From a virus, in IMG/VR virus record IMGVR_UViG_3300045808_000037: a DNA stretch of 64,000 bases; one strand, written 5' to 3'. The notes below the pieces were generated by a model. That model was not told where the DNA came from. It saw nothing but the letters and a program-made list of their open reading frames with translations, and made no database searches. Of the stretch, positions 1 through 64,000 are shown one piece after another. A program made the translations under genes and the position numbers. Positions within the stretch are counted from its first letter, which is position 1. Every line of letters begins with the position of its first letter.

Positions 1-32
1 ATCGTCAGCGATAAATGAACGGAGGTAGGAAA

Positions 33-365
33 ATGAAATTAACTAAACATGGAGTAGCCACGTTCTACAAAGATCATGAAGTAGAAAGACGTTGGTATTC
101 ATCGAAAGAAGCAGCTGAAAACTCATTAAAACGTAAAAGTAATGATGTGTTCCGAAAGTACATTGGTACGAAAGTAATAGAAATGTACTGCAATGCATGT
201 GATAAGGATTTGGAACCTGGAGACACATATATTAAGCAGGACGAAGAAACCAGATATTGCGAGAACTGTTATGAAGAAAATACAGTTACCTACTATACAG
301 TGGGTGGAGAGCCTGTGGGTGGTGGAGACGATATCGAAGCTTTCGATACTTGGGATCAGGAGTGA
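33..365 (+). CDS. Phage hypothetical protein with CxxC...CxxC zinc-ribbon-like motif
   Basis: ORF 15..365; GGAGGTAGG SD favours ATG at 33; CNAC and CENC motifs. Confidence 0.7.
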   Translation: MKLTKHGVATFYKDHEVERRWYSSKEAAENSLKRKSNDVFRKYIGTKVIEMYCNACDKDLEPGDTYIKQDEETRYCENCYEENTVTYYTVGGEPVGGGDDIEAFDTWDQE

Positions 366-380
366 AACAGGAGGGATAAG

Positions 381-905
381 ATGGTACCAAAATTTAGAGG
401 TTGGCATAAAGAATTAGAACAAATGATTTACGGTAAAGAAGTTTGTGGACACATTGAATACACAACTAATCTGATTGATGCTCTTAATACGATGCTTAAT
501 GAAGATGATTATGATATAGAAGTCATGCAATCAACAGGCTTGAAAGGGTATATGTCAGATTCACACGAAGACGATGAGGAAAAGGACGTTTATAGAGGTG
601 ACATCATTGACATCTTTTGGGAAGAGTGGCCTATGGGCTATTACCAAGAAAATCATATGGTTGGAGTAGTTGATAAAGACGAAACAGGAACAGCATGGAT
701 AATCAAAGATGCCAAGTATGATTTCGACACTCCCAAACCTATACCTAGTGAAGTTGATGGTATTTCTGTTTCCATGAGTTTACCTGATGCGGAAGATTTA
801 GAAGAAATATTCTTGCACAATTTTAATTTAACATCTAGCGATATAACTATTTTAGGCAACATCTACGAGAATCCAGAACTGTTGGATCAATCCAATGAAA
901 GTTAA
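381..905 (+). CDS. yopX: YopX family phage protein
   Basis: MVPKFRGW N-terminus, [15 protein letters not shown] and [12 protein letters not shown] motifs. Confidence 0.9.
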
Positions 906-1095
906 TCATTTTACGGTACTGGCTGTTGTATCAATACTGCTAACGATTGCAGGCCTAAGTTGGCTATCCTATACAATTGTGGACCAACAGAAACAGATTG
1001 AGCAGTTACAAGAACAGCTGCAGCACGAGCAGATGAAGTACAAGATTATTATCAGCGATCCGTTAGTCAGGGATGCGATGGAAGCAGGGGGATGA
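895..1095 (+). CDS. Small membrane/coiled-coil phage protein
   Basis: N-terminal TM helix; near-identical paralog at 42235..42435. Confidence 0.75.
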
Positions 1096-1100
1096 AATAA

Positions 1101-1586
1101 ATGTTAAAAGAAATAGGACGGATTGCTTTTCATGGTATGAATTCGAACGATGAAGAAGTCATGAAGGCTTGCTTGGAAAAAATATGGATCATGTCCGTTG
1201 AGAATGTTTCAGAATCAGAAGCCAGTAAAAAAATGAATGACAATCAAAAAGATAAAATCAAGGCAGATGATGATCGTGGGGTATATTTGGTTAAAAAATA
1301 CGGTACATACAAAGGGTACTCAAAATTCAAATTGGCGTTAGATTTCTTTCAAATGAGTAATGACCGCTTTTTTGAAATATATAAGTTTAACTTTGTCCCT
1401 CGAGGTGAATTGTATGAGGTAGCCAGATCATATATAACCGGAAGACAATTGAGTATGGGTTTAAAAGTTGGAGCAAGTATTTCTGCCAATATGTTAAGTC
1501 GTTCCGGAATGGAGATAGATGTTTCTAGTAGTATTGCGAATCAGATCCGTAATTCTGTAAAAAATTCGTTTAGGCTAGGGGGGTAA
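1101..1586 (+). CDS. Phage hypothetical protein
   Basis: 161-aa ORF in operon context; absent from the equivalent slot of prophage 2. Confidence 0.7.
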   Translation: MLKEIGRIAFHGMNSNDEEVMKACLEKIWIMSVENVSESEASKKMNDNQKDKIKADDDRGVYLVKKYGTYKGYSKFKLALDFFQMSNDRFFEIYKFNFVPRGELYEVARSYITGRQLSMGLKVGASISANMLSRSGMEIDVSSSIANQIRNSVKNSFRLGG

Positions 1587-1823
1587 ATGATGGATTTTGC
1601 AGTGTTGGTAGCCGTGGCACTTTTTGCGACAGTATTTGCTAGTGTAATTTTCGGTAAAGAATTAGATGAAAAGGAGAAACAAGCCATTGCCAAAGAAAAG
1701 TTTCAATCAAGTCAACCTATAAATAAAGAGGAGCAAGATTATGGAGGAAGCTATTTTATGGAACAAGATGGCTTTGATCATCGAAGTGATCGTCACAGAG
1801 CAGTTAAAAGAGATCGAAAGTAA
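1587..1823 (+). CDS. Small membrane protein
   Basis: N-terminal TM helix; N-terminal half shared with 42439..42615. Confidence 0.7.
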   Translation: MMDFAVLVAVALFATVFASVIFGKELDEKEKQAIAKEKFQSSQPINKEEQDYGGSYFMEQDGFDHRSDRHRAVKRDRK

Positions 1824-1925
1824 AGCAAAATAAAAAGCATTAAGCAATCGCCCAATGCCCCCAAAATAATGATTTTGTCCCCGCCAAGGTAACTTCATTA
1901 TACCAAACAAAGGGGCGATTGAGCA

Positions 1926-2342
1926 ATGATGCTATTACTAAGAGAAGTTGATTTCTCTCAAACGAGAAAGAATGCACGATATGTTTTGAAGAACTACCGT
2001 CGGTTGGAGCGGATTGCAGGTCGTTCAAAGATCGATGTCCGCTCACCGATTATTACTGATATGCCTAGAACACCTAGTAATGGAAACAAGTCCGAGGATG
2101 CTTTTATTCAAAGATTGGATGCAGAAACAGAAAGAGATGCAATAATCGTGGCACTTATGGCATTGAAACTAACGAGCAGACAGATACTTCATTATAGCTT
2201 CTGCTTACAAGATCAGTATTCTAATCTAAGGATCGCAGATGAGATGGGCTATTCAGTTCGGCAAATTGAGCGAATGAAATCAGATGCATTGGTTGAATTT
2301 GCTGAAAGTTATCGTCGTGGCAAGCTTGTCGCTTATCGATGA
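1926..2342 (+). CDS. arpU: ArpU family late transcriptional activator
   Basis: LKNYRRLERIAGR...SPIITDMP N-terminus, sigma4-like C-terminal HTH (IADEMGYSVRQIERMKSDALVEFAESY), located just before the packaging genes. Confidence 0.9.
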   Translation: MMLLLREVDFSQTRKNARYVLKNYRRLERIAGRSKIDVRSPIITDMPRTPSNGNKSEDAFIQRLDAETERDAIIVALMALKLTSRQILHYSFCLQDQYSNLRIADEMGYSVRQIERMKSDALVEFAESYRRGKLVAYR

Positions 2343-2346
2343 AAAA

Positions 2347-2401
2347 TGGCGGTTTTTTGGCGGTATAATGGCGGTTTAATGACAATAATCCATAGTAAGA
2401 T
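2347..2401 (+). promoter_or_regulatory. Late promoter of prophage 1: three TGGCGGT repeats (11-bp period) and -10 TAAGAT
   Basis: TGGCGGT at 2347, 2358, 2369; TAAGAT at 2396-2401 followed by AGTATT, as in the prophage 2 counterpart; no sigmaA -35. Confidence 0.65.
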
Positions 2402-2424
2402 AGTATTATCAATTATTGTAAATA

Positions 2425-2570
2425 ACAGGGCGCACTCCTTTAAGATACGTTGGCAGACCTCCTTTCTGAAAATTATTCCCAGCGCCCTGTATTTAACTAA
2501 GACGGCGACAAAAAATCTATTATGAATGGAGTTGAACACACTCCTTATCTTCATTCGCTAGCCGTCTTTT
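2425..2570 (+). ncRNA. Two conserved hairpins of the late leader RNA (ACAGGGCGC/GCGCCCTGT and AAGACGGC/GCCGTCTT)
   Basis: Long inverted repeats; homologous copy at ~43584-43722 with pairing preserved. Confidence 0.6.
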
Positions 2571-2575
2571 TTTAT

Positions 2576-2650
2576 GTCACTGTGGCAGAGTGGTATTGCC
2601 TATCTCAAAACGAGGTAAGACTTGTGAGGTTCAAATCCTCACCAGTGACT
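2576..2650 (+). ncRNA. tRNA-like cloverleaf with non-canonical anticodon loop
   Basis: Acceptor GTCACTG/CAGTGAC, D arm GCAG/TTGC with GG, arm TATCT-CAAAACG-AGGTA (no U33), T arm GTGAGG-TTCAAAT-CCTCAC; no encoded CCA. Confidence 0.7.
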
Positions 2651-2699
2651 TTGGGAGTTGGCAATTAGATTACTCACATGATCTTTGGTGCTTCCTACT

Positions 2700-2725
2700 A
2701 AACAGTCCCTAGGGGCTGTTTTTTT
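2700..2725 (+). terminator. Intrinsic terminator ending the late leader
   Basis: AAACAGTCCC-TA-GGGGCTGTTT followed by a T run; compensatory variant at 43868-43891. Confidence 0.8.
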
Positions 2726-2728
2726 CTA

Positions 2729-2757
2729 TTGGGTATCACTTGATTTATTGATATCAT
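2729..2757 (+). promoter_or_regulatory. Putative sigmaA promoter for the cargo gene
   Basis: TTGGGT-17 bp-TATCAT with extended -10 TG. Confidence 0.5.
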
Positions 2758-2769
2758 GTAGGAAAGGGA

Positions 2770-3738
2770 GTGGAGAATGTGAACGATAAAAAATCTGATA
2801 ACTACGTACCTGAGATCAACCTAAAAATTCCAGACCACATAATTAGTTATAGTGAAAGAATCACAAAGATTGTTAATGAACACACTAGATCATTTGAAAA
2901 TCTGAACGAAACTTTTCATAAAATTGAAGAAATGGTTGCATCAAGTCTATCTTCAAAAATGAAGGCGATAATTAATGTGCAAAATCAAGCTATAAATACG
3001 CTAAATTCATTTTCACAAAATGTTTCAGAAAATTTAAATTTAATCAATATGAATCAAAAAATTTCTGAGATTATGTCAGCTGTAAATTGGAAAGGAATAT
3101 TAGATAAAGCAAATCGGGCCAAAGAAATTAATGCGGAGGCAGATCCCGAAATTTTGACAAAATTAGCTGATTTGGGGTGGTCAGCACCTACATGTATTTA
3201 TATACCTTTACATTTGTATAGTCTAAAACATGAAGAAAATCTTAACAAACATATGATTCGATTATACTGTAGAAATAATTTCGGGTATTTAATTGAAACT
3301 TTAAACACTATATCGGATTCACTAGATGATGATTTTAAGATAATAGTATTTCAAATGATTGATGTTTTGAACGATGATTGGAAAAAATACAAACTTTGTA
3401 CAGCAAATTTATTTATGATTTTAGAACATTTGTCAGTTATGAAAGTACACCCAGAATTGAAAACTAAACGTCTTCTTAATAAACCAATGATAGAAGAGTT
3501 GATGGCAGATAATGGGGAAGGAGACATATATTCTGCTGCTAAAGGTGAATGTAAAAAAGCAATAAAAGCATATTATGACCACCAAAATTTTGAGGAAATT
3601 ACCGAGCTTAAGTTTGGCAGACACTCTTTTTTACATGGAAGATATTCACCGGAAAAATTATCATTTCTAGACTTTTTAAAATTAGTAAATTGTATAGGTT
3701 TTTATTTTGAAGTTACAGAAGAACTAGAAATAGTATGA
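2770..3738 (+). CDS. Moron protein with C-terminal HEPN-like RxxxxH motif (putative RNase/defence toxin)
   Basis: FGRHSFLHG motif followed by a terminal helix; AT-rich; own putative promoter; inserted before terS. Confidence 0.6.
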   Translation: MENVNDKKSDNYVPEINLKIPDHIISYSERITKIVNEHTRSFENLNETFHKIEEMVASSLSSKMKAIINVQNQAINTLNSFSQNVSENLNLINMNQKISEIMSAVNWKGILDKANRAKEINAEADPEILTKLADLGWSAPTCIYIPLHLYSLKHEENLNKHMIRLYCRNNFGYLIETLNTISDSLDDDFKIIVFQMIDVLNDDWKKYKLCTANLFMILEHLSVMKVHPELKTKRLLNKPMIEELMADNGEGDIYSAAKGECKKAIKAYYDHQNFEEITELKFGRHSFLHGRYSPEKLSFLDFLKLVNCIGFYFEVTEELEIV

Positions 3739-3762
3739 CAAATACAGAAAAAGGTGAGAGTA

Positions 3763-4215
3763 GTGAAACTAACTGAAAAGCAACGTAGATTTGCGGATGA
3801 GTACATTATCAGCGGTAATGCTACTCAAGCCGCTATTTCTGCTGGGTACAGCAAACGAACTGCTAAGTCTGTAGGTAGTGAGAACCTGACAAAACCTGAC
3901 ATTAGACAATATATAGACGAAAGACTTGAACAGCTGCAATCAGAAAAAATCGCTAATCAAGAAGAGGTCCTGGAATATTTGAGTAAGGTTATGCGAGGAG
4001 AAGAAACAGATCAAACGGTAGTCTTTCAAGGATCTGAATACGGTTCAACGATAGAAGATGTGCAAGTAGCTAATAAAGATCGTATAAGAGCAGCTGAACT
4101 CCTTGGCAAAAGGTATAGCCTATGGACTGATAAAGTGGAACTAGATGGCAATATGGATCTGAAAGTGGTGGTTGATTATGGCGATGGCGAAAACGAAGCG
4201 CCAAATGATAGTTAA
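3763..4215 (+). CDS. terS: Terminase small subunit
   Basis: KLTEKQRRFADEYIISGNATQAAISAGYS, DRIRAAELLGKRY; AAAGGTGA SD favours GTG at 3763. Confidence 0.92.
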   Translation: MKLTEKQRRFADEYIISGNATQAAISAGYSKRTAKSVGSENLTKPDIRQYIDERLEQLQSEKIANQEEVLEYLSKVMRGEETDQTVVFQGSEYGSTIEDVQVANKDRIRAAELLGKRYSLWTDKVELDGNMDLKVVVDYGDGENEAPNDS

Positions 4216-5473
4216 GGTACAATTTAACCGAAATTTCCAAACATACAATACCACTAGGAAAAGATATCGATTAGCTAAAGGATCAGCTGGTTCTGGTAAA
4301 TCAGTAAATACTGCGCAAGACTTTATCATAAAACTTGGAGATCCGAAGTATAAAGGAGCAAATCTTCTTTGTGTTCGTAAAGTCGCCGAGTCAAATAAAG
4401 ATAGTACGTATGCTGAATTGAAGTCTGCTATCTATAAGATTTACGGATCTGACTACCACAAATATTGGTCCATTAAATCATCGCCTATGATGCTCGAATC
4501 AAAGATTACTGGCAATCAAGTGATATTTCGTGGGATGAAAGATGACGGACAGCGAGAAAAAGTAAAATCTATTACTTTTGACCGTGGTAAACTCACATGG
4601 ATATGGATCGAGGAAGCGACAGAACTTTATGAAGCCGATGTAGATATTCTCGATGACCGTTTACGTGGTAATTTGGATTTTAACCCATATCTTTACTATC
4701 AAATGACATTTACTTTTAACCCGGTATCAGCTACTCACTGGATCAAGTCAAAGTACTTTGATGTAACGCATCCAGACATTTTTACTCATCAATCAACATA
4801 TCTACAGAATCGATTCATTGATGAAGCCTATCACCGGCGGATGATGATGCGAAAAGAGCGTGATCCTGATGGATATCAAATCTATGGACTCGGCGAATGG
4901 GGTGAGTCTGGTGGACTTATCCTTACTAATTATATTGTAGAAAACTTTAACACAGACCCAGAACGTTTTGACTACATGGTTAACGCTCAAGACTTCGGAT
5001 TCAATCATGCCAATGCTATTGGTGAAATTGGATTTAAAGATGGCGAGCTTTTTTTGTGCCGTGAAATCTATGAGTTCGAAAAAGATACGAGTGAGCTTAT
5101 TGCAATCGCTAATGAAAAAAGAATCAATAAAAAGCTGGTTATGTGGTGTGATTCTGCCGAACCGGATCGAATTAAAATGTGGCGCAAAGCTGGCTATCAT
5201 GCTGAACCTGTTGTAAAAGAACCCGGAAGTGTGTCAGCACAGATCGATTATTTGAAGCAGATGCGCATCCATATCCATCCAAGTTGTACAAATACAATCA
5301 AAGAAATACAACAATGGAAGTGGAGAAAGGACGAGAAATCAAATACTTTTACGGACGATCCGGTGAATTTCTTTGATGATGCAATGGCGATGTTACGATA
5401 CTCTATTGAGCTGGAAAGACGTAAAGGTCAGCAAGCCAAGAAAAGACGCACAAATAGAAAAACAGCATTTTAG
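4172..5473 (+). CDS. terL: PBSX-family terminase large subunit
   Basis: Walker A GSAGSGKS, Walker B WIEEA, TFNP, C-terminal nuclease DFG...DDAMAMLRY. Confidence 0.93.
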   Translation: MIMAMAKTKRQMIVKVQFNRNFQTYNTTRKRYRLAKGSAGSGKSVNTAQDFIIKLGDPKYKGANLLCVRKVAESNKDSTYAELKSAIYKIYGSDYHKYWSIKSSPMMLESKITGNQVIFRGMKDDGQREKVKSITFDRGKLTWIWIEEATELYEADVDILDDRLRGNLDFNPYLYYQMTFTFNPVSATHWIKSKYFDVTHPDIFTHQSTYLQNRFIDEAYHRRMMMRKERDPDGYQIYGLGEWGESGGLILTNYIVENFNTDPERFDYMVNAQDFGFNHANAIGEIGFKDGELFLCREIYEFEKDTSELIAIANEKRINKKLVMWCDSAEPDRIKMWRKAGYHAEPVVKEPGSVSAQIDYLKQMRIHIHPSCTNTIKEIQQWKWRKDEKSNTFTDDPVNFFDDAMAMLRYSIELERRKGQQAKKRRTNRKTAF

Positions 5474-5484
5474 GAGGTGGTTTC

Positions 5485-7017
5485 TTGACATCAAAAATTA
5501 TTAGTGGCGGATCGTCAGGATCTGTTCCTAAAGAATATATCAAAAAGAACGTGAGCATTGAGAAGAAAAGAACTCTAAAGTTTAAGTCTGCAGGTGGTTT
5601 TGATCAAAGAAGAGATTTGACCCAATTATCTCCACCATATGATATTGCTACTTTACGATCAATCACCGATATATCTGACATTCTGAACCAATCAATTGAA
5701 GCATACGTAACGAACGTGGCTGGATTCGGTTTTGGTATACGTTACAAGGTTGACGACACCGAAGAAACAGCAGAAATGAAGGCAGAATGGAATCAATTGG
5801 ATACCCTACTCAAAGAATTATCCTTTGAACGTCCGCCAAAAGAAGTTATTGAGGAGGTCATTCGACATGTTGAAGAATGCGGGAATGGCTATATTGAAGT
5901 TATTCGTAATCTTAAAGGTGATGTTGTAGGAATTGATTCTGTAAAGCCTGAGTACATGACTGTTACCAAACTAAATAGAGTTATAAATGCGGACGGATCA
6001 GAGATTAAGGTCCGCTATTTTGTTTTTCGTGATTCTATGGATGATTCTGTTAAAGAATCTGGAACATGGTATAAAACCTATGGGGACCCTACTCCGTTGA
6101 ATTCAAATGGAAGCGTGGGTTCTGAGGGGCAAGGCACAGCTACTGAAATCATTCACCTTAAAAATGGTGATTTTCAAGATCCTTATGGCAAGCCTCGCTG
6201 GGTAGGTCCATTGATTAAAATACTTGGAAATCGCAAGGCCGACGAATTGAACTATCGATATTTTACTCAGGGAAGACATATTCCTCTTGCCATCACGCTA
6301 GAGAATGCGCAGCTGACTGAACAATCCGAAGCCACATTACAGGCATATGCTAATGCAATTGGTGGGGAAGAAAATCAGCATAAGTTTTTATTGCTAGAAG
6401 CTGAAAAAGTAAGTCCTGCAGAAGAAGGTTTAGGATATGGGGAAGATAAATTCAAGCCAGCCATTAACATTGAGAAACTAGCTGACATCTTACAAAAAGA
6501 TGCTCTATTTCTTGAGTATGATGAGAACGTCATTGAATCAGTCCTTGGAGCATTCCGTTTGCCCCCAATTTATGTAGCAAGATCAAGCGACTATACAAGA
6601 GCTACTGCTGAGACTGCTAAAGAACTGACGGAAGAGCAAGTGTTCCAGCCCATGCGAGAATCTTACGATTGGCGTATTAATTCGCTTTTTAGGGAATATG
6701 AATTCAAGTATGTAGAAGTATTTCTGAAATCATCCAATCTTGTAAATATGGAGGATGTTAAAGCGATTCTCACACCAGCTATCCAAGCAAATGCAGTCGC
6801 TCCAAATGATTTGAGGGATATTCTTTCAAAAGCCCTCAATAAGCCGCTAGAAGCTTTTGATGGAGAAGAGTACAATTATCCACTTAACAGACAATCATCG
6901 TCATCAGCGTTTAATCTTGGTGATTTGGACGTAGCTAAGGCATATGGTGAAGGAGAAGTAAGTGAAGTTGCAGCAAGTATTCGGCGTATGATCCGGAGTG
7001 TGAAGTCTGATGAATGA
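5485..7017 (+). CDS. Portal protein (PBSX/XkdE-like)
   Basis: Position after terL; GNGYIEVIRN, YGKPRW, AFRLPP motifs. Confidence 0.88.
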   Translation: MTSKIISGGSSGSVPKEYIKKNVSIEKKRTLKFKSAGGFDQRRDLTQLSPPYDIATLRSITDISDILNQSIEAYVTNVAGFGFGIRYKVDDTEETAEMKAEWNQLDTLLKELSFERPPKEVIEEVIRHVEECGNGYIEVIRNLKGDVVGIDSVKPEYMTVTKLNRVINADGSEIKVRYFVFRDSMDDSVKESGTWYKTYGDPTPLNSNGSVGSEGQGTATEIIHLKNGDFQDPYGKPRWVGPLIKILGNRKADELNYRYFTQGRHIPLAITLENAQLTEQSEATLQAYANAIGGEENQHKFLLLEAEKVSPAEEGLGYGEDKFKPAINIEKLADILQKDALFLEYDENVIESVLGAFRLPPIYVARSSDYTRATAETAKELTEEQVFQPMRESYDWRINSLFREYEFKYVEVFLKSSNLVNMEDVKAILTPAIQANAVAPNDLRDILSKALNKPLEAFDGEEYNYPLNRQSSSSAFNLGDLDVAKAYGEGEVSEVAASIRRMIRSVKSDE

Positions 7018-7828
7018 TGAAGAGTTAATTAAAGCCGCTTTACAGTTAAAAAAAGAAGAGGATGATGAACTGGCTAAGCTTCTAGAAAAAGCAGGCTTTT
7101 TATTTGTCCCAATATTGCTTACGTTCATCTTAAATTCAGAGGATAAGATGGATGAGACCTTGCAAATTGATTACGAGGAAGTATGGGAAAAGGTTAAAAA
7201 ATTCGTAGAGAATCGGAAAAAGAAACCTACCAAGTTATCTATAAAAGTTATGCTCCGTGGACGATCATTCAAATCAAACATGGAAGAAAGTGTTATCCCA
7301 GAACTGAGAAAAGCTTTCTTTGGGTTGTTTGATGAATTTAATGCCAAGTATGACGGATCTGAGGATTTTGATTATCAGACTAAACACTACCGAGACATCG
7401 AAAAATGGCTTAGGAAGCTGCCAAAACTAATGAACGTTTCTACAGAGAACGCTCTTGTAGGAGTGATTCAAGAATCTTTTGATGAAGGTAAAGGCATCCG
7501 ATGGTTAGAAAGTAAGCTGTCTTCACTCCCTGAATTCTCTCGCAATCGTGCCAGAACAACTGCGATCACTGAGGGATTAAGGATGTACTCTGGCAGCCAG
7601 TATGAAGCATTAATGCAAAACGATGCTGTTATTGGCATGACCTGGCGCCATACTCATGGCATCAAAGAACCGAGAAAGGGACACGAAGCGATGGACGGTC
7701 AAACAATCGCTAAAGGCGAGTATTTCATCGTCAATGGCGAAAGCTGCCGTTATCCTCGTGACCCTATGTTATCTGCTAAAGAGTCGATTCATTGTCACTG
7801 TTTTGTGGTGCCAGAAATAAAAAAATAA
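7010..7828 (+). CDS. Minor head protein (Mu gpF / SPP1 gp7-like)
   Basis: RARTTAITE, R..H..MDGQ, YPRDP...IHCHC motifs. Confidence 0.85.
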   Translation: MNDEELIKAALQLKKEEDDELAKLLEKAGFLFVPILLTFILNSEDKMDETLQIDYEEVWEKVKKFVENRKKKPTKLSIKVMLRGRSFKSNMEESVIPELRKAFFGLFDEFNAKYDGSEDFDYQTKHYRDIEKWLRKLPKLMNVSTENALVGVIQESFDEGKGIRWLESKLSSLPEFSRNRARTTAITEGLRMYSGSQYEALMQNDAVIGMTWRHTHGIKEPRKGHEAMDGQTIAKGEYFIVNGESCRYPRDPMLSAKESIHCHCFVVPEIKK

Positions 7829-7847
7829 TTAGAAAGGTGGTGAGAAA

Positions 7848-8897
7848 ATGCGAAAACTAGAAAACGTTCTTGTAACACATGTTTCATATGTAGATAAGGC
7901 AGCCAATAAGAAATCATTCTTTCTTACTAAATCTGCTGAAGATCTCAAACCTAATTTTGAAACCGAAGTTAAGTTGGTTACTAAATCGAATGATCCACAG
8001 AAGCTTGTATATGGTGTTGTTTATGAGCCTGATGTTGAAGACGTTCATGGGGATTTCATGGATGCTGAAACAATCGAGAAGGCTGCACATGGATTCATGG
8101 CGGATTATCAACAAATTGACAAACAGCACGATTTCACCACAAATGCTGGAAAAGTAGTAGAGAGTTATGTTGCCCCTGTTGATATGACTATCGGCGAAAC
8201 CACAATCACCAAAGGAACTTGGGTGCTTGTCACTAAAGCTACTGACGAAATGTGGGAGTCAATCCAGAAAGGGGATTTCACAGGCTACTCTTTAGCAGGA
8301 ACCGCTCAAGTGGAGGATGTCAAAAAGCAAACAGCTGATAATTTTAACAACAGCAAGACTTATCGGGATATTAATGCAGCTTTAGATGCTTTTCGATCTG
8401 CTTCATGGTCTATTTTAGATAATTACACAGCAAACGATGCTGACAAGATAGCTAGTATTCAATCTGAAATTAACGAGTTATCAACGCTGATCGGCACAAT
8501 AAATACAACTAAATCAGTTACCAAACAAGGACTAATCGAATCGGTTAAGTCCTTTTTTAGTACAAATAAATCCGAGGAGGATGAGGAAATGACGGAAGAA
8601 CAGTTAAAAAAAGCGCTCGGCGAAGCGCTCAAACCAGTAAACGATCGTTTATCAGCTTTGGAAAAAGGCGATAAATCAGATGAAAAACCAGAAACAGTTA
8701 ATTCGGAAGCTAGTGTTGAGTTAGATGCTGATGCTATTGCTAAGGCTGTATCAGAAGCCGTAGCACCTTTGAATGAGAAGATCGAGAATCTCGAAAAATC
8801 TCGAATCAGCAACAATGCTGAACAAAATTACACAGAAAAAGTTGAGAAATCGGTTGTACCATCTTATGTGGACGCTGCTTTCCCAATTTCTGAATAA
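7848..8897 (+). CDS. XkdF-like prohead protease with C-terminal scaffold region
   Basis: VSYVDKAAN, VYGVVYEPD..D.HGD, GYSLAG motifs; acidic coiled-coil C-terminus. Confidence 0.8.
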   Translation: MRKLENVLVTHVSYVDKAANKKSFFLTKSAEDLKPNFETEVKLVTKSNDPQKLVYGVVYEPDVEDVHGDFMDAETIEKAAHGFMADYQQIDKQHDFTTNAGKVVESYVAPVDMTIGETTITKGTWVLVTKATDEMWESIQKGDFTGYSLAGTAQVEDVKKQTADNFNNSKTYRDINAALDAFRSASWSILDNYTANDADKIASIQSEINELSTLIGTINTTKSVTKQGLIESVKSFFSTNKSEEDEEMTEEQLKKALGEALKPVNDRLSALEKGDKSDEKPETVNSEASVELDADAIAKAVSEAVAPLNEKIENLEKSRISNNAEQNYTEKVEKSVVPSYVDAAFPISE

Positions 8898-8911
8898 AGG
8901 GGGAAACACAA

Positions 8912-9850
8912 ATGACAAACGTTTTATCGAATGAAACATTGATCAAACAAATGAACGCAATCTTGAAAGCTGGTAACAATGTTACCTTACGTGAAGACAA
9001 TGCTCGAGCATTCTTCTTAGATGCAGTTGCAACTGCAGGAACTATCGGGAAAATATTTGTCCATTTTGCCAAATCAGGGACAGGATCTTTGGATAAATTA
9101 GGTGTTAAAAAGCGTACATTGAAAAAACATCTAGGTATTAACACTGAAGATACAGGCACGGATATCAAAGAAGAAGACACAGTACCTTTCTCTCTTGTCC
9201 CGGTTTACTTGGATACATGGATCGAGAACAGCAATACATTTTATACCGCTCGTACTCGTGGGCAAGATGTCCGTCAAGCGTTACTTTCACTAATGCAAGC
9301 TCAGTATGCAGCGGATTTGCAAGATCTAGCATTTAATGGGGATGAATCTTCATCTGATGCATTCGTGAAGTTAAATGATGGTTACATCAAAATGGCTAAA
9401 GCATCTGCTGAAGTAAAAGTAGTAGGTGCAAAATTGCCGACTATTCAAGAACTAACTGCTGCAACTGCTAGAATTGAACCGAAATATTTGCGTCAAGGAA
9501 CATTTAAGTTCTTTATGTCTCAAGCCACAGCAACAAACTATGTTGTTGAATTACAAAATCGAAATACTGCTTTGGGAGATGCAGTATTAGTGGACGGTGC
9601 CCTGCGCAATATCGGTGGATTCGGCGTCGAAGTTGTTGAGTCTATGGAAAACAATGTAATTCTGTTCACTCCTTATGAAAACCTCGCTGTTGTTTCTGGT
9701 TTGACTGTTACATTGACAACTGCTGCTCAAGACAGCCGTGCCGTTGCCAAACAGGCAACATATCATTTCATGCTTGATGATATTGACTTCATCATTCGTG
9801 AACCTAAAGCACTAGCTTACTTCGGTATTGATGCTACTCCAGAAGGATAA
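8912..9850 (+). CDS. Major capsid protein (XkdG-like)
   Basis: Position after protease; DLQDLAFNGD motif; 312 aa. Confidence 0.85.
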   Translation: MTNVLSNETLIKQMNAILKAGNNVTLREDNARAFFLDAVATAGTIGKIFVHFAKSGTGSLDKLGVKKRTLKKHLGINTEDTGTDIKEEDTVPFSLVPVYLDTWIENSNTFYTARTRGQDVRQALLSLMQAQYAADLQDLAFNGDESSSDAFVKLNDGYIKMAKASAEVKVVGAKLPTIQELTAATARIEPKYLRQGTFKFFMSQATATNYVVELQNRNTALGDAVLVDGALRNIGGFGVEVVESMENNVILFTPYENLAVVSGLTVTLTTAAQDSRAVAKQATYHFMLDDIDFIIREPKALAYFGIDATPEG

Positions 9851-9861
9851 GAAAGGGAACG

Positions 9862-10077
9862 GTGAAAAACATGGCAAAATACAACGTTTTAAAAAAATTC
9901 CGTGATAAAGAAACTAAAGAAGTTTATGAAGCAGGGACGGTCATTGATATGACCGTTAAACGTGCTGAAGAAGTTGCTGTAAATCTAGATGATTCTTTCT
10001 TAGAACGTGTTGAAGAAAAGAAAGATGACAAGAAAGCCGGCAAAGACGATCAGAAGGAAGACAAAAAAGAAAAGTAG
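9862..10077 (+). CDS. Small head-associated hypothetical protein
   Basis: YNVLKKFRDKET..VYEAG motif typical of genes following the capsid. Confidence 0.7.
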   Translation: MKNMAKYNVLKKFRDKETKEVYEAGTVIDMTVKRAEEVAVNLDDSFLERVEEKKDDKKAGKDDQKEDKKEK

Positions 10078-10494
10078 GTGAAGATCATGTCTGAACCTTA
10101 TGTTGATGAAGCCTTTTACAAGAATGATTACGAGGGAACTCCTGTTGATGATAAGGACTTTTCTCGTCTATCCAAAAGGGCTTCGGACATTATTGACTCT
10201 TTGACAGATTATCATGTACCTAAAATTGGTTTGGATAAGTTTTCTGAACATGTACAGCTACTGATTAAAAAAGCATGTTGTGCTCAAATAGAATACTATC
10301 AAGTCGAAGGTATAGATCTTGATGTTACAGGTAATACTTCGAGCGGTCAAAGCGCTTCTATTGGTGGGTTTAGCTATTCTGGCGCAACAACGTCAACTAG
10401 CAAGCAAGCCAATCGGGTCGCTCCGAGTTGTCTTTCATATTTAGAAGGAACCGGTCTTTTGAGAAAAAGGAGTGTGAGGATCGGTGTCATTTAA
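10078..10494 (+). CDS. Head-tail connector (A118 gp8-like)
   Basis: RASDIIDSLT, KKACCAQIEY, YLEGTGLL motifs and synteny. Confidence 0.75.
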   Translation: MKIMSEPYVDEAFYKNDYEGTPVDDKDFSRLSKRASDIIDSLTDYHVPKIGLDKFSEHVQLLIKKACCAQIEYYQVEGIDLDVTGNTSSGQSASIGGFSYSGATTSTSKQANRVAPSCLSYLEGTGLLRKRSVRIGVI

Positions 10495-10828
10495 ACCAAT
10501 ACCTAAACACCTGTTAATCCATGAGGTTATCTATCAGGCCCCAAAGCCTGATGATGATGGCTCAATGGGAAGTGGTGAACTACCTAACCCACAGAAGATT
10601 GAACATGTAAGGTTTACTCCTAAGCGAAAAAGAATTATAAAAACGGATAATACAGAGGTTTTGACTAACGGCATTTTGTACGTCGATGCTGTTAATTCAA
10701 AACCTTTTGTAAATCCTAGCGAGGACGGAACAATTACATTTCAAAACCGCAAACTAAAAATCGTTGAATGCTATGAGGTGTTCACTGACCAGTTAAATCC
10801 ACATCATATTGAGGTGATGTTGCAATGA
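10484..10828 (+). CDS. Head closure/minor capsid protein
   Basis: IPKHLLIH N-terminus, HHIEVML C-terminus, synteny. Confidence 0.7.
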   Translation: MSFKPIPKHLLIHEVIYQAPKPDDDGSMGSGELPNPQKIEHVRFTPKRKRIIKTDNTEVLTNGILYVDAVNSKPFVNPSEDGTITFQNRKLKIVECYEVFTDQLNPHHIEVMLQ

Positions 10829-11154
10829 GCGGGAGATTTGAAGGTAATTTCGATCGTATTGAGAGAGCTATCGAATCCGCTCTGAATCCGACATCAATCG
10901 CATTTGCTAAAGCGGCTAATCAGTATGTTAAGAAAGACACTGGGGCAACCGAAGCTAGTGTTTGGGTTGATAGTGATTTCCCAAAAGGAAAGCTGGTATG
11001 GGGTACAGAGTATGCTGGGTACGCATATTATAGGGGAACTCCATCTAAAAACCACAATCCTCAAGCATCTATACGGTGGGCTGAGGTTGCGAAAGCTCAA
11101 GATATGGATGAAGTACTGGATGTGGCAGAAAAAGCGATTAAGGAGGCTCTGTGA
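10825..11154 (+). CDS. Neck/minor capsid protein
   Basis: YVKKDTG, YAGYAYY, WAEVAK motifs and synteny. Confidence 0.7.
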   Translation: MSGRFEGNFDRIERAIESALNPTSIAFAKAANQYVKKDTGATEASVWVDSDFPKGKLVWGTEYAGYAYYRGTPSKNHNPQASIRWAEVAKAQDMDEVLDVAEKAIKEAL

Positions 11155-11588
11155 TGGATTTATTTGCACGAGTTGCTGATCACTTACGCTTATTAGGACT
11201 TGAAACACCAAGAGTAACAAGTACTGGGAAGCAAGTCATTCAAGAAGACAAACCTCCTCAGGACAATGAACGAGATTTATCTATACAAGGGATTGCATCC
11301 GGACAAGGACAGCAGGACTTGGCTAGAAACAGGCAAATTCCGTTCATGGTTCAAATCATTATCAAAAACACAAACCAATCACAAGCTTTTAACGATGCTT
11401 GGAAGATTGCAGATAGCTTTGATAAATTGCCAAGAAAAGAAAATGGCGAATGGGTCACACTTCGCTCGAGTGATGGCTCATTTTTGTTTGATTCGAGCGA
11501 AATTTACACGCAACCTAGAAATTTAGGAATTCAAGAACATGATGCATATCTTTATGTACTAACTGTTCGATTAAATATAAGTAAATAG
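11151..11588 (+). CDS. Tail terminator/minor capsid protein
   Basis: Synteny immediately before the tail tube gene. Confidence 0.7.
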   Translation: MMDLFARVADHLRLLGLETPRVTSTGKQVIQEDKPPQDNERDLSIQGIASGQGQQDLARNRQIPFMVQIIIKNTNQSQAFNDAWKIADSFDKLPRKENGEWVTLRSSDGSFLFDSSEIYTQPRNLGIQEHDAYLYVLTVRLNISK

Positions 11589-11599
11589 GAGGAAATTTC

Positions 11600-12106
11600 A
11601 TGAAAATGAATTTACAGTATTTTGCAGCTGGTGAAGGCTATTCACCTAACTGGATGAACAAATATGAAATCGGTGTAGCTGCAACGGTTGGTGAAAATGG
11701 AAAACTTGTGCCACCTACGACCGTTCACGAGCTAGCAGATGGTATTCAGGAAGCAACACCTTCCCAAGATGAATCATCTGAAACATATGAATATTACGGT
11801 GATAAGGGTGGATCAAACACCGATATCACACGTGTTACTGGTGTTTATGCTTTTACAGGTCATCGAAAATATGCCACTGATCCAGCGCAAGAATTTGTAC
11901 GCGATCGCTTAAATAAAGCTGGTCAAGATCGAATTGTATTCTTCCGTCATACTGAGCCAGACGGTCGGGTAATTCAAGGTAATGCAACTCTGTCAGGTAT
12001 TGTTCATACCGGCGGGGGACCTAACAACCGTGGTAACTTTGAAATGCAAGTATCTTTCAATGGTGTTCCAGAAGATACCAAACCAGATACAACCCCAGAA
12101 GGCTAG
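11600..12106 (+). CDS. Major tail (tube) protein
   Basis: Strong SD; FTGHRK...DPAQEF, GGGPN..GNFEMQVSFNG motifs; followed by a terminator. Confidence 0.82.
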   Translation: MKMNLQYFAAGEGYSPNWMNKYEIGVAATVGENGKLVPPTTVHELADGIQEATPSQDESSETYEYYGDKGGSNTDITRVTGVYAFTGHRKYATDPAQEFVRDRLNKAGQDRIVFFRHTEPDGRVIQGNATLSGIVHTGGGPNNRGNFEMQVSFNGVPEDTKPDTTPEG

Positions 12107-12130
12107 TCATTGTACTAGCCTTTTTCTTTT
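12099..12130 (+). terminator. Intrinsic terminator after the major tail gene
   Basis: AAGGCTAGT-CATTGT-ACTAGCCTT followed by a T run. Confidence 0.8.
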
Positions 12131-12155
12131 ACATAAAAATTAGGAGGAATTATAA

Positions 12156-12560
12156 ATGTCAAAAAATAATTTAATCGAAGTAGGTTTTAAAAAGCAGGTT
12201 CAACCAGTAAGAATTGCGGGTTTAGATTTCGGAATCAAAACAGGTAAGAAATATCGTGATCAGTATTTGTCAGAATTACCCAAAATGCTTGAATTTATTC
12301 AAAAGCAAGAAAAGGTTATCAAAACCGCTTCTGAATCAGGTGATTACGGAGCAGTCGTTGAAGCTAATGATAAAGTTGAGTCTGTTGTCAAAGACGTTAT
12401 TGATTTAGTGCTGGGTGAAGGATCGTTCGATAAACTGATGGATGCTGCAGATGATGAAATTGATTTGGTTGTCGGAGCATTCCTTGAAGTTGCTGACCAG
12501 TATAAAAAGCTTCAAACAAAACAAAAAGCACAATCCTATATCGACGGTAAAAAGAAATAG
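12156..12560 (+). CDS. Tail assembly chaperone
   Basis: Position between tube and tape measure genes. Confidence 0.7.
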   Translation: MSKNNLIEVGFKKQVQPVRIAGLDFGIKTGKKYRDQYLSELPKMLEFIQKQEKVIKTASESGDYGAVVEANDKVESVVKDVIDLVLGEGSFDKLMDAADDEIDLVVGAFLEVADQYKKLQTKQKAQSYIDGKKK

Positions 12561-12572
12561 AGGTGATGCTTT

Positions 12573-13268
12573 ATGGCATTATCTCTTGCTTGGGGTATTG
12601 ATGATTCGATCGTAATCAATGAAAACACTTATGAATTAAATCTAGAATTTTCTCGTGTTCTCCGATGGTACGAAATGTGGAAAGATCCCGAATTATCTAA
12701 AGAAGGAAAAGTACTATATTCCATTATCCTAATTTTATCCCATGATTGGGCGGAAGCACTTCCAGAAACGATCGAAGAACTAGCAGACATTATTCCACAG
12801 GATGATTTAATTCCATTATCAAACGCTATCATCAAAAGGATTGCTGGGGATCAATTCGAAAGCACAACAGTCAAACGTGACTTAAAAGGAAATATCTTAG
12901 AAGACGAGGAAAAGAAGTGGTATGAATTCGAACAGGATTCTGGCTACATCTATTCCTCTTTTTTGATGGATTATGGCATGGATTTGATGGTGGAAAGAAG
13001 CAAGGGAACACTGCATTGGGATAAGTTCAACCATTTATTGGCTGGTTTGTCTGAGAATACCAAGTTCAAAAATGTCATCAAGATTCGCATGATGGAATAC
13101 CCAGAAAAAGCCACACCAGATGAAATTGAAGAAATAAGAAAAGCAAAATTAGCGGTGGCTTTGAAAGAAGATCGAGCAAACTTGGAATTTGAAATGATGG
13201 ACCTTAAGCAAAAACGTGAATACATGTTGAAAAAACAAGAAGAAAGAGGTGAGGTGAAGGATGAATGA
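12573..13268 (+). CDS. Gp15-family tail chaperone (A118 gp15-like)
   Basis: DSGYIYSSFLMDYGMDL, LHWDKFNHLLAGLSENTKFKNVIKIR motifs. Confidence 0.8.
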   Translation: MALSLAWGIDDSIVINENTYELNLEFSRVLRWYEMWKDPELSKEGKVLYSIILILSHDWAEALPETIEELADIIPQDDLIPLSNAIIKRIAGDQFESTTVKRDLKGNILEDEEKKWYEFEQDSGYIYSSFLMDYGMDLMVERSKGTLHWDKFNHLLAGLSENTKFKNVIKIRMMEYPEKATPDEIEEIRKAKLAVALKEDRANLEFEMMDLKQKREYMLKKQEERGEVKDE

Positions 13269-16200
13269 TGGTTCCGTAATTATTGAAGTCGAATTTAATA
13301 CCGATAATGCAAGGAAACAGTACCAGGCTTTTGGTAATGAAGCTGCACAACAATTGGATAATAAAATCGGCAAATCTAAAGCCTTCAACTCACTGTCTGA
13401 ACAGTCCACAGAGTTTGCAAAAAAAGCTAGTTTGAGTATTTTGGCAGTAGGAACTGCAGTTGCTGGTTTTTCAATAAAAGCTGCAGCCGACATGCAAGCA
13501 ATGGATGCTCAATTTTCTCAAGTGTTCGGCAATTTAGAGAAGAACGCTCAAAGTAGCATTGATTCAATCTCGAAAGAAACCAATATCCTGCCTAATCGCT
13601 TGAAACCAGCCTTCACTTCTATGGCTGCATTTGCAAAAACGACCGGTATGGATACAGCTGACGCATTAGACTTAACTAGTCGAGCAACTAAAGCGGCTGC
13701 CGACAGCGCTGCTTTTTACGATAAATCAATTGGCGAAGTCTCCGAGAGCTTACAGTCGTATTTAAAAGGAAACTACGAAAACGATGCAGCACTTGGGATT
13801 TCATCCACTGAAACCACTCGAAATGCAGCTGCAAATAAGCTTTACGGCAAATCTTTTAACGACTTATCCGAAGCCCAGAAGCAGTTGACACTTTTACAAA
13901 TGGTTGAGGATGGTAACAAGTTATCAGGTGCATTAGGACAAGCTGCACGTGAAGGCGGTGGTCTTGAGAACGTTATCGGAAACATGAAACAAGCCATCAC
14001 GGATTTAGGGGCAGCTTTTGGTGCCCCGTTGCTTGATCCATTTCTTGCAATTGTTCAAAAAATTAGTGGAGCAATGGCAAAGCTAGCAGAAGTGTTTAGA
14101 GAAAATCCTGCGCTTGTATATGTTGTTGTAGGTGCAGTAACTACTTTAGCTGCAGCATTAGGAGCAGCATATCTCGCAGCAAACAATTTTGCGAAATTGA
14201 AAGCAATCATGTCAGGGGTCAAAGCCGGCTTTATGGCTCTAACAAGTCCAGTTTCACTAGTTGTTCTAGCTATAGGTGCATTGGTAACTGCATTTATCTA
14301 TTTTTACAACACAAGTGATACCTTTAGAGAAAAGGTTAATGGGGCGGTTAAGACCTTACAATCTTTTATGGCTCCTGTTGGAGATGTTATTGAAGGCATT
14401 AAGTTGCTGGCACAAGCTTTTAAAGCCATTGTTTTCAACGACTTCAGTGTAAGTCTTTCTGATTTACATGATCAGTTCGTCAAACTATTCCCTGAATCTC
14501 TGTGGAACGGTATGACACAGTTCGCACAAAGTACTAAAGGAATAGTACAAGGGATTTCAACTCTGGCGAAAGCTTTTAAAGCAATAGCGCTTGATGATTT
14601 CTCGGTAAGTGTAACCAATTTAAAAGCAGATTTTTTAGAGGTGTTTCCTGAAAGCTTATGGAACGGAATGACCAAAATCGCTTTAGGAATTCGCTCATTG
14701 ATTAACGGATTCAAAAGCGGTGAAAAATCAATAGATCCATTTGGAATTGCTCTAAAAATATTGCAGTCAGTTTTTCTTGGATTACTTGGACCTATAGGAT
14801 TGTTCATCAAAGCGTTTGAATTGATTGCAAAGGCTCTAGGAGGCGGGGACGTATCAAAAGGGATAGATAAAATTATCGATGCCTTTGATTCGCTTGCATC
14901 TGGGTTACAAAGCAACGGACCGAAAGTAGGAAGTTCTGCTGGAAAGGCAATTGAGGGCATTCTCACGGCTATTGCAAGTGCATTACCTGGTATTATCTCA
15001 GGAGGATTGCAAATAGTAGCTGCTATTGTATCTGGAATCGCACAAGGCTTACCTTCATTAGCAATGTCTGCCAGTCAACTAATTATAGCTTTCACAGCAG
15101 CTATGCTTATTCTAGTACCGCAAATTGCTTTATCAGCAACAGCAATCATTGTGGCTTTATTAGCAGCTTTAACAGCAGGACTGCCTCAAATTATTGTTGC
15201 CGGCGGATCGCTGATATTAGCGCTGTTAGAAGGAATTACACAGCAACTGCCAGCGTTGATCGAGTCTGCAGCAACTTTAATCGTTACTTGGCTGACTTCT
15301 CTTACATCGCACTTACCAGAAATTATAACTGCGGGTATGTCTTTATTGGTCGCAGTGATACAAGGGATAACCCAAAAATTACCCGATCTGATAATTGCTG
15401 TTGGGCAAATGATAGTAGCCTTTTTAACCGCACTCTCGTCTCAACTACCGCAAATAGTCATTGCTGGTGCCACCTTAATAGTTAATTTCATTAATGGGTT
15501 AGCTACTATGATGCCAAGTATTGTAGCTGCAGCAATAAATTTAGTTGTTCAGTTCCTTGGCGGAATCTCAGCTAACTTAGGAAGGGTAATAACCGCCGGT
15601 GTCAGTATAGTCGTTGCGGTTATCAACGGGATTGCAAATAATATCGGACGTATTATTGAAGCAGGTATGAATCTCGTAGATCAAACTGTTGCTGGAATTC
15701 TTAGGGCACAAGATAGATTGTTTCAAGCGGGAATAACTTTAGTTAATGGTCTAGCTGATAATATACGAGGAAATCAAGGAGCCATGAGCGATGCAGGGGC
15801 AAATCTACTTAATGCATTGATAGGAGCCTTGCCTGGTGGAGCACTTATCAATAATGGTATTGCGCTAGTTGACGGTTTGTTAAGTGGGCTTATGTCAGGC
15901 TTTGAAAATGTTAAAAGGACGGTTTCGGGTTGGGCAGATACAATCGCAAGTTTAAAAGGACCGATTCCATACGATAAAAAAGTATTAATAGAAAATGGGC
16001 TGGCTTTGGTATCAGGGCTTAGAGAAGGATTGTTGAATGGATTCTCAGAAGTAAAATCGAATGTCGCAACATGGGCAAACGAATTGCAAGAAGGAATCGA
16101 ATCTGAATTTGATTCAAACTATTTTAACGATTTAATCAAATCAATTCCAACTGAAATACCAGCGATGAACGCTTTGATGAATGGAGTACTTTCGCCAGAA

Positions 16201-16452
16201 TCAGTGTCTGGAGTCGGCAAATATTCCGATGCATCCAATAGAGCTGCCGAGTTATACAAAGGCAAAGGACTTGTATCAGGATCAAGTATTTCGGATGGCA
16301 CAGTGTTCCAAATTCCGATGTATGTTCAAATTGACGGCGAGACCATTGTGAAGAAAACAGCCAGAATGACTTATGAAGAGATTAAACAAATGCAGCAATT
16401 CGAAGATCGATTAAGAGGAGGGACAAACAGTGCTAGAAGTGACATATGGTGA
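13261..16452 (+). CDS. Tape measure protein
   Basis: 1063 aa, Ala/Ile-rich amphipathic repeats, MNDGSVIIEVE N-terminus. Confidence 0.9.
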   Translation: MNDGSVIIEVEFNTDNARKQYQAFGNEAAQQLDNKIGKSKAFNSLSEQSTEFAKKASLSILAVGTAVAGFSIKAAADMQAMDAQFSQVFGNLEKNAQSSIDSISKETNILPNRLKPAFTSMAAFAKTTGMDTADALDLTSRATKAAADSAAFYDKSIGEVSESLQSYLKGNYENDAALGISSTETTRNAAANKLYGKSFNDLSEAQKQLTLLQMVEDGNKLSGALGQAAREGGGLENVIGNMKQAITDLGAAFGAPLLDPFLAIVQKISGAMAKLAEVFRENPALVYVVVGAVTTLAAALGAAYLAANNFAKLKAIMSGVKAGFMALTSPVSLVVLAIGALVTAFIYFYNTSDTFREKVNGAVKTLQSFMAPVGDVIEGIKLLAQAFKAIVFNDFSVSLSDLHDQFVKLFPESLWNGMTQFAQSTKGIVQGISTLAKAFKAIALDDFSVSVTNLKADFLEVFPESLWNGMTKIALGIRSLINGFKSGEKSIDPFGIALKILQSVFLGLLGPIGLFIKAFELIAKALGGGDVSKGIDKIIDAFDSLASGLQSNGPKVGSSAGKAIEGILTAIASALPGIISGGLQIVAAIVSGIAQGLPSLAMSASQLIIAFTAAMLILVPQIALSATAIIVALLAALTAGLPQIIVAGGSLILALLEGITQQLPALIESAATLIVTWLTSLTSHLPEIITAGMSLLVAVIQGITQKLPDLIIAVGQMIVAFLTALSSQLPQIVIAGATLIVNFINGLATMMPSIVAAAINLVVQFLGGISANLGRVITAGVSIVVAVINGIANNIGRIIEAGMNLVDQTVAGILRAQDRLFQAGITLVNGLADNIRGNQGAMSDAGANLLNALIGALPGGALINNGIALVDGLLSGLMSGFENVKRTVSGWADTIASLKGPIPYDKKVLIENGLALVSGLREGLLNGFSEVKSNVATWANELQEGIESEFDSNYFNDLIKSIPTEIPAMNALMNGVLSPESVSGVGKYSDASNRAAELYKGKGLVSGSSISDGTVFQIPMYVQIDGETIVKKTARMTYEEIKQMQQFEDRLRGGTNSARSDIW

Positions 16453-17908
16453 TTTTAAACTTTCGGATATTTTGGGTGTTACATCAAAATTCGATCGTGG
16501 CATTGGGTTACCTCGTTCTAATTATCTAGAAGATGTGAACGGATTGGGCAAGATGTTCGTCCGTTCTAAGTTTGATGAAAAGGTAATTTCAATGCCATTC
16601 ATACTTAGGTACGATTTAAACAAAAAGCGCCGAGAACTTGCGGCTGCTCTAAGCAGTTTAACACCGCAAAAATTAATCTTTAGTGATGAACCTGACAAGT
16701 ATTACTTGGCCATTCCAAACAATTACGTAAACCTAGATGAAATTAATTTTTTGGGTAAGGGTACTATTGAATGGTTAATTCCTGACGGTGTGGCCCATGC
16801 TATTAATCCAAAGATTTATACTATGTCAGATGGGTTAGTGACTATTAATAATCAAGGGTCATATAAGACACCGATTAGGTGGGTTGTTGATTTTCCTAGT
16901 GACTGCGAGTCATTCGGTCTGGTTACAGAAGACAAGATCATGGAATTTGGCCACTCAGGTACTGAAGACATTGATGAAGACTTATCAAACACAGTTTTGT
17001 TCGATGATCCAATGAAATCATCCACTAGCGGACAGTATTCAAGGAACGTTGGTAAAATTCGCTGGCGTAATGATTCTGGAGAAAACTCTTCAAAAATTCA
17101 AGGATCGTTGAAATATGAAACCGATGCTATTACTGTTGATTCTTATGGACCATCTGGAAAAGATGATGCTTTCTGGCATGGTCCGACATTAACTAGGTTT
17201 TTTGATCCTTTTTCAGATGGCGAGGTGTATGTACGCTTCAATTTCAAGCCGAACGGTGCCACGAAAGACAAGGCCAAGAAACAAGGTATTATCGAGATAA
17301 ATTTTGTTGATGAAGATAATAATTTTGTTTGTGGATTCGAAATGAAAGATAACACTGATTCCAAATACAGGGTTGAATACAAATTTTATGCTGGGGAAGC
17401 TGAAATAAAAACAGGTACGTTACCCTCATCCGTATTGAATAATGGAGGGGGCTTTTTCGGAATGATTCGAATAAAAAAAGTTGGTAACAACTTCGATTTT
17501 TACTTAGCAAGATTAGTCAGTAATCCAAAAGGTGGTTTTACAGAATCGTGGAAAGCTACTCATAATTGGACCAATGAAGAAGTTGCAATGTTAATGCCTG
17601 CAAGAATCGATATGGCAATGCTGAATTGGCGAGACAAACAACCTATGTATCAGTCAATTACTCATTTAAGGGTTACACGATATGCAACACGCAACAATAG
17701 CTTAATACCCAAAACTTTTAATGCAGGTGATCAACTTATTATAGAAGAGTCGGGAAGACTACTATTGAATGGCATAGTTGCAAACGGCTTCTCGGTGATA
17801 GGTACCGACTATATACAAGCAGAGGTTGGATATAACGAGATCTTTTTTTCTTATGAGGGGGATCAATCACCAGTCGTCACCGCTACTATTGAGGAGTTGT
17901 ATCTATGA
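16430..17908 (+). CDS. Distal tail protein (Dit), evolved type with internal insertion
   Basis: LIFSDEPDKYYLA, GKGTIEWLIPDGVAH motifs; 492 aa. Confidence 0.82.
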   Translation: MLEVTYGDFKLSDILGVTSKFDRGIGLPRSNYLEDVNGLGKMFVRSKFDEKVISMPFILRYDLNKKRRELAAALSSLTPQKLIFSDEPDKYYLAIPNNYVNLDEINFLGKGTIEWLIPDGVAHAINPKIYTMSDGLVTINNQGSYKTPIRWVVDFPSDCESFGLVTEDKIMEFGHSGTEDIDEDLSNTVLFDDPMKSSTSGQYSRNVGKIRWRNDSGENSSKIQGSLKYETDAITVDSYGPSGKDDAFWHGPTLTRFFDPFSDGEVYVRFNFKPNGATKDKAKKQGIIEINFVDEDNNFVCGFEMKDNTDSKYRVEYKFYAGEAEIKTGTLPSSVLNNGGGFFGMIRIKKVGNNFDFYLARLVSNPKGGFTESWKATHNWTNEEVAMLMPARIDMAMLNWRDKQPMYQSITHLRVTRYATRNNSLIPKTFNAGDQLIIEESGRLLLNGIVANGFSVIGTDYIQAEVGYNEIFFSYEGDQSPVVTATIEELYL

Positions 17909-20445
17909 TCTACCATATTTTAAACCGTCAGTATGAATCAATTTGTGTTATAAATAGCGAATCGAAAGAATCTGTGATCATGAATGAGGACAAACATTCT
18001 TTTGGGATTTCAAATTCAACACTACTAAATATATTGGATGTTACGATCAGCAAAGTTCATCCAGACGCTGCTTATATTCAAGCGGGTACTTATATCGCTT
18101 TTCAGGATGAAAATGGGAATAACATCTGCCTTGAATTAACCGATGTCAAAGACTCAAATAGATACGAACGAGTTTGTCATTATGAGGATTTAGGAATGCA
18201 GTTAATCAATGAATCTCCTAATACTTTTGCATCCTCATTCTCTCAACCAATTGAATACTACGTGAACCGAGAAATATACGATAGTGGTTGGGAGATTGGT
18301 TTAAATGAAGTTCAAGGGTTAAAACGGAAAATAGACTTTTCAAATAATGAAACAACACTTGCTAGATTACAAAAAATTTGTAGCGAGTATGGTTGTGAGA
18401 TGTACTTTACAGTCAAATTTCAAAATCTCGCTGTGATTTCTAAACTCATTAACATTGTTTACAGGATCGGCGTGGATACAGAAGTTGTTCTGCGTGCAGG
18501 TACCGATTTAATGGTGGCTACGAAGCATGTGAATACCAACAATCTGAAAACTGCTTTGATCGTAACAGGTGGAAGCAATTTTAACAATTTGGTCTACAAC
18601 GACGGAAACTACTTCACCCGTATAGGCGAATCAATTATCTACGACCGTGAAGCCAATGCCTTATGGGGTAGAGGCCATACGACTGATACTCGCGATTCTG
18701 GTTGGGTATATGGCAACTACCAATCGCAATCAGACGATCCGTCTCAAATGTTTGCAGAAGGTTTAGCTGAATTAAAGAAAGTTAATCAGCCAGAGGCTAC
18801 GTATACTGTTGAAGCCATTTTTAGCAATACGGACTTCATGGTGGGCGATCGTGTGACGATTATCGATGAAGAGTACAACCCAGCACTGAGAATTAGCGCT
18901 AGGATCCTCCAGAAAGACATCAGTCGGACAAATCCATCGAATAATGGGCTTGTCATAGGGAATGTGATCGAATTACAAAGTGCAATCAGCGCTAAGTTGC
19001 GGCAGCTGCAGAACCAAATCAACCAAAAAGCCGATGACACGATCACAACCGAAATGATTGCAACAGAAGATGGTAACTTGAGAAACTTCGAGGTAAAGGT
19101 CTATAAAGGCAATGCCGACATTACCGCCAATCTGGAAAACTACCAGTTTTATTGGAAGCTGACCGACAAAGACGGGAACCTGAAAACAGAGTGGATAGAA
19201 GCCAATAAGGATGCTGGTAACAAAGTATCTGTTCACTTAGATGATGTAAGGCGTGATAACCAAATCTCATGCCAGGTCATGTATGCGGAAAATAAATTTG
19301 TCCAAGCCATATATTTCTGGAACGGACTGAAGAAAACAGCGAGCAAGATCATGCGACTACAAAATGAAAATACTGTCACGATTCCTTTTATCACAGATAC
19401 CCATTATGCTACAGATACCTTCATTCAAGAGGATCTTGAGAATTATGGACGTACGGAAAATCATATCAAAAATGTTGCAGAATTGTCTCATATGATTCCT
19501 TTAGACTGTATTGTCGGAGGCGGCGACTTTGTTGATGGTGGTACTACTAAAGACACAAACGTCTCAAATATGAAGAAGGTTGTTAGTCTGTTTGGATTGG
19601 CAAGCTGCCCATTTTTCTTAGCGAAAGGGAATCATGATGATAACTCGTGGGGAGATGGTCGGCAAGGTCGAGGAACTACTGCTAGAAATAAAGTCAATCA
19701 AAACTATATGGCCAGCGATCCTACTAGTAAGTCATGGCACGGAAACATGAGCTACACAATTAAGCCAAGTGAAATGTATGAAATCATCACACGACCTTCA
19801 ACTATATGGGCAATCAATGAAAATCCTAATGATAAAAATATGTATTTTTATTATGACATTCCGGATAAAAAAGTGCGTGTGTTTTTACTAAACACAAATG
19901 ATATTCCATATGTTTTTGACACGGATGGGTTAGTGAAATACTTGACGATTAATGTTGCTGGTTATCGACAAGCACAACTGAAATGGTTTGCGGAAAATCT
20001 TAAAAGTATGCCTGATGATTACACTGCAGTCTGTTTTCAGCATCATCAATGGGGGCAATGGTACGCAACGAATAGTGCCTATTATCCTTATAACTGGGAA
20101 TCTGTAGAAGGTATTTTAAAGGCGGCAAAAGAAGGATCAAGTTTTACACGCAAATACACAGGGAACGCTGATTTCGCTAGTGATATTTCAATTACATTCG
20201 ACACGCCAAAAAACATTGCTTTTCTTGCTCATGGACATCATCACACAGATCGAATCACAACTAAATATGGGATTACAAACGTTTCAACAAGTTGTTCTGT
20301 CAGTCGCCCAAAGAAAGATCAAAGAGATCGGCCTTTAGGAGAACTAGAAGAAGACTTGTGGGACGTTTTTGTTTTGGACACAAAGAAAAAGCATGTAGAT
20401 ATCGTGCGGTACGGAGCAGGTAGCGACCGCAGCTTTGACTACTAG
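17905..20445 (+). CDS. Tail-associated protein (Tal/endopeptidase-like N-terminus) fused to a calcineurin-like metallophosphoesterase
   Basis: Prophage-tail N-terminus (SGWEIG, GDRVTIIDE...ARIL); C-terminal DTH, GDFVDG, GNHD, HH, GHHH motifs. Confidence 0.82.
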   Translation: MIYHILNRQYESICVINSESKESVIMNEDKHSFGISNSTLLNILDVTISKVHPDAAYIQAGTYIAFQDENGNNICLELTDVKDSNRYERVCHYEDLGMQLINESPNTFASSFSQPIEYYVNREIYDSGWEIGLNEVQGLKRKIDFSNNETTLARLQKICSEYGCEMYFTVKFQNLAVISKLINIVYRIGVDTEVVLRAGTDLMVATKHVNTNNLKTALIVTGGSNFNNLVYNDGNYFTRIGESIIYDREANALWGRGHTTDTRDSGWVYGNYQSQSDDPSQMFAEGLAELKKVNQPEATYTVEAIFSNTDFMVGDRVTIIDEEYNPALRISARILQKDISRTNPSNNGLVIGNVIELQSAISAKLRQLQNQINQKADDTITTEMIATEDGNLRNFEVKVYKGNADITANLENYQFYWKLTDKDGNLKTEWIEANKDAGNKVSVHLDDVRRDNQISCQVMYAENKFVQAIYFWNGLKKTASKIMRLQNENTVTIPFITDTHYATDTFIQEDLENYGRTENHIKNVAELSHMIPLDCIVGGGDFVDGGTTKDTNVSNMKKVVSLFGLASCPFFLAKGNHDDNSWGDGRQGRGTTARNKVNQNYMASDPTSKSWHGNMSYTIKPSEMYEIITRPSTIWAINENPNDKNMYFYYDIPDKKVRVFLLNTNDIPYVFDTDGLVKYLTINVAGYRQAQLKWFAENLKSMPDDYTAVCFQHHQWGQWYATNSAYYPYNWESVEGILKAAKEGSSFTRKYTGNADFASDISITFDTPKNIAFLAHGHHHTDRITTKYGITNVSTSCSVSRPKKDQRDRPLGELEEDLWDVFVLDTKKKHVDIVRYGAGSDRSFDY

Positions 20446-20460
20446 AAAGGGGGAATCTTT

Positions 20461-23028
20461 ATGGCAATTATTGAGGTTAGCAAGCAGATTACCAACTACC
20501 TAGATAGCGAAGAAATGGTAACTGCACCTGCTAATCCTGTCGAGGGTCAACGATGGACAGATACGTCTAAAAGTCCACCAGTAGCCATGATATACAAAGA
20601 TGGCGAGTGGAAACCAGAACGGTTATCTGTTGAAGTCTTAGATCCGGACTTTTATCAAGATTTGGAAGATACAAAAACAGAGGTAGCAGCTGCTATCGAA
20701 AAAGCAGAGGCAGCTGAAAAGGCTGGGAAAGATGCACAAGCTGCAGGTGAAGCAGCTCAATCGGCAGCAAGTGAGGCGAAGCTAGCAGGAGAAAATGCTG
20801 CAAACTTAGCTACGCAAGCTAGTTTAGATGCTCAAACAGCTAAAGCAAAAGCAGATGCGATCCAGATTGATGTAAATGGGCTTGTTTCTGATGTAGCTAC
20901 TATCAATGGAACAGTTACAGCTATCAGTAGTAAGGCTAACGAAGCTTATGAGAAAGCAGCCGCTGTGGAAGGAAGAACAGCAACGCTAGAAACCTCAGTT
21001 ACTGGTCTAACTGGGCGTATGACAGATATTGAGACGACATCAACAAGTACCACTAAAAAACTGAATGAATTAGTCGTCACAGTTGATGGCCAAAAGCAAA
21101 CTTTAGCAACAGTGACAACCACTGCGGACAGTGCATTGAATAAAGCAAATGTATTGGAGACTACTGTTGACGGAGTTACACAGACTCTAACTAGCGTAGA
21201 AACTACTGCAAATAGTGCGTTAAGCAAAGTCAATACTGTTTCAAGCACTGTAGATGGTCACACCCAATTAATTGCAACAACAAAAACAACAGCTGATTCA
21301 GCACTTACTAAAGCAACTCAAGTTGAGACAACAGCGAATGGTTTGAAAACAACTATTTCAAGCATTGAGACAACTGCAAATACTGCTTTAACTAAAGCTA
21401 CACAAGTTGAAGCAACGGCAAATGGGCTAACCACAACAGTTACTAATATCCAATCTGATATCAACAACCTAAGCACTGCTACCAGAAATTTGCTTACTAA
21501 AACTGCTACTTTAGCAGATAGATTATCTGGAAGCCTTGACGCTAATAATTCCTATAATGGAAATGCTACTTTGAAAGGTACCTTTTCTAGTAATTATGTA
21601 GATACTTTTCGTCAAAAAACAGCATCTATACCAAGAGATGGAAAGTTCACTGTTACTTTCTGGGCTAAAGCAGATCGCAACATTAATTTCAACAATTACT
21701 TTTACGGAACTGGTACAACTACAAGTGTCGTGAATAGTGATGGTAAAAACGGCACTGGATCGGATGGCAATAATGTTTTAGCTGCCACGACTTCATGGAA
21801 GAGATATTGGATAACATGGACTCAACAAGGTGCGAGTGCAAGTAAAGAGATTCTTTTAGGAAGGATATTTAGTGCTGGTAGCCTTTGGATAAATTCACCT
21901 ATGCTTATTGAAGGGACAATGCCAACTGACTGGGCGCCTGCTCCTGAAGATATGGCGACCATATCTCAAATTACCCAGCTGTCAGACCAGATGAATTTCA
22001 AGCTAACTTCAACTGATGGCGGCGTAACTCAGATTGATATGCAAAACCAGATAGTTACTATTTCTTCTGAGAATATTTATCTGACAGGAAAATCGAATAT
22101 TTCAGATGCCATCATAAAAACAGCTCACATAGCTGACCTAGCAGTTTCTAACGGTAAAATAGCGAACCTCGCTGTGACTGAAGGGAAAATTGGAAATCTA
22201 GCAGTTACTACAGCAAAAATTGCTGACTTGGCCGTCAATAATGCCAAGATAGCCAGTCTAGATGCAGCAAAAATCAACACAGGTTATCTTGCTGCAGCGA
22301 GAATTGCAGCATCCAGTATTACCACGGATAAATTAAATGTAGAAAAGCTTTCAGCTCTCACATCAAAATTAGGAGAGGTAGACGCAGGAACTATTACGGG
22401 TGTCGTCATTAATGGGTCCGAGTTTATTAATGCATTTACTTATACGGAATCAGGAGTAACTTACACAGGCACTACGACGATGAAAGATGGAAATGTCGTT
22501 ATCTCAAGAACGGGAAGCGACGGATCGTCATGGACCACTAAGGTTGATCGCCAGCTCGGTTTTGAAGATAGTTATAAAGCGGGATCGACTGCTCCTGCAA
22601 GAACTACACGATTAGGGCAAGGAAAGCTATATATGGTCGAGAGTGGAGTAGGGGGCTATCTTCCGGCTTCTGCATTGAATTCAACAAGTTGGGTAAACCT
22701 GCCTTATGCCTCTGGATGGACAACAGCGGAAAATAATCCGTGTCAGTATCGAATGTTTCCTCAACTAGATGGCTCATATTTAATAAGGTTTAGAGGACAA
22801 TTCGCTCCAACCAGTGGAACGATTCCATCAGGTAATCAGCAACCTTTTGGAGCTGGAGGAATTCCGGTTGCAATTAGACCAGACAAAACAGAGTTTGGTT
22901 ATGGCGCATCAAATCAAAATGCGGGAGGTCGCTTAGCAATATCTGGGGCGGGCAATTTCTTTTATAATCCTGAAACTACAGGTCAAACGTACTGTTCAAT
23001 TTCTGGGATAAGTTACTATATCGGATAA
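20461..23028 (+). CDS. Tail fibre/receptor-binding protein
   Basis: Coiled-coil 28-aa repeats, CBM-like RNLL...WAPAPED module, KIADLAV repeats, fibre-tip C-terminus. Confidence 0.8.
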   Translation: MAIIEVSKQITNYLDSEEMVTAPANPVEGQRWTDTSKSPPVAMIYKDGEWKPERLSVEVLDPDFYQDLEDTKTEVAAAIEKAEAAEKAGKDAQAAGEAAQSAASEAKLAGENAANLATQASLDAQTAKAKADAIQIDVNGLVSDVATINGTVTAISSKANEAYEKAAAVEGRTATLETSVTGLTGRMTDIETTSTSTTKKLNELVVTVDGQKQTLATVTTTADSALNKANVLETTVDGVTQTLTSVETTANSALSKVNTVSSTVDGHTQLIATTKTTADSALTKATQVETTANGLKTTISSIETTANTALTKATQVEATANGLTTTVTNIQSDINNLSTATRNLLTKTATLADRLSGSLDANNSYNGNATLKGTFSSNYVDTFRQKTASIPRDGKFTVTFWAKADRNINFNNYFYGTGTTTSVVNSDGKNGTGSDGNNVLAATTSWKRYWITWTQQGASASKEILLGRIFSAGSLWINSPMLIEGTMPTDWAPAPEDMATISQITQLSDQMNFKLTSTDGGVTQIDMQNQIVTISSENIYLTGKSNISDAIIKTAHIADLAVSNGKIANLAVTEGKIGNLAVTTAKIADLAVNNAKIASLDAAKINTGYLAAARIAASSITTDKLNVEKLSALTSKLGEVDAGTITGVVINGSEFINAFTYTESGVTYTGTTTMKDGNVVISRTGSDGSSWTTKVDRQLGFEDSYKAGSTAPARTTRLGQGKLYMVESGVGGYLPASALNSTSWVNLPYASGWTTAENNPCQYRMFPQLDGSYLIRFRGQFAPTSGTIPSGNQQPFGAGGIPVAIRPDKTEFGYGASNQNAGGRLAISGAGNFFYNPETTGQTYCSISGISYYIG

Positions 23029-23041
23029 GGAGGGAAAAACA

Positions 23042-23245
23042 ATGGCTTTTAGATTTACGAATATTAATGTTACGTATGATCAAAACGACGAGGTGCTATA
23101 CTACTCTATTCAAGTAGATAACAGTAGCGGTAATAATGATGGTGCAATTAATGCGTCACTAACATTTACACCGGAAGAGCTAGACCTTTCTGAGGTATCA
23201 AATAAAGCAAAAGAAAAATTAGCGAAATTAGCATCAGAAAAATAA
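23042..23245 (+). CDS. Small hypothetical tail-region protein
   Basis: GGAGGG SD, operon context. Confidence 0.65.
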   Translation: MAFRFTNINVTYDQNDEVLYYSIQVDNSSGNNDGAINASLTFTPEELDLSEVSNKAKEKLAKLASEK

Positions 23246-23269
23246 GTATTTATAAATAGGAGGATTCAG

Positions 23270-23704
23270 ATGAAAACAACATTTACAACAACCAATAGCA
23301 AGCTGCACAAATATGCTCAAATTTTAGCGGTAGTTACATCAAAAGGTCGAAAGGCTCGTGCCATCTCCAAGTTTCGCCGATTAGCAAATGAGAAAATCGA
23401 AGAATGGACGGAAAGCCAGAAAGGGTTGATTGCCACTTATTATGAAGTGCAAGAAAACGGGAATGCCAAGCTAGATGATTCTGATCAACCTATTTTGTTA
23501 GATGGTGCCAATCAAGAAGAGTATGCCAAAGAACGCAAGGAATTGGACAACGAAACAGTGGTGATCGATTTGACCGAATTCGAGCCTTTCCTTGAATTCC
23601 TTATTTCTGGGTTAGATGAAAGCGATGTTGCTTTTGGCGGTGTTGATGCGGATGTATATGATGAATTAATGGATCAACTAGAAAAATTAGGAGGGCAGGC
23701 TTAG
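23270..23704 (+). CDS. Hypothetical protein (possible fibre chaperone)
   Basis: GGAGG SD; acidic helical protein between RBP and holin. Confidence 0.65.
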   Translation: MKTTFTTTNSKLHKYAQILAVVTSKGRKARAISKFRRLANEKIEEWTESQKGLIATYYEVQENGNAKLDDSDQPILLDGANQEEYAKERKELDNETVVIDLTEFEPFLEFLISGLDESDVAFGGVDADVYDELMDQLEKLGGQA

Positions 23705-23739
23705 GCTTGTTCCTTTTATTTTAGGGAAGTAGGTGGCAT

Positions 23740-24033
23740 ATGTTAAACGTAGGGGAATTAGCAACTTGGGCGGGCTGGATTATGACAATTGTTGGTTTGA
23801 TGGCATTTGTTATTAGACCAGTAATGTCAAATTTCACAAAAATCACTGAGAATCTAACAAAGATGACTCATAGTCTGGATTTGTTAAATCGTGATTTAGA
23901 AGCCAGTAAGTCTGATCGAGTTGCGATTCATGACGAATTAAAGCGTCAGGATGAACGATTAGATAAGCATAGTGAAAAATTAGTTGAGCATGGAGAACAA
24001 TTAAAATCTTTATGGAAAGAAAGAGGGAAATAA
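23740..24033 (+). CDS. Lysis-cassette membrane/coiled-coil protein
   Basis: Single TM helix plus coiled coil, upstream of the holin. Confidence 0.7.
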   Translation: MLNVGELATWAGWIMTIVGLMAFVIRPVMSNFTKITENLTKMTHSLDLLNRDLEASKSDRVAIHDELKRQDERLDKHSEKLVEHGEQLKSLWKERGK

Positions 24034-24035
24034 AA

Positions 24036-24353
24036 ATGGATTTGAATTTCTTGCAGGAGTATTTAGTACCAGTGATTGTCGTAGCGTGTTTAGTAGTGGG
24101 ATATTTGATCAAGTCAACGCCCGTATTTGCAGCAGTGGCCAATGGCTATATTCCATTGATTGTTATTGTCTTAGGAGCGATTCTAGGAGCAATCATCAAT
24201 GGATTAACTGTGGAAGCGATTGTTTATGGGGCGGTTAGCGGGATTGCATCCACAGGGATGCACCAATTATTTGTACAACTTTTAAATTTAGGTAGCAATG
24301 ATCAAAAACCAGATTACGGTGATGGCCAAGAGTTCACAGAAAAGAAGGAGTAG
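24036..24353 (+). CDS. Holin
   Basis: Three TM segments, GAVSGIASTGMHQLF motif, directly before the lysin. Confidence 0.85.
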   Translation: MDLNFLQEYLVPVIVVACLVVGYLIKSTPVFAAVANGYIPLIVIVLGAILGAIINGLTVEAIVYGAVSGIASTGMHQLFVQLLNLGSNDQKPDYGDGQEFTEKKE

Positions 24354-24376
24354 CCTAGCGGCTGCTCTTTTCTTTT
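24348..24376 (+). terminator. Terminator-like hairpin between holin and lysin
   Basis: GAGTAGCC-TAGC-GGCTGCTC followed by a T-rich tail. Confidence 0.55.
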
Positions 24377-24394
24377 ATAGGAAGGAAGATAAAA

Positions 24395-25345
24395 ATGAGC
24401 ATTGAACAAATGATCAAATGGATGACCGACCGCGAAGGCAAGGTAACCTATTCAATGACAAGTCGTTTGGGTCCTAAAAGCTACGACTGTTCTTCTGCAG
24501 TATTCTTGGCCATGATCGCAGGTGGTTTTCTACCTATCGGGTCCATGGGGAACACTGAAACATTGTTTGCAATGTCAGGTACTAAACTGAAAAAAATCAG
24601 TCGATCAGAAGTGAAGCGTGGAGATATTTTTGTTGCTGGTACTCCTGGTCAGTCTAATGGGTCAGGGGGACATACAGGTATCTTCCTAAGTAATAAGAGT
24701 TTCATTCATTGTTCATACTATTGGAACGGAATCCATACCGATAGCCATGACTCGTACATGAGCACTCGTCTGCCACATCATTTTTATCGTATTGTAGCTA
24801 CAGAAAATACAACCACAGGCGGAAAATCTATTGAAGCGGTAGCTAGAGAAGTGATTAATGGATTGTGGGGAAATGGTGACGCAAGAAATGCGGCATTAAA
24901 AGCTGCAGGATATGATGCGACTCAGGTGCAAAATAAAGTGAACAGTCTGTTATCTGGCAACACATCCTCGAACATTGTTGAGCAATTTACAACTTTATCC
25001 GTTGATGGCAAGTGGGGACCTGCAGTAACCACACGTCTGCAAGAGTATCACGATACCTACAAGGATGGCGAAGTAAGTCACCAATACAAAGAAGCGTGTA
25101 ACGCTAACTTGTATTCGGCACAATTCGACACTACATTGATCGGATCTGACCTTATTCGTGCTATTCAGAAGGTCTTGAAAGCAAAAGGCTACTACAATGG
25201 TGCAGTTGACGGCTTGTGTGGAAAGAACACAATCAAAGCAATGCAACAAGCTTTGGGTACCACACAAGATGGAATCATCAGCCCGACTTCAAATATGGTG
25301 AAAGCATTGCAAACAGCATTGAACAATAATAAACTTCCATGGTAA
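24395..25345 (+). CDS. Endolysin: NlpC/P60-like (Amidase_5) catalytic domain, Cpl-7 repeat and peptidoglycan-binding domain
   Basis: YSMTSRLGPKSYDCSS, GGHTGIF, IHC; AREVINGLWGNGDARNAAL (Cpl-7); VDGLCGKNTIKAMQ. Confidence 0.9.
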   Translation: MSIEQMIKWMTDREGKVTYSMTSRLGPKSYDCSSAVFLAMIAGGFLPIGSMGNTETLFAMSGTKLKKISRSEVKRGDIFVAGTPGQSNGSGGHTGIFLSNKSFIHCSYYWNGIHTDSHDSYMSTRLPHHFYRIVATENTTTGGKSIEAVAREVINGLWGNGDARNAALKAAGYDATQVQNKVNSLLSGNTSSNIVEQFTTLSVDGKWGPAVTTRLQEYHDTYKDGEVSHQYKEACNANLYSAQFDTTLIGSDLIRAIQKVLKAKGYYNGAVDGLCGKNTIKAMQQALGTTQDGIISPTSNMVKALQTALNNNKLPW

Positions 25346-25348
25346 ACG

Positions 25349-25385
25349 AAATCCCCTTACTCATTTGAGTAGGGGGATTTTTTAT
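25349..25385. terminator. Bidirectional terminator between lysin and the convergent operon
   Basis: AAATCCCC-TTACTCATTTGAGTAG-GGGGATTT with flanking A/T runs. Confidence 0.8.
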
Positions 25386-25861
25386 TTTAACCAATCACCT
25401 GTTTTTAAGTCAATAAACTTATCCAAAGTAAGTTTTGAAATAAAATTTTCTTTATATTCATTATTTTTTGTTTGAGAATCTAGTTTGAATGACATATTAT
25501 AAAATTTTTCATTATTTTTGGTTTTACGAATTAAATTATGACTTATAAGAAATTCTATGATCTTTTTGTGTCCCTCATAATCATCGATTTCAAGATAAAA
25601 ACATGCTACACCTTGACCTGCTGGATTAGGTCTATTACTCAATTTAGAGGAAGGTATAATTTCTTTTTCAACAGCTTCTCTACAATAATTCTTCATAACT
25701 TCTCGGCTAGTTGGAAAATCGAAAAAAATCATCCATTTTCCTACCTTAGAAGGATCTAAAGTTGCTTCTGTTTTAAAGTATTCCCAAGAGCTGTTAACAA
25801 TGTTTTCCAATGATATCGCCTCCATTATAATTACAATATCATTTTCAGTTATAAGGTGCAA
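25382..25861 (-). CDS. Hypothetical protein resembling DUF1917/BLES03 (eIF4E-like fold)
   Basis: GKWMIF, SSKLS, VACFY, SFKLDSQT...Y motifs in the expected order (recalled family pattern). Confidence 0.5.
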   Translation of the reverse strand: MHLITENDIVIIMEAISLENIVNSSWEYFKTEATLDPSKVGKWMIFFDFPTSREVMKNYCREAVEKEIIPSSKLSNRPNPAGQGVACFYLEIDDYEGHKKIIEFLISHNLIRKTKNNEKFYNMSFKLDSQTKNNEYKENFISKLTLDKFIDLKTGDWLK

Positions 25862-26120
25862 TTAGTTGTTTGTTCATTGCTTCAAATTCAATCATGATCT
25901 TCGTCTTACCAATCACCGAATACTTCTTCACAAAAAACTGTTTGCGATCTTTAAAATCACCAGCGACAATGATTTCCATTCCTTCATCTACATCTGCCAA
26001 AAAGTTCAGACTATGAGCTGCGATCAAACAGTTCACTTCATCAAGCGAAAACCGCACCAAAGGGGCCTTGCTCATCTTCAGTACTCGTATCTTCGATACA
26101 TAGCCTTTCATCGATTTCAT
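25845..26120 (-). CDS. Small beta-rich (OB-fold-like) hypothetical protein
   Basis: GGAGG SD before ATG at 26120; sequence pattern typical of enterococcal prophage-end genes. Confidence 0.65.
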   Translation of the reverse strand: MKSMKGYVSKIRVLKMSKAPLVRFSLDEVNCLIAAHSLNFLADVDEGMEIIVAGDFKDRKQFFVKKYSVIGKTKIMIEFEAMNKQLIAPYN

Positions 26121-26307
26121 AACAATCGCCTCCATAGCGTTGTACATGATAGCAACAATCTGTTTTACCTAATGCGACAGCGACATAAAATTCAATACAT
26201 CTTGCGCCGTATAAAGCTTCCTGTGACTCAGAAATACTGTCTGGAAATTCATTTATGAACTCAGAAATAGGTAGGTAGCCTTGCTCGTATTGAGTAATAA
26301 GATTCAT
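26041..26307 (-). CDS. Hypothetical protein
   Basis: Translationally coupled to the upstream ORF; 3' end overlaps the next gene by ~80 nt. Confidence 0.5.
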   Translation of the reverse strand: MNLITQYEQGYLPISEFINEFPDSISESQEALYGARCIEFYVAVALGKTDCCYHVQRYGGDCYEIDERLCIEDTSTEDEQGPFGAVFA

Positions 26308-26308
26308 T

Positions 26309-26599
26309 TCAGTTCCCGCCCGGTTTGTATTTTATGTTAGGGTCGTATTTTCGAAGAATCTTGTCTTGCGTTCTAACGTGATCGAACAGATAATTATCTC
26401 CGTCTTTTTTAAAAACAAAAGCTAGCACCTCAGAATATTTTGAATAGCCCGAAGGGACGGTAAAAAAAGGTTTGCCGGTGTTTTCCATCGTCCGAACAAA
26501 CTGATCGTAAAGTAAGTGGGCGGGACCCATTCTTTCGATAAACTCGTAGTAATATCTTTCGAGTGCATAGGTTCTTTGATGCGCCAATGGTATTTGCAT
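26309..26599 (-). CDS. Hypothetical protein
   Basis: GGAGCG SD; in operon. Confidence 0.7.
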   Translation of the reverse strand: MQIPLAHQRTYALERYYYEFIERMGPAHLLYDQFVRTMENTGKPFFTVPSGYSKYSEVLAFVFKKDGDNYLFDHVRTQDKILRKYDPNIKYKPGGN

Positions 26600-26610
26600 A
26601 TCAATCGCTC

Positions 26611-26931
26611 CTATTCCATTTCGACATCAGCAAGAGAATCTGACAGTACTTCAAATAGATTTCTACTTTCCATAAATTTAAGCCAATCATTGTAAGGGTC
26701 TAAGGATCGACTGTTTGGAATCTTATCCATATTTTTAACAGTCTGATAGATATTTTGTGCAGCTTGATCCCACATACCGTTAATTGCTTTGTTAACTTTT
26801 TTATCGTTCCACTTAGCCTTTCCGGAACGCAGTTTATTCTTAGCAATTTGGAATTCCTCGGCTTTTTGCATAAATACTTCGTAACCAGATAGACGGTTTT
26901 CCAAAAGGTTTTTAAAATCATTATATTTCAA
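26611..26931 (-). CDS. Hypothetical protein, first gene of LexA-box operon
   Basis: AGAGGAG SD favours TTG at 26931 (ORF extends to 26940). Confidence 0.7.
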   Translation of the reverse strand: MKYNDFKNLLENRLSGYEVFMQKAEEFQIAKNKLRSGKAKWNDKKVNKAINGMWDQAAQNIYQTVKNMDKIPNSRSLDPYNDWLKFMESRNLFEVLSDSLADVEME

Positions 26932-26962
26932 TTTGACCACTCCTCTTGTTTACTTCTTCCTC

Positions 26963-26991
26963 AGTATACGAACGTTTGTTCTTTTTGTAAA
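26963..26991 (-). promoter_or_regulatory. sigmaA promoter with LexA (SOS) box in the spacer
   Basis: TTTACA-17 bp-TATACT on the minus strand; CGAACGTTTGTTCT at 26969-26982 matches GAAC-N4-GTTC. Confidence 0.8.
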
Positions 26992-27010
26992 GGAATTAAA
27001 TAAAGAATAG

Positions 27011-27029
27011 GGGGCAAAAAAGGGGCAAA
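27011..27029 (+). repeat. Integrase arm-type site pair (left)
   Basis: GGGGCAAAAAAGGGGCAAA, identical to 27226-27244. Confidence 0.7.
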
Positions 27030-27141
27030 ATAACTTTATTAGTTCGAACTAGTTGAATTGTTTTTATAAATTAAATTGATCAAAAGGTTATTATATAGGC
27101 ATTTTTATACTGGTAGAAATGAGTGTGTCAGACAATCTTAG

Positions 27142-27159
27142 ATGGGCGGCATGATGTAG
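27142..27159 (+). other. att core matching the groEL 3' end
   Basis: ATGGGCGGCATGATGTAG encodes MGGMM*, the typical GroEL C-terminus; lies between arm repeats next to the integrase. Confidence 0.75.
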
Positions 27160-27166
27160 TTATAAT

Positions 27167-27196
27167 AAAAGAACCTCTATTTATAGGGGTTCTTTT
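27167..27196. terminator. Bidirectional terminator next to the att core
   Basis: AAAAGAACCTCTAT-TT-ATAGGGGTTCTTTT. Confidence 0.8.
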
Positions 27197-27225
27197 GTTT
27201 GTTTAATGTTAATTTTTATACAAAA

Positions 27226-27244
27226 GGGGCAAAAAAGGGGCAAA
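27226..27244 (+). repeat. Integrase arm-type site pair (right)
   Basis: GGGGCAAAAAAGGGGCAAA abutting the integrase stop codon. Confidence 0.7.
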
Positions 27245-28384
27245 TTACAAATTGTTTAATCGATCGATAACCTGCTCTTTGGATTTTTTGGTCACGTGAT
27301 TATAAATTGATAAAGTCGTGTTGGCATCGGAATGTCCGACTCTCTCCATTATGGTTTTTAAAGGAAGATTCAATTCAGCTAGTAAAGAAATATGACTATG
27401 TCTGAATATGTGTGAGGATAAGTTTTTATCCCATTTTAGTTCGTCTTGAACTCTATGCAGTACCATATTAAAGCTATGGAGAGACAACGGAGTACCTCTA
27501 GATGATTTAAATATATAATCCTCGTTACTTTGGGAGCCAAATACTAAAGAGTTGTGTTCTATGATTTCATTAACAATTTTTACTGCTCTATTAGGCAAAG
27601 AAACTATTCTTTTAGAATAGATATTTTTAGGTGAAGTTTTTATAGCATCTGCCATTTTTAAGAAAGAATAGTCCAATGTGCCGTTAATATCCAAAGTACT
27701 CCCGTCAAAGTCCTTTACTTGTAATGCCTGTAACTCTCCGTATCTTAGGCCTGTTAAATATAACAATTCTGCAATGTTAGCGTGCAATAATCTTTTAGTA
27801 GATTTTCTCATATATACAAGCAACTCTGTCATTTCGCTTTGATCAAGGTATTTTTCATCCATGTTCTTTTTTCTTTTTTCTTCTTCAGCTTTTTTTCTTT
27901 GAATTTTGACATTCAGCGCTAGATTTTGTTTAATATACTTTTTCTCAACTGCATAATTCAACATGATTGAAAGGGTCGTCTTGGTCTGTTTCGTATAATT
28001 CAAGGATAGGTCACCGAAAGTATACATTTTTTCTGTAATATTACGAATCATATTCTCGTCTATATTTCGAACAAGAACATCGTCAGATATAACTTTTTGA
28101 ATATGTTTCATCATCTTTGGAACTTTGGTCCAACTTGTTCTTTTTACATGTTGTTGATAATAAACAAACCACTCTTCGTAAAGCTCCTTGAAAGTGATGT
28201 CAGATTTATCATAATTACTTAAAGCTTCCTCTATTTTTTTGTCTAATATTTTCTGTGCATTCTTCCAGGCTCTGGAAGAATCACTTGTTAGAACAGTACT
28301 TGTCTTTTTCCATTTTTCGGTATAGGGATCTTTGTATCTTTCTATAAACTTATATCTTCCGTTGCCTAAAGATTCGCTCCACAT
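27245..28384 (-). CDS. int: Tyrosine integrase
   Basis: TGLRYGEL, HIFRHSH, RVGHSD...TLSIYNH catalytic motifs; GAGGT SD before ATG at 28384. Confidence 0.95.
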   Translation of the reverse strand: MWSESLGNGRYKFIERYKDPYTEKWKKTSTVLTSDSSRAWKNAQKILDKKIEEALSNYDKSDITFKELYEEWFVYYQQHVKRTSWTKVPKMMKHIQKVISDDVLVRNIDENMIRNITEKMYTFGDLSLNYTKQTKTTLSIMLNYAVEKKYIKQNLALNVKIQRKKAEEEKRKKNMDEKYLDQSEMTELLVYMRKSTKRLLHANIAELLYLTGLRYGELQALQVKDFDGSTLDINGTLDYSFLKMADAIKTSPKNIYSKRIVSLPNRAVKIVNEIIEHNSLVFGSQSNEDYIFKSSRGTPLSLHSFNMVLHRVQDELKWDKNLSSHIFRHSHISLLAELNLPLKTIMERVGHSDANTTLSIYNHVTKKSKEQVIDRLNNL

Positions 28385-28486
28385 TGTGTATACCTCAATT
28401 CTTTGATACAATAGGCATGACTAAATAAGCCTATCGTTTATTTTGTTTTGCACGCCTGTCTTTGGTCGGAGGGGCGTGTTTTTTAT

Positions 28487-29428
28487 TTACTCGTAATAGC
28501 CTTGTTCGATTGCTTCTAATGTTTGAATTTCACCAGATGTTAATTCTCTATCTTGAATACTTTTTATTTCATTATATATACGTCTTGCATTTTCAGAAGT
28601 TCCTTCAGGCAATGTTGTTTGCTCAGCTTGACTACCATTAAATGAATCTTCATATTGACCGGAACCTACTACATAAGTTTCGTTTTCACTAGCTCTGACT
28701 GCTTCTTCCCAATCCTCGGCTGTCCAGCCTTCAGCCTTTGCTTTTTCCCACTCAGCTTCACCTTCTTGCCAGCTTGCTGGCATATCGGAAAGGCCTTCGT
28801 TATAGGAACTATCTTCATTGGGATTATTTGTATTGGCTAAAGATTTTGTTTCTTCAGGCTTTTCTAATTCAGTCAAATCAATTTCATAAATACCTATTTC
28901 TTTATCTTCATACATAGCTATCATTTTAACTGGGAAATCTAAGTTGTCCAGAGAGTAAGTCTCTATTATGTCCACGGTTTTATCGGGTAACAGTTCATCA
29001 GAACGAGAGTTTTCTTTATCAACTTGCTCATTATATGATTCGACATCATCTGTTGATCCAAATGCATCTAAGCTATAGTAGGTGTTATCGAGATCAACCT
29101 CAGAAGTTTCATTCTCTTGTTTAAATAAAACGTAATCATTAATAATATCAATAGGTGTGATATTGTTATCTGAAGTATTCTTTAATGAATACGTTATATA
29201 TAACCCATAGCCATCTTCAGACGGACTTTTAACTATTTCAGAATTTTTATAAGTAAGTTCAAACTCGTCAGTAATGATTTTCCCATATTCGAAGTCAGCT
29301 TTCTGTTCTTCAGAAACAGAAGTCGTTTGAGAAGTTGTATCAGTTGGGGGAGTTGTACTTTCTTCATTATTAGAACATCCGGTCATTATTAAACCAACAA
29401 ACAATAAGCACGGTACGACTTTTTTCAT
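28487..29428 (-). CDS. Acidic lipoprotein (possible superinfection exclusion)
   Basis: Lipobox MTG-C after a hydrophobic signal; located between int and immA. Confidence 0.75.
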   Translation of the reverse strand: MKKVVPCLLFVGLIMTGCSNNEESTTPPTDTTSQTTSVSEEQKADFEYGKIITDEFELTYKNSEIVKSPSEDGYGLYITYSLKNTSDNNITPIDIINDYVLFKQENETSEVDLDNTYYSLDAFGSTDDVESYNEQVDKENSRSDELLPDKTVDIIETYSLDNLDFPVKMIAMYEDKEIGIYEIDLTELEKPEETKSLANTNNPNEDSSYNEGLSDMPASWQEGEAEWEKAKAEGWTAEDWEEAVRASENETYVVGSGQYEDSFNGSQAEQTTLPEGTSENARRIYNEIKSIQDRELTSGEIQTLEAIEQGYYE

Positions 29429-29518
29429 CTTCTTTCCTCATTTCTCTGATATAATATATTTGTACTATCTCAGAAATGAGTAACCCTTATCGAAGCTGGT
29501 CCTTTGATAGGGGTATTT

Positions 29519-29875
29519 TTATCTTGCATATTTAACATCGTAGCCCATCCCAATACTAAATTCTTCTATTAATTGACTGTAATTATAGATATCATCGTAT
29601 TCGCTGGTGAAATAGCTTATCATAAATCTATTTGCAGCATATTCCATTTTTGACTTTAAGACAAATGAGAGTTTATAAAGCTCGTAATTATCTTGATCCT
29701 CACAAGCATGACCCAATTCATGAAGTAAAGCCCTCTTCATTTCAAAATCATTCAACTTACTATTCAATGCGATAATATTTACAATCGGAAGATATTTTCC
29801 ATGATCTTCCAAAAACTCATCATAAACTATTGTTATGTTCAACTTTTCAACAATTTCTAAAATCTGAGCATCCAA
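29519..29875 (-). CDS. immA: ImmA/IrrE family metallopeptidase (antirepressor)
   Basis: HELGH zincin motif and E..ANRF, adjacent to cI. Confidence 0.9.
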   Translation of the reverse strand: MDAQILEIVEKLNITIVYDEFLEDHGKYLPIVNIIALNSKLNDFEMKRALLHELGHACEDQDNYELYKLSFVLKSKMEYAANRFMISYFTSEYDDIYNYSQLIEEFSIGMGYDVKYAR

Positions 29876-29887
29876 ACAAACACCCTC

Positions 29888-30232
29888 TTATATTTTTCCG
29901 TCCAAGTATGCTTTTGCAATCCTCTCTAATACTTCACGGTCATTTTCAGAAACTTCTTTACCGTTATAACTCATAACAGATTTTAAAGCTTCTTCTATGG
30001 TCAATTCTTTTTGTTTTTCGGACATACCCATGTGTGGGTTATCTGTTCTTCCTAAAAGATAATCAGTGGACACATGGAAATATTCAGCGATTTTCGCTAA
30101 TTTGTCTACAGATGGAGCGCTTTTTCCCCATTTAGTAATTGAACCGCTTGATAACCCGGTACGCCTTTCCAACTCAGCAAGGCTAATATTCCTCTGTTTA
30201 GCCAGCTCTTTTATTTTACCCAAAACGTCCAT
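29888..30232 (-). CDS. cI-like XRE family repressor
   Basis: N-terminal HTH SLAELERRTGLSSGSITKW, FHVSTDYLLGRTD. Confidence 0.92.
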   Translation of the reverse strand: MDVLGKIKELAKQRNISLAELERRTGLSSGSITKWGKSAPSVDKLAKIAEYFHVSTDYLLGRTDNPHMGMSEKQKELTIEEALKSVMSYNGKEVSENDREVLERIAKAYLDGKI

Positions 30233-30242
30233 TTTTACACCT

Positions 30243-30441
30243 CGGAAAATTTTTCATATTTTTCTGTTGACGTGGAAAATATTCCGTGATATATTATGTG
30301 TGTGAGACAAAGGTACACAAAATAACCCACGTAACAGTGGATGAAATAGCGATAATGTTTGGTGGCATACGCTTATTTCGTTGTGCTTTTATTATGGAAT
30401 ATTTTCCGAGGTGTGTCAATAGTTTTTTAGAAAATATTCTA
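30243..30441. promoter_or_regulatory. Genetic switch: face-to-face promoters and four GGAAAATATTCC-type operators
   Basis: Rightward TTGACG-17-TATATT (30267-30295); leftward TTGACA-17-CATAAT (30391-30419); operators at ~30243, 30273, 30395, 30428. Confidence 0.75.
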
Positions 30442-30461
30442 ATAGAAAGGAGGGATTTTGA

Positions 30462-30677
30462 TTGTTGTATGAAAAAATTAAAAAACTTGCGTTTCAAAAA
30501 GATGTTTCTATTAACAAAATGGAGAGGGATTTAGGATTTAGCTCATCTTATATTTCTAAATGGAATAAATCAATGCCTTCAGCTGAAAAGTTGTTGAAAG
30601 TATCTAATTACTTGAACGTTTCTATTGAGATGTTATTAGAAAAAGAAAATCAAGAACAGAAAGGAGAAAAAGCATGA
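30462..30677 (+). CDS. Cro-like XRE regulator
   Basis: HTH SINKMERDLGFSSSYISKW; divergent from cI. Confidence 0.88.
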   Translation: MLYEKIKKLAFQKDVSINKMERDLGFSSSYISKWNKSMPSAEKLLKVSNYLNVSIEMLLEKENQEQKGEKA

Positions 30678-30961
30678 AAAAACCAACTATTCCGGAATTA
30701 ATCAAAATGGCTACGGATAAGACTTCGATTTCTGAATGGGATAGGCGTGAAGATTTAATGATTCGTTTCAATGGGTTATCTCGTACTACTTTAAATACGT
30801 ATCAAAAAGAGATGGAGAGTATTCCTGAATTCAAAGAGGGCGTTTTAAAACCAACCCATAGCGTAACTTGGATTCACCTTGGAACATTCCTTTGGTATTT
30901 GAAATGGAAAGAAGCTAACCGTTATAGATCAAAAAAATTGAAACCTTCAGAGGTTGCATGA
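30674..30961 (+). CDS. Putative excisionase/DNA-binding protein
   Basis: Winged-helix-like pattern (FNGLSRTTL, THSVTWIHL); position after cro. Confidence 0.55.
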   Translation: MKKPTIPELIKMATDKTSISEWDRREDLMIRFNGLSRTTLNTYQKEMESIPEFKEGVLKPTHSVTWIHLGTFLWYLKWKEANRYRSKKLKPSEVA

Positions 30962-30977
30962 AAAAGGAGGGACCAAA

Positions 30978-31100
30978 ATGAAAATTACAATCGAGGCAAC
31001 ACCAGGGGAAATAACAAAATTGCTCCAAGCTGTCGGAAGCAACCTAGAGCAAAAATTAGTGAAAATTATTCATTATCCTAATAGTGTTTCGAAAGAATAG
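30978..31100 (+). CDS. Small hypothetical protein (40 aa)
   Basis: AAGGAGG SD; MKITIEATPGEITKLLQAV; not in the ORF track. Confidence 0.55.
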   Translation: MKITIEATPGEITKLLQAVGSNLEQKLVKIIHYPNSVSKE

Positions 31101-31134
31101 AAACATTTGAACAAATGTAAAGGAGGAAATATTA

Positions 31135-31308
31135 ATGGATTTAATTATTGATGAAGGTGGCCATGGAGAAAAACATTCCAAATTATCTCGCATCGAGATA
31201 GAACGATTAGTTTTACTAAATATTGATGATTCCGTTATATCAATTGAAATCAAAAAGATCCCATTTGAAGATATGAGATCTAATACAGGTGTTGATTCTT
31301 CTAATTAA
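31135..31308 (+). CDS. Small hypothetical protein (57 aa)
   Basis: AAGGAGG SD; MDLIIDEGGHGEKHSK; not in the ORF track. Confidence 0.5.
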   Translation: MDLIIDEGGHGEKHSKLSRIEIERLVLLNIDDSVISIEIKKIPFEDMRSNTGVDSSN

Positions 31309-31582
31309 AAGTTCGCTTATCGCTTTTAAGCCAATCAACAGCTTCTTTAGGAAGATTATGCGAAGCCCAATGTTTGCGAACCTCTATCACTAGTGCGACA
31401 TCATTTGAATCAATGACATTATTGATTTTATCTCGTATTTCTGATGCAGATAACGATGTATCTATGAGCCAAAATGAATCGAATCTTTTTGAATAAGCAC
31501 CTAGAGATTTAATCGTATCATGTAGAGTTTCGTAATCTTGTTTAGGTTTGTGCAAATCATACGTGATTGCATAGAGAGCCAT
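31301..31582 (-). CDS. Stand-alone Cas2/VapD-like ferredoxin-fold protein
   Basis: YAITYDL first strand, DY..L...IKSLG, SFWLID; own extended -10 TGgTATAAT at 31634-31642. Confidence 0.6.
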   Translation of the reverse strand: MALYAITYDLHKPKQDYETLHDTIKSLGAYSKRFDSFWLIDTSLSASEIRDKINNVIDSNDVALVIEVRKHWASHNLPKEAVDWLKSDKRTFN

Positions 31583-31660
31583 AAATTTCACCCCCTTATC
31601 AATTATTTCAGCCGACCACTGACTGATAAGGAAATTATACCAAAGAAAGGAAATTGAAAA

Positions 31661-32374
31661 ATGACAAATTTAGCAATTATGAAAGATCAGCAAGCGGTAA
31701 CAAGTAGTTTACAAGTTGCAGAAGTATTCGGAAAGAAACATCAGCACGTATTAAGAGACCTGTTGAATTTAAAAGAGGGTGTCCAAAATTGGACAGACTT
31801 ATTTTTTGAAGATAATTACGTCCATCCGCAAAATAAACAAACTTATCCGCAAATTATCATGAATCGAGACGGCTTCACATTGCTGGCTATGGGATTCACA
31901 GGGAAGGCTGCATTGCAATTCAAGCTTAAATACATTGATGCATTCAACAAAATGGAAGATCGCATCAAACAGCAGCCACAGATTCCAACTTCGCCTCGTG
32001 AATTAGCAAAACTTGCTTTAGAAGCAAACGAAGAAACAAATCAACGCCTTGATAACATCAACACTCGTCTGGTAGACATCGAAGAAAATAAGTTGATCAC
32101 TACTGAAGACAAAGGAACAATCGATCGTGCGGTTCAAAAGAAAGTCTATCAGATCTGCAAGGATCAACATCTTGGGCAAGGCGCAAAAAGCATGCTGTTT
32201 CAGGATTTGGGATCTAGCATCAAACAATTGTTCAACGTTCCAAATCGTGGCCGTATCAAAGACAAGGATTTTCAAAAGGTTCTGGGTTTTATTGATCATT
32301 GGCAACCGTCATCTGTAACCAAGGAACGAATCAATCAGATTCAAACAGAATTGGATATGGAGGATCGGGCATGA
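31661..32374 (+). CDS. Rha family regulator/antirepressor with ORF6C-like C-terminus
   Basis: TSSLQVAEVFGKKHQHVLRD, MNRDGFTLLAMGFTGKAALQFKLKYIDAFNKME. Confidence 0.9.
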   Translation: MTNLAIMKDQQAVTSSLQVAEVFGKKHQHVLRDLLNLKEGVQNWTDLFFEDNYVHPQNKQTYPQIIMNRDGFTLLAMGFTGKAALQFKLKYIDAFNKMEDRIKQQPQIPTSPRELAKLALEANEETNQRLDNINTRLVDIEENKLITTEDKGTIDRAVQKKVYQICKDQHLGQGAKSMLFQDLGSSIKQLFNVPNRGRIKDKDFQKVLGFIDHWQPSSVTKERINQIQTELDMEDRA

Positions 32375-32550
32375 AAAAAGTGTATTGGCTCAGACGTGTA
32401 GCATTAATTCTCTCCACATTTGCTGTTGGGGTGTTGATTACAGGAGATGTACCAGCGTGGTTAAAAATTGCTTTTCCAGTTTTAGCTATATGGTGGCTAA
32501 TGCTGTATGACGAAGCAACTTTTGAACGGAGAGTGAAGCGATATGAGTAG
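32371..32550 (+). CDS. Small two-TM membrane protein
   Basis: GGAGG SD before ATG at 32371. Confidence 0.6.
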   Translation: MKKVYWLRRVALILSTFAVGVLITGDVPAWLKIAFPVLAIWWLMLYDEATFERRVKRYE

Positions 32551-32695
32551 AGCAGAAGCGCTATGCATTGGTAAAGTCATTGCTGATCGATGGTACAGAC
32601 ACAACAAGCCGTTAATTCGATCTAGACAACATATCGAACGAATGAAACGAAAAAAAGAGTCTACACCAGTTCCCGCTAGTGTAGACCAAATGTAA
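32543..32695 (+). CDS. Small basic hypothetical protein (50 aa)
   Basis: MSRAEALCIGKVIADRWYRHNK; coupled to the upstream gene. Confidence 0.5.
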   Translation: MSRAEALCIGKVIADRWYRHNKPLIRSRQHIERMKRKKESTPVPASVDQM

Positions 32696-32721
32696 ACATT
32701 ATTAGTTAAGGAGATTATACT

Positions 32722-32910
32722 ATGAATTCATTTGACAGTCTAGGGGCAAGACAATTGCCGCCAGATGAACCAGATCCGATTGCATTTGATTGGCGTGGCA
32801 ATCCCTTATACCAAGGTGATCTAGTCTATTCCATTGATGATCACTTCATCCATGAGGATGACCTGTTGGAGTACTGCAAATCAAAACTAGGAAAGCCGGT
32901 GCCGTTATGA
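32722..32910 (+). CDS. Hypothetical protein
   Basis: AAGGAG SD; ORF track. Confidence 0.65.
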   Translation: MNSFDSLGARQLPPDEPDPIAFDWRGNPLYQGDLVYSIDDHFIHEDDLLEYCKSKLGKPVPL

Positions 32911-33671
32911 CAATAAAAGCAATTGTTCCTTTTGAGGATCTTTACAACCGAGACATAAAGAAAGCAGTTAAAAAGAATGTCCAAAAATATACAGACAAGC
33001 AAGGAGAGCCTCAAGAATATACTCTTGAATATCTTTCGTGGTCATACGGATGGCGAGAAATGAAGCGTATCGATCCAGAGGCATCAGAAAAAGTACACGA
33101 ATTTCCAATGTTTGATAATCAATTTCGAATGATTGAAGGGGTTACGGTCCCTTATTTAAAAACACCACAAGGATTTTTCGTGAGAAACACTGTGACATTT
33201 CAAGGTAAGGCAGAAACAGAATGGCTGCCAATTGTTGAAAAAGCCAAGTATCCAGTATCTAATCCTAACAGTTTTCAAATTAACACTAGTAATAAACGCT
33301 GCTTTGTTAAAGCGTTGGCCAAACATGGATTAGGCTTGTATCTATATGCAGGGGAAGATATGCCAGAAGATATTTCTAAGCCAGAACTAATTAGCGAGGA
33401 ACAAGTCGGCTATTTGGACGAAATACTCAATGTTGTTGCTCAAGCGACAGACACTGATTTTGAAATCCTTGTTGCAAATATACGAGAAAACACAAAAATA
33501 CAAACACCATTTGATCAATTAAATAAAAATGAGTATGGGTCTATTTTGAATCGTGCAAATCGTTTGAAACTTGAAGCGGAAAAAATTCAGAAAGCTAAAA
33601 TATCTGAACAAGCAGTACCGAAAAAGAATGAAACTAAATCATTTACATGGGGGAAAATATCTGATGAATGA
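32907..33671 (+). CDS. Sak/Rad52-like single-strand annealing protein (DUF1071)
   Basis: YLSWSYGW, INTSNKRCFVKALAKHGLGLYLYAGEDMP. Confidence 0.88.
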   Translation: MTIKAIVPFEDLYNRDIKKAVKKNVQKYTDKQGEPQEYTLEYLSWSYGWREMKRIDPEASEKVHEFPMFDNQFRMIEGVTVPYLKTPQGFFVRNTVTFQGKAETEWLPIVEKAKYPVSNPNSFQINTSNKRCFVKALAKHGLGLYLYAGEDMPEDISKPELISEEQVGYLDEILNVVAQATDTDFEILVANIRENTKIQTPFDQLNKNEYGSILNRANRLKLEAEKIQKAKISEQAVPKKNETKSFTWGKISDE

Positions 33672-34578
33672 ATTAATCAAAACAGACACATCAATTCAGA
33701 TTGACTATACACCAAGTACCATTGAAATCAAAAATGAAGCAGAGCTTGAAGCGCTTGTTAAAAATACCGCCAATCATTACAAAAGTTTGACCTTTAGTGA
33801 AGGAGACATCCAAGGAGCTAAAGATGCACGATCGTCTCTGAATAACATTATCAAATTGCTGGAAGAAAAACGAAAAGAAGTAAAAAACGGGTATTCAGAG
33901 CCGTTAAAAGCATTTGAAGCCAAGATCAAGACATTTGTTAATCAGATGGAAGCGGCAAAAGAAGGAATTTCTCAGAGCCTCGAAAAGTTCGAAACGAAAG
34001 AACGTGATTCCCGATTGCAGAAAGTGAAAGAAAAAATAGAGGATCTGTGCAGTGCATTAGGTGTCGATCCAAGTGAAATTGAAATTTCTGATCGATGGAC
34101 AAATAAAGGTTCATTCACTGCTGCTAAGGGTGAATTAACAAAAGCGATCAGTAAAGAAATCACAGATACCATTAATGAAATCGTGACAAAGAAACAAACA
34201 TTAGCAGCGAATAAACAAGCAGTTGAAAGCTATGCGCAGGCTGTTGGCTTAGATCCATTCTCTTGGGTTCGTTGGATCGATCAAGGCCACGAATTGCAAG
34301 AAGTCTTTGATCAAATCAATCAAGTCGTGGCAGAGCAAAAAGCTCGTATCGCTATAGGCGAAGAAGTTATCCAAGAAGTCAAACAAAAAGAGCATGTCCC
34401 CTCGGTGCCAATTGACTTAGAGACTGGCGAAATCAAAGAAGAATCAGTCGGAGAAAGGGAAACGCCGGTTTATGAAAAAGTCTCAACTATAAAGCTTGGA
34501 GGATCGGAAGCAAAATTTTTTGAGCTAAACAAACGAATTGTTGAATTAAAAATTGATGTTATAGAAGTGATTGAGTGA
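33664..34578 (+). CDS. DUF1351-like coiled-coil protein
   Basis: AKDARSSLN...RKEVKNGYSEPLKAFEAKIK; position after the SSAP gene. Confidence 0.75.
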   Translation: MNELIKTDTSIQIDYTPSTIEIKNEAELEALVKNTANHYKSLTFSEGDIQGAKDARSSLNNIIKLLEEKRKEVKNGYSEPLKAFEAKIKTFVNQMEAAKEGISQSLEKFETKERDSRLQKVKEKIEDLCSALGVDPSEIEISDRWTNKGSFTAAKGELTKAISKEITDTINEIVTKKQTLAANKQAVESYAQAVGLDPFSWVRWIDQGHELQEVFDQINQVVAEQKARIAIGEEVIQEVKQKEHVPSVPIDLETGEIKEESVGERETPVYEKVSTIKLGGSEAKFFELNKRIVELKIDVIEVIE

Positions 34579-35300
34579 TGCTAGCCAAGATTCTAAAGCA
34601 ACAGGGGAACAGATTTCTACTGGAAGTTGACGAGAATGTGAATCCTGAGCACCTTGAAACGATCCGCAGGGGACAGGAGGGATTCGCAGAAATTCAGTTT
34701 ATAGATAATGACCCCAGAAGTGCGAAGCAAAATGCATTGTCTCATTCATTGATCAAAGATATTGCTGAGAGTGAAAATATTCCACGCTATGAAGCGAAAG
34801 AGAAAATGCGAAACATTTATCAAAATACGTACGATTGTGAGTTCAGCCATGCTGAGGCTAGTAAATCAGAGATGAACCGATGGATTGACTTTCTAATCGA
34901 ATACGTTGTTGCAGAAGGGGTTCAACTGCCTAGGCGTTATAACTATCTTCTGGAACACGATAGTTTCTTCTACTTCTGCTGCAAATACCGCAAATGCGCA
35001 GTAACTGGTCAATCAGGCGCGCAGATCCACCATGTAACAGCGGTAGGAAACCGACACAGGAACAAAGTCGATCATCGGAAGTTTCCATTTGTTGCTTTGA
35101 GTTGGAAGTACCACAATATCGCTCACAACTTAGGTCAAGAAGAGTTTATTCAAAAATATCAAATCAAACCAGTCTACTTAGACCAAGAGGCATTGATCAA
35201 GATCGGCATTATGAACAACGCCCAAATTATGCGATTTGATGAAGAATACGAAACGGAAGATTTGTTCAAGAAAGCTATTGAGGAGGAGTATCGTGAGTGA
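34578..35300 (+). CDS. Putative HNHc nuclease
   Basis: SAKQN N-terminal motif, CAVTG...QIHH, ALSWKYHNIAHNLG. Confidence 0.8.
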   Translation: MLAKILKQQGNRFLLEVDENVNPEHLETIRRGQEGFAEIQFIDNDPRSAKQNALSHSLIKDIAESENIPRYEAKEKMRNIYQNTYDCEFSHAEASKSEMNRWIDFLIEYVVAEGVQLPRRYNYLLEHDSFFYFCCKYRKCAVTGQSGAQIHHVTAVGNRHRNKVDHRKFPFVALSWKYHNIAHNLGQEEFIQKYQIKPVYLDQEALIKIGIMNNAQIMRFDEEYETEDLFKKAIEEEYRE

Positions 35301-36138
35301 TCACCGAAGTTATTTTGCAGTAATTCCTGCCAGTGTTAGATATGACGATACTTTAATACCTAACGCAAAACTTTTGTACGGAGAAATTACCGCCTTGTGC
35401 AATGAAAAAGGCTATTGCTGGGCAAGTAATGACTATTTCGCCAGTCAGTATAAAGTAGGTAAGTCTACTATTCAAAATTGGCTTAAGTCCCTTGAAGATA
35501 GGGGGTTCATATACAGAGAGGTCAAATACAAAAAAGGGACTAAGGAAATTGAAGCTAGGTATATCAGAATTCTAGACGGCCCCACCCAGAAAAATGTAGG
35601 GTGTAGCCCAGAAAAATGGGTGACCCCTCACCCAGAAATCTATCAAGATAATAATACATCTATTAATAATACATTTAATAATACAAATAAAGAAGAAGTT
35701 GAAACTCCTCCTGTGAAGTATTCTACCGAACACTTCACGCTTGCTTCGAAGCTTAAAAATAATTTGATATATGATTTTCCTAAAGAAATGAAAAAAGCCA
35801 ACTTGGAAAAATGGGCAGATGTTATCCGCCTTATGGAGGAAAAGGATGATCGTACTATCAAACAAATGGAATATGTGATCAATTGGCTTCCTTCAAGTGA
35901 GTTTTGGTTTGGCAATATCAGAAGTGCTAAAAAGCTGAGAGAAAAATTTGACAGTCTCAAGTTTGAGATAAAAAAAGAAACAAGTAACCAAAAGCGAATG
36001 AAGAAACCTTTTATTCGAGAAGAACCATTGCCTGAAAGGTTCGTTAATCCTGAACCAGAGCCTGAAATTGCCCCAGAACGCCAAGCGGAAATAAATGCTA
36101 AGGTCCAAGCCTATCTAAACAAAAAGGGAGGTGGTTAG
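35293..36138 (+). CDS. Phage replication initiator (N-terminal HTH)
   Basis: YFAVIPASVRYD, AKLLYGEITAL...GYCWASNDY; internal iterons. Confidence 0.85.
   Translation: MSDHRSYFAVIPASVRYDDTLIPNAKLLYGEITALCNEKGYCWASNDYFASQYKVGKSTIQNWLKSLEDRGFIYREVKYKKGTKEIEARYIRILDGPTQKNVGCSPEKWVTPHPEIYQDNNTSINNTFNNTNKEEVETPPVKYSTEHFTLASKLKNNLIYDFPKEMKKANLEKWADVIRLMEEKDDRTIKQMEYVINWLPSSEFWFGNIRSAKKLREKFDSLKFEIKKETSNQKRMKKPFIREEPLPERFVNPEPEPEIAPERQAEINAKVQAYLNKKGGG
35585..35685 (+). repeat. Probable replication origin (iterons plus AT-rich repeats)
   Basis: CCCAGAAA(A)ATG-type repeat at 35585, 35607, 35631; AATAATACA at 35650, 35665, 35677. Confidence 0.7.
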
Positions 36139-36142
36139 TTAG

Positions 36143-36448
36143 ATGGATAAAGAAAAAAGTCTTGAAAAAAAGATTCGCCGGCAACGGATGGTTTACCTTG
36201 CGGAAAAAGTCGATCTTGAAAAAGACCCCGATGCCAAAAGAGAATGGGAAAAGCTTCGGAAGGATCTCTATGAAGGTGTAAACCCTGAAAAACGTTTAGT
36301 TGAGGTCCTGTATAAAGGGGACGTCATTTTTACAGGAAATAAGAAAACCGTTAGTGAGAAATGCAAGAAGTCCAAAGTCACTGTTAAAAATTTAATCCAA
36401 AGTGGGAAACCTGATAAACAAGGGCGAATTTACCGCTGGAAGGAGTAA
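36143..36448 (+). CDS. Hypothetical protein
   Basis: GGAGG SD; ORF track. Confidence 0.7.
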   Translation: MDKEKSLEKKIRRQRMVYLAEKVDLEKDPDAKREWEKLRKDLYEGVNPEKRLVEVLYKGDVIFTGNKKTVSEKCKKSKVTVKNLIQSGKPDKQGRIYRWKE

Positions 36449-36478
36449 CCCTCAAGGTGTCCCACCATTTCATAGGAG

Positions 36479-36661
36479 GTGTCCCACCTGTTGGCTACGA
36501 AGAAAAAAAGACCCAGATACGCTATGGATGATGCAACCATCGAAAAGTTTCAGTGGTTGTGTGTGCAGCATCAAAAGCGGTCGGGCAAGAAATTATATCC
36601 CAAAGATACATTGAAAGAGTTGATCGACCACGAATATGAAATTCGAAAGAGTTTCGGTTAG
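36479..36661 (+). CDS. Small putative DNA-binding protein
   Basis: AGGAG SD; basic beta-strand plus two helices pattern. Confidence 0.55.
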   Translation: MSHLLATKKKRPRYAMDDATIEKFQWLCVQHQKRSGKKLYPKDTLKELIDHEYEIRKSFG

Positions 36662-36670
36662 GAGTGAACG

Positions 36671-37669
36671 ATGACCAACAAGGAGTCGCTGATTAATAAA
36701 ATTGTTGGAGATTTAGAAAATGATTTGGATCCAGAACAACTTAGGAAAGTAAATATGCTTCTATTGATGCATTTGGATTCCTTCGACTTAGTTAAAACTT
36801 CAACTGATGTAGTGATCTATGATGAGAGATCCGATGCAGCTGCATACCATCAATTTATGGTGTCAAAGAAGATTCAGGGGCTTTCAGACGGAACGTTGAA
36901 ACTTTATATGCAGACGATCAACTTCTTCATGAGCAAGCTTAGAAAGCCGTTTAAGGATATCACCACAAATGACATTCGATTGTTTATTGCCAACAGGGAA
37001 ATTCAGGATCGAATATCTAAAGGTACGCTTGCTCGTGAACGTGGCTGCATCGTTAGGTTCTTTCACTGGCTGTATATCGAAGAGTTTATCGATCGAGATC
37101 CTGGCGCAAGGGTGGAAAAGATAAAAGTACCCAAAAGGCGCAAACAAGAATTCAGCGAGCTTGAAGTTGAAAAGCTACGAATTGCTGCATCTAATGCGAA
37201 AGAAACGCTAATCATCGAACTGCTATTGAGTACTGGATGTCGAGTCTCTGAATTGGTTTCTCTCAATTTTAGTAACTATGACCAAGAAAATGATTCGATT
37301 GAAGTGATTGGAAAAGGCAACAAGCAAAGAACTTTATACTTTAATGCCAAGGCAAAGCTGGCATTGAATTATTACTTAAAAGAGGTGCCTCACATCACTG
37401 GTCCATTATTTTATGGACAGACGAGAGGGAAAGAGATGACTAATGCCGGAATCCAAAAGTTGGTCAATCGTCTAGGGGAACGTGCAGGTGTTTTGAATGT
37501 TCACCCACACAGATTCAGAAGGACAGCCGCAACACTTGCGAGAAGACACGGGATGCCGATAGAACTCGTTTCTAGGTTCCTCGGTCATGAAAATATTGAG
37601 ACTACGATGGCTTACTCGATGATCAATGATGATGAAGTGAAGATCTCCCATCAAAAGTTTGTAAGTTGA
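36671..37669 (+). CDS. XerD-like tyrosine recombinase
   Basis: TGCRVSEL, GKGNKQR, HPHRFRRT, LGHENIETTMAY. Confidence 0.9.
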   Translation: MTNKESLINKIVGDLENDLDPEQLRKVNMLLLMHLDSFDLVKTSTDVVIYDERSDAAAYHQFMVSKKIQGLSDGTLKLYMQTINFFMSKLRKPFKDITTNDIRLFIANREIQDRISKGTLARERGCIVRFFHWLYIEEFIDRDPGARVEKIKVPKRRKQEFSELEVEKLRIAASNAKETLIIELLLSTGCRVSELVSLNFSNYDQENDSIEVIGKGNKQRTLYFNAKAKLALNYYLKEVPHITGPLFYGQTRGKEMTNAGIQKLVNRLGERAGVLNVHPHRFRRTAATLARRHGMPIELVSRFLGHENIETTMAYSMINDDEVKISHQKFVS

Positions 37670-37670
37670 G

Positions 37671-37868
37671 GTGAATATTTTGAAAAGAATTTATTACAAC
37701 GAATTTCACGCGATTTTAGTAGATGAAACAGCAAGGACCTATCGTTTTATTACTAGTCAAGAAGGAAAAGCCTATGCGGATCAAATTGGTGTACAGGCGA
37801 TTTATCGTAACGCTTTGAACCAAAGGGAAGAGTTTTTGATTGAATTGGGCTATAAAAGAACAAAGTAA
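37671..37868 (+). CDS. Hypothetical protein
   Basis: GAGGTG SD; ORF track. Confidence 0.6.
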   Translation: MNILKRIYYNEFHAILVDETARTYRFITSQEGKAYADQIGVQAIYRNALNQREEFLIELGYKRTK

Positions 37869-37956
37869 TCAATATATAGTGGGCGAAAATACGTTCCTAC
37901 AATATATTGTGCATAACTTTGTGGATATGTGCATAACTTAAATTGGAGGGAATAAC

Positions 37957-38259
37957 ATGGATGTATTAATTGAATCAGTAGAGCAGTGGGCGAAAAACAA
38001 GGGACTTGATAAGGCAGATTCCAGCAAGCAAATGCTGAAAGTTGTCGAAGAAGTCGGAGAAGTTGCGGCTGCATTAGCTAGAAATGACCAAGATGCATTA
38101 CGCGATGGCATCGGAGATGTTGCTGTGACCATTATTATTTTAGCTTTGCAAAACGACATGGATTTATACGAGTGCTTGAATTTCGCTTATGACGAAATCA
38201 AAGGGCGAACTGGGAAGATGGTCAATGGTGTTTTCGTTAAATCCAGTGACCTGAAATAA
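37957..38259 (+). CDS. MazG-like nucleotide pyrophosphohydrolase
   Basis: KVVEEVGEVA...DGIGDV motif. Confidence 0.88.
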   Translation: MDVLIESVEQWAKNKGLDKADSSKQMLKVVEEVGEVAAALARNDQDALRDGIGDVAVTIIILALQNDMDLYECLNFAYDEIKGRTGKMVNGVFVKSSDLK

Positions 38260-38301
38260 TTCCAGAATTGGAAGAGATAACGGAATAGAGGAGGACAAAT
38301 T

Positions 38302-38478
38302 ATGTTAGGTATCGAATGTCCATATTGTGGGACGATTTATGAAACTGAAATTCACGAAATCGCTCCTGAAGAAGAATTTACAGAGGAACAGTGTCCAAGT
38401 TGCGAGAAATTTTATGCCTTTGAATACTATTTGCAACCAACGCTATTGAGCGTAAAAAAATTTAAGAAGAGTAGCTAA
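38302..38478 (+). CDS. Small zinc-ribbon protein (58 aa)
   Basis: GAGGAGG SD; CPYC and CPSC motifs; not in the ORF track. Confidence 0.7.
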   Translation: MLGIECPYCGTIYETEIHEIAPEEEFTEEQCPSCEKFYAFEYYLQPTLLSVKKFKKSS

Positions 38479-38510
38479 TCGACAGAGATTGAAAACTAGA
38501 AATAATTACG

Positions 38511-38828
38511 TTATTGAACAGTGTGAAGTAGATTATGTATGAATAATAATTTGAATAGAATAAAAACTCTACAAATGCTTGGATAATAATTTTGATTGTA
38601 AAAAGTAATCGGTTGAGGATAGGAAGGCACTGATTGTCGACAAACCTTTTTATGTAAAGGCTTATTTTGGAAAAGATCGAAAATTTTTATTTTACCATAT
38701 GGAAAAAATTTTGAAAAAACGAATTCGAGTTCTTTTTTGTTATCCTGATTAATTGAATTTAGTAAATTAATGATATTACTCTTAGTATTAAAAAAATCTT
38801 TTATTGTAATTTGTTTCTGGCTTCTCAT
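38511..38828 (-). CDS. AT-rich antisense hypothetical protein
   Basis: AAAGGA SD; very AT-rich insert. Confidence 0.4.
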   Translation of the reverse strand: MRSQKQITIKDFFNTKSNIINLLNSINQDNKKELEFVFSKFFPYGKIKIFDLFQNKPLHKKVCRQSVPSYPQPITFYNQNYYPSICRVFILFKLLFIHNLLHTVQ

Positions 38829-39272
38829 TACATTTCAAGTCCTTTAAAGAAATATCGGATAATTAAATAATTTAAGTATACTATCGATATGTTTTTAGTG
38901 AAAAAATAATGGAAAAAACTATGAAAATTTCATGAGAAAAATATTGCTAAATTGGTACAAAATATTATAGAAAGAAAACTGTAATATAAAAATTAAAAAC
39001 ATTGGTATAGGAATAGCGGTTACTTTCTAGCTAAATAACGCACTGACAAAGCTCGGATTAAACTAAATAATTCGTTACAGTTTGTTGTCTATAGAGATTA
39101 TCAACTTGGGTGATTTAAATGATCTAGTGGAATTAAGCAAAACACTATTACAAGAAATAATTGTGACGACGTCTGATTATCTTCCGAGTGATATATCTGG
39201 CTACTTAGAAATCTATGATTATTACAGAGAGTAATTCCACTATCCACCAAAATAGAAAACTGGAGGGAAAAC

Positions 39273-39440
39273 ATGAGCAAAGCAAGTTTGAGAATTATCG
39301 AAAAGAAAATCGCTGCTCTAGAAGAAGCGCTGGAAACTAACGACTTTGAGTTCATTTCAAAATGGCATGGAAACAGAATATTTGCTGAAAAGGATCTGGA
39401 AGAATTGAAAGCAAGACTGAAATCGGAGGAACTTCGATGA
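39273..39440 (+). CDS. Small hypothetical protein (55 aa)
   Basis: GGAGGG SD; MSKASLRIIEKKIAALEE; not in the ORF track. Confidence 0.6.
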   Translation: MSKASLRIIEKKIAALEEALETNDFEFISKWHGNRIFAEKDLEELKARLKSEELR

Positions 39441-39655
39441 AGAAAATACCAGTTATGGTAATTAATGAAATTAACCGACTATCTGAAAAATATCGATCTT
39501 TGCATGATTTATATAGTGCGGACGTTGATTGGTTAATAAACGGAACACATTGGCTTAGTGGTGATGATTTAAAGCTGGCTAATTGGTTCAACACTAACAC
39601 TATACTATTTGAAAAAGAATTCTTGAATCGGATAACTAATCAAAAAGCAAATTGA
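39437..39655 (+). CDS. Hypothetical protein
   Basis: GGAGG SD, ATGA overlap with the upstream gene. Confidence 0.6.
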   Translation: MKKIPVMVINEINRLSEKYRSLHDLYSADVDWLINGTHWLSGDDLKLANWFNTNTILFEKEFLNRITNQKAN

Positions 39656-39733
39656 AGTCAGCTATCCGACGAAATAAAAAACTGATTGATAATGATATCA
39701 ACCAGTAGGGGCTATAAACGATCGAGGATAGCG

Positions 39734-40042
39734 TTACTTATCATCGTTTTCTTTAAAGTAGTCATCAATGTACTCTTTAATTTTTTCAAAATCTTTAGTC
39801 AGAAAGAATTTAGAAGGAACTTTTATGATAGGAAGGTTGTTTTCATTATCAAAAGGAACGAATGGCTCAGGAAGGACCAAGTAGTCAACATTATCTTTGT
39901 CCCTAAGATAATTTACTGAAACATCGTAAAACTGAGAGAAATAATCTTTAAGGCTTGTATCTTTTTTAAAAAGAAGTCCCGGAGATAATGGCGTATACGA
40001 CATTACATTATTGAGCACTAAGACAAAACAAATTTTTTTCAT
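39734..40042 (-). CDS. Antisense moron, small alpha/beta protein (weak PTS EIIB-like layout)
   Basis: AAAGGTGG SD and upstream TTTACA...TATAAT-like promoter. Confidence 0.55.
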   Translation of the reverse strand: MKKICFVLVLNNVMSYTPLSPGLLFKKDTSLKDYFSQFYDVSVNYLRDKDNVDYLVLPEPFVPFDNENNLPIIKVPSKFFLTKDFEKIKEYIDDYFKENDDK

Positions 40043-40199
40043 AGATAAACCACCTTTCAGTTAGATTATATACTAATTAATAGAATTAATGTAAATGAAT
40101 TGAAAATATCGTTATTTGATTTTTTGATAATAAAAAATCTTTAGATTGTAAAAAAACAAATAAGTCAGTAATCGTCAGCGATAACGGAAAAAAGACCCA

Positions 40200-40460
40200 C
40201 TAAGAGTCTTCTTTTGGAACTATTGAAATTCCTTGTGTTTTCAGATCAACTGCAACACGTTCGGTCACTCTAACCATAAACTGTTGCTTAAGAATTTCAG
40301 AAAATTCATCAGAATACTCATTTATGTAAATACTCAGTTGTTTCAGAAATTCGTTAGGATCATCGCTTAATTCGATGACTCGTAATGGATACATCATTTC
40401 ATTAACAGCATCAATGACGGCTATTGGAACAACTGAGTTTAGATCAACAGTAATTTTCAT
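40200..40460 (-). CDS. Antisense moron, hypothetical protein
   Basis: AGGAGG SD before ATG at 40460; TGaTATAAT extended -10 at 40480-40488. Confidence 0.7.
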   Translation of the reverse strand: MKITVDLNSVVPIAVIDAVNEMMYPLRVIELSDDPNEFLKQLSIYINEYSDEFSEILKQQFMVRVTERVAVDLKTQGISIVPKEDS

Positions 40461-40504
40461 ACGATCGCCTCCTATGGCGATTATATCATGAACGGAGGGA
40501 TAAG

Positions 40505-41014
40505 ATGTTCGGATTAACAAAGAAGAAAAAAGAATATGATTTAGCTGATCAAATTCCCGTAGATAATCTGAAAAAATATGTAGTCCAAGGATATGAGAAA
40601 GAAAAGGCTTTGGAATTGCAAATTGAACAGAAAGATTCTGAAATCAAAAAACTTCAAAATGATCTGCAGCAATTTGAAGCCTTGAAAGTCGTACTGGAGA
40701 ACAAAGAAAAAACAATTGCGGATTTGAATGGAAGACTATACAGCATCGACCGTTATAAGTCTCGGATAGAAGATCTAGAATCAAAAAATAATACGCTGAT
40801 GATCGAAAAAAAGCAATTAGCTGATGAAGTCTACGAGTTAAAAAGACAAGAAAAGAAAATTGCTGAAAGAGTATCTGACAAGGTTTCAAAGGAAACTACG
40901 GCTGCGATTAAACTGAATCTGAAAAAGAAAATATTGGGGATCAAAGGTAATCTAAGCAAAGGTCAAGTCATTAATTTGATTGATCAAATCCAACAGGATG
41001 AACAGGAGGGATAA
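40505..41014 (+). CDS. Coiled-coil hypothetical protein
   Basis: GGAGG SD; heptad repeats. Confidence 0.75.
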   Translation: MFGLTKKKKEYDLADQIPVDNLKKYVVQGYEKEKALELQIEQKDSEIKKLQNDLQQFEALKVVLENKEKTIADLNGRLYSIDRYKSRIEDLESKNNTLMIEKKQLADEVYELKRQEKKIAERVSDKVSKETTAAIKLNLKKKILGIKGNLSKGQVINLIDQIQQDEQEG

Positions 41015-41016
41015 GA

Positions 41017-41211
41017 ATGAAATATATCATTACTACTGACAACGAAGAACAAGGATGGCTTGATTCCTTTAATGATTGGGCAAATTTTTCATACAAAATG
41101 AATCAAGAAGTTAAAGAAGAAAATCTGGATTCTGTAAGGAAAAATATTTACAGATTTAACAATGAGCTTGCTTGCGGTCGTGCTATTCGTTTGATTGAAC
41201 AGGAGGGATAA
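41017..41211 (+). CDS. Hypothetical protein
   Basis: AGGAGG SD. Confidence 0.65.
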   Translation: MKYIITTDNEEQGWLDSFNDWANFSYKMNQEVKEENLDSVRKNIYRFNNELACGRAIRLIEQEG

Positions 41212-41213
41212 GA

Positions 41214-41764
41214 TGGTACCAAAATTTAGAGCGTGGGATAAAAATGACAAACTTATGGGTAAAGTGACCAGTTTAGGCTTTAGCGAAGTGCAACATACAC
41301 AAGTTAAATTTAGGGTAGTTGATAACGGTAAGCCAAGGGACGTATGGTCTGCATTAGATGATGATGGCTTAGGTACGTGTGTGCTGATGCAATCCACTGG
41401 CTTGAAAGGGTATATGTCAGATTCCCACGAAGACGATGAAGAAAAGGACGTTTATAGAGGTGACATCATTGATATCTTTTGGGAAGAGTGGCCTATGGGC
41501 TATTACCAAGAAAATCATATGATCGGTGTGGTTGATACAGATGAAACAGGAACAGCATGGGTAATCAAAGATGCCAAGTATGATTTCGACACTCCCCAAC
41601 CTATACCTAGTGAAATTGATGGTATTTCTGTTTCTACGAGTTTACCTGATGCGGAAGATTTAGAAGAAATATTCTTGCACAATTTTAACTTAGCATCTAG
41701 CGATATAACTATTTTAGGCAACATCTACGAGAACCCAGAACTGTTGGAACAAGCCGATGAGTAA
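41214..41764 (+). CDS. yopX: YopX family phage protein
   Basis: MVPKFRAWDK N-terminus, [13 protein letters not shown]-terminus; C-terminal two-thirds nearly identical to 381..905. Confidence 0.9.
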
Positions 41765-42245
41765 AACAAATTTAACCAGACAAGCAGAGAAATGCTTATG
41801 GAACTATACAAATAAAATGGGTGTTTTCGGATGTTTTGAAGTCACTATCGGTTGGTACGGCAAAGAGCGAGTGGACTATATCACGTATTCAACAGATAAC
41901 ACGATTCGCTGTTATGAGATCAAAGTCACGCTAGCTGATTTGAAATCAAAGGCAGGTCAAACGTTTATCGGTGATTATAACTATCTCGTGGTAACTAACG
42001 AACTATGGGAAGCAATCCAAGCCGATCAAGATTTAGGTTGGAAATACTATCATGAGGGCATTTTGATTTTTGATGAACTCAGCCACAACATCGGCATAAC
42101 AAGCGTTAAAAAAGCCAAAAAGCGAAATGTCACAATCGGAACTAGGGCGACTGTACTAGAAAGTATGGTTCGTTCGCTGAATAGAGAAGTCGGAAAACTA
42201 TATAAATTGGCGCCATTTTGGGAGTTGAAAGCCAATGAAAGTTAA
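41757..42245 (+). CDS. PD-(D/E)xK-like nuclease (MmcB-like)
   Basis: E...RVDY...CYEIKVTLAD motif. Confidence 0.6.
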   Translation: MSKTNLTRQAEKCLWNYTNKMGVFGCFEVTIGWYGKERVDYITYSTDNTIRCYEIKVTLADLKSKAGQTFIGDYNYLVVTNELWEAIQADQDLGWKYYHEGILIFDELSHNIGITSVKKAKKRNVTIGTRATVLESMVRSLNREVGKLYKLAPFWELKANES

Positions 42246-42435
42246 TCATTACACAGTACTAGCTATGGTATCAATACTGCTAACGATCGCCGGCTTGAGT
42301 TGGCTATCCTATACAATTGTGGACCAACAAAAGCAAATTGAGCAGTTACATGAACAGCTGCAGCATGAGCAGATGAAGTACAAGATTATTATCAACGATC
42401 CGTTAGTCAGGGATGCGATGGAAGCAGGGGGATGA
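42235..42435 (+). CDS. Small membrane/coiled-coil phage protein
   Basis: Near-identical to 895..1095. Confidence 0.75.
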   Translation: MKVNHYTVLAMVSILLTIAGLSWLSYTIVDQQKQIEQLHEQLQHEQMKYKIIINDPLVRDAMEAGG

Positions 42436-42438
42436 AAG

Positions 42439-42615
42439 ATGGATTTCGCAGTGTTAGTAGCCGTGGCACTTTTTGGCACAGTATTTGCAAGTGTGATTTT
42501 CGGTAAAGAATTAGATGAAAAGGAGAAAGAAGCCATTGCCAAAGAAAAAATCGAAAGTAAAAAAGGAGAAGCGCAAGTTGCTAGAAAAAGCCAAGGTAAA
42601 TGGAACATTAAATAA
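42439..42615 (+). CDS. Small membrane protein (58 aa)
   Basis: Shares N-terminus MDFAVLVAVALF...KELDEKEK with 1587..1823. Confidence 0.6.
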   Translation: MDFAVLVAVALFGTVFASVIFGKELDEKEKEAIAKEKIESKKGEAQVARKSQGKWNIK

Positions 42616-42703
42616 AAAAGTCCTTGGTAAGACCTTGAAGAGTTTTAATCATTGATGAAGAACATCAACATGGCTTACATTTTGGAAAATAAAAAAAGCA
42701 CTA

Positions 42704-42869
42704 CTTTTTAGTAGTGTCTGCTAGTAACTTTGTACAGATTATCTAAAGCTTTTTCTATAGTTATACCACATGCAAAAACTTCTGGATTGTTTTCATAATA
42801 AACAAGAAAAAGATTTGAAATAGTATTTAAAGTGATGTGTACAAAAGGTACTTGTAATTGTTCACTCAT
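42704..42869 (-). pseudogene. Possible frameshifted small HicB-like ORF
   Basis: AAAGGGGTG SD then MSEQLQVPFV; another frame continues HHFKYYFKSFLVYYENNPEVFACGITIEKALDNL. Confidence 0.3.
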
Positions 42870-42989
42870 GGTCTTCACCCCTTTCATAATTATATTATAT
42901 ACCTCGATTATTAAAATAATGTAAATAAAAAAGAAATGTATTCATCTAGACGCCCGAGTCAAGGTGGAAATAAAGAGGAGGTCCAGTTA

Positions 42990-43508
42990 TTGGAAATTAA
43001 TGTTCATGAACTTTCAGATAAACAATTAGATGAACTAGCTCTAAAAATTAGGAAAGGAATTCAAAAAGACAGGGAATATGAGAAAAAACAGTTCAAGAAA
43101 AGAGCTTTTCACAATACAAGATTGCTGATGAACAACTATCACAAGTTAAAAGCCCATAGTGAAGCGGTTGAGGAGCATGTAGAGGAAGTGCAAGGAACAT
43201 TTTGGGAGCATAAGTGGTTGAACCTCGATTTACTGATGCAAAATAAAGCGAAATCAGTTAAGCTTATGAAGCATGTTGATATATGCCTAGAAGCTTATAA
43301 GGAGATTTGTCTTTCAACAGGTAAGCCGGAAGACAAGCGGAAGTGGCGAATCATTAACAAAAAGTTTATTGAGCGTCCATTGTTGAATGATGATAAATTA
43401 GCAGAGCAATTACATGTTGATCGTTCTACTATTAGTCGCAACTGTAAAGAAGCGCTTGAAGATTTATCGGTAGTTCTGTTTGGTATCGACATGATTAATG
43501 ATTGGTAG
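42990..43508 (+). CDS. Late transcriptional activator (ArpU/RinA-like, divergent from the prophage 1 copy)
   Basis: NTRLLMNNYHKLK, C-terminal HTH LAEQLHVDRSTISRNCKEALEDLSVVLFG; GAGGAGG SD before TTG. Confidence 0.8.
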   Translation: MEINVHELSDKQLDELALKIRKGIQKDREYEKKQFKKRAFHNTRLLMNNYHKLKAHSEAVEEHVEEVQGTFWEHKWLNLDLLMQNKAKSVKLMKHVDICLEAYKEICLSTGKPEDKRKWRIINKKFIERPLLNDDKLAEQLHVDRSTISRNCKEALEDLSVVLFGIDMINDW

Positions 43509-43510
43509 CC

Positions 43511-43556
43511 CATGCACAAAACATGCACACACATGCAACAAATCCAGTGATACAAT
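43511..43556 (+). promoter_or_regulatory. Late promoter of prophage 2: three CATGCA(C/A) repeats and extended -10 TGaTACAAT
   Basis: Repeats at 43511, 43522, 43532; TACAAT at 43551-43556. Confidence 0.7.
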
Positions 43557-43583
43557 AGTATTGTAGAAATTTTTAAATATCAG

Positions 43584-43722
43584 GGCGCACTCCTTTATGA
43601 TTCGTTGGCAGACCTACTTTCGTGATTACCTTTCAGCGCCCTGTATTTAATTAAGACGGCACCCAAAAATTTAAAATGAATGGAGTTGAACACACTCCTT
43701 ATCTTCATTCGCTAGCCGTCTT
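43584..43722 (+). ncRNA. Two conserved hairpins of the late leader RNA (copy 2)
   Basis: CAGGGCGC/GCGCCCTG and AAGACGGC/GCCGTCTT stems homologous to 2425-2570. Confidence 0.6.
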
Positions 43723-43730
43723 AATTTTAT

Positions 43731-43816
43731 GTCACTGTGGCAGACCGGGGAAATGCAGAGGCTATGCATAGAATGTGTACGACTCGTAAGTGAGGTTCAA
43801 GTCCTCACCAGTGGCT
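43731..43816 (+). ncRNA. tRNA-like cloverleaf with extended anticodon arm
   Basis: GTCACTG/CAGTGGC acceptor, GCAG..GG..TGC D arm, GTGAGG-TTCAAGT-CCTCAC T arm; central arm GAGGCTATGCAT-AGA-ATGTGTACGACTC. Confidence 0.65.
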
Positions 43817-43867
43817 TTGGGAGTTGTCGATTAGATTACTCACATGATCTTTGGTACTTCCTACTTT

Positions 43868-43891
43868 GCAGTCCCTCGGGGCTGCTTTTTT
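43868..43891 (+). terminator. Intrinsic terminator ending the late leader (copy 2)
   Basis: GCAGTCCC-TC-GGGGCTGC followed by a T run. Confidence 0.8.
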
Positions 43892-43894
43892 ACA

Positions 43895-43923
43895 TTGCTT
43901 TCGTTCTAAATAACAATTATTAT
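43895..43923 (+). promoter_or_regulatory. Putative sigmaA promoter for the cargo gene
   Basis: TTGCTT-17 bp-TATTAT. Confidence 0.55.
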
Positions 43924-43947
43924 TGTTTTGAATGGAGGGTGATAAGC

Positions 43948-44346
43948 ATGAATTACGAAGAGTTGAAAGAATATGTAGGTAGTCAACTACCTGAAACATC
44001 TAAGCTGACGATAATGAAGCGCGTTATAGATGATATCGCAAGTGAATTCTTTAATTTAAAGAATAAATTGACTGAGGATCTTAACATCGATGAAAATCAG
44101 AACAATATCAACGTAGCGAAAACTGGGAACCGTAGAGGAACTGTACTCAGCATCGGAGACCGCCAAATAAAAGTCGATTATGATGGAGATTCACATATCG
44201 AGGTTATAGTGTATGAGCCGGGAGTTTTAGATGCAACAAAGATTGACGATATCATTTATAGAGATGGAAAAGCCGTCTATGAGGGTAATGGCGAACTATT
44301 TGATTTAAAATCGATAGAAAGCTATCTTGATTGGTTCAAAAAATAA
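43948..44346 (+). CDS. Moron hypothetical protein (132 aa)
   Basis: GGAGGGTG SD before ATG at 43948; own promoter and terminator. Confidence 0.75.
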   Translation: MNYEELKEYVGSQLPETSKLTIMKRVIDDIASEFFNLKNKLTEDLNIDENQNNINVAKTGNRRGTVLSIGDRQIKVDYDGDSHIEVIVYEPGVLDATKIDDIIYRDGKAVYEGNGELFDLKSIESYLDWFKK

Positions 44347-44352
44347 TTGGTT

Positions 44353-44381
44353 GACACCCTAAAAACAGGGTGTCTTTTTTT
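44353..44381 (+). terminator. Intrinsic terminator after the moron
   Basis: GACACCCT-AAAAAC-AGGGTGTC followed by T7. Confidence 0.8.
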
Positions 44382-44427
44382 ACATACTATTACAAAACAA
44401 CACAGACTGTGAGGTGGTGGTGAATGG

Positions 44428-45288
44428 ATGGCTAGACAAAGAAACCCAAATAGAGATAAAGCCTATAAATTGTGGCTAAAATCAAAAGAACGACCTTTAG
44501 TAGATATAGCCAAGGAATTAGGAGAACGTCCGTCAACTATCAGAAAATGGAAATCACAAGATAACTGGGAGCGTTCCGATTCCAAAAGGAGCGCTCCGAA
44601 TAAAAAGGAACACTCCGATAAGGCAAATGATTCACCGCAATTAATAATTAATAACGATGACCTGACAGAGCAACAAAAGTTGTTCTGTCTTTACTATTTA
44701 CAATCATTTAATGCAACGAAGGCGTATCAACAAGCGTATGGATGCGACTATAATTCCGCTAGGTCTAACAGCATAAGATTGATAGCAAAAGATAGCATAA
44801 AGGTCGAGTTAAGAAGGCTGAAGGCGGAATTGCAGCAAGATGTCTTTCTTGATGTAAAAGATCTGATAAGAGAATACGCAAAGCAGGCGTTTGCTGATAT
44901 CACTGATTTCGTTGAGTTCTCATCAACAGAACACAAACTATATGAGTATGATGATGCTGGTGAGAAGCGAGAGGTGTTTAACGAGTTTACTGGGGAGTTA
45001 GAAACGTACAAATCATCACAGGTTGCACTGAAGAGTAGTGAAGAGGTTGATGGTACGCTTATTCAAGAAGTCAAAAAGGGGAAAGACGGCATATCGGTCA
45101 AACTTTATGACAAACAAAAAGCCATGTCAGAACTCATGAAATATCTTGGCGGTGATCGGTTGCGAGAAGTGCAGATTGCTGCGGCTATTGCTAAGAATAA
45201 GGATGGCAGCGAAGAGTTTGATATGGAAGACGATGGTTTCTTGGCAGCATTGGAAGCTGAAGGTGAAGAACTATGGCCAGAAGAGTAA
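44428..45288 (+). CDS. terS: Terminase small subunit with N-terminal HTH
   Basis: IAKELGERPSTIRKWKSQDNW, LTEQQKLFCLYYLQSFNATKAY, VKLYDKQKAM. Confidence 0.9.
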   Translation: MARQRNPNRDKAYKLWLKSKERPLVDIAKELGERPSTIRKWKSQDNWERSDSKRSAPNKKEHSDKANDSPQLIINNDDLTEQQKLFCLYYLQSFNATKAYQQAYGCDYNSARSNSIRLIAKDSIKVELRRLKAELQQDVFLDVKDLIREYAKQAFADITDFVEFSSTEHKLYEYDDAGEKREVFNEFTGELETYKSSQVALKSSEEVDGTLIQEVKKGKDGISVKLYDKQKAMSELMKYLGGDRLREVQIAAAIAKNKDGSEEFDMEDDGFLAALEAEGEELWPEE

Positions 45289-46568
45289 AACAGGCGGTTT
45301 TCAAATTCAAACCTTTCAGCAAAAAGCAGAAGATGATTCTTACATGGTGGACAAAAAAGTCTGCTGTCAAAGATAAAGACGGGATCATAGCAGATGGCGC
45401 TATTCGTTCTGGCAAGACTATTTCAATGTGTTTATCTTATGTCATGTGGGCTATGTCAACATTTGACAGCAAAAACCTTGGTATGGCAGGTAAAACAATC
45501 GGCTCATTTCGGCGGAATGTTCTTTTTTGGTTAAAACTCATGCTTCTATCAAGAGGATATCGTTACAAAGACCATCGTGCTGACAACATGCTGGAAGTCA
45601 CTAAAAAAGGCAATACCAATTACTTCTATGTTTTTGGTGGTAAAGATGAACGATCTCAAGACTTGATTCAAGGTATTACATTAGCTGGCATGTTTTTTGA
45701 TGAAGTAGCACTTATGCCAGAATCCTTTGTAAACCAAGCGACTGGGCGTTGTTCCGAGAAAGGTTCCAAGTTTTGGTTTAACTGCAACCCAGATGGCCCA
45801 TATCATTGGTTCAAACTGAATTGGATTGACAAGATTAAAGAAAAAAATTTGGTGTATCTTCACTTTACGATGGATGACAATCTTAGTTTAGATGAGTCTA
45901 TCAAGAAGAGATATCGCAGCATGTATTCAGGAGTCTTCTACAAACGGTATATTCTTGGTTTGTGGACAGTTGCTGAAGGTATCATTTACGATATGTTTGA
46001 TCAATCAAAGCATGTCTACAATAAATTAGTTGATTTCATCTTTGGTGATAATTATATAAGCATTGACTACGGTACGCAGAACGCTACCGTATTTTTGTTG
46101 TGGCAAAAAGGCAAAGATGGCATCTGGTATTGCGTAAAAGAATTCTATTATTCTGGACGTGATAGCAAGAAACAAAAGACCGATAGTGAATTTGCTGATG
46201 AATTACAGAAGTTTACAGAAGGCATCCGTATTAAAGAAGTGATTGTGGATCCGTCCGCTGCTTCTTTTATTGCCGAATTAAAGAAGAGAAACTTCAAAAT
46301 AAGAAAAGCAAAAAATGATGTGCTAGATGGCATTCGTTTTGTTGGTACTCTTCTTAACGAAGAAAAAATAGCGTTTAATTCCTCTTGTGTGAATACCCTA
46401 AAGGAATTTAGTTCTTATATATGGGATTCTAAAGCAATGGATCGTGGAGAGGATAAGCCTATAAAGCAAAATGACCATGCAATGGATGCCGTAAGATATT
46501 TCGTTTACACGATTATCTTCAAGAGCAACAAAGTTAAAATTACTAATCGTCCTACATGGATGGAATAA
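45273..46568 (+). CDS. terL: PBSX-family terminase large subunit
   Basis: GAIRSGKT, FFDEVA, CNP, IDYG, NDHAMDAVRY. Confidence 0.93.
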   Translation: MARRVKQAVFKFKPFSKKQKMILTWWTKKSAVKDKDGIIADGAIRSGKTISMCLSYVMWAMSTFDSKNLGMAGKTIGSFRRNVLFWLKLMLLSRGYRYKDHRADNMLEVTKKGNTNYFYVFGGKDERSQDLIQGITLAGMFFDEVALMPESFVNQATGRCSEKGSKFWFNCNPDGPYHWFKLNWIDKIKEKNLVYLHFTMDDNLSLDESIKKRYRSMYSGVFYKRYILGLWTVAEGIIYDMFDQSKHVYNKLVDFIFGDNYISIDYGTQNATVFLLWQKGKDGIWYCVKEFYYSGRDSKKQKTDSEFADELQKFTEGIRIKEVIVDPSAASFIAELKKRNFKIRKAKNDVLDGIRFVGTLLNEEKIAFNSSCVNTLKEFSSYIWDSKAMDRGEDKPIKQNDHAMDAVRYFVYTIIFKSNKVKITNRPTWME

Positions 46569-46581
46569 AGAAGGTGAAAGA

Positions 46582-48021
46582 ATGGCAATCGCTATTGATC
46601 GTGAATTAGCTGGTGATATTAATAACCCAAGTATGGAAGTAATCAATTTTTGCATGGATGAGCATAAAAAAGAAATACCGCGGCTTGATATGTTGTTTGA
46701 TTACTACGAAGGTAAACCACATAAGGTCGGACAAACGAAGATCCGAACGCCACACGATATGGATGAAATCTTTGTCAACAATGCTAAATATGTAACGGAT
46801 ATGATGGTGGGATTCACAGTGGGCGCTCCTGTCTCTTATGCACCAGCAAAGGATAAAGATATTACACCAGTTACCGATGCATTAGAAAAGATGAAAATTA
46901 AGAAACACGACAAGGAACTAGAAAAAGGTTTATCAACAATGGGCATGGGTCTTGAGTTGCATTACCTTGCTATTAAACCTGGCACAGAAGGAAACGATGT
47001 TCCGGAAACAGTGCCTAAAATTGCTTGGATTGACCCTAGAGGGATGTTTTTAGTGGTTGATGATACTATCGATCGCACGAAACTATTTGCTGTTCGTATG
47101 GTCAAGAAACGAGACTTGAAAAGAAGAACGTTCTGGGAGATAACAGTTTACACTCAAAAGTGGGTGATCACTTATCTATCTAAAACGAAGCGATTAGATC
47201 CTACAAGCCTAATCAATAAATCTCCGAATCCTAAAGTTAAATCACATTACTACAAGGATGTGCCTGTGGTTGAGTTTAGAAACAACGAAGAAAAGCAAGG
47301 CGACTACGAGCAGCAACTGTCTCAGATTGATGGATATAATATTCTGCAAACTGATCGTATCAAAGACAAGAAAAACTTCGTCAAAGCGATTATGATTATG
47401 TTCGGATTTGGTTTGCCAGATGAAAAACCAGAAGAGATAAATGGAACCATGGCCATTGAAGCGCCAGCAAAATCAGATGGTGGAGATTTTCAGTATGCTA
47501 CTAACACGTTTGATGAAACTCAAGTACAAACACTTGCTGACTCTTTACTTGATGATTTCCACAAGACTACCTATGTACCTAATCTGAATGATGAAAACTT
47601 TGCTGGTACTCAATCCGGAGAAGCAATGAAATATAAGTTGTTTGGATTGCTGCTTGTATTGTCAATCAAAATTGGATACTTGGAAGATGGGATCATGCAG
47701 CGTTTGGAACTGTTGCAAAATATTTTGAATGTAAAAGGTCATAATGTGGATGTCGAAGGAACAACTATCAAATTTAAACCTAACTTGCCAATCAACCGAT
47801 CGGATATCATAAATCAGATCAAGGAATCGCAAGAGTTTATACCGTTATTAATTAGCTTAGGTTGGTTGGATGATATCGATAATCCACAAGAAGTGGTTGA
47901 AATGCTGAATCAGCAAAAAGAGGAAAACATGAAACTCCAAGCTAAAGTGTTAGGTGTACAAGCTGAAGATAGTCATTCAGATTTGGATGATGAGCCAGAG
48001 GAGGACGAAGAAGATGAATGA
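46582..48021 (+). CDS. Portal protein (SPP1 gp6-like)
   Basis: YYEGK, NNAKYVTD, VPVVEFRNNEEKQGD, FAGTQSGEAMKYKL. Confidence 0.92.
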   Translation: MAIAIDRELAGDINNPSMEVINFCMDEHKKEIPRLDMLFDYYEGKPHKVGQTKIRTPHDMDEIFVNNAKYVTDMMVGFTVGAPVSYAPAKDKDITPVTDALEKMKIKKHDKELEKGLSTMGMGLELHYLAIKPGTEGNDVPETVPKIAWIDPRGMFLVVDDTIDRTKLFAVRMVKKRDLKRRTFWEITVYTQKWVITYLSKTKRLDPTSLINKSPNPKVKSHYYKDVPVVEFRNNEEKQGDYEQQLSQIDGYNILQTDRIKDKKNFVKAIMIMFGFGLPDEKPEEINGTMAIEAPAKSDGGDFQYATNTFDETQVQTLADSLLDDFHKTTYVPNLNDENFAGTQSGEAMKYKLFGLLLVLSIKIGYLEDGIMQRLELLQNILNVKGHNVDVEGTTIKFKPNLPINRSDIINQIKESQEFIPLLISLGWLDDIDNPQEVVEMLNQQKEENMKLQAKVLGVQAEDSHSDLDDEPEEDEEDE

Positions 48022-48217
48022 ACAACAGTTAAAAGAGCTAATGAAGATGAACGAGAACAATCAAACACTTGAAGCTACTTTCTTTGAAATGCAAAAAAGT
48101 TTTGATTATATAGCGAAGCAAGGGAAATATTTGTTCGATAAATGTTTAGAAGAGGGATTTAACGAAGAGCAAGCTTTAAAATTTTCTATCAGCATTTTAA
48201 CTGGTGGGGTGAAATAA
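48014..48217 (+). CDS. Small hypothetical protein
   Basis: GAGGA SD, ATGA-type coupling to the portal end. Confidence 0.6.
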   Translation: MNEQQLKELMKMNENNQTLEATFFEMQKSFDYIAKQGKYLFDKCLEEGFNEEQALKFSISILTGGVK

Positions 48218-48229
48218 GGAGCTGATTAA

Positions 48230-49516
48230 ATGGCTCAAAAGAAACGCAAGCTATCCTACTGGGAACGCCGCAATGTTGATGCTGAACAAAAGATAAACGA
48301 TGATGCAATCAAAGTTGAGGAAGCTGTGGCGAAAGCGTATAGACAAGCACAAACATATTTAACCCAAAAGGTTAGGAAGCTATTTACTCGCTCTCAGCAA
48401 CGATCTGGACTATCTGAGGATGAGGCTAAACGGATACTGAACCAAACAACATCAGTTGAAGATTTAACAGAGTTGAGAAAACTATCTAAACAGATTAAAG
48501 ATCCTGAATTACAAGCTTCAGCAAAAAACAGATTGCAAGCATTAGCATTTAAAGAGCGCATCACTCGTGCGGAGGACTTGAAAGCCAAGTCTTTTTTAGT
48601 TTCTAAGCAAGTTGCTGATATTCAACTAGAAAAGCAGACGGAATTCTATGTAGATGCTATTCACGAATCGTATCGTGAGGCAACGGCTGAATCAGTCATC
48701 CGAAAAGCGCAAGAGAATGCTAAGAATGGCATAGTCATCGAGGTCTGGAATAAGAAGGATTATCAGTTTAAGGAACTATCGACCAGGTATACAAAAAACA
48801 TCCTTGATAGCCACTGGCATGGATCGAATTATTCTAAACGGATATGGGGAGATACTGAAGCTTTGGCAGCTAGGCTAGAAGAGTTGTTCACTGTCGAGTC
48901 TATGACTGGCATGTCTGAGTTTGAAATGACTAAGGCAATAGCTAGTGAATTTGACCGTTCCATTGGTGTCGCTAGGCGTTTGATTCGTACAGAAGCTAAT
49001 TACATGGCTAACCAAGCAAAACTAAAAGCGTGGCAAGACAACGGCGTAAAAGAGTACATGCTTGTTGCTGTGTTGGATTTGCGAACGTCTGAAATCTGTA
49101 AAGCTAAAGATCATAAAATTTATCCAGTTTCTGAAGCTAAGGTAAACGGTGCTAGCGGAACGTATCCGCCGTTTCATCCTTGGTGTAGAACAATAGCTGT
49201 CATGTACAGTAAACGTACTCTGAATCTACCTAGAAACGCATTAGATCCTATCAGCAGTAAAGTTATTCCGATCAGAGATGATACGACCTATAACGACTGG
49301 ATGAATAAGCTGAAAGAAAAGTATTCGGATGATGAAATTGCTATACAGAGGAGAAAAGTAGTCAATGCCAAGCGTGACAATGCTGAATACAGGTCGTTGA
49401 AAGATGTTTTGGGTAAGAAAGATTCGCCGATAAACCTAAATGAGTACCAAAACTTGAAATACGGCAACAAAAATGGCTATAACAAATTAAAAAAAGCTTA
49501 TCAGCAAGCAAAATAG
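48230..49516 (+). CDS. Minor head protein (SPP1 gp7-like)
   Basis: YWERR, ARRLIRTEA, AVLDLRTSEIC, PPFHPWCRT. Confidence 0.9.
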   Translation: MAQKKRKLSYWERRNVDAEQKINDDAIKVEEAVAKAYRQAQTYLTQKVRKLFTRSQQRSGLSEDEAKRILNQTTSVEDLTELRKLSKQIKDPELQASAKNRLQALAFKERITRAEDLKAKSFLVSKQVADIQLEKQTEFYVDAIHESYREATAESVIRKAQENAKNGIVIEVWNKKDYQFKELSTRYTKNILDSHWHGSNYSKRIWGDTEALAARLEELFTVESMTGMSEFEMTKAIASEFDRSIGVARRLIRTEANYMANQAKLKAWQDNGVKEYMLVAVLDLRTSEICKAKDHKIYPVSEAKVNGASGTYPPFHPWCRTIAVMYSKRTLNLPRNALDPISSKVIPIRDDTTYNDWMNKLKEKYSDDEIAIQRRKVVNAKRDNAEYRSLKDVLGKKDSPINLNEYQNLKYGNKNGYNKLKKAYQQAK

Positions 49517-49681
49517 CCCATTAGCTACTTGGGGCTTTACAAATTAAGTGAGCAATAATCTAATAACGTGTGTGGGTTCAAAATAGAATACAAAAGTGAG
49601 AGCACTGTGTTTGGGCGAATGCGTGGATGGGGTGCTTTTTGTTATGCCTGTTTTGAGTGTGCATGGGTAAAGGAGAAAGCT

Positions 49682-50347
49682 ATGAAAGAGAATAAATTGT
49701 TAATGGACCAATTTGTAGGACAAAAATGCGGCAATCGGTTGATGAAGATGAAACTGCAATTCTTTGCTGATGGTGGCGATGGTGATGGTGCAGACGGTGG
49801 TCAAGGTAGCGGTGAAGGCGATGGAGAAAGTAAAACAATTTCTTTTACCAGCCAATCTGAATTTGATTCTGTTGTTGACAAACGTATTTCTAAAGCTATC
49901 GAAACAGCACAGGCTAAATGGCAAGAAGAAGCAGATAAAAAAATCAAAGATGCTGAGAAAAAAGGTCAAATGTCTGCCGAAGAAAAAGCGCAATACGAGT
50001 TGCAACAAGAACGTGATCAATTAGAAGCCGATCGTGTGGCTCTGAAGCGGGATAAAGACGAAGCGGGTACAATCAAACGGCTTGCTACTGATAAACTGCC
50101 TGATTCGCTCTCAACTGTTTTGGCACCACTGTTCGGCGGTGATGAAAAGAATTTGGATGAAGCTTATGGCAATGTATCTAAAGCCTTTCGTGAAGCAGTT
50201 GAACAAGCAGTCAACATTCGTCTTGCAGGATCAGCTGATAACCCAGCAGGTAACGGTGGTGGTTCAGGTGCAGAATCAATCGGTAGTCAATATGCCAAAA
50301 ATGCAAACAGTCGTGCAAAAGCAGAAAACGACAACTTTTGGAAATAA
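49682..50347 (+). CDS. Scaffolding protein (DUF4355-like)
   Basis: LQFFA motif, FTSQSEFDSVVDKR, coiled coil; AGGAG SD before ATG at 49682. Confidence 0.85.
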   Translation: MKENKLLMDQFVGQKCGNRLMKMKLQFFADGGDGDGADGGQGSGEGDGESKTISFTSQSEFDSVVDKRISKAIETAQAKWQEEADKKIKDAEKKGQMSAEEKAQYELQQERDQLEADRVALKRDKDEAGTIKRLATDKLPDSLSTVLAPLFGGDEKNLDEAYGNVSKAFREAVEQAVNIRLAGSADNPAGNGGGSGAESIGSQYAKNANSRAKAENDNFWK

Positions 50348-50368
50348 AAAAAATAGGAGGAAAAACAA

Positions 50369-50695
50369 ATGTACGTAAAACCAATTAAAACAGCTGAGCA
50401 TTTAAACTTCTTAGCTAGTGCAAAATTTCAAAACTTTACCTATCAAGCTGACAAATCTTTCGAAGCAGGTGAAATCTATCCAGCGAATGACGCTACAGCT
50501 TTAGGTATTGTATTTAATTCAGTAACTGCGGATGCCGAAACAGGCTCGCAACCAGTAGCGATCCTTGTAGGTGGTTATGTTTTGGCTGATCGTTTGCCAG
50601 AAGCACCCACGGATGCTGCAATCACTTCATTGAAGAATATCACTTTCTTAGATGCTAACAAAAAACCAAAAGTAGCCGCTGGCAGCGGAGAATAA
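50369..50695 (+). CDS. Head decoration/fibre-like small protein
   Basis: AGEIYPANDATALGIV; position between scaffold and capsid. Confidence 0.7.
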   Translation: MYVKPIKTAEHLNFLASAKFQNFTYQADKSFEAGEIYPANDATALGIVFNSVTADAETGSQPVAILVGGYVLADRLPEAPTDAAITSLKNITFLDANKKPKVAAGSGE

Positions 50696-50717
50696 AAGAA
50701 AGCAGGAGGAAATAAAC

Positions 50718-51740
50718 ATGCCAACAATTATGGAATTATTTACACAGAATGAAGTTTTAAGCTATGTTCGTGATCGCGAATATAAACCTTTGCTAGGTGA
50801 AACTCTTTTCCCTGAACGCAAACAACCTTCTTTGAAATTGGATCAATTAAGCGGTGGTAGCCGTATCCCTATCGCGGCATCTATCCACGACTTCGATACT
50901 GAGGCGGAAATTGGCAGCCGTATTGCTAATAAGCAAGAGTTGGAACTGAGCTTGATCAAACGCAAAATGCAATTGAAAGAAACAGACATCATTGCATTAG
51001 AGAATCCACGCACGCCTGCAGAACAAGCATATGTAGTAGGTCAAGTCTACAATGACATCGATCAGTTAGTAGCTGGTGTCCGGGCTCGTGTTGAAGCTAT
51101 GCGGATGGAAGTATTAGCTGCTGGCCAAGTGACTGTTAAAGAAAATGGTTTGAACTTCACGCTTGATTACCATGTGCCTGCTGAACATAAAGAAGCTTTG
51201 ACTGGCACAAATGTATGGACGAATGAAAATTCTGATCCATTAGCTGATATTGAACGTTGGATTGATGTATTGGATACTAAGCCAACTCGTGCATTGACTT
51301 CTCGCAAAATTTATCGTGCGCTTGCTACCCATCCTAAAATCATTGCTGCAATCTTCGGTAAAGATTCTGGTCGTATAGTTTCTCAAGCTGACTTGGATGC
51401 GTTCATGGAAACTCATGGGTATCCAGTGATCCGTACTTACGATGAAAAATACAAAGTACAGGAAGCTAATGGGAAATATACTACTAAGAAATATTTCCCA
51501 GAAAACAAATTTGCAATGTTCAATGACGACTTGTTGGGTGAAACATTATATGGGCCAACCGCTGAAGAAACGCGTTTAACTCGTGACCCAGCAGTTGATA
51601 CTACGCTTGTCAGCAATGTATTGGCATCTGTTTACGATGAAACGCGTGATCCTGTCGGAACTTGGACGAAAGCTGTTGCAACTGCATTGCCTTCATTTGC
51701 AGCTGCTGATGAAGTATTCCAAGCACAACCAATCGCATAG
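50718..51740 (+). CDS. Major capsid protein (capsid E family)
   Basis: LGETLFP, RVEAMRMEVL, SDPLADI, LGETLYGPT motifs. Confidence 0.9.
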   Translation: MPTIMELFTQNEVLSYVRDREYKPLLGETLFPERKQPSLKLDQLSGGSRIPIAASIHDFDTEAEIGSRIANKQELELSLIKRKMQLKETDIIALENPRTPAEQAYVVGQVYNDIDQLVAGVRARVEAMRMEVLAAGQVTVKENGLNFTLDYHVPAEHKEALTGTNVWTNENSDPLADIERWIDVLDTKPTRALTSRKIYRALATHPKIIAAIFGKDSGRIVSQADLDAFMETHGYPVIRTYDEKYKVQEANGKYTTKKYFPENKFAMFNDDLLGETLYGPTAEETRLTRDPAVDTTLVSNVLASVYDETRDPVGTWTKAVATALPSFAAADEVFQAQPIA

Positions 51741-51751
51741 GAGGAAAAACA

Positions 51752-52012
51752 ATGTTTAAAGTCAAAGTAAAAGATATCCCCGTATTTTATGCGGGGAAAC
51801 GATATGTTTCTGGTAAAGAACTAACGATTGAAAACGAACATATGAATGATGATTTGTTTGATAAAATCGAAGAAATTGAAAATGTTCCATTCAAGGGAGT
51901 CAAAGAAGCTACTTTGCGCAAAGCGCTTGAGGCTGCAGAGATTGATATTCCTGAAGAAGCTGATCGGGATGCGTTGATTCAGCTAATGAATGACAATCAA
52001 GTAACTTTGTAA
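51752..52012 (+). CDS. Small head protein with HeH-like C-terminus
   Basis: LRKALEAAEIDIPEEADRDALIQL. Confidence 0.65.
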   Translation: MFKVKVKDIPVFYAGKRYVSGKELTIENEHMNDDLFDKIEEIENVPFKGVKEATLRKALEAAEIDIPEEADRDALIQLMNDNQVTL

Positions 52013-52025
52013 GGTGTGATAGCTT

Positions 52026-52361
52026 ATGAAAGAACAAAACCAAGTCGTCCTAGATACGCTTGCTGTCGAACTAGGGCGTAAGTTTTCTATCACGGATCCA
52101 ACGGCTATTGAGGTATTGAAAGATGATATCAAAGATGCCATGTATGATGCCTTGGATTATTGCAATCGTGATGTGCTTGTGGGCAATATGCCATCTTCTG
52201 TTAAAGATTTGTATATCTTTCGCAGAAATACTGAAGGCAACGAAGGGGAAACAGCCCGTACTGAGGGCGGTGTATCTCAATCGTTCGAAATTGGTATTCC
52301 TGCAAAGATTCGATCAAAACTCAATCGCTATAGAGTAGCAAAAGTGAGGTCGTTCAGATGA
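52026..52361 (+). CDS. Head-tail connector
   Basis: ALDYCNR, RRNTEGNEGETARTEGGVS. Confidence 0.85.
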   Translation: MKEQNQVVLDTLAVELGRKFSITDPTAIEVLKDDIKDAMYDALDYCNRDVLVGNMPSSVKDLYIFRRNTEGNEGETARTEGGVSQSFEIGIPAKIRSKLNRYRVAKVRSFR

Positions 52362-52708
52362 GACTTAGAGAACGAGACTTGCAAACAGTCTACCTAAAAA
52401 AGCGAAAAGTCACTCATGACGAAGAAGCAGAAGAAATAATCACATACCCATTTGAACCAATTGAGTTGCGTATGAATGTACAGGCTGCAAGTGGTACGAT
52501 AAATGCCCAAATCTATGGCAGCAAGCTCGAAACAATGAAAGCATGTAAATACCAAGGTTTTGTGATTAACGAGGCACATAACGAACTAGATGGCGTTTGC
52601 GTATATGTTGGCAAAGATGAAGAGCCAGATTTCACAATCAAATCTATCCAGACATTTTCGACACACAAGAACATTATGCTAGAAAGGAATGATAATCGTG
52701 GGAGTTGA
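52358..52708 (+). CDS. Head closure/adaptor protein
   Basis: Synteny; MRLRERDL, AQIYG motifs. Confidence 0.75.
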   Translation: MRLRERDLQTVYLKKRKVTHDEEAEEIITYPFEPIELRMNVQAASGTINAQIYGSKLETMKACKYQGFVINEAHNELDGVCVYVGKDEEPDFTIKSIQTFSTHKNIMLERNDNRGS

Positions 52709-53240
52709 AATCAAAGGCCTTGAAAGTTTACGGCGAAAAGTCAAAGCGATACCGCAAATCTTGGATGATGCGATGTGGGATGCGACTTTTGAAATCACCG
52801 AGTTGATTAAGCAAGCCGCAGAACTGCGATTGTCATCTAGCATGAAATATTCTAGTGGTGAATTGTTGGGTAGTTTGAAAAACGAAGTCGTGATTAATGC
52901 ACAGAACCAAATTGTTGGACGTGTCTGGTCCGACAAGCAAGAAGCACTATTTCGCGAAGTTGGTACAGGTCCTGTCGGTGAAGCTAGTCCTAAAGATTTG
53001 CCAGAAGGATTTACACCAGTCTATTCGCAAACAGCATGGTTTATCCCAGCGAAAGATGTTGCGGTGGATTTAGAAGCTATATACGGTATTCCTCGTGTGA
53101 CTGTTCAAGGTACAGACTTCTACATTACCATAGGACAGCCAGCACGACCGTTCTTGTATCCTTCTTTAGTAGATTTGATCGGTGAAGCGCCAGAAATCTA
53201 CAAAGAACATGTACAACGCAAGTTAAGGGAGTTGAAGTGA
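52689..53240 (+). CDS. HK97 gp10-like neck protein
   Basis: GELLGSL, FREVGTG, GQPARPFLYP. Confidence 0.8.
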   Translation: MIIVGVEIKGLESLRRKVKAIPQILDDAMWDATFEITELIKQAAELRLSSSMKYSSGELLGSLKNEVVINAQNQIVGRVWSDKQEALFREVGTGPVGEASPKDLPEGFTPVYSQTAWFIPAKDVAVDLEAIYGIPRVTVQGTDFYITIGQPARPFLYPSLVDLIGEAPEIYKEHVQRKLRELK

Positions 53241-53602
53241 TGGAACGTGTGAAGATGAAGACAGTCACCGTTGAAGTATTACAAGCTGTCACTGACATCA
53301 AAAAGATTGCGACGGACTATCCTTCAAGTTGGAATACATTCCCATTAGCAATTTATCGGACAGCCAATAAACCACATCAGATCGATTCGTTGGGTAATGA
53401 GTTACAAACAGATTGGACAATCACAGTTGAATTGTACGGAGACAAAAGCCAGACCAGTATTGCTGAAAGTGTTTTAAGCACATTCGGTAGTATTGGTTTT
53501 TCTGGTACCGCTAAAGATGCTAACACGGCTGATCTAAAGCGGATCATCGTTGAAGTAACAGCTGTAGTTGATAATGTTACAAAATATGTATACAAAAAAT
53601 AG
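53237..53602 (+). CDS. Tail terminator protein
   Basis: Synteny before the tube gene. Confidence 0.7.
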   Translation: MMERVKMKTVTVEVLQAVTDIKKIATDYPSSWNTFPLAIYRTANKPHQIDSLGNELQTDWTITVELYGDKSQTSIAESVLSTFGSIGFSGTAKDANTADLKRIIVEVTAVVDNVTKYVYKK

Positions 53603-53614
53603 GAGGAATTACAC

Positions 53615-54028
53615 ATGGATTTTGCAGGACTATTATCAAAAGGAACTGTCTTAACATATAAAGATGGTTCAACGACAAAAACTGTTGCAGCAGTTAAATC
53701 TATCCCGGCTTTGGGTAGTGACCCAGAGAAAGTAGACGTTACACACTTGGGATCAGAAAAGAAAGCTTATATCAAAGGTATCGAAGATACTGACAACTTA
53801 GAATTTGCGATCGTATATCAAGGAGATAACTTCCGTGATATTCACGCCTTGGTTGAATCAAAAAAATCGGTCGATTGGACAATCACATATCCAGATGGAT
53901 TAAAATCAGAGTTTACTGGAGAACCATATTACAAATTTGATGGCGCAGAAGTCAATCAAGCCATTGGATTTAACTTAGGTGTGGTTGTTAGTGAAGGGCC
54001 GACTATGACACCTGCGCCGGCAAAGTAA
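53615..54028 (+). CDS. Major tail (tube) protein
   Basis: VKSIPALGSDPEKVDVTHL, WTITYPDG motifs. Confidence 0.88.
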   Translation: MDFAGLLSKGTVLTYKDGSTTKTVAAVKSIPALGSDPEKVDVTHLGSEKKAYIKGIEDTDNLEFAIVYQGDNFRDIHALVESKKSVDWTITYPDGLKSEFTGEPYYKFDGAEVNQAIGFNLGVVVSEGPTMTPAPAK

Positions 54029-54312
54029 TCAACCCCGAGTCGGTTACTTTGTCACCGAAGACATCTACCGCAGTTGCGGGGACTGCATCAAATCGTCAAT
54101 TGACAGCAACTGTATCACCTAGTGATGCTACTGATAAAACTGTTAAGTATACAATTGCACCAACTACTGCAGGTTTAGCAGTATCGAACACTGGGAATAT
54201 TACCTGGACTGCAGATGTGCCGCCAGGAACCTATACAACAACAGGTACAACAAATGCCGGGAATAAAAAAGACACACACGTTTTAACATTAACAGAACCA
54301 GAGGAAGGTTAG
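54025..54312 (+). CDS. Ig-like (Big_2) domain, probably appended to the tube protein by -1 frameshift
   Basis: PESVTLSP...LTATVSPSDATDKTVKY; no SD; -1 frame relative to the tube gene at GCA AAG TAA. Confidence 0.75.
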   Translation, partial: VINPESVTLSPKTSTAVAGTASNRQLTATVSPSDATDKTVKYTIAPTTAGLAVSNTGNITWTADVPPGTYTTTGTTNAGNKKDTHVLTLTEPEEG

Positions 54313-54331
54313 TCGAAAGACTAGCCTTTTT
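54305..54331 (+). terminator. Intrinsic terminator after tube/Ig
   Basis: AAGGTTAGTC-GAAA-GACTAGCCTT followed by TTT. Confidence 0.8.
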
Positions 54332-54351
54332 ATCTTAGGAGGAAAATAACT

Positions 54352-54759
54352 ATGTCAAAAAACAATATTGCACAATTTCCACACACAACACCATTCGAAC
54401 TAGGGGATCTAACTTTACAACTCCGATTGGATGGTAAAGCCGTTTTAGCAATTGAAAAACGATTAGATGAAGGCATCATGGGCTTATTCGTTAAGAAACA
54501 AGGAGAAATCAAATTACCTCCATCAAATAGTTTGCTGATCGTGTTGCAAGGTGCAAATAAAACAAGCGGTGTAACGGATAAAGTTATCACTGAAGCATTC
54601 GAACAATACCTAGATTCTGGGAAAACAACTATGGATCTATTTGGTGAAGTGAATGAATTCTTGGATGAAGCAGGTTTTTTCGGAAAGAAAGAAACGGAGA
54701 ACGAACCGACAGATGGGGAATCTTTGGATCAGACGAACAGCGAAGACAGTCTTCTGTAA
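54352..54759 (+). CDS. Tail assembly chaperone (gpG-like)
   Basis: LQLRLDGKAVLAIEKRL; slippery T TTT TTC near the 3' end. Confidence 0.8.
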   Translation: MSKNNIAQFPHTTPFELGDLTLQLRLDGKAVLAIEKRLDEGIMGLFVKKQGEIKLPPSNSLLIVLQGANKTSGVTDKVITEAFEQYLDSGKTTMDLFGEVNEFLDEAGFFGKKETENEPTDGESLDQTNSEDSLL

Positions 54760-55157
54760 AAAACTTCTCTAATTTATCTGAAATGCTTGAGCACATGTAT
54801 CCTCAAGCGGTTGAAGCAGGAATCCCTGCTACTGAGTACTGGGGAATGACGCTTGAAGAAATTATGATACAAGTGAAAGCAAACAAGAAAGTTAAAGAGA
54901 ATGAGTTGAAGGAAAAAGCAATGTTTGACTATTCTCAGCAACGCTTAGCTGTTTTTGCTTTTAACGATCCGAAGAAGTTTCCAAAATTTGAAGACGCATA
55001 TCCATTTCTCAAACAGATTGAGCAAGCAGTTGAGGAAGCCAAAACAGAAGAGGAATCAAAGCAAGACGCGATGAAGCGGGATCAAGAAATTTTCCTAGCC
55101 CAAGCACACGCAATCAACGCAACACGAGAGAGAAGAAAACTTCTAGAAGAAAGGTAG
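54675..55157 (+). CDS. Tail chaperone extension (gpT-like), -1 frame
   Basis: -1 frame is open from the TTTTTTC heptamer through the 54783..55157 ORF (EYWGMTLEEI). Confidence 0.75.
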   Translation, partial: FFRKERNGERTDRWGIFGSDEQRRQSSVKNFSNLSEMLEHMYPQAVEAGIPATEYWGMTLEEIMIQVKANKKVKENELKEKAMFDYSQQRLAVFAFNDPKKFPKFEDAYPFLKQIEQAVEEAKTEEESKQDAMKRDQEIFLAQAHAINATRERRKLLEER

Positions 55158-55167
55158 GTGAGAAAGC

Positions 55168-58100
55168 ATGGAATTAGAAACGCTTGAGGTACTCCTCGAT
55201 ATTAATACTGCCAGAGTTGAGCAGTCTTTGGAACGAGTGCTGCCACAAATTGAAAGTGCTATGAGTCGAATCCAACAAATGTCCGGTAACTCTATGGATC
55301 GTACTGAGAAGAATATGGATATTGAAAAAGGTGCTAGCAATTTCACAAAACAACTAGAAAAAATGAATCAAGCACTCGAGAAGACGTTATCAAACTTCGA
55401 ACGATCGACAAAGCAATCATCTGAAGCTGCTGGTGACAATTTTTCTTCTGGTATTCGCAAAGCTCGTCCGAAAGTAACCAAAGAAATTGATGCGATGATC
55501 AATGAAATCAACGCTAAAATGGGCCAAGCGAAAGCAGCGCAAGAAAAGGTTGCTTATCTGAAATCGCAAAGACAAACGGCATCGAGTCAAGGGGATACAG
55601 GCAAAGTCGTTAAATATGATGAACAGATCGCCCGAGCGCAAGCGCAAATGACGAAGTTCAAAGATCAAGCAGCTGGATTGGGTAATACCATCAAACGGGA
55701 ACTTGATGCAGTTCCTTCTTCACTGGACAACATTACAAAAGGTATGAGTCAAAACGAGTCTCAAATCGAAGCGATGAGAAAACGAATTCGAACATTAAAG
55801 GCAGAATATAACGATCAACGTGTGCCAACTGGCAGCTTTACATCTGGATTCAAGAACTATGAGGATACTCCTCAATCACTGAAAACGTCTGGTGAGATTC
55901 AAAAACAATCAATCAAGATGAATAAATTAATCAGTGATAATGATCGTCTACAGAAGGAGTATTCCCAAACAGAAGATCGAGCAGAAACATTGAGAAAGGC
56001 TCTACAACGAGTTAACTCTGCATTGGGCCAATCCTCCATTCAAACTGGTAATGCTTCTAACGGTGCAAGTATGACAGGCTCAGGGTTGAAGCAATCTGAG
56101 CGAGCTGTTTCTAAATATGGCGGAGTATTCAACCGTATGTCCAATGCAGTTTCACACGGATTTGGGAGCGTCGGAAATGGCTTGAGGAACTCTCTTGGAT
56201 TTATTGGAAAGTTCGGAAGTCTATTTTCTAGTAATTCCAACAAAGTTACAGCTGGAACAAATCGAATGACAGGAAGCACGAACGCTTTTGGCCAGTCGAT
56301 GAAATATCTATTACCTTCATTGGTCGTTTATCAGCTGTTAGGTGGCGCAATTACTAAACTGGCTAGCGGTATGATGTCAGCATTGAAAACGAACGATCAA
56401 TTCAGTGCTTCGTTGAATCAGATTAAAGTCAACCTGATGACGGCATTTTATCCAATATATACGGCAATCTTACCAGCATTGAATGCGTTAATGAGTACGG
56501 TGGCACAGCTCACAGGGCAGCTAGCTTCCTTTATTGCAATGCTATTCGGGACAACATATGATGCAGCAAAACAAGGCGCTAGTGGATTGTATGACAATAT
56601 CCAAGCGCTAAACGATACTGGTTCTTCCGCAAATAAAGCCAATGAAAAAGTGAAGAAACTACAAAAGTCTCTCATGGGATTTGACCAAATCAACAAGCTA
56701 ACGATGGATACAGATGATGAAAAGAAAGAAGATTCTGCTCCTGGTATTGATTTTGGAGCTGCAACTGGTACCTATTCTACGCCTAAATGGATGAAAGACA
56801 TCCAAAACTTGTTGAAGGATTTCTTCAAGCCTTTCCAAGATGCATGGAAAAATCAAGGACAACGAGTGATCGATGCTTGGAAATATGCATTAAGTGAAGT
56901 AATAGGTTTGGCTTCTGCTATCGGCAGGTCATTTATGGAAGTTTGGACCAATGGTACAGGACGGCTTTTCATAGAAAATATATTAATCCTGCTTGCAGAT
57001 ATACTCGGAATAATTGGTGATATCGCTAGTGCTTTCAGACGAGCTTGGGAAGACAACGGACGAGGAACACGCCTGATTCAATCGTATTTTGATTTGTGGA
57101 ATTCGATTCTGGGCTTATTGCATGAAGTAGCGAATTCATTTAGAAATGCATGGAATGACAACGGACTAGGCGAATCAATTTTGGGAAATCTGTTAGAAAT
57201 CGTTACAAAATTAAATAATGCAGTATCAAATATAGCTAACCAATTCTCAGAGGCATGGAAAGCTGGCAGTGTTGGTGAATCTATCTTTTCAACTATTCTT
57301 GAAATTGTTGATGGCTTATTAGAAAAAATAAGTGTAATGGCTGGAGCTACCGAAGAGTGGGGTAAGAAGCTTAACTTTACTCCTTTATTGTCGTCTATTG
57401 AGGGTTTATTGAAATCTATTCAGCCGCTAGCGGAAAATATAGGAGCTGGACTAGCTTGGTTTTATGAGAATGTTTTACTGCCGTTAGCAAAATTTACTAT
57501 AGAAAATGTCATACCGGCATTTTTAGATTTACTTAGTGGTGCTCTAAATTTACTAAACGGAATTATCGAGGGGTTAAAGCCTGCTTTTAAATGGTTGTGG
57601 GATAACTTCTTAAAACCTATAGCAACATGGACTGGCGGAGTAGTTGTTGAATTCATAGAATCTTTAGCCGACGTATTATCTGATATAGGGGATTGGATAA
57701 CCAAGCACTCTGAAGGTTTTTCTAACTTTGTAATTGTTTTCGGAACATTTGTGGCGACCTTAAAATTATTAAGTATCTTATCTACAGTCGTCGGAGTATT
57801 GAGTTCAATATTCGGTTTCCTCAGTTCAATAGGTGGACTTGCTGGAATTCTATCGGCTGTGGGCAGTGCAATTGGTGGAGTAGTAGCAGTTTTAGGTGGG
57901 CCAATAACCATTGCGATTGCTGCAACTGTAGCTGCAGGTGTGTTACTTTGGAAAAATTGGGATACGATTAAAGAAGCAGCAGGGAAACTTGGTAAATGGA
58001 TTGGAGAAAAATGGGATGGCATTAAAACGGCCACTTCAGAAGCTTGGGGAAAAGTTACTAAGTGGACTAGCGAAAAATGGAATGATGCGAAAAAAACAGT

Positions 58101-60315
58101 CTCTGATAAAGCCTCTGATATTTGGAAATCTGTAAGTAACAGATGGTCAGATGTTAAGAAAAACACCAAGGACACTTGGGATAACTTTTCTACTACTATT
58201 TCGTCTAAAGCCAAAACCGCTAAGGAAAATGCTTCAACAAGACTGCAAGAATTAAAAAGAAATGTCTCTGATCGATGGTCTGAGACTTGGAGCAATACGC
58301 GATCAAAATGGGATGAAATCAAAGATAAGGTTTCAAACCAGGCCGGAGCAGCTAAGAATAACGCTAGCAATGCTTTTTCAACATTAAGAACAAATATGAG
58401 CAATTCTTTAAATTCGATGAAGTCTACTGCTTCGAGTGTTTTTGAAAAGATTGGCGATTGGGCAAATGGTCTTGGAAGCAAAATCGGAAAAGGTTTAAGT
58501 AATGGTGTTAAGTCTGTAAAAGATGGTGCTGGAAAGATCTTCAATGGCATGATTAGTGTAATAGGTAAGGGTGTTAATGGCGTCATTGATGGTATCAACT
58601 GGGTTCTAAAAAAGGTGGGAGCTGGAAAAAGTACGCTATCTTCGTGGGAAGTCCCCAAATATGCAAGAGGTACTGGATATCACCCGGGTGGGCCTGCTTT
58701 AGTCAATGATGGATTAGGATCTAACTATCAAGAAGCCTATCGTACGCCAGACGGTCGCACAGGTATCTTCCCGGCACAGCGAAATTTGATGGTAAATTTG
58801 CCAAAAGGAACATCTGTGTTGAGTGGTCCAAAGACTGCTGCAATGTACGGAGTGCCGGCCTATGCTAACGGAATAGGTGACTGGTTCAAAGAAAAGTGGA
58901 ATGGTGCAAAAGAAATTGCTTCAGACATTTGGTCTTATGCATCTAATCCTAAAAAGTTATTGAATGCTGCAGTTTCCAAATTTGTTAATTTAAGTAATGC
59001 TTTTGAGCCAGCATTATCAATGGCTAAAGGAGCTGTTGGAACTGTTGCTGAGGGTTCCTATGAATGGTTTAAATCAAAATTTGCTGCAGGACATGAAGCA
59101 CAAAATAGTTCGTTTGATGGATCAATGGGAAGTTGGGGTGTATACAAATACCTATACGATATCGCTAGAAAGACTGTCGATCGATATCCAGGTATGCGAA
59201 TCACCTCTGGTTTCAGACCAGGGGACCCTCATTCCCATGGGAAGCATCAGGCAATTGACGTTGCGTATCCAGCAAGTATGAATGGATCATCTAAATACAT
59301 GGCTCCTGCCAATTGGGTGTTTGATAACTTTGCATCAAAAGTAGCTTATGTAATCACTCAAGGGAAAGTTCGAGACCGTAAAGGAATGTCTGGTACTGGA
59401 TCAAGTGGCAGTTGGGTAAGATGGCCGCAGAATGACCACTACGATCACTTGCATATCAATGGATCTCTTGGACCAAGCGATATCGACAAAAATGCTTCGT
59501 TTGGTGCAATCGGCGGTGCTGCTGTAGGTAATGGTGGATGGACATCGAAAATCAAACAGGCTGCAAGCAAACTAGGACAGCGGATTAGCAGTTCTGAAAT
59601 TAATGGAGTTCTCGCTCAAATTCAAAGAGAGTCTGGTGGTAATCAGAGTATTACTCAAAGCTCAGCTGTGTGGGATATAAACATGGCAAATGGGAACCCA
59701 GCAAGAGGCCTGCTTCAATATATCCCGTCCACGTTTAATGCTTATAAACTTCGCGGCTATGAAAATATTTTTAATGGCTATCATCAATTGTTAGCTTTCT
59801 TCAATAATTCAAATTGGCGGTATGACCTACCTTATGGTCGCAGAGGTTGGGGACCAACTGGTCGAAGAATTGTAGGTTATGAAAACGGCGGCATAGTCAA
59901 TCAAGACGGTTTATACCGTATGGGCGAAGGAAACAAGAAAGAGATGGTTATTCCACTAGAGAAACCACAACGTGCCGCTGAATTGATTCAACAAGCCGTT
60001 GAGTATCTTGGACTGGATATGTTCAATTCAAGTATAGTGTTGCCGGAAATGTTCCAAGAACCAACGTTCACACCGTCTAACAGTACGTTTAGTAACAACA
60101 ATCAAATGAACTATGAAGGTGGCGGTATGAAAGACTTCACTTCATCTATGGTAACCACATTGATGAATGCTATTTCTGCATTGGGAGCAACGCCAACACA
60201 AGCGCCAAATGGTGATATTGTCATTAATATTGGCGGTAAAGAATTCGGACGTATTGCAGTTAAAGAAATCAACAAATACCATCAACAGCTTGGGTATACC
60301 GAGTTAAACATATAG
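55168..60315 (+). CDS. Tape measure protein with C-terminal Zn-peptidase-like and lytic transglycosylase domains
   Basis: 1715 aa; Trp-periodic repeats; H-x6-D...HxH (HGKHQAID, DHLH); QRESGG, RGLLQYIPSTF. Confidence 0.92.
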   Translation: MELETLEVLLDINTARVEQSLERVLPQIESAMSRIQQMSGNSMDRTEKNMDIEKGASNFTKQLEKMNQALEKTLSNFERSTKQSSEAAGDNFSSGIRKARPKVTKEIDAMINEINAKMGQAKAAQEKVAYLKSQRQTASSQGDTGKVVKYDEQIARAQAQMTKFKDQAAGLGNTIKRELDAVPSSLDNITKGMSQNESQIEAMRKRIRTLKAEYNDQRVPTGSFTSGFKNYEDTPQSLKTSGEIQKQSIKMNKLISDNDRLQKEYSQTEDRAETLRKALQRVNSALGQSSIQTGNASNGASMTGSGLKQSERAVSKYGGVFNRMSNAVSHGFGSVGNGLRNSLGFIGKFGSLFSSNSNKVTAGTNRMTGSTNAFGQSMKYLLPSLVVYQLLGGAITKLASGMMSALKTNDQFSASLNQIKVNLMTAFYPIYTAILPALNALMSTVAQLTGQLASFIAMLFGTTYDAAKQGASGLYDNIQALNDTGSSANKANEKVKKLQKSLMGFDQINKLTMDTDDEKKEDSAPGIDFGAATGTYSTPKWMKDIQNLLKDFFKPFQDAWKNQGQRVIDAWKYALSEVIGLASAIGRSFMEVWTNGTGRLFIENILILLADILGIIGDIASAFRRAWEDNGRGTRLIQSYFDLWNSILGLLHEVANSFRNAWNDNGLGESILGNLLEIVTKLNNAVSNIANQFSEAWKAGSVGESIFSTILEIVDGLLEKISVMAGATEEWGKKLNFTPLLSSIEGLLKSIQPLAENIGAGLAWFYENVLLPLAKFTIENVIPAFLDLLSGALNLLNGIIEGLKPAFKWLWDNFLKPIATWTGGVVVEFIESLADVLSDIGDWITKHSEGFSNFVIVFGTFVATLKLLSILSTVVGVLSSIFGFLSSIGGLAGILSAVGSAIGGVVAVLGGPITIAIAATVAAGVLLWKNWDTIKEAAGKLGKWIGEKWDGIKTATSEAWGKVTKWTSEKWNDAKKTVSDKASDIWKSVSNRWSDVKKNTKDTWDNFSTTISSKAKTAKENASTRLQELKRNVSDRWSETWSNTRSKWDEIKDKVSNQAGAAKNNASNAFSTLRTNMSNSLNSMKSTASSVFEKIGDWANGLGSKIGKGLSNGVKSVKDGAGKIFNGMISVIGKGVNGVIDGINWVLKKVGAGKSTLSSWEVPKYARGTGYHPGGPALVNDGLGSNYQEAYRTPDGRTGIFPAQRNLMVNLPKGTSVLSGPKTAAMYGVPAYANGIGDWFKEKWNGAKEIASDIWSYASNPKKLLNAAVSKFVNLSNAFEPALSMAKGAVGTVAEGSYEWFKSKFAAGHEAQNSSFDGSMGSWGVYKYLYDIARKTVDRYPGMRITSGFRPGDPHSHGKHQAIDVAYPASMNGSSKYMAPANWVFDNFASKVAYVITQGKVRDRKGMSGTGSSGSWVRWPQNDHYDHLHINGSLGPSDIDKNASFGAIGGAAVGNGGWTSKIKQAASKLGQRISSSEINGVLAQIQRESGGNQSITQSSAVWDINMANGNPARGLLQYIPSTFNAYKLRGYENIFNGYHQLLAFFNNSNWRYDLPYGRRGWGPTGRRIVGYENGGIVNQDGLYRMGEGNKKEMVIPLEKPQRAAELIQQAVEYLGLDMFNSSIVLPEMFQEPTFTPSNSTFSNNNQMNYEGGGMKDFTSSMVTTLMNAISALGATPTQAPNGDIVINIGGKEFGRIAVKEINKYHQQLGYTELNI

Positions 60316-60329
60316 GAAGGAGTGATTTT

Positions 60330-60686
60330 ATGGCTGGATATTTAAAAATAAATGGTGTTACGATCAAGAATCCTAAAAAGTTTACAGCTGGTATCCAAGC
60401 GGTTGATGGTGATTCTGGTCGTAACGCCAAAGGTGATATGACCCGTGATTATCTAACCACAAAAAGGAAAATGGACCTTGAGTGGGGTCCGCTAACTGAT
60501 GCAGAAATTTCACCAATTTTAAAAGCGGTGATGCCGGTATTTTTTGAAGTCACTTATCCAGATCCCATGGAAGGTGGCATTGTTACAAAAACATTCTATG
60601 TCGGTGATCGAACGGCTCCAGCATACTCTTGGCATGATAAACTGCCAAAGTGGGAAGGCTTAACGATGAGTTTTATTGAGAGGTAG
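60330..60686 (+). CDS. Distal tail-like protein (small Dit)
   Basis: SGRNAKGDM, FFEVTYPDP, TFYVGDRTA motifs. Confidence 0.8.
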   Translation: MAGYLKINGVTIKNPKKFTAGIQAVDGDSGRNAKGDMTRDYLTTKRKMDLEWGPLTDAEISPILKAVMPVFFEVTYPDPMEGGIVTKTFYVGDRTAPAYSWHDKLPKWEGLTMSFIER

Positions 60687-60696
60687 GTGAGGAAAT

Positions 60697-63600
60697 TTGT
60701 TAGCCACAAGTGAAGAAATTCATGCTGCTTGGCTTAATACATCAAGGCAATTGTCAATCAGATTAAAAATGAATGATATCACCTATGGGAGTGAGGAAAT
60801 TACCTCACTCTCTTTTAATTCTGGCAGTATATCGGGTGAAGTGTTTCAGATTGGTTCAACCCCTCTGAATTCGGTTCAGGTAGTTTTTCCAACAATTATT
60901 GAAACAGTGAAAGAAGATTTAGAAATTGAACCAGAGTTGGGGATTTTAATTAATGGTGAATATCAGTTCACTAAATTAGGTCATTTTTTTATAACAGACT
61001 TTGAGCGTGATAGAAACAGTAATAAGACTACAATTACTGCAAATGACAAAATGATTTATATGGAAGGAATATATGAATCAAAATTAACCTATCCTAAGCC
61101 ATATCGGGAAGTTGCGTTAGAAATAGCTAATTTAGCAGGTGTTGAAATTGATCAAGCCTCATTTGCTTCTCTTGGAACTGAGTGGGTTCAGAAACCTGTA
61201 GGATATACGTTTCGCCAAGCAATCGGTTTGATTGCTCAGTTTGAAGGTGGTTTTGCAAGTTTTAACCGCAAGGGTGAATTAACAATAAAAAGACTAGCAC
61301 CCACAAACTTTGAAATCACTCCAGAATCATACATGTTAAAGGGATTTACTAAAAATGAGAACAGCTATCGAATTGGTGGCATCACGGTGAAAACCGGTGA
61401 AGAAGAAACGGATGTCATTCGCGTTGGTTCTACCAATGGATCACAAGTTGAGCTTGAGAATAAAGTGATGACTCAAACACATTTGAATCAAATGTGGGAA
61501 CTAGTCAAGACACTTAATTATTTTCCTTACGAATTGAAGTGGCGTGGAAGTCCCATTTTGGAAGCAGGAGACTGGATCTATATTGTTGATAAAGACGGTA
61601 CTAGATATTCTGTCCCTAATCTGTCGTACAATATCACCTTTAATGGTGGAATGTCTTCAGAATCAAAAGCAAATACCAATTCAAGTTCACAGGCAACTTA
61701 TAGATACCGTGGTCCTTTAAATCAACGAGTGGATTATGTTGAATCTCTTCTTAGTGCCAATAAATGGAACAGCAATTACTACGATCAAACAGAGCCTATA
61801 GATCCAAAAGAAGGCGATATTTGGTTTAAGCCAAATGGTGTAGATACTGAGATTTGGGTATACGAGAAAAATAGTTCTGGAGAATTGGATTGGGTGTTTA
61901 AAGTATCCACTGCAACAGATCCTGATTTGGTAAAAGAAATCGAACAGGCAAAACAAGCAGGAGAAAATGCTCAAGAAGCAGCTGATCAAGCGAAGACGGA
62001 TTCTGCCAATGCATTAAGTAACGCCAACAATGCTGTAAGTAAAGCTAATGAAGCTAGTGTGAAAGCAGATCAATCAAATGCTGCAGCTAATCAAGCAAAA
62101 GCTGACGCTTCTTCCGCAATATCAAACGCCAATACAGCAAAGCAAGATGCACAGCTGGCAGTTTCAAATGCTCAAAACGCATTGAACGCTGCTAACAGTG
62201 CTAAGACCGATGCGCAGGCAGCAATTGATAAGTTTAAAGAATTAGGCATGTTCCCAGCTTACGCTTGGAGTGCTGATGGTACTGATCGCTTTACGACGCA
62301 GTACCCTAACGAAAACTATTTTTTAGGTAGTCAAACCGCCAAAATCGGCGACCTGGAAGCTGCAGCTAGATCGGGAAAAGAATACCAAACTCTTAATATC
62401 GGGACCACCTGGGTCGACAATTTTGAATCAGGCGATAGGGCCGTTATATCTTTTGACATTGTAATGCTTAAAGGACTACAATTAACCGTTTATAATTCAA
62501 ATCGTAAGGGACCTTTCATCTTTACCAGTAAGCTAATTCGTAATGTAGGGACCGAAAAAACACGGTTAGAAGTAAACACGGTTCTTACTAAACGGACGGA
62601 CGCAACGCTAGATTACGATACGATTGAGTTTTATAGTGTTTATGATACTAGTGATTTTTTTGAGATCACTAACGTTAAAATAGAAAAGGCAGAATCGGCA
62701 ACTGATACAGCTACAATTTACACACCGGCGCCGGCCGACGACTTTACCAACGCCTATCCAACGTATATTGGTTTTAGCAATGAAAAATCAACAAATCCAG
62801 AAGACTATACTTGGATAAAAGATCCAAATAAAGTAGATGGTGAAGTAAAAGTTGAGTTAAGTGAAATCAACGGTGAGCTTTCACGAAAAGTCAGCCAAGA
62901 TAAATTTAACACACTTGAAGGAACTGTCGGAAATCAAACGACTAAGATCACACAAAATACTAATGCTATCACCCAAAAGGCTGATTCAAGTACAGTTAAT
63001 ACTCTAACAGGAAGAGTATCAACTGCTGAAGGTCAAATCACAACAATGGCTGGGCAGATAGAAATTAAGGCTAATAAAACTGATGTAGAAACGATTAGTG
63101 GAAAAGTGACTTCTGTTGAATCGTCTTTAAATACTCAAGCTGGTCAAATCACTGCCTTAAATACAAAAACTGATGGACACACTACTCAAATTGGCAGTTT
63201 ACAATCGAGCTATTCCGGACTAAGCAGTACAGTTAGCAGTGTTAAAAATGATCTTGATAACTTGTCGGTAGGGGCTAGAAATTATTTACCTAATTCTGAA
63301 TCCCCTAAGGTGGCAAATTATTTAGGATCTACAATAACTTATACCGAGAATCAATCTGTAACTGAATGGAAAGCTACAAATGCAGTCAAACACAATGTGA
63401 CTGGAGGAACTAACGTCATTGTTGGTACTCTTCGAGCTAACCGTATCATAACTGCTAATGTAAACTACATCCATAGTATTTATATCAGCAATACTGGAAC
63501 GAAAGCGATGAGAGTCCACAATAATATCAGCCAGTTCTTAGATGTGCCAGCCGGAACAACCGCAAGATTAGTTTGGAATCCAGCTAAGCAAGCTGCTGGT

Positions 63601-64000
63601 ACAGCTGCCATGCAGTTTGTATTCTATCGAAATGTGGTGGCGGATGATTTAGAATTTATTATCTGGCACGCTATGATTGCTGAGGGAACCATCGTCAATG
63701 ACTGGGTACCATCTCCAGAAGATCAAGTCAGTGTGGTCAAATTCTCTAGTTTTGTTCAACGTGTGGATACTATTCAGACTACAGTTTCTAACAAGGCTGA
63801 TCAGTCTCAGGTAACACAGTTGGCTAGTCAATGGCAACAAACAACGGACTTAGCTAATGGTCACACAAGTCAGATTAGTAGTTTGGGTGACCAATTGAAT
63901 GTTAGGGTTCAAAAAGATGATGTAATCAATCAAATCAACTTATCTACAGAAGAAATTTTAATTGCCGGTAATAAAGTTCGGATAACCGGCCAGACTACTA
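60697..64000 (+). CDS. Large tail/host-specificity protein (partial, runs off the window)
   Basis: TTG at 60697 after GGTGAGG SD; frame open at every point sampled up to the window end; PKEGDIWFK, coiled coils, AYAWSADGTDRF, GARNYLPNS...WVPSPED modules; omitted from the ORF track, presumably for lack of a stop. Confidence 0.85.
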   Translation, partial: MLATSEEIHAAWLNTSRQLSIRLKMNDITYGSEEITSLSFNSGSISGEVFQIGSTPLNSVQVVFPTIIETVKEDLEIEPELGILINGEYQFTKLGHFFITDFERDRNSNKTTITANDKMIYMEGIYESKLTYPKPYREVALEIANLAGVEIDQASFASLGTEWVQKPVGYTFRQAIGLIAQFEGGFASFNRKGELTIKRLAPTNFEITPESYMLKGFTKNENSYRIGGITVKTGEEETDVIRVGSTNGSQVELENKVMTQTHLNQMWELVKTLNYFPYELKWRGSPILEAGDWIYIVDKDGTRYSVPNLSYNITFNGGMSSESKANTNSSSQATYRYRGPLNQRVDYVESLLSANKWNSNYYDQTEPIDPKEGDIWFKPNGVDTEIWVYEKNSSGELDWVFKVSTATDPDLVKEIEQAKQAGENAQEAADQAKTDSANALSNANNAVSKANEASVKADQSNAAANQAKADASSAISNANTAKQDAQLAVSNAQNALNAANSAKTDAQAAIDKFKELGMFPAYAWSADGTDRFTTQYPNENYFLGSQTAKIGDLEAAARSGKEYQTLNIGTTWVDNFESGDRAVISFDIVMLKGLQLTVYNSNRKGPFIFTSKLIRNVGTEKTRLEVNTVLTKRTDATLDYDTIEFYSVYDTSDFFEITNVKIEKAESATDTATIYTPAPADDFTNAYPTYIGFSNEKSTNPEDYTWIKDPNKVDGEVKVELSEINGELSRKVSQDKFNTLEGTVGNQTTKITQNTNAITQKADSSTVNTLTGRVSTAEGQITTMAGQIEIKANKTDVETISGKVTSVESSLNTQAGQITALNTKTDGHTTQIGSLQSSYSGLSSTVSSVKNDLDNLSVGARNYLPNSESPKVANYLGSTITYTENQSVTEWKATNAVKHNVTGGTNVIVGTLRANRIITANVNYIHSIYISNTGTKAMRVHNNISQFLDVPAGTTARLVWNPAKQAAGTAAMQFVFYRNVVADDLEFIIWHAMIAEGTIVNDWVPSPEDQVSVVKFSSFVQRVDTIQTTVSNKADQSQVTQLASQWQQTTDLANGHTSQISSLGDQLNVRVQKDDVINQINLSTEEILIAGNKVRITGQTT

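Follow-up and report, generated by a model that had tools for sequence, protein, structure and literature searches.

Both prophages in the window (the whole 64-kb stretch of DNA analysed here) begin their late operons with the same RNA leader, and the evidence supports its identification as a selected, non-coding, structured and modular RNA region. The late transcript of each prophage starts with this leader and continues through the packaging, head, tail and lysis genes, and the assignment of the stretch as the untranslated 5´ leader of each late operon is well supported. The leader is absent from Rfam 15 and undescribed in the literature searched. Its core, H2, is a nested hairpin of ~75 nt, which is well supported as a previously uncatalogued RNA motif and was detected only in phages and prophages of Enterococcaceae. 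The best overall explanation, which is probably correct, is an activator-driven late-operon leader with an H2 core, a cargo slot, and proposed processing and antitermination.

Two copies of one cassette at the late promoters

The two copies of the non-coding cassette, at 2408–2727 (copy A) and 43570–43892 (copy B), align over ~320 nt and are 79% identical overall in a pairwise alignment. The activator genes on one side of the cassette are unrelated between the two prophages, as are the packaging genes on the other side and the flanking sequences. Identity between the copies varies by segment: 23% in the upstream repeat region, 81% in hairpin 1 (H1), 90% in H2, 65% in the tRNA-like element (with 11 gap columns), 94% in hairpin 4 (H4), 75% in the terminator and 44% downstream. 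The MFE structures of both copies form the same series of hairpin 1, hairpin 2, a cloverleaf-like element, hairpin 4 and a terminator, with energies of −92.3 and −96.2 kcal/mol (z = −3.4 and −3.8); none of 100 shuffles folds as well as either copy. The alignment and the folds bear out the proposals of an earlier note on this DNA that a shared structured leader starts both late operons and that unrelated modules flank a shared non-coding architecture. The features of the two regions are as follows.

1926–2342, + strand: ArpU/Ltr family I-like gene for the late activator of prophage 1 (match to phrog_248 'transcriptional activator', E 1.9e-41)
2347–2374, + strand: three direct TGGCGG boxes with ~11 nt spacing, the presumed activator-binding site (sequence pattern)
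2396–2401, + strand: −10 box TAAGAT of the late promoter (alignment position shared across promoter types)
2426–2489, + strand: hairpin H1, copy A, a variable interior closed by the 8-bp stem CAGGGCGC/GCGCCCTG (MFE fold)
2496–2573, + strand: H2 core motif, copy A (covariance models R1 and R2)
2576–2650, + strand: cargo slot, copy A, occupied by a 75-nt tRNA-like RNA that does not decode ('GTCACTG' family, type A; ARAGORN and comparison)
2653–2695, + strand: hairpin H4, copy A, with the conserved loop TTACTCACATG (MFE fold)
2700–2727, + strand: intrinsic terminator, copy A, a 9-bp stem and T-run (sequence)
42936–43508, + strand: late activator-like gene of prophage 2 (phrog_1558, E 2.4e-46)
43512–43538, + strand: three direct ATGCA(C/A) boxes (pattern search)
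43548–43556, + strand: extended −10 box TGaTACAAT of the late promoter of prophage 2 (sequence reading; aligns with the −10 box of copy A)
43581–43643, + strand: hairpin H1, copy B (alignment and MFE fold)
43650–43727, + strand: H2 core motif, copy B, with an interrupted U-run, TTAATTTT (covariance models R1 and R2)
43731–43816, + strand: cargo slot, copy B, holding a GTCACTG tRNA-like RNA, type B, 86 nt (comparison)
43819–43861, + strand: hairpin H4, copy B (alignment and MFE fold)
43868–43892, + strand: intrinsic terminator, copy B, a 7-bp stem (five G-C pairs) and T6 (sequence)
44353–44381: second strong terminator of prophage 2, 5´ of terS (sequence)

ORF content is not conserved in the leader, in agreement with the earlier note. 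Relatives differ by 1- and 2-nt indels, and a 48-codon ORF (2522–2668) crosses the slot whose RNA differs among them. A leader peptide initiated at the ATG of this ORF was considered and rejected, since the ORF has no Shine-Dalgarno sequence and the ATG is lost in divergent H2 copies. The claim that the region belongs to no named family also stands: Rfam 15 gives no match in the whole window at gathering thresholds, and no tRNA or other credible match in 2300–2800 at E≤10.

Each copy starts at the sole activator-repeat promoter of its prophage, and the gene order in both is activator, leader, (a small unknown ORF), terS and terL, with terS of prophage 2 at 44428–45288 (PF03592). The activator of prophage 1 has no Pfam match at E≤0.01. 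The TGGCGG array beside it is the only such array in the window, with 0.01 expected by chance. The −10 hexamer, TAnnAT, keeps its place in the alignment across all promoter types (TAAGAT, TAAAAT, TACAAT and TATTAT) and is TATGAT in distant relatives; the transcript of copy A would start near 2408–2410. In prophage 2, the C-terminus of the activator-like product shows weak matches to the transcription-regulator families phrog_36 and phrog_248, and we infer that the protein belongs to the Ltr superfamily. The ATGCA(C/A) array is the only one found in the window, a pattern that is itself not rare by chance, and the same boxes precede the same leader in L005, L006, L012 and others.

In published work, the late terS promoter is preceded by short direct repeats to which Ltr proteins bind, and Ltr/ArpU is the only phage protein required for its activation (PMC3753634). 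The predicted layout of an Ltr-dependent late promoter, with repeats 3´ of an Ltr-family gene and 5´ of terS, is seen in both prophages. Transcription of the leader from a single promoter is well supported on these sequence features, with an Ltr-type activator (ArpU-like in prophage 1) as the predicted switch acting via the three direct repeats and the −10 box. The region resembles the late-promoter regions of Ltr (ArpU/RinA/LtrA-C) phages such as E. faecalis phiFL2A (Quiles-Puchalt et al., 2013; PMC3753634) in the activator that ends the early region, the repeats directly 5´ of the −10 box and the packaging genes 3´ of it. In those systems the activator is the switch for the entire late operon (PMC3753634). 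Here, in contrast, a terminator and 320 nt of structured, conserved RNA separate the promoter from the first late gene; the text of Quiles-Puchalt et al. (2013; PMC3753634) does not mention 'leader' or 'tRNA' and uses 'terminator' twice.

A modular leader around the H2 motif

A modular late-operon leader is present in ~90 related loci; the loci that share the architecture comprise ~45 from IMG/VR, two GenBank phages, ~25 metagenome loci and ~30 genome loci. The host of phage EG-TP1, an E. gallinarum, and E. casseliflavus NBRC 100478 are examples of lysogens with this leader. Activator-specific triple repeats and a −10 box are followed in these relatives by H1, H2, a cargo slot, H4 and an intrinsic terminator, combined with at least five repeat types and many different downstream genes. 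The five modules described by the earlier note are all recovered in the MFE folds of the window copies, but only H2 is universal among the related loci; each of the others (H1, H4, the cloverleaf and the terminator) can be exchanged or lost. In the minimal relatives (L058, L082 and L102), H2 runs directly into a ribosome-binding site and an ORF without terminator or cargo. At gathering thresholds, Rfam 15 recognises only real tRNAs, rli28/RatA and one tmRNA in 20 related loci, with no family assigned to H1, H2, H4 or the cloverleaves of the window, and BLAST of divergent leaders against the phage collection returned the tRNA part alone or no match.

H2 of copy A is composed of an outer 8-bp helix (AAGACGGC/GCCGTCTT), an A-rich internal loop and an inner purine/pyrimidine hairpin (GAATGGAG...), followed by a U-run. 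With models R1 and R2, copy A scores 107.5 and 98.1 bits and copy B 102.3 and 96.1 bits, respectively. Both copies combine the R2 match with the covarying outer helix and an Ltr-type promoter directly 5´. Of 134 species genomes of Enterococcaceae, 21 have a match to the covariance model, compared with none of 150 other Bacilli. Pairing holds in 97.2% of cells across 36 diverse sequences, with double-sided changes in 12 of the 16 base pairs, compared with a mean of 7.2 in shuffled controls (0 of 500 shuffles reach 12) and 2–5 in slid controls, in pair-count alignments that were fitted to the model and in which some outer-helix double-sided changes are register shifts between sub-families. The U-run follows H2 in ~70% of the loci and is absent or broken in ~30%, among them copy B (TTAATTTT) and the variants TTAAGAC, TCAATTA and TCTATTG. 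The inner GGAG has two mutually exclusive pairings, with a proximal CUCC or a distal CUUC; both are thermodynamically feasible, and the sub-families differ in which one they favour.

Real covariation emerges only after distant relatives are added. Within the close clade the stems are near invariant, with one of 31 pairs covarying, and covariation there is uninformative. The earlier proposal that differences between the two copies preserve pairing is correct for the pair at the base of the terminator (A-U versus G-C) and for acceptor pair 2:71 (U-A versus U-G), but these are single positions, too few for covariation. In the homologous loci, from which that note had proposed to build a covariance model, the acceptor and T stems of the tRNA-like element covary, but statistical support extends to H2 and this T stem only; H1 and H4 show no statistical covariation.

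The closing stem of H1 is invariant or changed to G-U in 36 relatives, and one interior pair covaries; in distant relatives H1 is missing or swapped for other hairpins. The idea that ACCTCCTTTCT in H1 mimics the anti-Shine-Dalgarno sequence or 16S 3´ end was rejected for lack of conservation: CCTACTTTC stands there in copy B and in many relatives. Changes in H4 among relatives are one-sided and pair-preserving (for example GTCAA/TTGGTG versus GTCGA/TTGATA), and its ACTCACA loop motif reappears in distant relatives in a hairpin upstream of H2. Both cassette ends fit a predicted intrinsic terminator, a GC-rich hairpin directly followed by a U-run. Relatives have at the same place either a terminator of the copy A type or an unrelated one (GCGGTCC...GGACCGT and T7).

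The cargo slot and its tRNA-like elements

The cloverleaf occupies an exchangeable cargo slot and is not a fixed part of the leader. Sister phages carry genuine tRNAs in the same slot (Lys-UUU, Pro-UGG, Ile-GAU and Met-CAU), which score 47–69 bits against RF00005. In relatives L053 and L076, rli28/RatA type I toxin-antitoxin RNAs (RF01492, RF01776) lie in the same zone; neither family has a gathering-score match in the window.

ARAGORN reads 2576–2650 as tRNA-Phe(aaa) with an abnormal anticodon loop, CAAAACG (A33 instead of U33, and C37). The element of copy B, with the same acceptor and T arm and a different interior, is called by neither ARAGORN nor Rfam. Neither window element matches RF00005 at its 29-bit gathering threshold, nor at E≤10 in 2300–2800. 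Across the 17 distinct members of the GTCACTG family, the acceptor (7/7) and the 6-bp T stem (6/6) are paired in all 17, and each of the seven T-stem variants is fully paired. The T loops are TTCAAAT, TTCAAGT, TTCGATT, TGCAAAT and similar sequences. CCA is encoded in no copy; a U follows the discriminator base, and the trailer starts with T or TT. The elements retain a tRNA-like minihelix, the type of substrate on which RNase P, RNase Z and the CCA-adding enzyme act, in which coaxial acceptor and T stems are closed by a UUCRANU-like T loop without an encoded CCA; both window copies lack a usable anticodon arm. One lytic E. faecium phage has a GTCACTG element among its clustered tRNA genes, away from any late leader.

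In lambdoid Stx phages, tRNAs are placed behind the late promoter. The window elements resemble phage tRNA genes and islands in being small RNA genes carried by the leader, 3´ of the late promoter and 5´ of the first late genes. They differ in that they fail as tRNAs by Rfam, have an acceptor/T stack of 7+6 bp compared with 7+5 bp in tRNA, and lack a canonical anticodon loop. Processing signals of tRNA-like shape are known from MALAT1 mascRNA and from the CI RNA of phage P4 and the C4 RNA of P1, which are matured by RNase P in the two phages. By analogy, a tRNA-shaped fold within a longer non-coding RNA could recruit RNase P and RNase Z here. These RNAs have no sequence relationship to the window elements, in which only the acceptor/T-arm half is conserved and cleavage is predicted.

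A T-box leader (RF00230) was rejected: Rfam gives no match even at E≤10, and H1 and H2 are constant while the neighbouring tRNA varies (Lys, Pro, Ile, Met or mimic). The ROOL and GOLLD RNAs (RF03087, RF01998) are non-coding RNAs of Lactobacillales prophages that often adjoin tRNAs and are maybe co-transcribed with them (PMC5737381). The window and 20 related loci gave no match to either, and no H2 lies within 1.5 kb of any of six Enterococcaceae ROOL loci. The leader is a chain of small modules, whereas ROOL and GOLLD each form one large fold.

Proposed mechanism and competing explanations

Upon induction, the activator would fire the late promoter, and RNA polymerase would make H1 and H2 first. 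The acceptor/T-arm minihelix of the tRNA or tRNA-like element would be recognised and cut by RNase P on its 5´ side and by RNase Z on its 3´ side, which would release an H1-H2 RNA, a tRNA-like RNA and an H4-terminator RNA. Such processing into pieces is plausible because sister phages have bona fide tRNAs at the exact place of the cloverleaf. Some late transcription would then read through the cassette terminator and further ones; partial read-through is needed because all late genes lie behind terminators and there is no second activator site. Terminators are located within the late operons at 2700 and 12097 in prophage 1 and at 43868 and 44353 in prophage 2. Across the relatives, a strong terminator within 900 nt past H2 is found on the sense strand in 29 of 40 loci and on the antisense strand in 6 of 40.

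RNA-only or RNA-based processive antiterminators occupy the 5´ leaders of long operons (PMC8191782), and H2 has this location, a 5´ leader with several intrinsic terminators downstream in the same operon. Compared with HK022 put, Bacillus EAR and conAn2 of pLS20-type plasmids (PMC8191782), the likeness lies in a cis-acting, hairpin-based 5´-leader RNA of restricted lineage with internal intrinsic terminators. The differences are that there is no sequence or Rfam relationship, that H2 usually has a U-run of its own, and that a tRNA processing site in the leader would sever H2 from the polymerase. By this comparison we tentatively favour a mechanism in which H2 may serve as an RNA antiterminator in cis, acting on the host polymerase during elongation; on balance it is doubtful. 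It would explain the tolerance of terminator-bearing cargo between the promoter and terS. Some observations weigh on the other side: with a U-run after H2 in ~70% of loci, H2 could be a terminator instead; after an RNase P cut, H2 would need to stay bound to the polymerase alone; and −10-like boxes directly past the cassette terminator in many loci, including 2743–2751 in the window, could drive downstream genes independently. A bolder version, which we regard as rather unlikely, would make H2 a processive antiterminator of a new class, working as RNA alone or with help from a host factor, that reprograms the RNA polymerase of Enterococcus as late transcription begins, and the GTCACTG elements 'tRNA scaffold' small RNAs, released by RNase P and RNase Z, with interchangeable inserts replacing the anticodon arm. 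One role of such scaffold RNAs would be as decoys against tRNA-targeting defences.

The cassette could instead be an autonomous late-expressed RNA gene, a non-coding 'moron' that forms a promoter-to-terminator unit whose RNAs act in trans, with the late genes expressed by promoters past the terminator. This explanation is unlikely, although several findings agree with it. The terminator at the cassette end is always kept, even when swapped for unrelated sequence, and the −10-like boxes lie past it. The slot holds functional-looking tRNAs, the tRNA-like family occurs among tRNA genes of a lytic phage outside late leaders, and rli28/RatA cargo shares the zone in relatives. A 47-nt H2 unitig is deep in RNA, with a k-mer depth of 271–703 in three metatranscriptome runs versus 19–149 for flanking contigs, values taken from assembled contigs that sum both copies and any related phages and in which strand and ends are unreadable; a DNA run is without this excess. 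This depth speaks equally for transcription of H2 under the leader explanation. The RNAs might possibly serve as decoys or substitutes against host tRNA-targeting defences, or as small RNAs that base-pair through the ACUCACA loop. However, the window contains no 8-nt complement of that loop motif. Each prophage has a single activator-box array, which is directed into the cassette, and the Ltr model ties the late genes to that promoter. In the three minimal relatives, moreover, H2 is a 5´ UTR element and not a separate gene.

It is improbable that H2, with its GC-rich outer helix and U-run, forms a conditional terminator or attenuator that, with the final terminator, aborts leaky late transcription. 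Read-through would then occur only if a factor (activator-modified polymerase, a host protein or a tRNA) or an alternative fold, for which the competing GGAG pairings are the candidate, blocks closure of the outer helix. The terminator-like geometry in ~70% of loci and the two inner pairings, with a preference that differs by sub-family, are consistent with such a switch. Its placement right after the promoter parallels the PR'-tR' arrangement of lambda. But ~30% of loci, including copy B, have no intact U-run, the conserved 60-nt interior is superfluous for a plain terminator, and no upstream anti-terminator partner was found for the 5´ strand of H2.

A DNA-level element with incidental hairpins, whether a recombination linker of early and late modules, a cos/pac site or a protein-binding site, is very improbable: the cassette lies exactly at the module boundary, its flanks reassort freely and two database phage records begin or end within it, but compensatory changes keep the T stem and the H2 helices, with arms ~60 nt apart, which points to selection on RNA pairing, and the H2 models score ~100 bits on the sense strand versus ~20 bits on the antisense strand. 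The unrelated downstream terminases make a shared cos/pac packaging site in particular unlikely, as do the record ends, which differ between the two phages and resemble arbitrary cuts of circular assemblies.

Late-gene control in temperate phages of Gram-positive bacteria is at present attributed to a single activator and a single promoter. If this promoter is separated from all virion and lysis genes by a terminator and a conserved RNA, a second layer, by antitermination, attenuation or processing, would decide burst and transduction in Enterococcus phages. H2 is a covariation-supported RNA motif new to Rfam, and the slot shows phages swapping tRNAs, tRNA mimics and toxin-antitoxin RNAs at one expression site, in a leader system that is small and experimentally tractable.

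Two leader copies behind the late promoters

About 320 nt can be aligned between the leader of prophage 1 (copy A, 2408–2727) and that of prophage 2 (copy B, 43570–43892), and the flanks on either side are unrelated, which upholds the proposal of the earlier note that both late operons open with the same leader. Identity between the copies amounts, from 5´ to 3´, to 23% in the upstream repeat region, 81% in hairpin H1, 90% in hairpin H2 and its linkers, 65% in the cloverleaf (with 11 gap columns), 94% in hairpin H4, 75% in the terminator and 44% downstream. Both RNAs fold into the series of hairpins and cloverleaf that the note had described, with energies of −92.3 and −96.2 kcal/mol (z of −3.4 and −3.8), and none of 100 dinucleotide shuffles was as stable as the native leader. 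ARAGORN reports the copy A cloverleaf (2576–2650) as tRNA-Phe(aaa) with an abnormal loop, CAAAACG, and calls no tRNA in copy B. The earlier note recognised no named family in the leader, in agreement with an Rfam 15 scan: the entire window has no match at gathering scores, and 2300–2800 has none that is credible at E≤10.

Late promoters and gene order in the two prophages
Prophage 1
1926–2342: activator (phrog_248 'transcriptional activator', E 1.9e-41)
2347–2374: three TGGCGG boxes, the sole such array in 64 kb (chance expectation 0.01)
2396–2401: −10 box TAAGAT, followed by the leader
2770–3738: 322-aa ORF, no family match
3754–4215: terS, followed by terL
Prophage 2
42936–43508: 190-aa protein (phrog_1558); C-terminus weakly matches regulator families phrog_36 and phrog_248
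43512–43538: three ATGCA(C/A) boxes
43548–43556: extended −10 box TGaTACAAT, followed by the leader
43948–44346: 132-aa ORF
44353–44381: second strong terminator, after the 132-aa ORF and before terS
44428–45288: terS (PF03592), followed by terL

ArpU, RinA and LtrA-C bind to short direct repeats immediately 5´ of the late terS promoter, each as the sole phage protein required for switching on the late operon (PMC3753634), and the promoter part of the leader belongs to this known Ltr kind. Because each prophage has one activator-repeat site, directed into the leader, late transcription must start there and cross the leader terminator, and in addition the predicted terminator at 12097 (prophage 1) or 44353 (prophage 2).

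The ORFs that come first after the leaders (2770–3738 and 43948–44346) are mutually unrelated and have neither a Pfam match nor a significant PHROG function; the two proteins, of 322 and 132 aa, look like moron-type cargo. A −10-like box (TGATATCAT) stands at 2743–2751, 3´ of the cassette terminator, and similar boxes occur in many loci, where extended −10-like boxes (TGATATAAT, TGATATTAT) or a GGTATGATAA box lie between the leader terminator and the first ORF. Such boxes could be activator-independent promoters for small cargo genes between leader and terS.

The window comes from ant-associated metagenomes, and six metatranscriptome runs contain the leader region, in the form of contigs only. 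Contigs mapped on 1800–4300 break at 47 nt that are identical in both copies (2522–2568). This 47-nt unitig reaches depths of 381, 271 and 703 in the RNA runs X19, X21 and X23, with flanking contigs at 19–149, and is 2 to 20 times deeper than its flanks in these three metatranscriptomes, where contig depths sum over copies and relatives and show neither ends nor strand. One DNA run has no depth excess for the unitig. These depths suggest that RNA containing H2 may be abundant from at least one copy.

H2 as the core of a modular leader

BLAST matched two Enterococcus phages, among them E. gallinarum phage EG-TP1, whose match stands 3´ of a gene annotated 'transcriptional activator'. Pattern scans added ~45 related IMG/VR loci, a genome-contig scan E. 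casseliflavus NBRC 100478 and one Bacillota metagenome-assembled contig, and a metagenome scan ~25 related loci. Across these loci, at least five repeat types (TGGCGG, ATGCAC, TAGGGATAAAATAGG, CTGCGG-type and CATGCGG-type) precede an identically placed −10 box and the same leader, with many different genes downstream. H2 and H4 lie 99–704 nt apart, as the cloverleaf position between them serves as a slot. Two unrelated versions of the terminator occupy the same location, which argues for selection for a terminator there, not for a particular sequence.

H2 is the universal core of the leader. Distant relatives retain the repeats, the −10 box (consensus near TTATTATGATAGTGTC) and H2, and the rest is exchanged or absent. 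Other hairpins take the place of H1, and one has the loop CUACUCACA(A/C), the motif of the H4 loop in the window; in some loci (L058, L082 and E. faecium phage 4995_2), H2 leads directly to a ribosome-binding site and an ORF, without tRNA, H4 or terminator. As read from the sequence, the leader is modular and set behind the sole activator site, with predicted terminators between promoter and terS.

Within the close clade, stems are nearly invariant, and covariation in 1/31 pairs is uninformative. Covariation in H2 was counted on 36 diverse sequences. Here, 97.2% of pair cells hold standard pairs, and both-sided changes occur in 12/16 pairs (71 cells) of an alignment that was fitted to the model and in which part of the double changes are register shifts between sub-families. 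Shuffled controls averaged 7.2 pairs and reached the observed count in 0/500 trials; slid-partner controls gave 2–5. The outer helix occurs as GACGGC/GCCGUC, GACAGCAC/GUGCUGUC, GACGC/GCGUC, GAGACGUCA/UGACGUCUC and GGCGGC/GCCGCC, and the inner hairpin as GAAUGGAG/CUUCAUUC, AAAGGAAG/CUUCCUUU and GAAUGGAG/CUCCAUUC.

Two covariance models of H2 were built, R1 from the close clade and R2 from 25 diverse hits. The H2 model is specific: it matched 21 of 134 Enterococcaceae species genomes, commonly at 2–3 copies each, and none of 150 other Bacilli, and it scores ~100 bits on the sense strand versus ~20 on the antisense strand. In an exact-pattern scan, the close form was confined to the E. casseliflavus-group genus.

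The cargo slot and its tRNA-like elements

The slot of relatives holds genuine tRNA-Lys(UUU) or tRNA-Pro(UGG), or Pro with Ile(GAU), all confirmed by ARAGORN (RF00005, 60–68 bits); otherwise it holds one of several tRNA-like GTCACTG elements of 74–135 nt and, in a single locus, a 0.7-kb stretch that contains ORFs. In several loci (L014, L019, L025, L010 and others), the Lys and Pro genes have one common body, with acceptor CAGGAAT/ATTCCTG (C1-G72) and identical D and T arms, and differ essentially in the anticodon stem-loop alone, as though a constant frame had received different anticodon arms.

All 17 distinct GTCACTG elements have a T loop and two fully paired stems, the 7-bp acceptor stem and the 6-bp T stem. 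The latter exists in seven sequence variants (including GUGAGG/CCUCAC, GCAAGG/CCUUGC, GUAAGG/CCUUAC and GCAAUG/CAUUGC) and thus covaries. Most have a tRNA-Leu-like D arm; the anticodon-arm region consists of 20–80 nt of unrelated folds, and none of the 17 encodes CCA. The conserved acceptor/T half is the part recognised by RNase P, RNase Z and the CCA-adding enzyme. The pairing patterns show that both H2 and the tRNA-like minihelix are under structural selection.

The lytic E. faecium phages EfV12-phi1 and EFP01 also have the element, unannotated, amid their tRNA genes; GTCACTG elements are thus a real RNA family and not decay peculiar to the window. The EfV12-phi1 element (NC_048087, L101:2501–2632), 130 nt long in a Schiekvirus tRNA gene cluster, as is likewise seen in EFP01, is ~80% identical to the post-H2 element of prophage L097. 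The loop motif (C/U)AAAACG is common to several members, including copy A. Phage EfV12-phi1 also has a tmRNA match (L101:1344–1694; RF00023, 122 bits) adjoining a homing-endonuclease gene, and its record lists no tmRNA feature there. In the distant relative L076, an 85-nt tRNA (13529–13613; RF00005, 47 bits) lies directly 3´ of H2; as read by eye, its anticodon loop is GAA (Phe-type) and its variable arm is long. A 135-nt GTCACTG element comes next. Distant relatives also carry, as late-leader cargo 3´ of H2 and a tRNA-like element, Rfam rli28 (92–99 bits) with convergent RatA at threshold (49.2 bits); these matches (L053:869–1182, L076:13895–14077), a putative pair of type I toxin and antitoxin, are absent from the window.

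Possible roles of H2

We tentatively favor a reading in which H2 acts in cis as an antitermination element, for which put, EAR and conAn2 (PMC8191782) are analogues. The transcript would start at the leader, and RNase P and RNase Z would excise the cargo. Antitermination is favored because H2 is the first conserved RNA transcribed, is independent of activator type and downstream genes, and is confined to one host family, as expected of an RNA fitting the host polymerase. H2 also lies 5´ of terminators that the late transcript has to pass, and antitermination would account for the build-up of terminator-bearing cargo at exactly this place. A strong terminator follows H2 within 900 nt on the sense strand in 29/40 loci and on the antisense strand in 6/40. 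Two points speak against antitermination: H2 usually has its own U-run, although copy B and ~30% of loci are exceptions, and processing at the tRNA would sever H2 from the polymerase. Among rival readings of the cassette, an autonomous non-coding RNA gene is less probable, a conditional terminator unlikely and a DNA-level linker very improbable.

The tRNA-in-late-leader layout has precedents. In lambdoid Stx phages, tRNA genes lie downstream of the late promoter. In prophages, tRNAs are frequent neighbours of ROOL and GOLLD RNAs (PMC5737381); none of six Enterococcaceae ROOL loci has H2 within 1.5 kb. For H2, H1/H4 and the GTCACTG elements, the literature search found no paper, and there is no Rfam family. 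New in this analysis are the recognition of H2 as the core common to all leaders, its calibrated model, its family-restricted distribution and the covariation counts.

Follow-up and report, generated by a model that had tools for sequence, protein, structure and literature searches.

tRNA mimicry in bacteria is represented by Y RNAs and tmRNA and in eukaryotes by tRNA-like processing modules. Among the Y RNAs, the YrlA-type bacterial and phage RNAs (PMC4201824; Rfam RF02553) are non-decoding molecules with tRNA-like D and T arms which serve as substrates of RNase P, the CCA-adding enzyme and modification enzymes, but they are circularly permuted with the ends on the anticodon side and an acceptor stem closed by a loop, and are encoded beside a Ro60 gene. 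In the MALAT1 mascRNA and in the tRNA-like/pre-miRNA units of murine gammaherpesvirus 68, a tRNA-shaped element inside a longer transcript is cut by RNase P and/or RNase Z to define the ends of the neighbouring RNAs. Equally, an engineered tRNA scaffold, in which the acceptor, D and T arms are kept while the anticodon stem-loop is turned into an insertion site, is processed by the bacterial cell and protected from nucleases (PMC3753655). A 13-bp coaxial acceptor/T helix is found in bacterial tRNA-Sec, split 8/5 and combined with a UCA anticodon and a long variable arm, while the 580- to 800-nt ROOL and GOLLD RNAs occupy prophage and phage non-coding regions next to tRNA islands (PMC5737381; 10.1101/2024.12.08.627333).

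Here we analysed two loci in a stretch of 64,000 nucleotides of viral DNA (IMG/VR record IMGVR_UViG_3300045808_000037; hereafter the window), which holds two tandem Enterococcus-type prophages. Both loci belong to a large, apparently undescribed family of phage RNAs that keep the upper half of a leucine-type tRNA but carry interchangeable folded inserts where the anticodon arm should be; they are probably cut out like tRNAs, which is inferred from sequence alone, yet cannot decode. In contrast to YrlA, the ends lie at the acceptor stem, no Ro60-like gene is present among the ten flanking proteins, which are an activator, terminases and unknowns, and RF02553 gives no hit. Compared with the man-made scaffold with its standard 12-bp helix, the family is natural, has a 13-bp helix and carries inserts without an assigned role. 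Compared with the eukaryotic and animal-virus modules, for which cleavage is shown, cleavage is inferred here and the tRNA-like piece itself is the most conserved part. Compared with tRNA-Sec, the 13 bp are split 7/6 and there is no anticodon. No ROOL or GOLLD RNA was detected in the window by Rfam and no tmRNA by ARAGORN, and with 74–140 nt the mimic is smaller than ROOL and GOLLD and has a tRNA fold. Rfam 15 contains no model of the family and literature searches on tRNA-like elements in Enterococcus phages and in late leaders found no description. In GenBank, only Enterococcus phage EG-TP1 and an unverified fecal contig match the leader, while a few Enterococcus phages match parts of other family members, with none annotated there.

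Two tRNA-shaped elements in conserved phage leaders

The first element (2576–2650, plus strand) has a cloverleaf as its minimum-energy structure (−27.5 kcal/mol, z −3.28, none of 200 shuffles as stable), composed of a 7-bp acceptor stem GTCACTG/CAGTGAC (2576–2582 with 2643–2649), a D arm (2584–2600, stem 2584–2588/2596–2600) with GG in the loop, a central 6-bp stem TATCTC/GAGGTA (2601–2606/2612–2617) capped by 5 nt, a 6-nt connector, a 6-bp T stem GTGAGG/CCTCAC (2624–2629/2637–2642; T arm 2624–2642) with the loop TTCAAAT and a discriminator U at 2650. Read as a 7-nt loop, the central loop CAAAACG has A at position 33 and C at position 37, but its C and G can also pair to leave the 5-nt loop. 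The second element (43731–43816, plus strand) has the same acceptor stem (43731–43737/43809–43815) with a U2-G71 pair, a D arm (43740–43756) also with GG in the loop, a central hairpin (43758–43785), the same 6-bp T stem within the T arm 43790–43808, the loop TTCAAGT and a discriminator U at 43816. On its own, its fold is not significant (z −1.16). The central arm consists of 3+7 bp with a 2x3 internal loop and a triloop; this fold has −24.0 kcal/mol against an optimum of −24.9, is the optimum in the relatives L016 and L068 and is supported by one compensatory TA to CG change.

The observation of the earlier note, two copies with retained acceptor stem, D-loop GG, TTCRA T-loop and an atypical 6-bp T stem making a 13-bp acceptor-T helix, with a CAAAACG loop lacking U33 in one copy and an extended hairpin in place of the anticodon arm in the other, is confirmed, except that the hairpin of copy 2 has 10 bp and not about 12 bp. 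ARAGORN calls copy 1 tRNA-Phe(aaa) and does not call copy 2, whereas the Rfam tRNA model (RF00005, gathering threshold 29 bits) hits neither copy even at E<=10, although canonical tRNAs in related loci score 48–57 bits. No other Rfam family was found at gathering or at E<=10 on either copy, weak snoRNA and miRNA lines being chance. The elbow nucleotides of a decoding tRNA are present in both copies, but a 7-nt anticodon loop with U33 and a purine at 37 and the 7-bp plus 5-bp stack of 12 bp are not. A covariance model of the family (R1) scores the two copies at 51.8 and 59.2 bits (E 2e-10 and 3e-12 in 459 kb, E-values of this model being rough), but the opposite strand only at 13.8 bits, and G-U pairs occur only on the plus strand.

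Each copy is located in the middle of a conserved unit of about 300 nt that consists of a promoter-like site, two long hairpins, the tRNA-like slot, a 3′ hairpin and an intrinsic terminator and is 83% identical between the two prophages, while the neighbouring DNA is not alike. In the first leader, a promoter-like site (2379–2406; ATGACA, 16 nt, TAGTAT), identified by a consensus scan only, lies downstream of the late activator gene (1926–2342; phrog_248 transcriptional activator) and is followed by a 5′ module of hairpin 1 (2426–2489) and hairpin 2 (2499–2568), the tRNA-like slot, a 3′ module (2651–2699) and an intrinsic terminator (stem 2700–2721 and T run, to 2728), with terminator stems varying by compensatory changes. 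In the second leader, the 5′ module spans 43581–43722 (hairpin 1, 43581–43643; hairpin 2, 43653–43722), and the 3′ module and intrinsic terminator (stem 43868–43885 and T run) span 43817–43891; these modules are also on the plus strand. The activator gene upstream of the second leader is assigned to phrog_1558. Downstream of both leaders an unknown ORF is followed by TerS and TerL, whereby the terminases are of different types in the two prophages (Terminase_3 against Terminase_6N). The 322-aa ORF directly behind leader 1 (2770–3738) has no Pfam or PHROG match.

A 19-nt word from hairpin 2 found 36 viral contigs, which together with two GenBank records and the window make 40 leaders, with flanking modules about 90% conserved but with a different slot content. 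According to ARAGORN, the slot holds canonical tRNA-Pro(UGG) 14 times (three followed by a second, odd tRNA), tRNA-Lys(UUU) 11 times, a tRNA-Pro with a one-base loss in the anticodon loop once (leader L014) and the GTCACTG-type mimic 14 times. The tRNA-Pro and tRNA-Lys genes in the slots of the sibling leaders L002–L037 (for example, L002:150–225 and L003:5446–5521) share one acceptor stem (CAGGAAT/ATTCCTG) and the same D and T arms and differ almost only in the anticodon arm, so that identity appears to have been switched by swapping that arm. The slot is therefore a place where real tRNAs are expressed, and those must be matured by the host. That homologs are mostly intact tRNAs had been named beforehand as a finding that would speak against the mimic, and with 25 of the 40 closest leaders this is the case on the surface only, as those tRNAs have another acceptor stem and a 5-bp T stem and are not hit by R1; they are neighbours in a shared slot and not homologs.

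A family with a constant frame and exchangeable inserts

Diverged leaders in other Enterococcaceae genomes carry the same frame, and two pattern scans of viral contigs brought 178 copies of 74–140 nt, 92 of them distinct, although many copies come from related phages so that the counts are not independent. The T stem is 6 bp in 90 of 92 variants, with several compensatory types. D-loop type and T-arm type go together and define four frames, with both window copies belonging to frame IV, copy 1 with a short and copy 2 with a longer insert. Between the D arm and the T arm there are one to three hairpins, falling into at least 28 unrelated insert classes of 24–88 nt, three of which occur on more than one frame. 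In the 92 variants, 99.1% of cells are paired (99% for the 13-bp helix) and 5 of 6 T-stem pairs change on both sides, whereas the acceptor stem could not vary in this set because the search pattern fixed it.

This bias was removed with the covariance model R1, which finds the family in 31 of 134 Enterococcaceae species genomes with 1–6 copies each and in 8 genomes of other Lactobacillales families, the range being stated as family and order of the E. casseliflavus reference genome. In the latter genomes, the acceptor stems differ but remain fully paired (for example, GUCACCG/CGGUGAC, GUCGUAG/CUACGAC and AUACUCG/CGAGUAU), and ARAGORN calls none of these a tRNA. In the resulting alignment of 31 sequences, which is fitted to the model and includes two canonical tRNA-Leu genes, 98.6% of cells pair and 12 of 16 pairs change on both sides, 6 of 7 in the acceptor, 4 of 6 in the T stem and 2 of 3 in the D stem. 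None of 500 shuffles reached the paired share or the covariation score, one reached the count of double-changed pairs, and slid controls pair only 34–43%. The sixth T-stem pair, next to the acceptor, is G-C in 29 rows and G-U in 2. An order-wide scan with a 14-nt acceptor/D pattern gave GCAGA-type hits outside Enterococcaceae only at the level of the reversed-pattern control.

Canonical class II tRNA-Leu is among the closest known systems, sharing with the family the 7-bp acceptor stem, U8-G9, a D arm of the GGCGGAA...GACGC type in most family members, G18-G19, a T-loop of the TTCRA type, the absence of an encoded CCA and U74. It differs in that the family has a 6-bp T stem with one extra nucleotide before the acceptor 3′ strand, lacks a 7-nt anticodon loop and has the anticodon and variable arms replaced by the inserts. 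R1 hits the three host tRNA-Leu genes of E. casseliflavus at 27–32 bits and none of the 14 other host tRNAs tested, the next best, His, scoring 14 bits. The D-arm pattern finds only tRNA-Leu genes, the mimic itself and two weaker sites with 1–2 mismatches (one checked, no tRNA) in that genome, and one insert class still begins like the anticodon stem of tRNA-Leu(UAG). The D-arm signature TGGCGGAAnnGGnAGACGC is matched by frames I–III with 13–15 of 19 positions against host Leu, next best His at 8, while frame IV of the window, the most diverged, has GCAG in place of GCGG in the D stem and a shorter or altered loop and does not match host tRNA-Leu best. Leucine ancestry of the two window copies therefore rests on family membership; the copies are linked to the family by the identical acceptor stem, the 6-bp T stem and the R1 scores. 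Discriminator A73, a LeuRS identity element, is absent in both copies; in the family, the discriminator is U in 140, A in 32 and G in 6 of 178 copies.

Inferred processing and competing readings

With moderate confidence, we consider the two loci to encode non-decoding, tRNA-shaped RNAs of one phage-borne family descending from a class II, leucine-type tRNA. In its sequence features, the family keeps what tRNA-processing enzymes read, namely a 7-bp acceptor stem stacked on a T arm (here 6 bp), the D-loop/T-loop elbow, a U after the discriminator and no encoded CCA. The sequence itself shows the conserved frame, the promoter and terminator motifs, the absence of an encoded CCA in all copies, a U after the discriminator in 177 of 178 copies as in 14 of 15 CCA-less host tRNA genes, the position of family members in tRNA islands and tandem arrays and the strand-specific pairing, while transcription, cleavage, CCA addition, accumulation and exclusion from translation are deduced. 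In this view, the late promoter behind the ArpU-like activator gene would make a leader of about 315 nt ending at the intrinsic terminator, host RNase P would cut before G2576 or G43731 and RNase Z after U2650 or U43816, as the canonical tRNA-Pro or tRNA-Lys in the same slot of sibling phages must be matured, and upon CCA addition a stable L-shaped RNA of 75–86 nt would accumulate. In Bacillota, RNase Z indeed cuts CCA-less precursors after the discriminator, with RNase P acting first when 5′ extensions are long, before CCA is added (PMC1874595; PMC8549757). The RNA would stay out of translation as it has no 7-nt anticodon loop with U33 and its 13-bp helix is of the kind that keeps tRNA-Sec away from EF-Tu, and charging by LeuRS is unlikely for the window copies as the discriminator is U. 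The tRNA frame would thus act as a natural processing-and-stability scaffold displaying a swappable insert, for which no target is known. However, the 13-bp helix is non-standard for RNase P and RNase Z and could shift or weaken cleavage. Equally, no RNA ends, CCA addition or accumulation were observed: 18 ant metatranscriptome runs cover the prophage region 1500–4500 almost completely (word share 0.81–0.98), but only as assembled contigs whose pieces end at 2506–2589, where the two leader copies stop being identical, which is an assembly effect, so that neither ends, strand nor level can be read.

The interpretation of the earlier note is partly supported. That the elements are tRNA mimics and that neither copy can decode holds, and cleavage by RNase P and RNase Z is consistent with the sequence features and the slot shared with real tRNAs, whereas the suggestion that the tRNA shape serves to release the flanking hairpins is weakened and the suggested decoy for tRNA-targeting defence nucleases or tRNA-sensing factors is neither supported nor excluded. 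Pure punctuation, with the excised piece a by-product of separating the 5′ hairpins from the 3′ hairpin-terminator RNA or the late mRNA, shares the processing features of the favoured view, and in the leader type of the window the flanking modules are in fact more conserved in sequence than the slot. Across the family, however, the flanks (hairpin 2, a small-ORF insertion, a bare promoter, ROOL or other modules) differ widely while the frame is constant, and inserts of up to 88 nt fold into conserved hairpins with compensatory changes across frames, which a cleavage signal does not need. We therefore take the excised RNA, and not the flanks, to be the functional product and consider punctuation unlikely. 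A decoy or sponge competing with host tRNAs, with varied inserts tracking different host factors, is attractive as the slot alternates with tRNA-Lys(UUU), the classic target of anticodon nucleases of which phages carry resistant copies, and insert diversity is what an arms race would give. Yet anticodon nucleases read the anticodon loop, the very part that is missing, and no defence gene was tied to the element here, so that this reading also remains doubtful.

Decay of tRNA pseudogenes is very unlikely. Although sibling leaders hold intact tRNAs and, in L014, a broken one, these are of a different lineage, and the helices of the mimic are kept by compensatory changes in 92+ variants and across families of Lactobacillales, with the spread in Enterococcaceae genomes given above. 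Very unlikely as well is a DNA-level element (pac/cos, recombination or attachment site) or a coding function. The deposited genome of Enterococcus phage EG-TP1 (PQ571292; record start at L001:3328) ends inside the leader just before the terminator hairpin, which may be an arbitrary cut or a real end, and ORF 43729–44346 reads through copy 2. However, the different terminases behind the same leader speak against a packaging site, pairing uses G-U and is strand-specific, the same frame stops after 14 codons in copy 1 and family lengths differ by non-multiples of three. An intron in tRNA-Leu was equally dismissed, as the inserts are far too small for group I introns and the flanks do not restore an anticodon stem.

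A widespread phage family that keeps a tRNA frame and swaps the decoding arm for dozens of different folded inserts has not been described in Rfam 15 or in the papers searched. If the RNAs are processed and stable, they are the natural counterpart of the engineered tRNA scaffold, which would point to an RNA-based layer of phage-host interaction in enterococci. More speculatively, and considered unlikely on present evidence although not excluded, phages of Enterococcus and other Lactobacillales might maintain a scaffold system in which the leucine-tRNA-derived 7/6 frame hijacks host RNase P, RNase Z and the CCA enzyme to produce stable RNAs whose exchangeable inserts are a library of aptamer-like modules binding or diverting host factors such as defence nucleases or translation and tRNA-sensing proteins, possibly together with ROOL-type RNAs in the same islands. 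In L132 only, a 155-kb Enterococcus phage contig, a ROOL RNA (RF03087, 265 bits; 1140–1726) ends 14 nt before a family member (1740–1852), with a canonical tRNA at 769–840, which makes the mimic a concrete, small candidate partner of ROOL-type RNAs.

Neighbouring and similar elements

The finding also explains why tRNA finders give odd calls (Phe-AAA, Val-AAC, Asn-GUU) in these prophages. About 130 nt downstream of family members, a well-scoring tRNA (48–53 bits on RF00005) with the anticodon loop UGAAUAG, with G at position 33 and the nominal anticodon AAU, is located in the viral loci L053 (1783–1855), L055 (1230–1302, minus strand), L058 (5323–5395, minus strand) and L105 (13964–14036). Another odd tRNA-like family, with acceptor TGACGTG and D arm GCATCATGGTGATGC, occurs in about ten viral loci and is called tRNA-SeC(tca) or tRNA-Stop(tta) by ARAGORN. 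Downstream of the mimic in L059, L075, L085, L110, L115, L046 and L048, a recurrent structured module, closed by GCAACCGAGG ... GTGTAGGTTGC and with a variable interior, is followed by a conserved terminator and has no Rfam hit. Upstream of the mimic in L056, L075 and L115, a 27-codon hydrophobic ORF (MIPLIISIFALCLNVYMIGFKNGQNKK) is inserted between hairpin 2 and the mimic, while Rfam rli28 (99–134 bits) and RatA (49 bits) hits lie downstream in other leaders (L045:1000–1182 and L051:1031–1210); these look like type I toxin-antitoxin-like morons.
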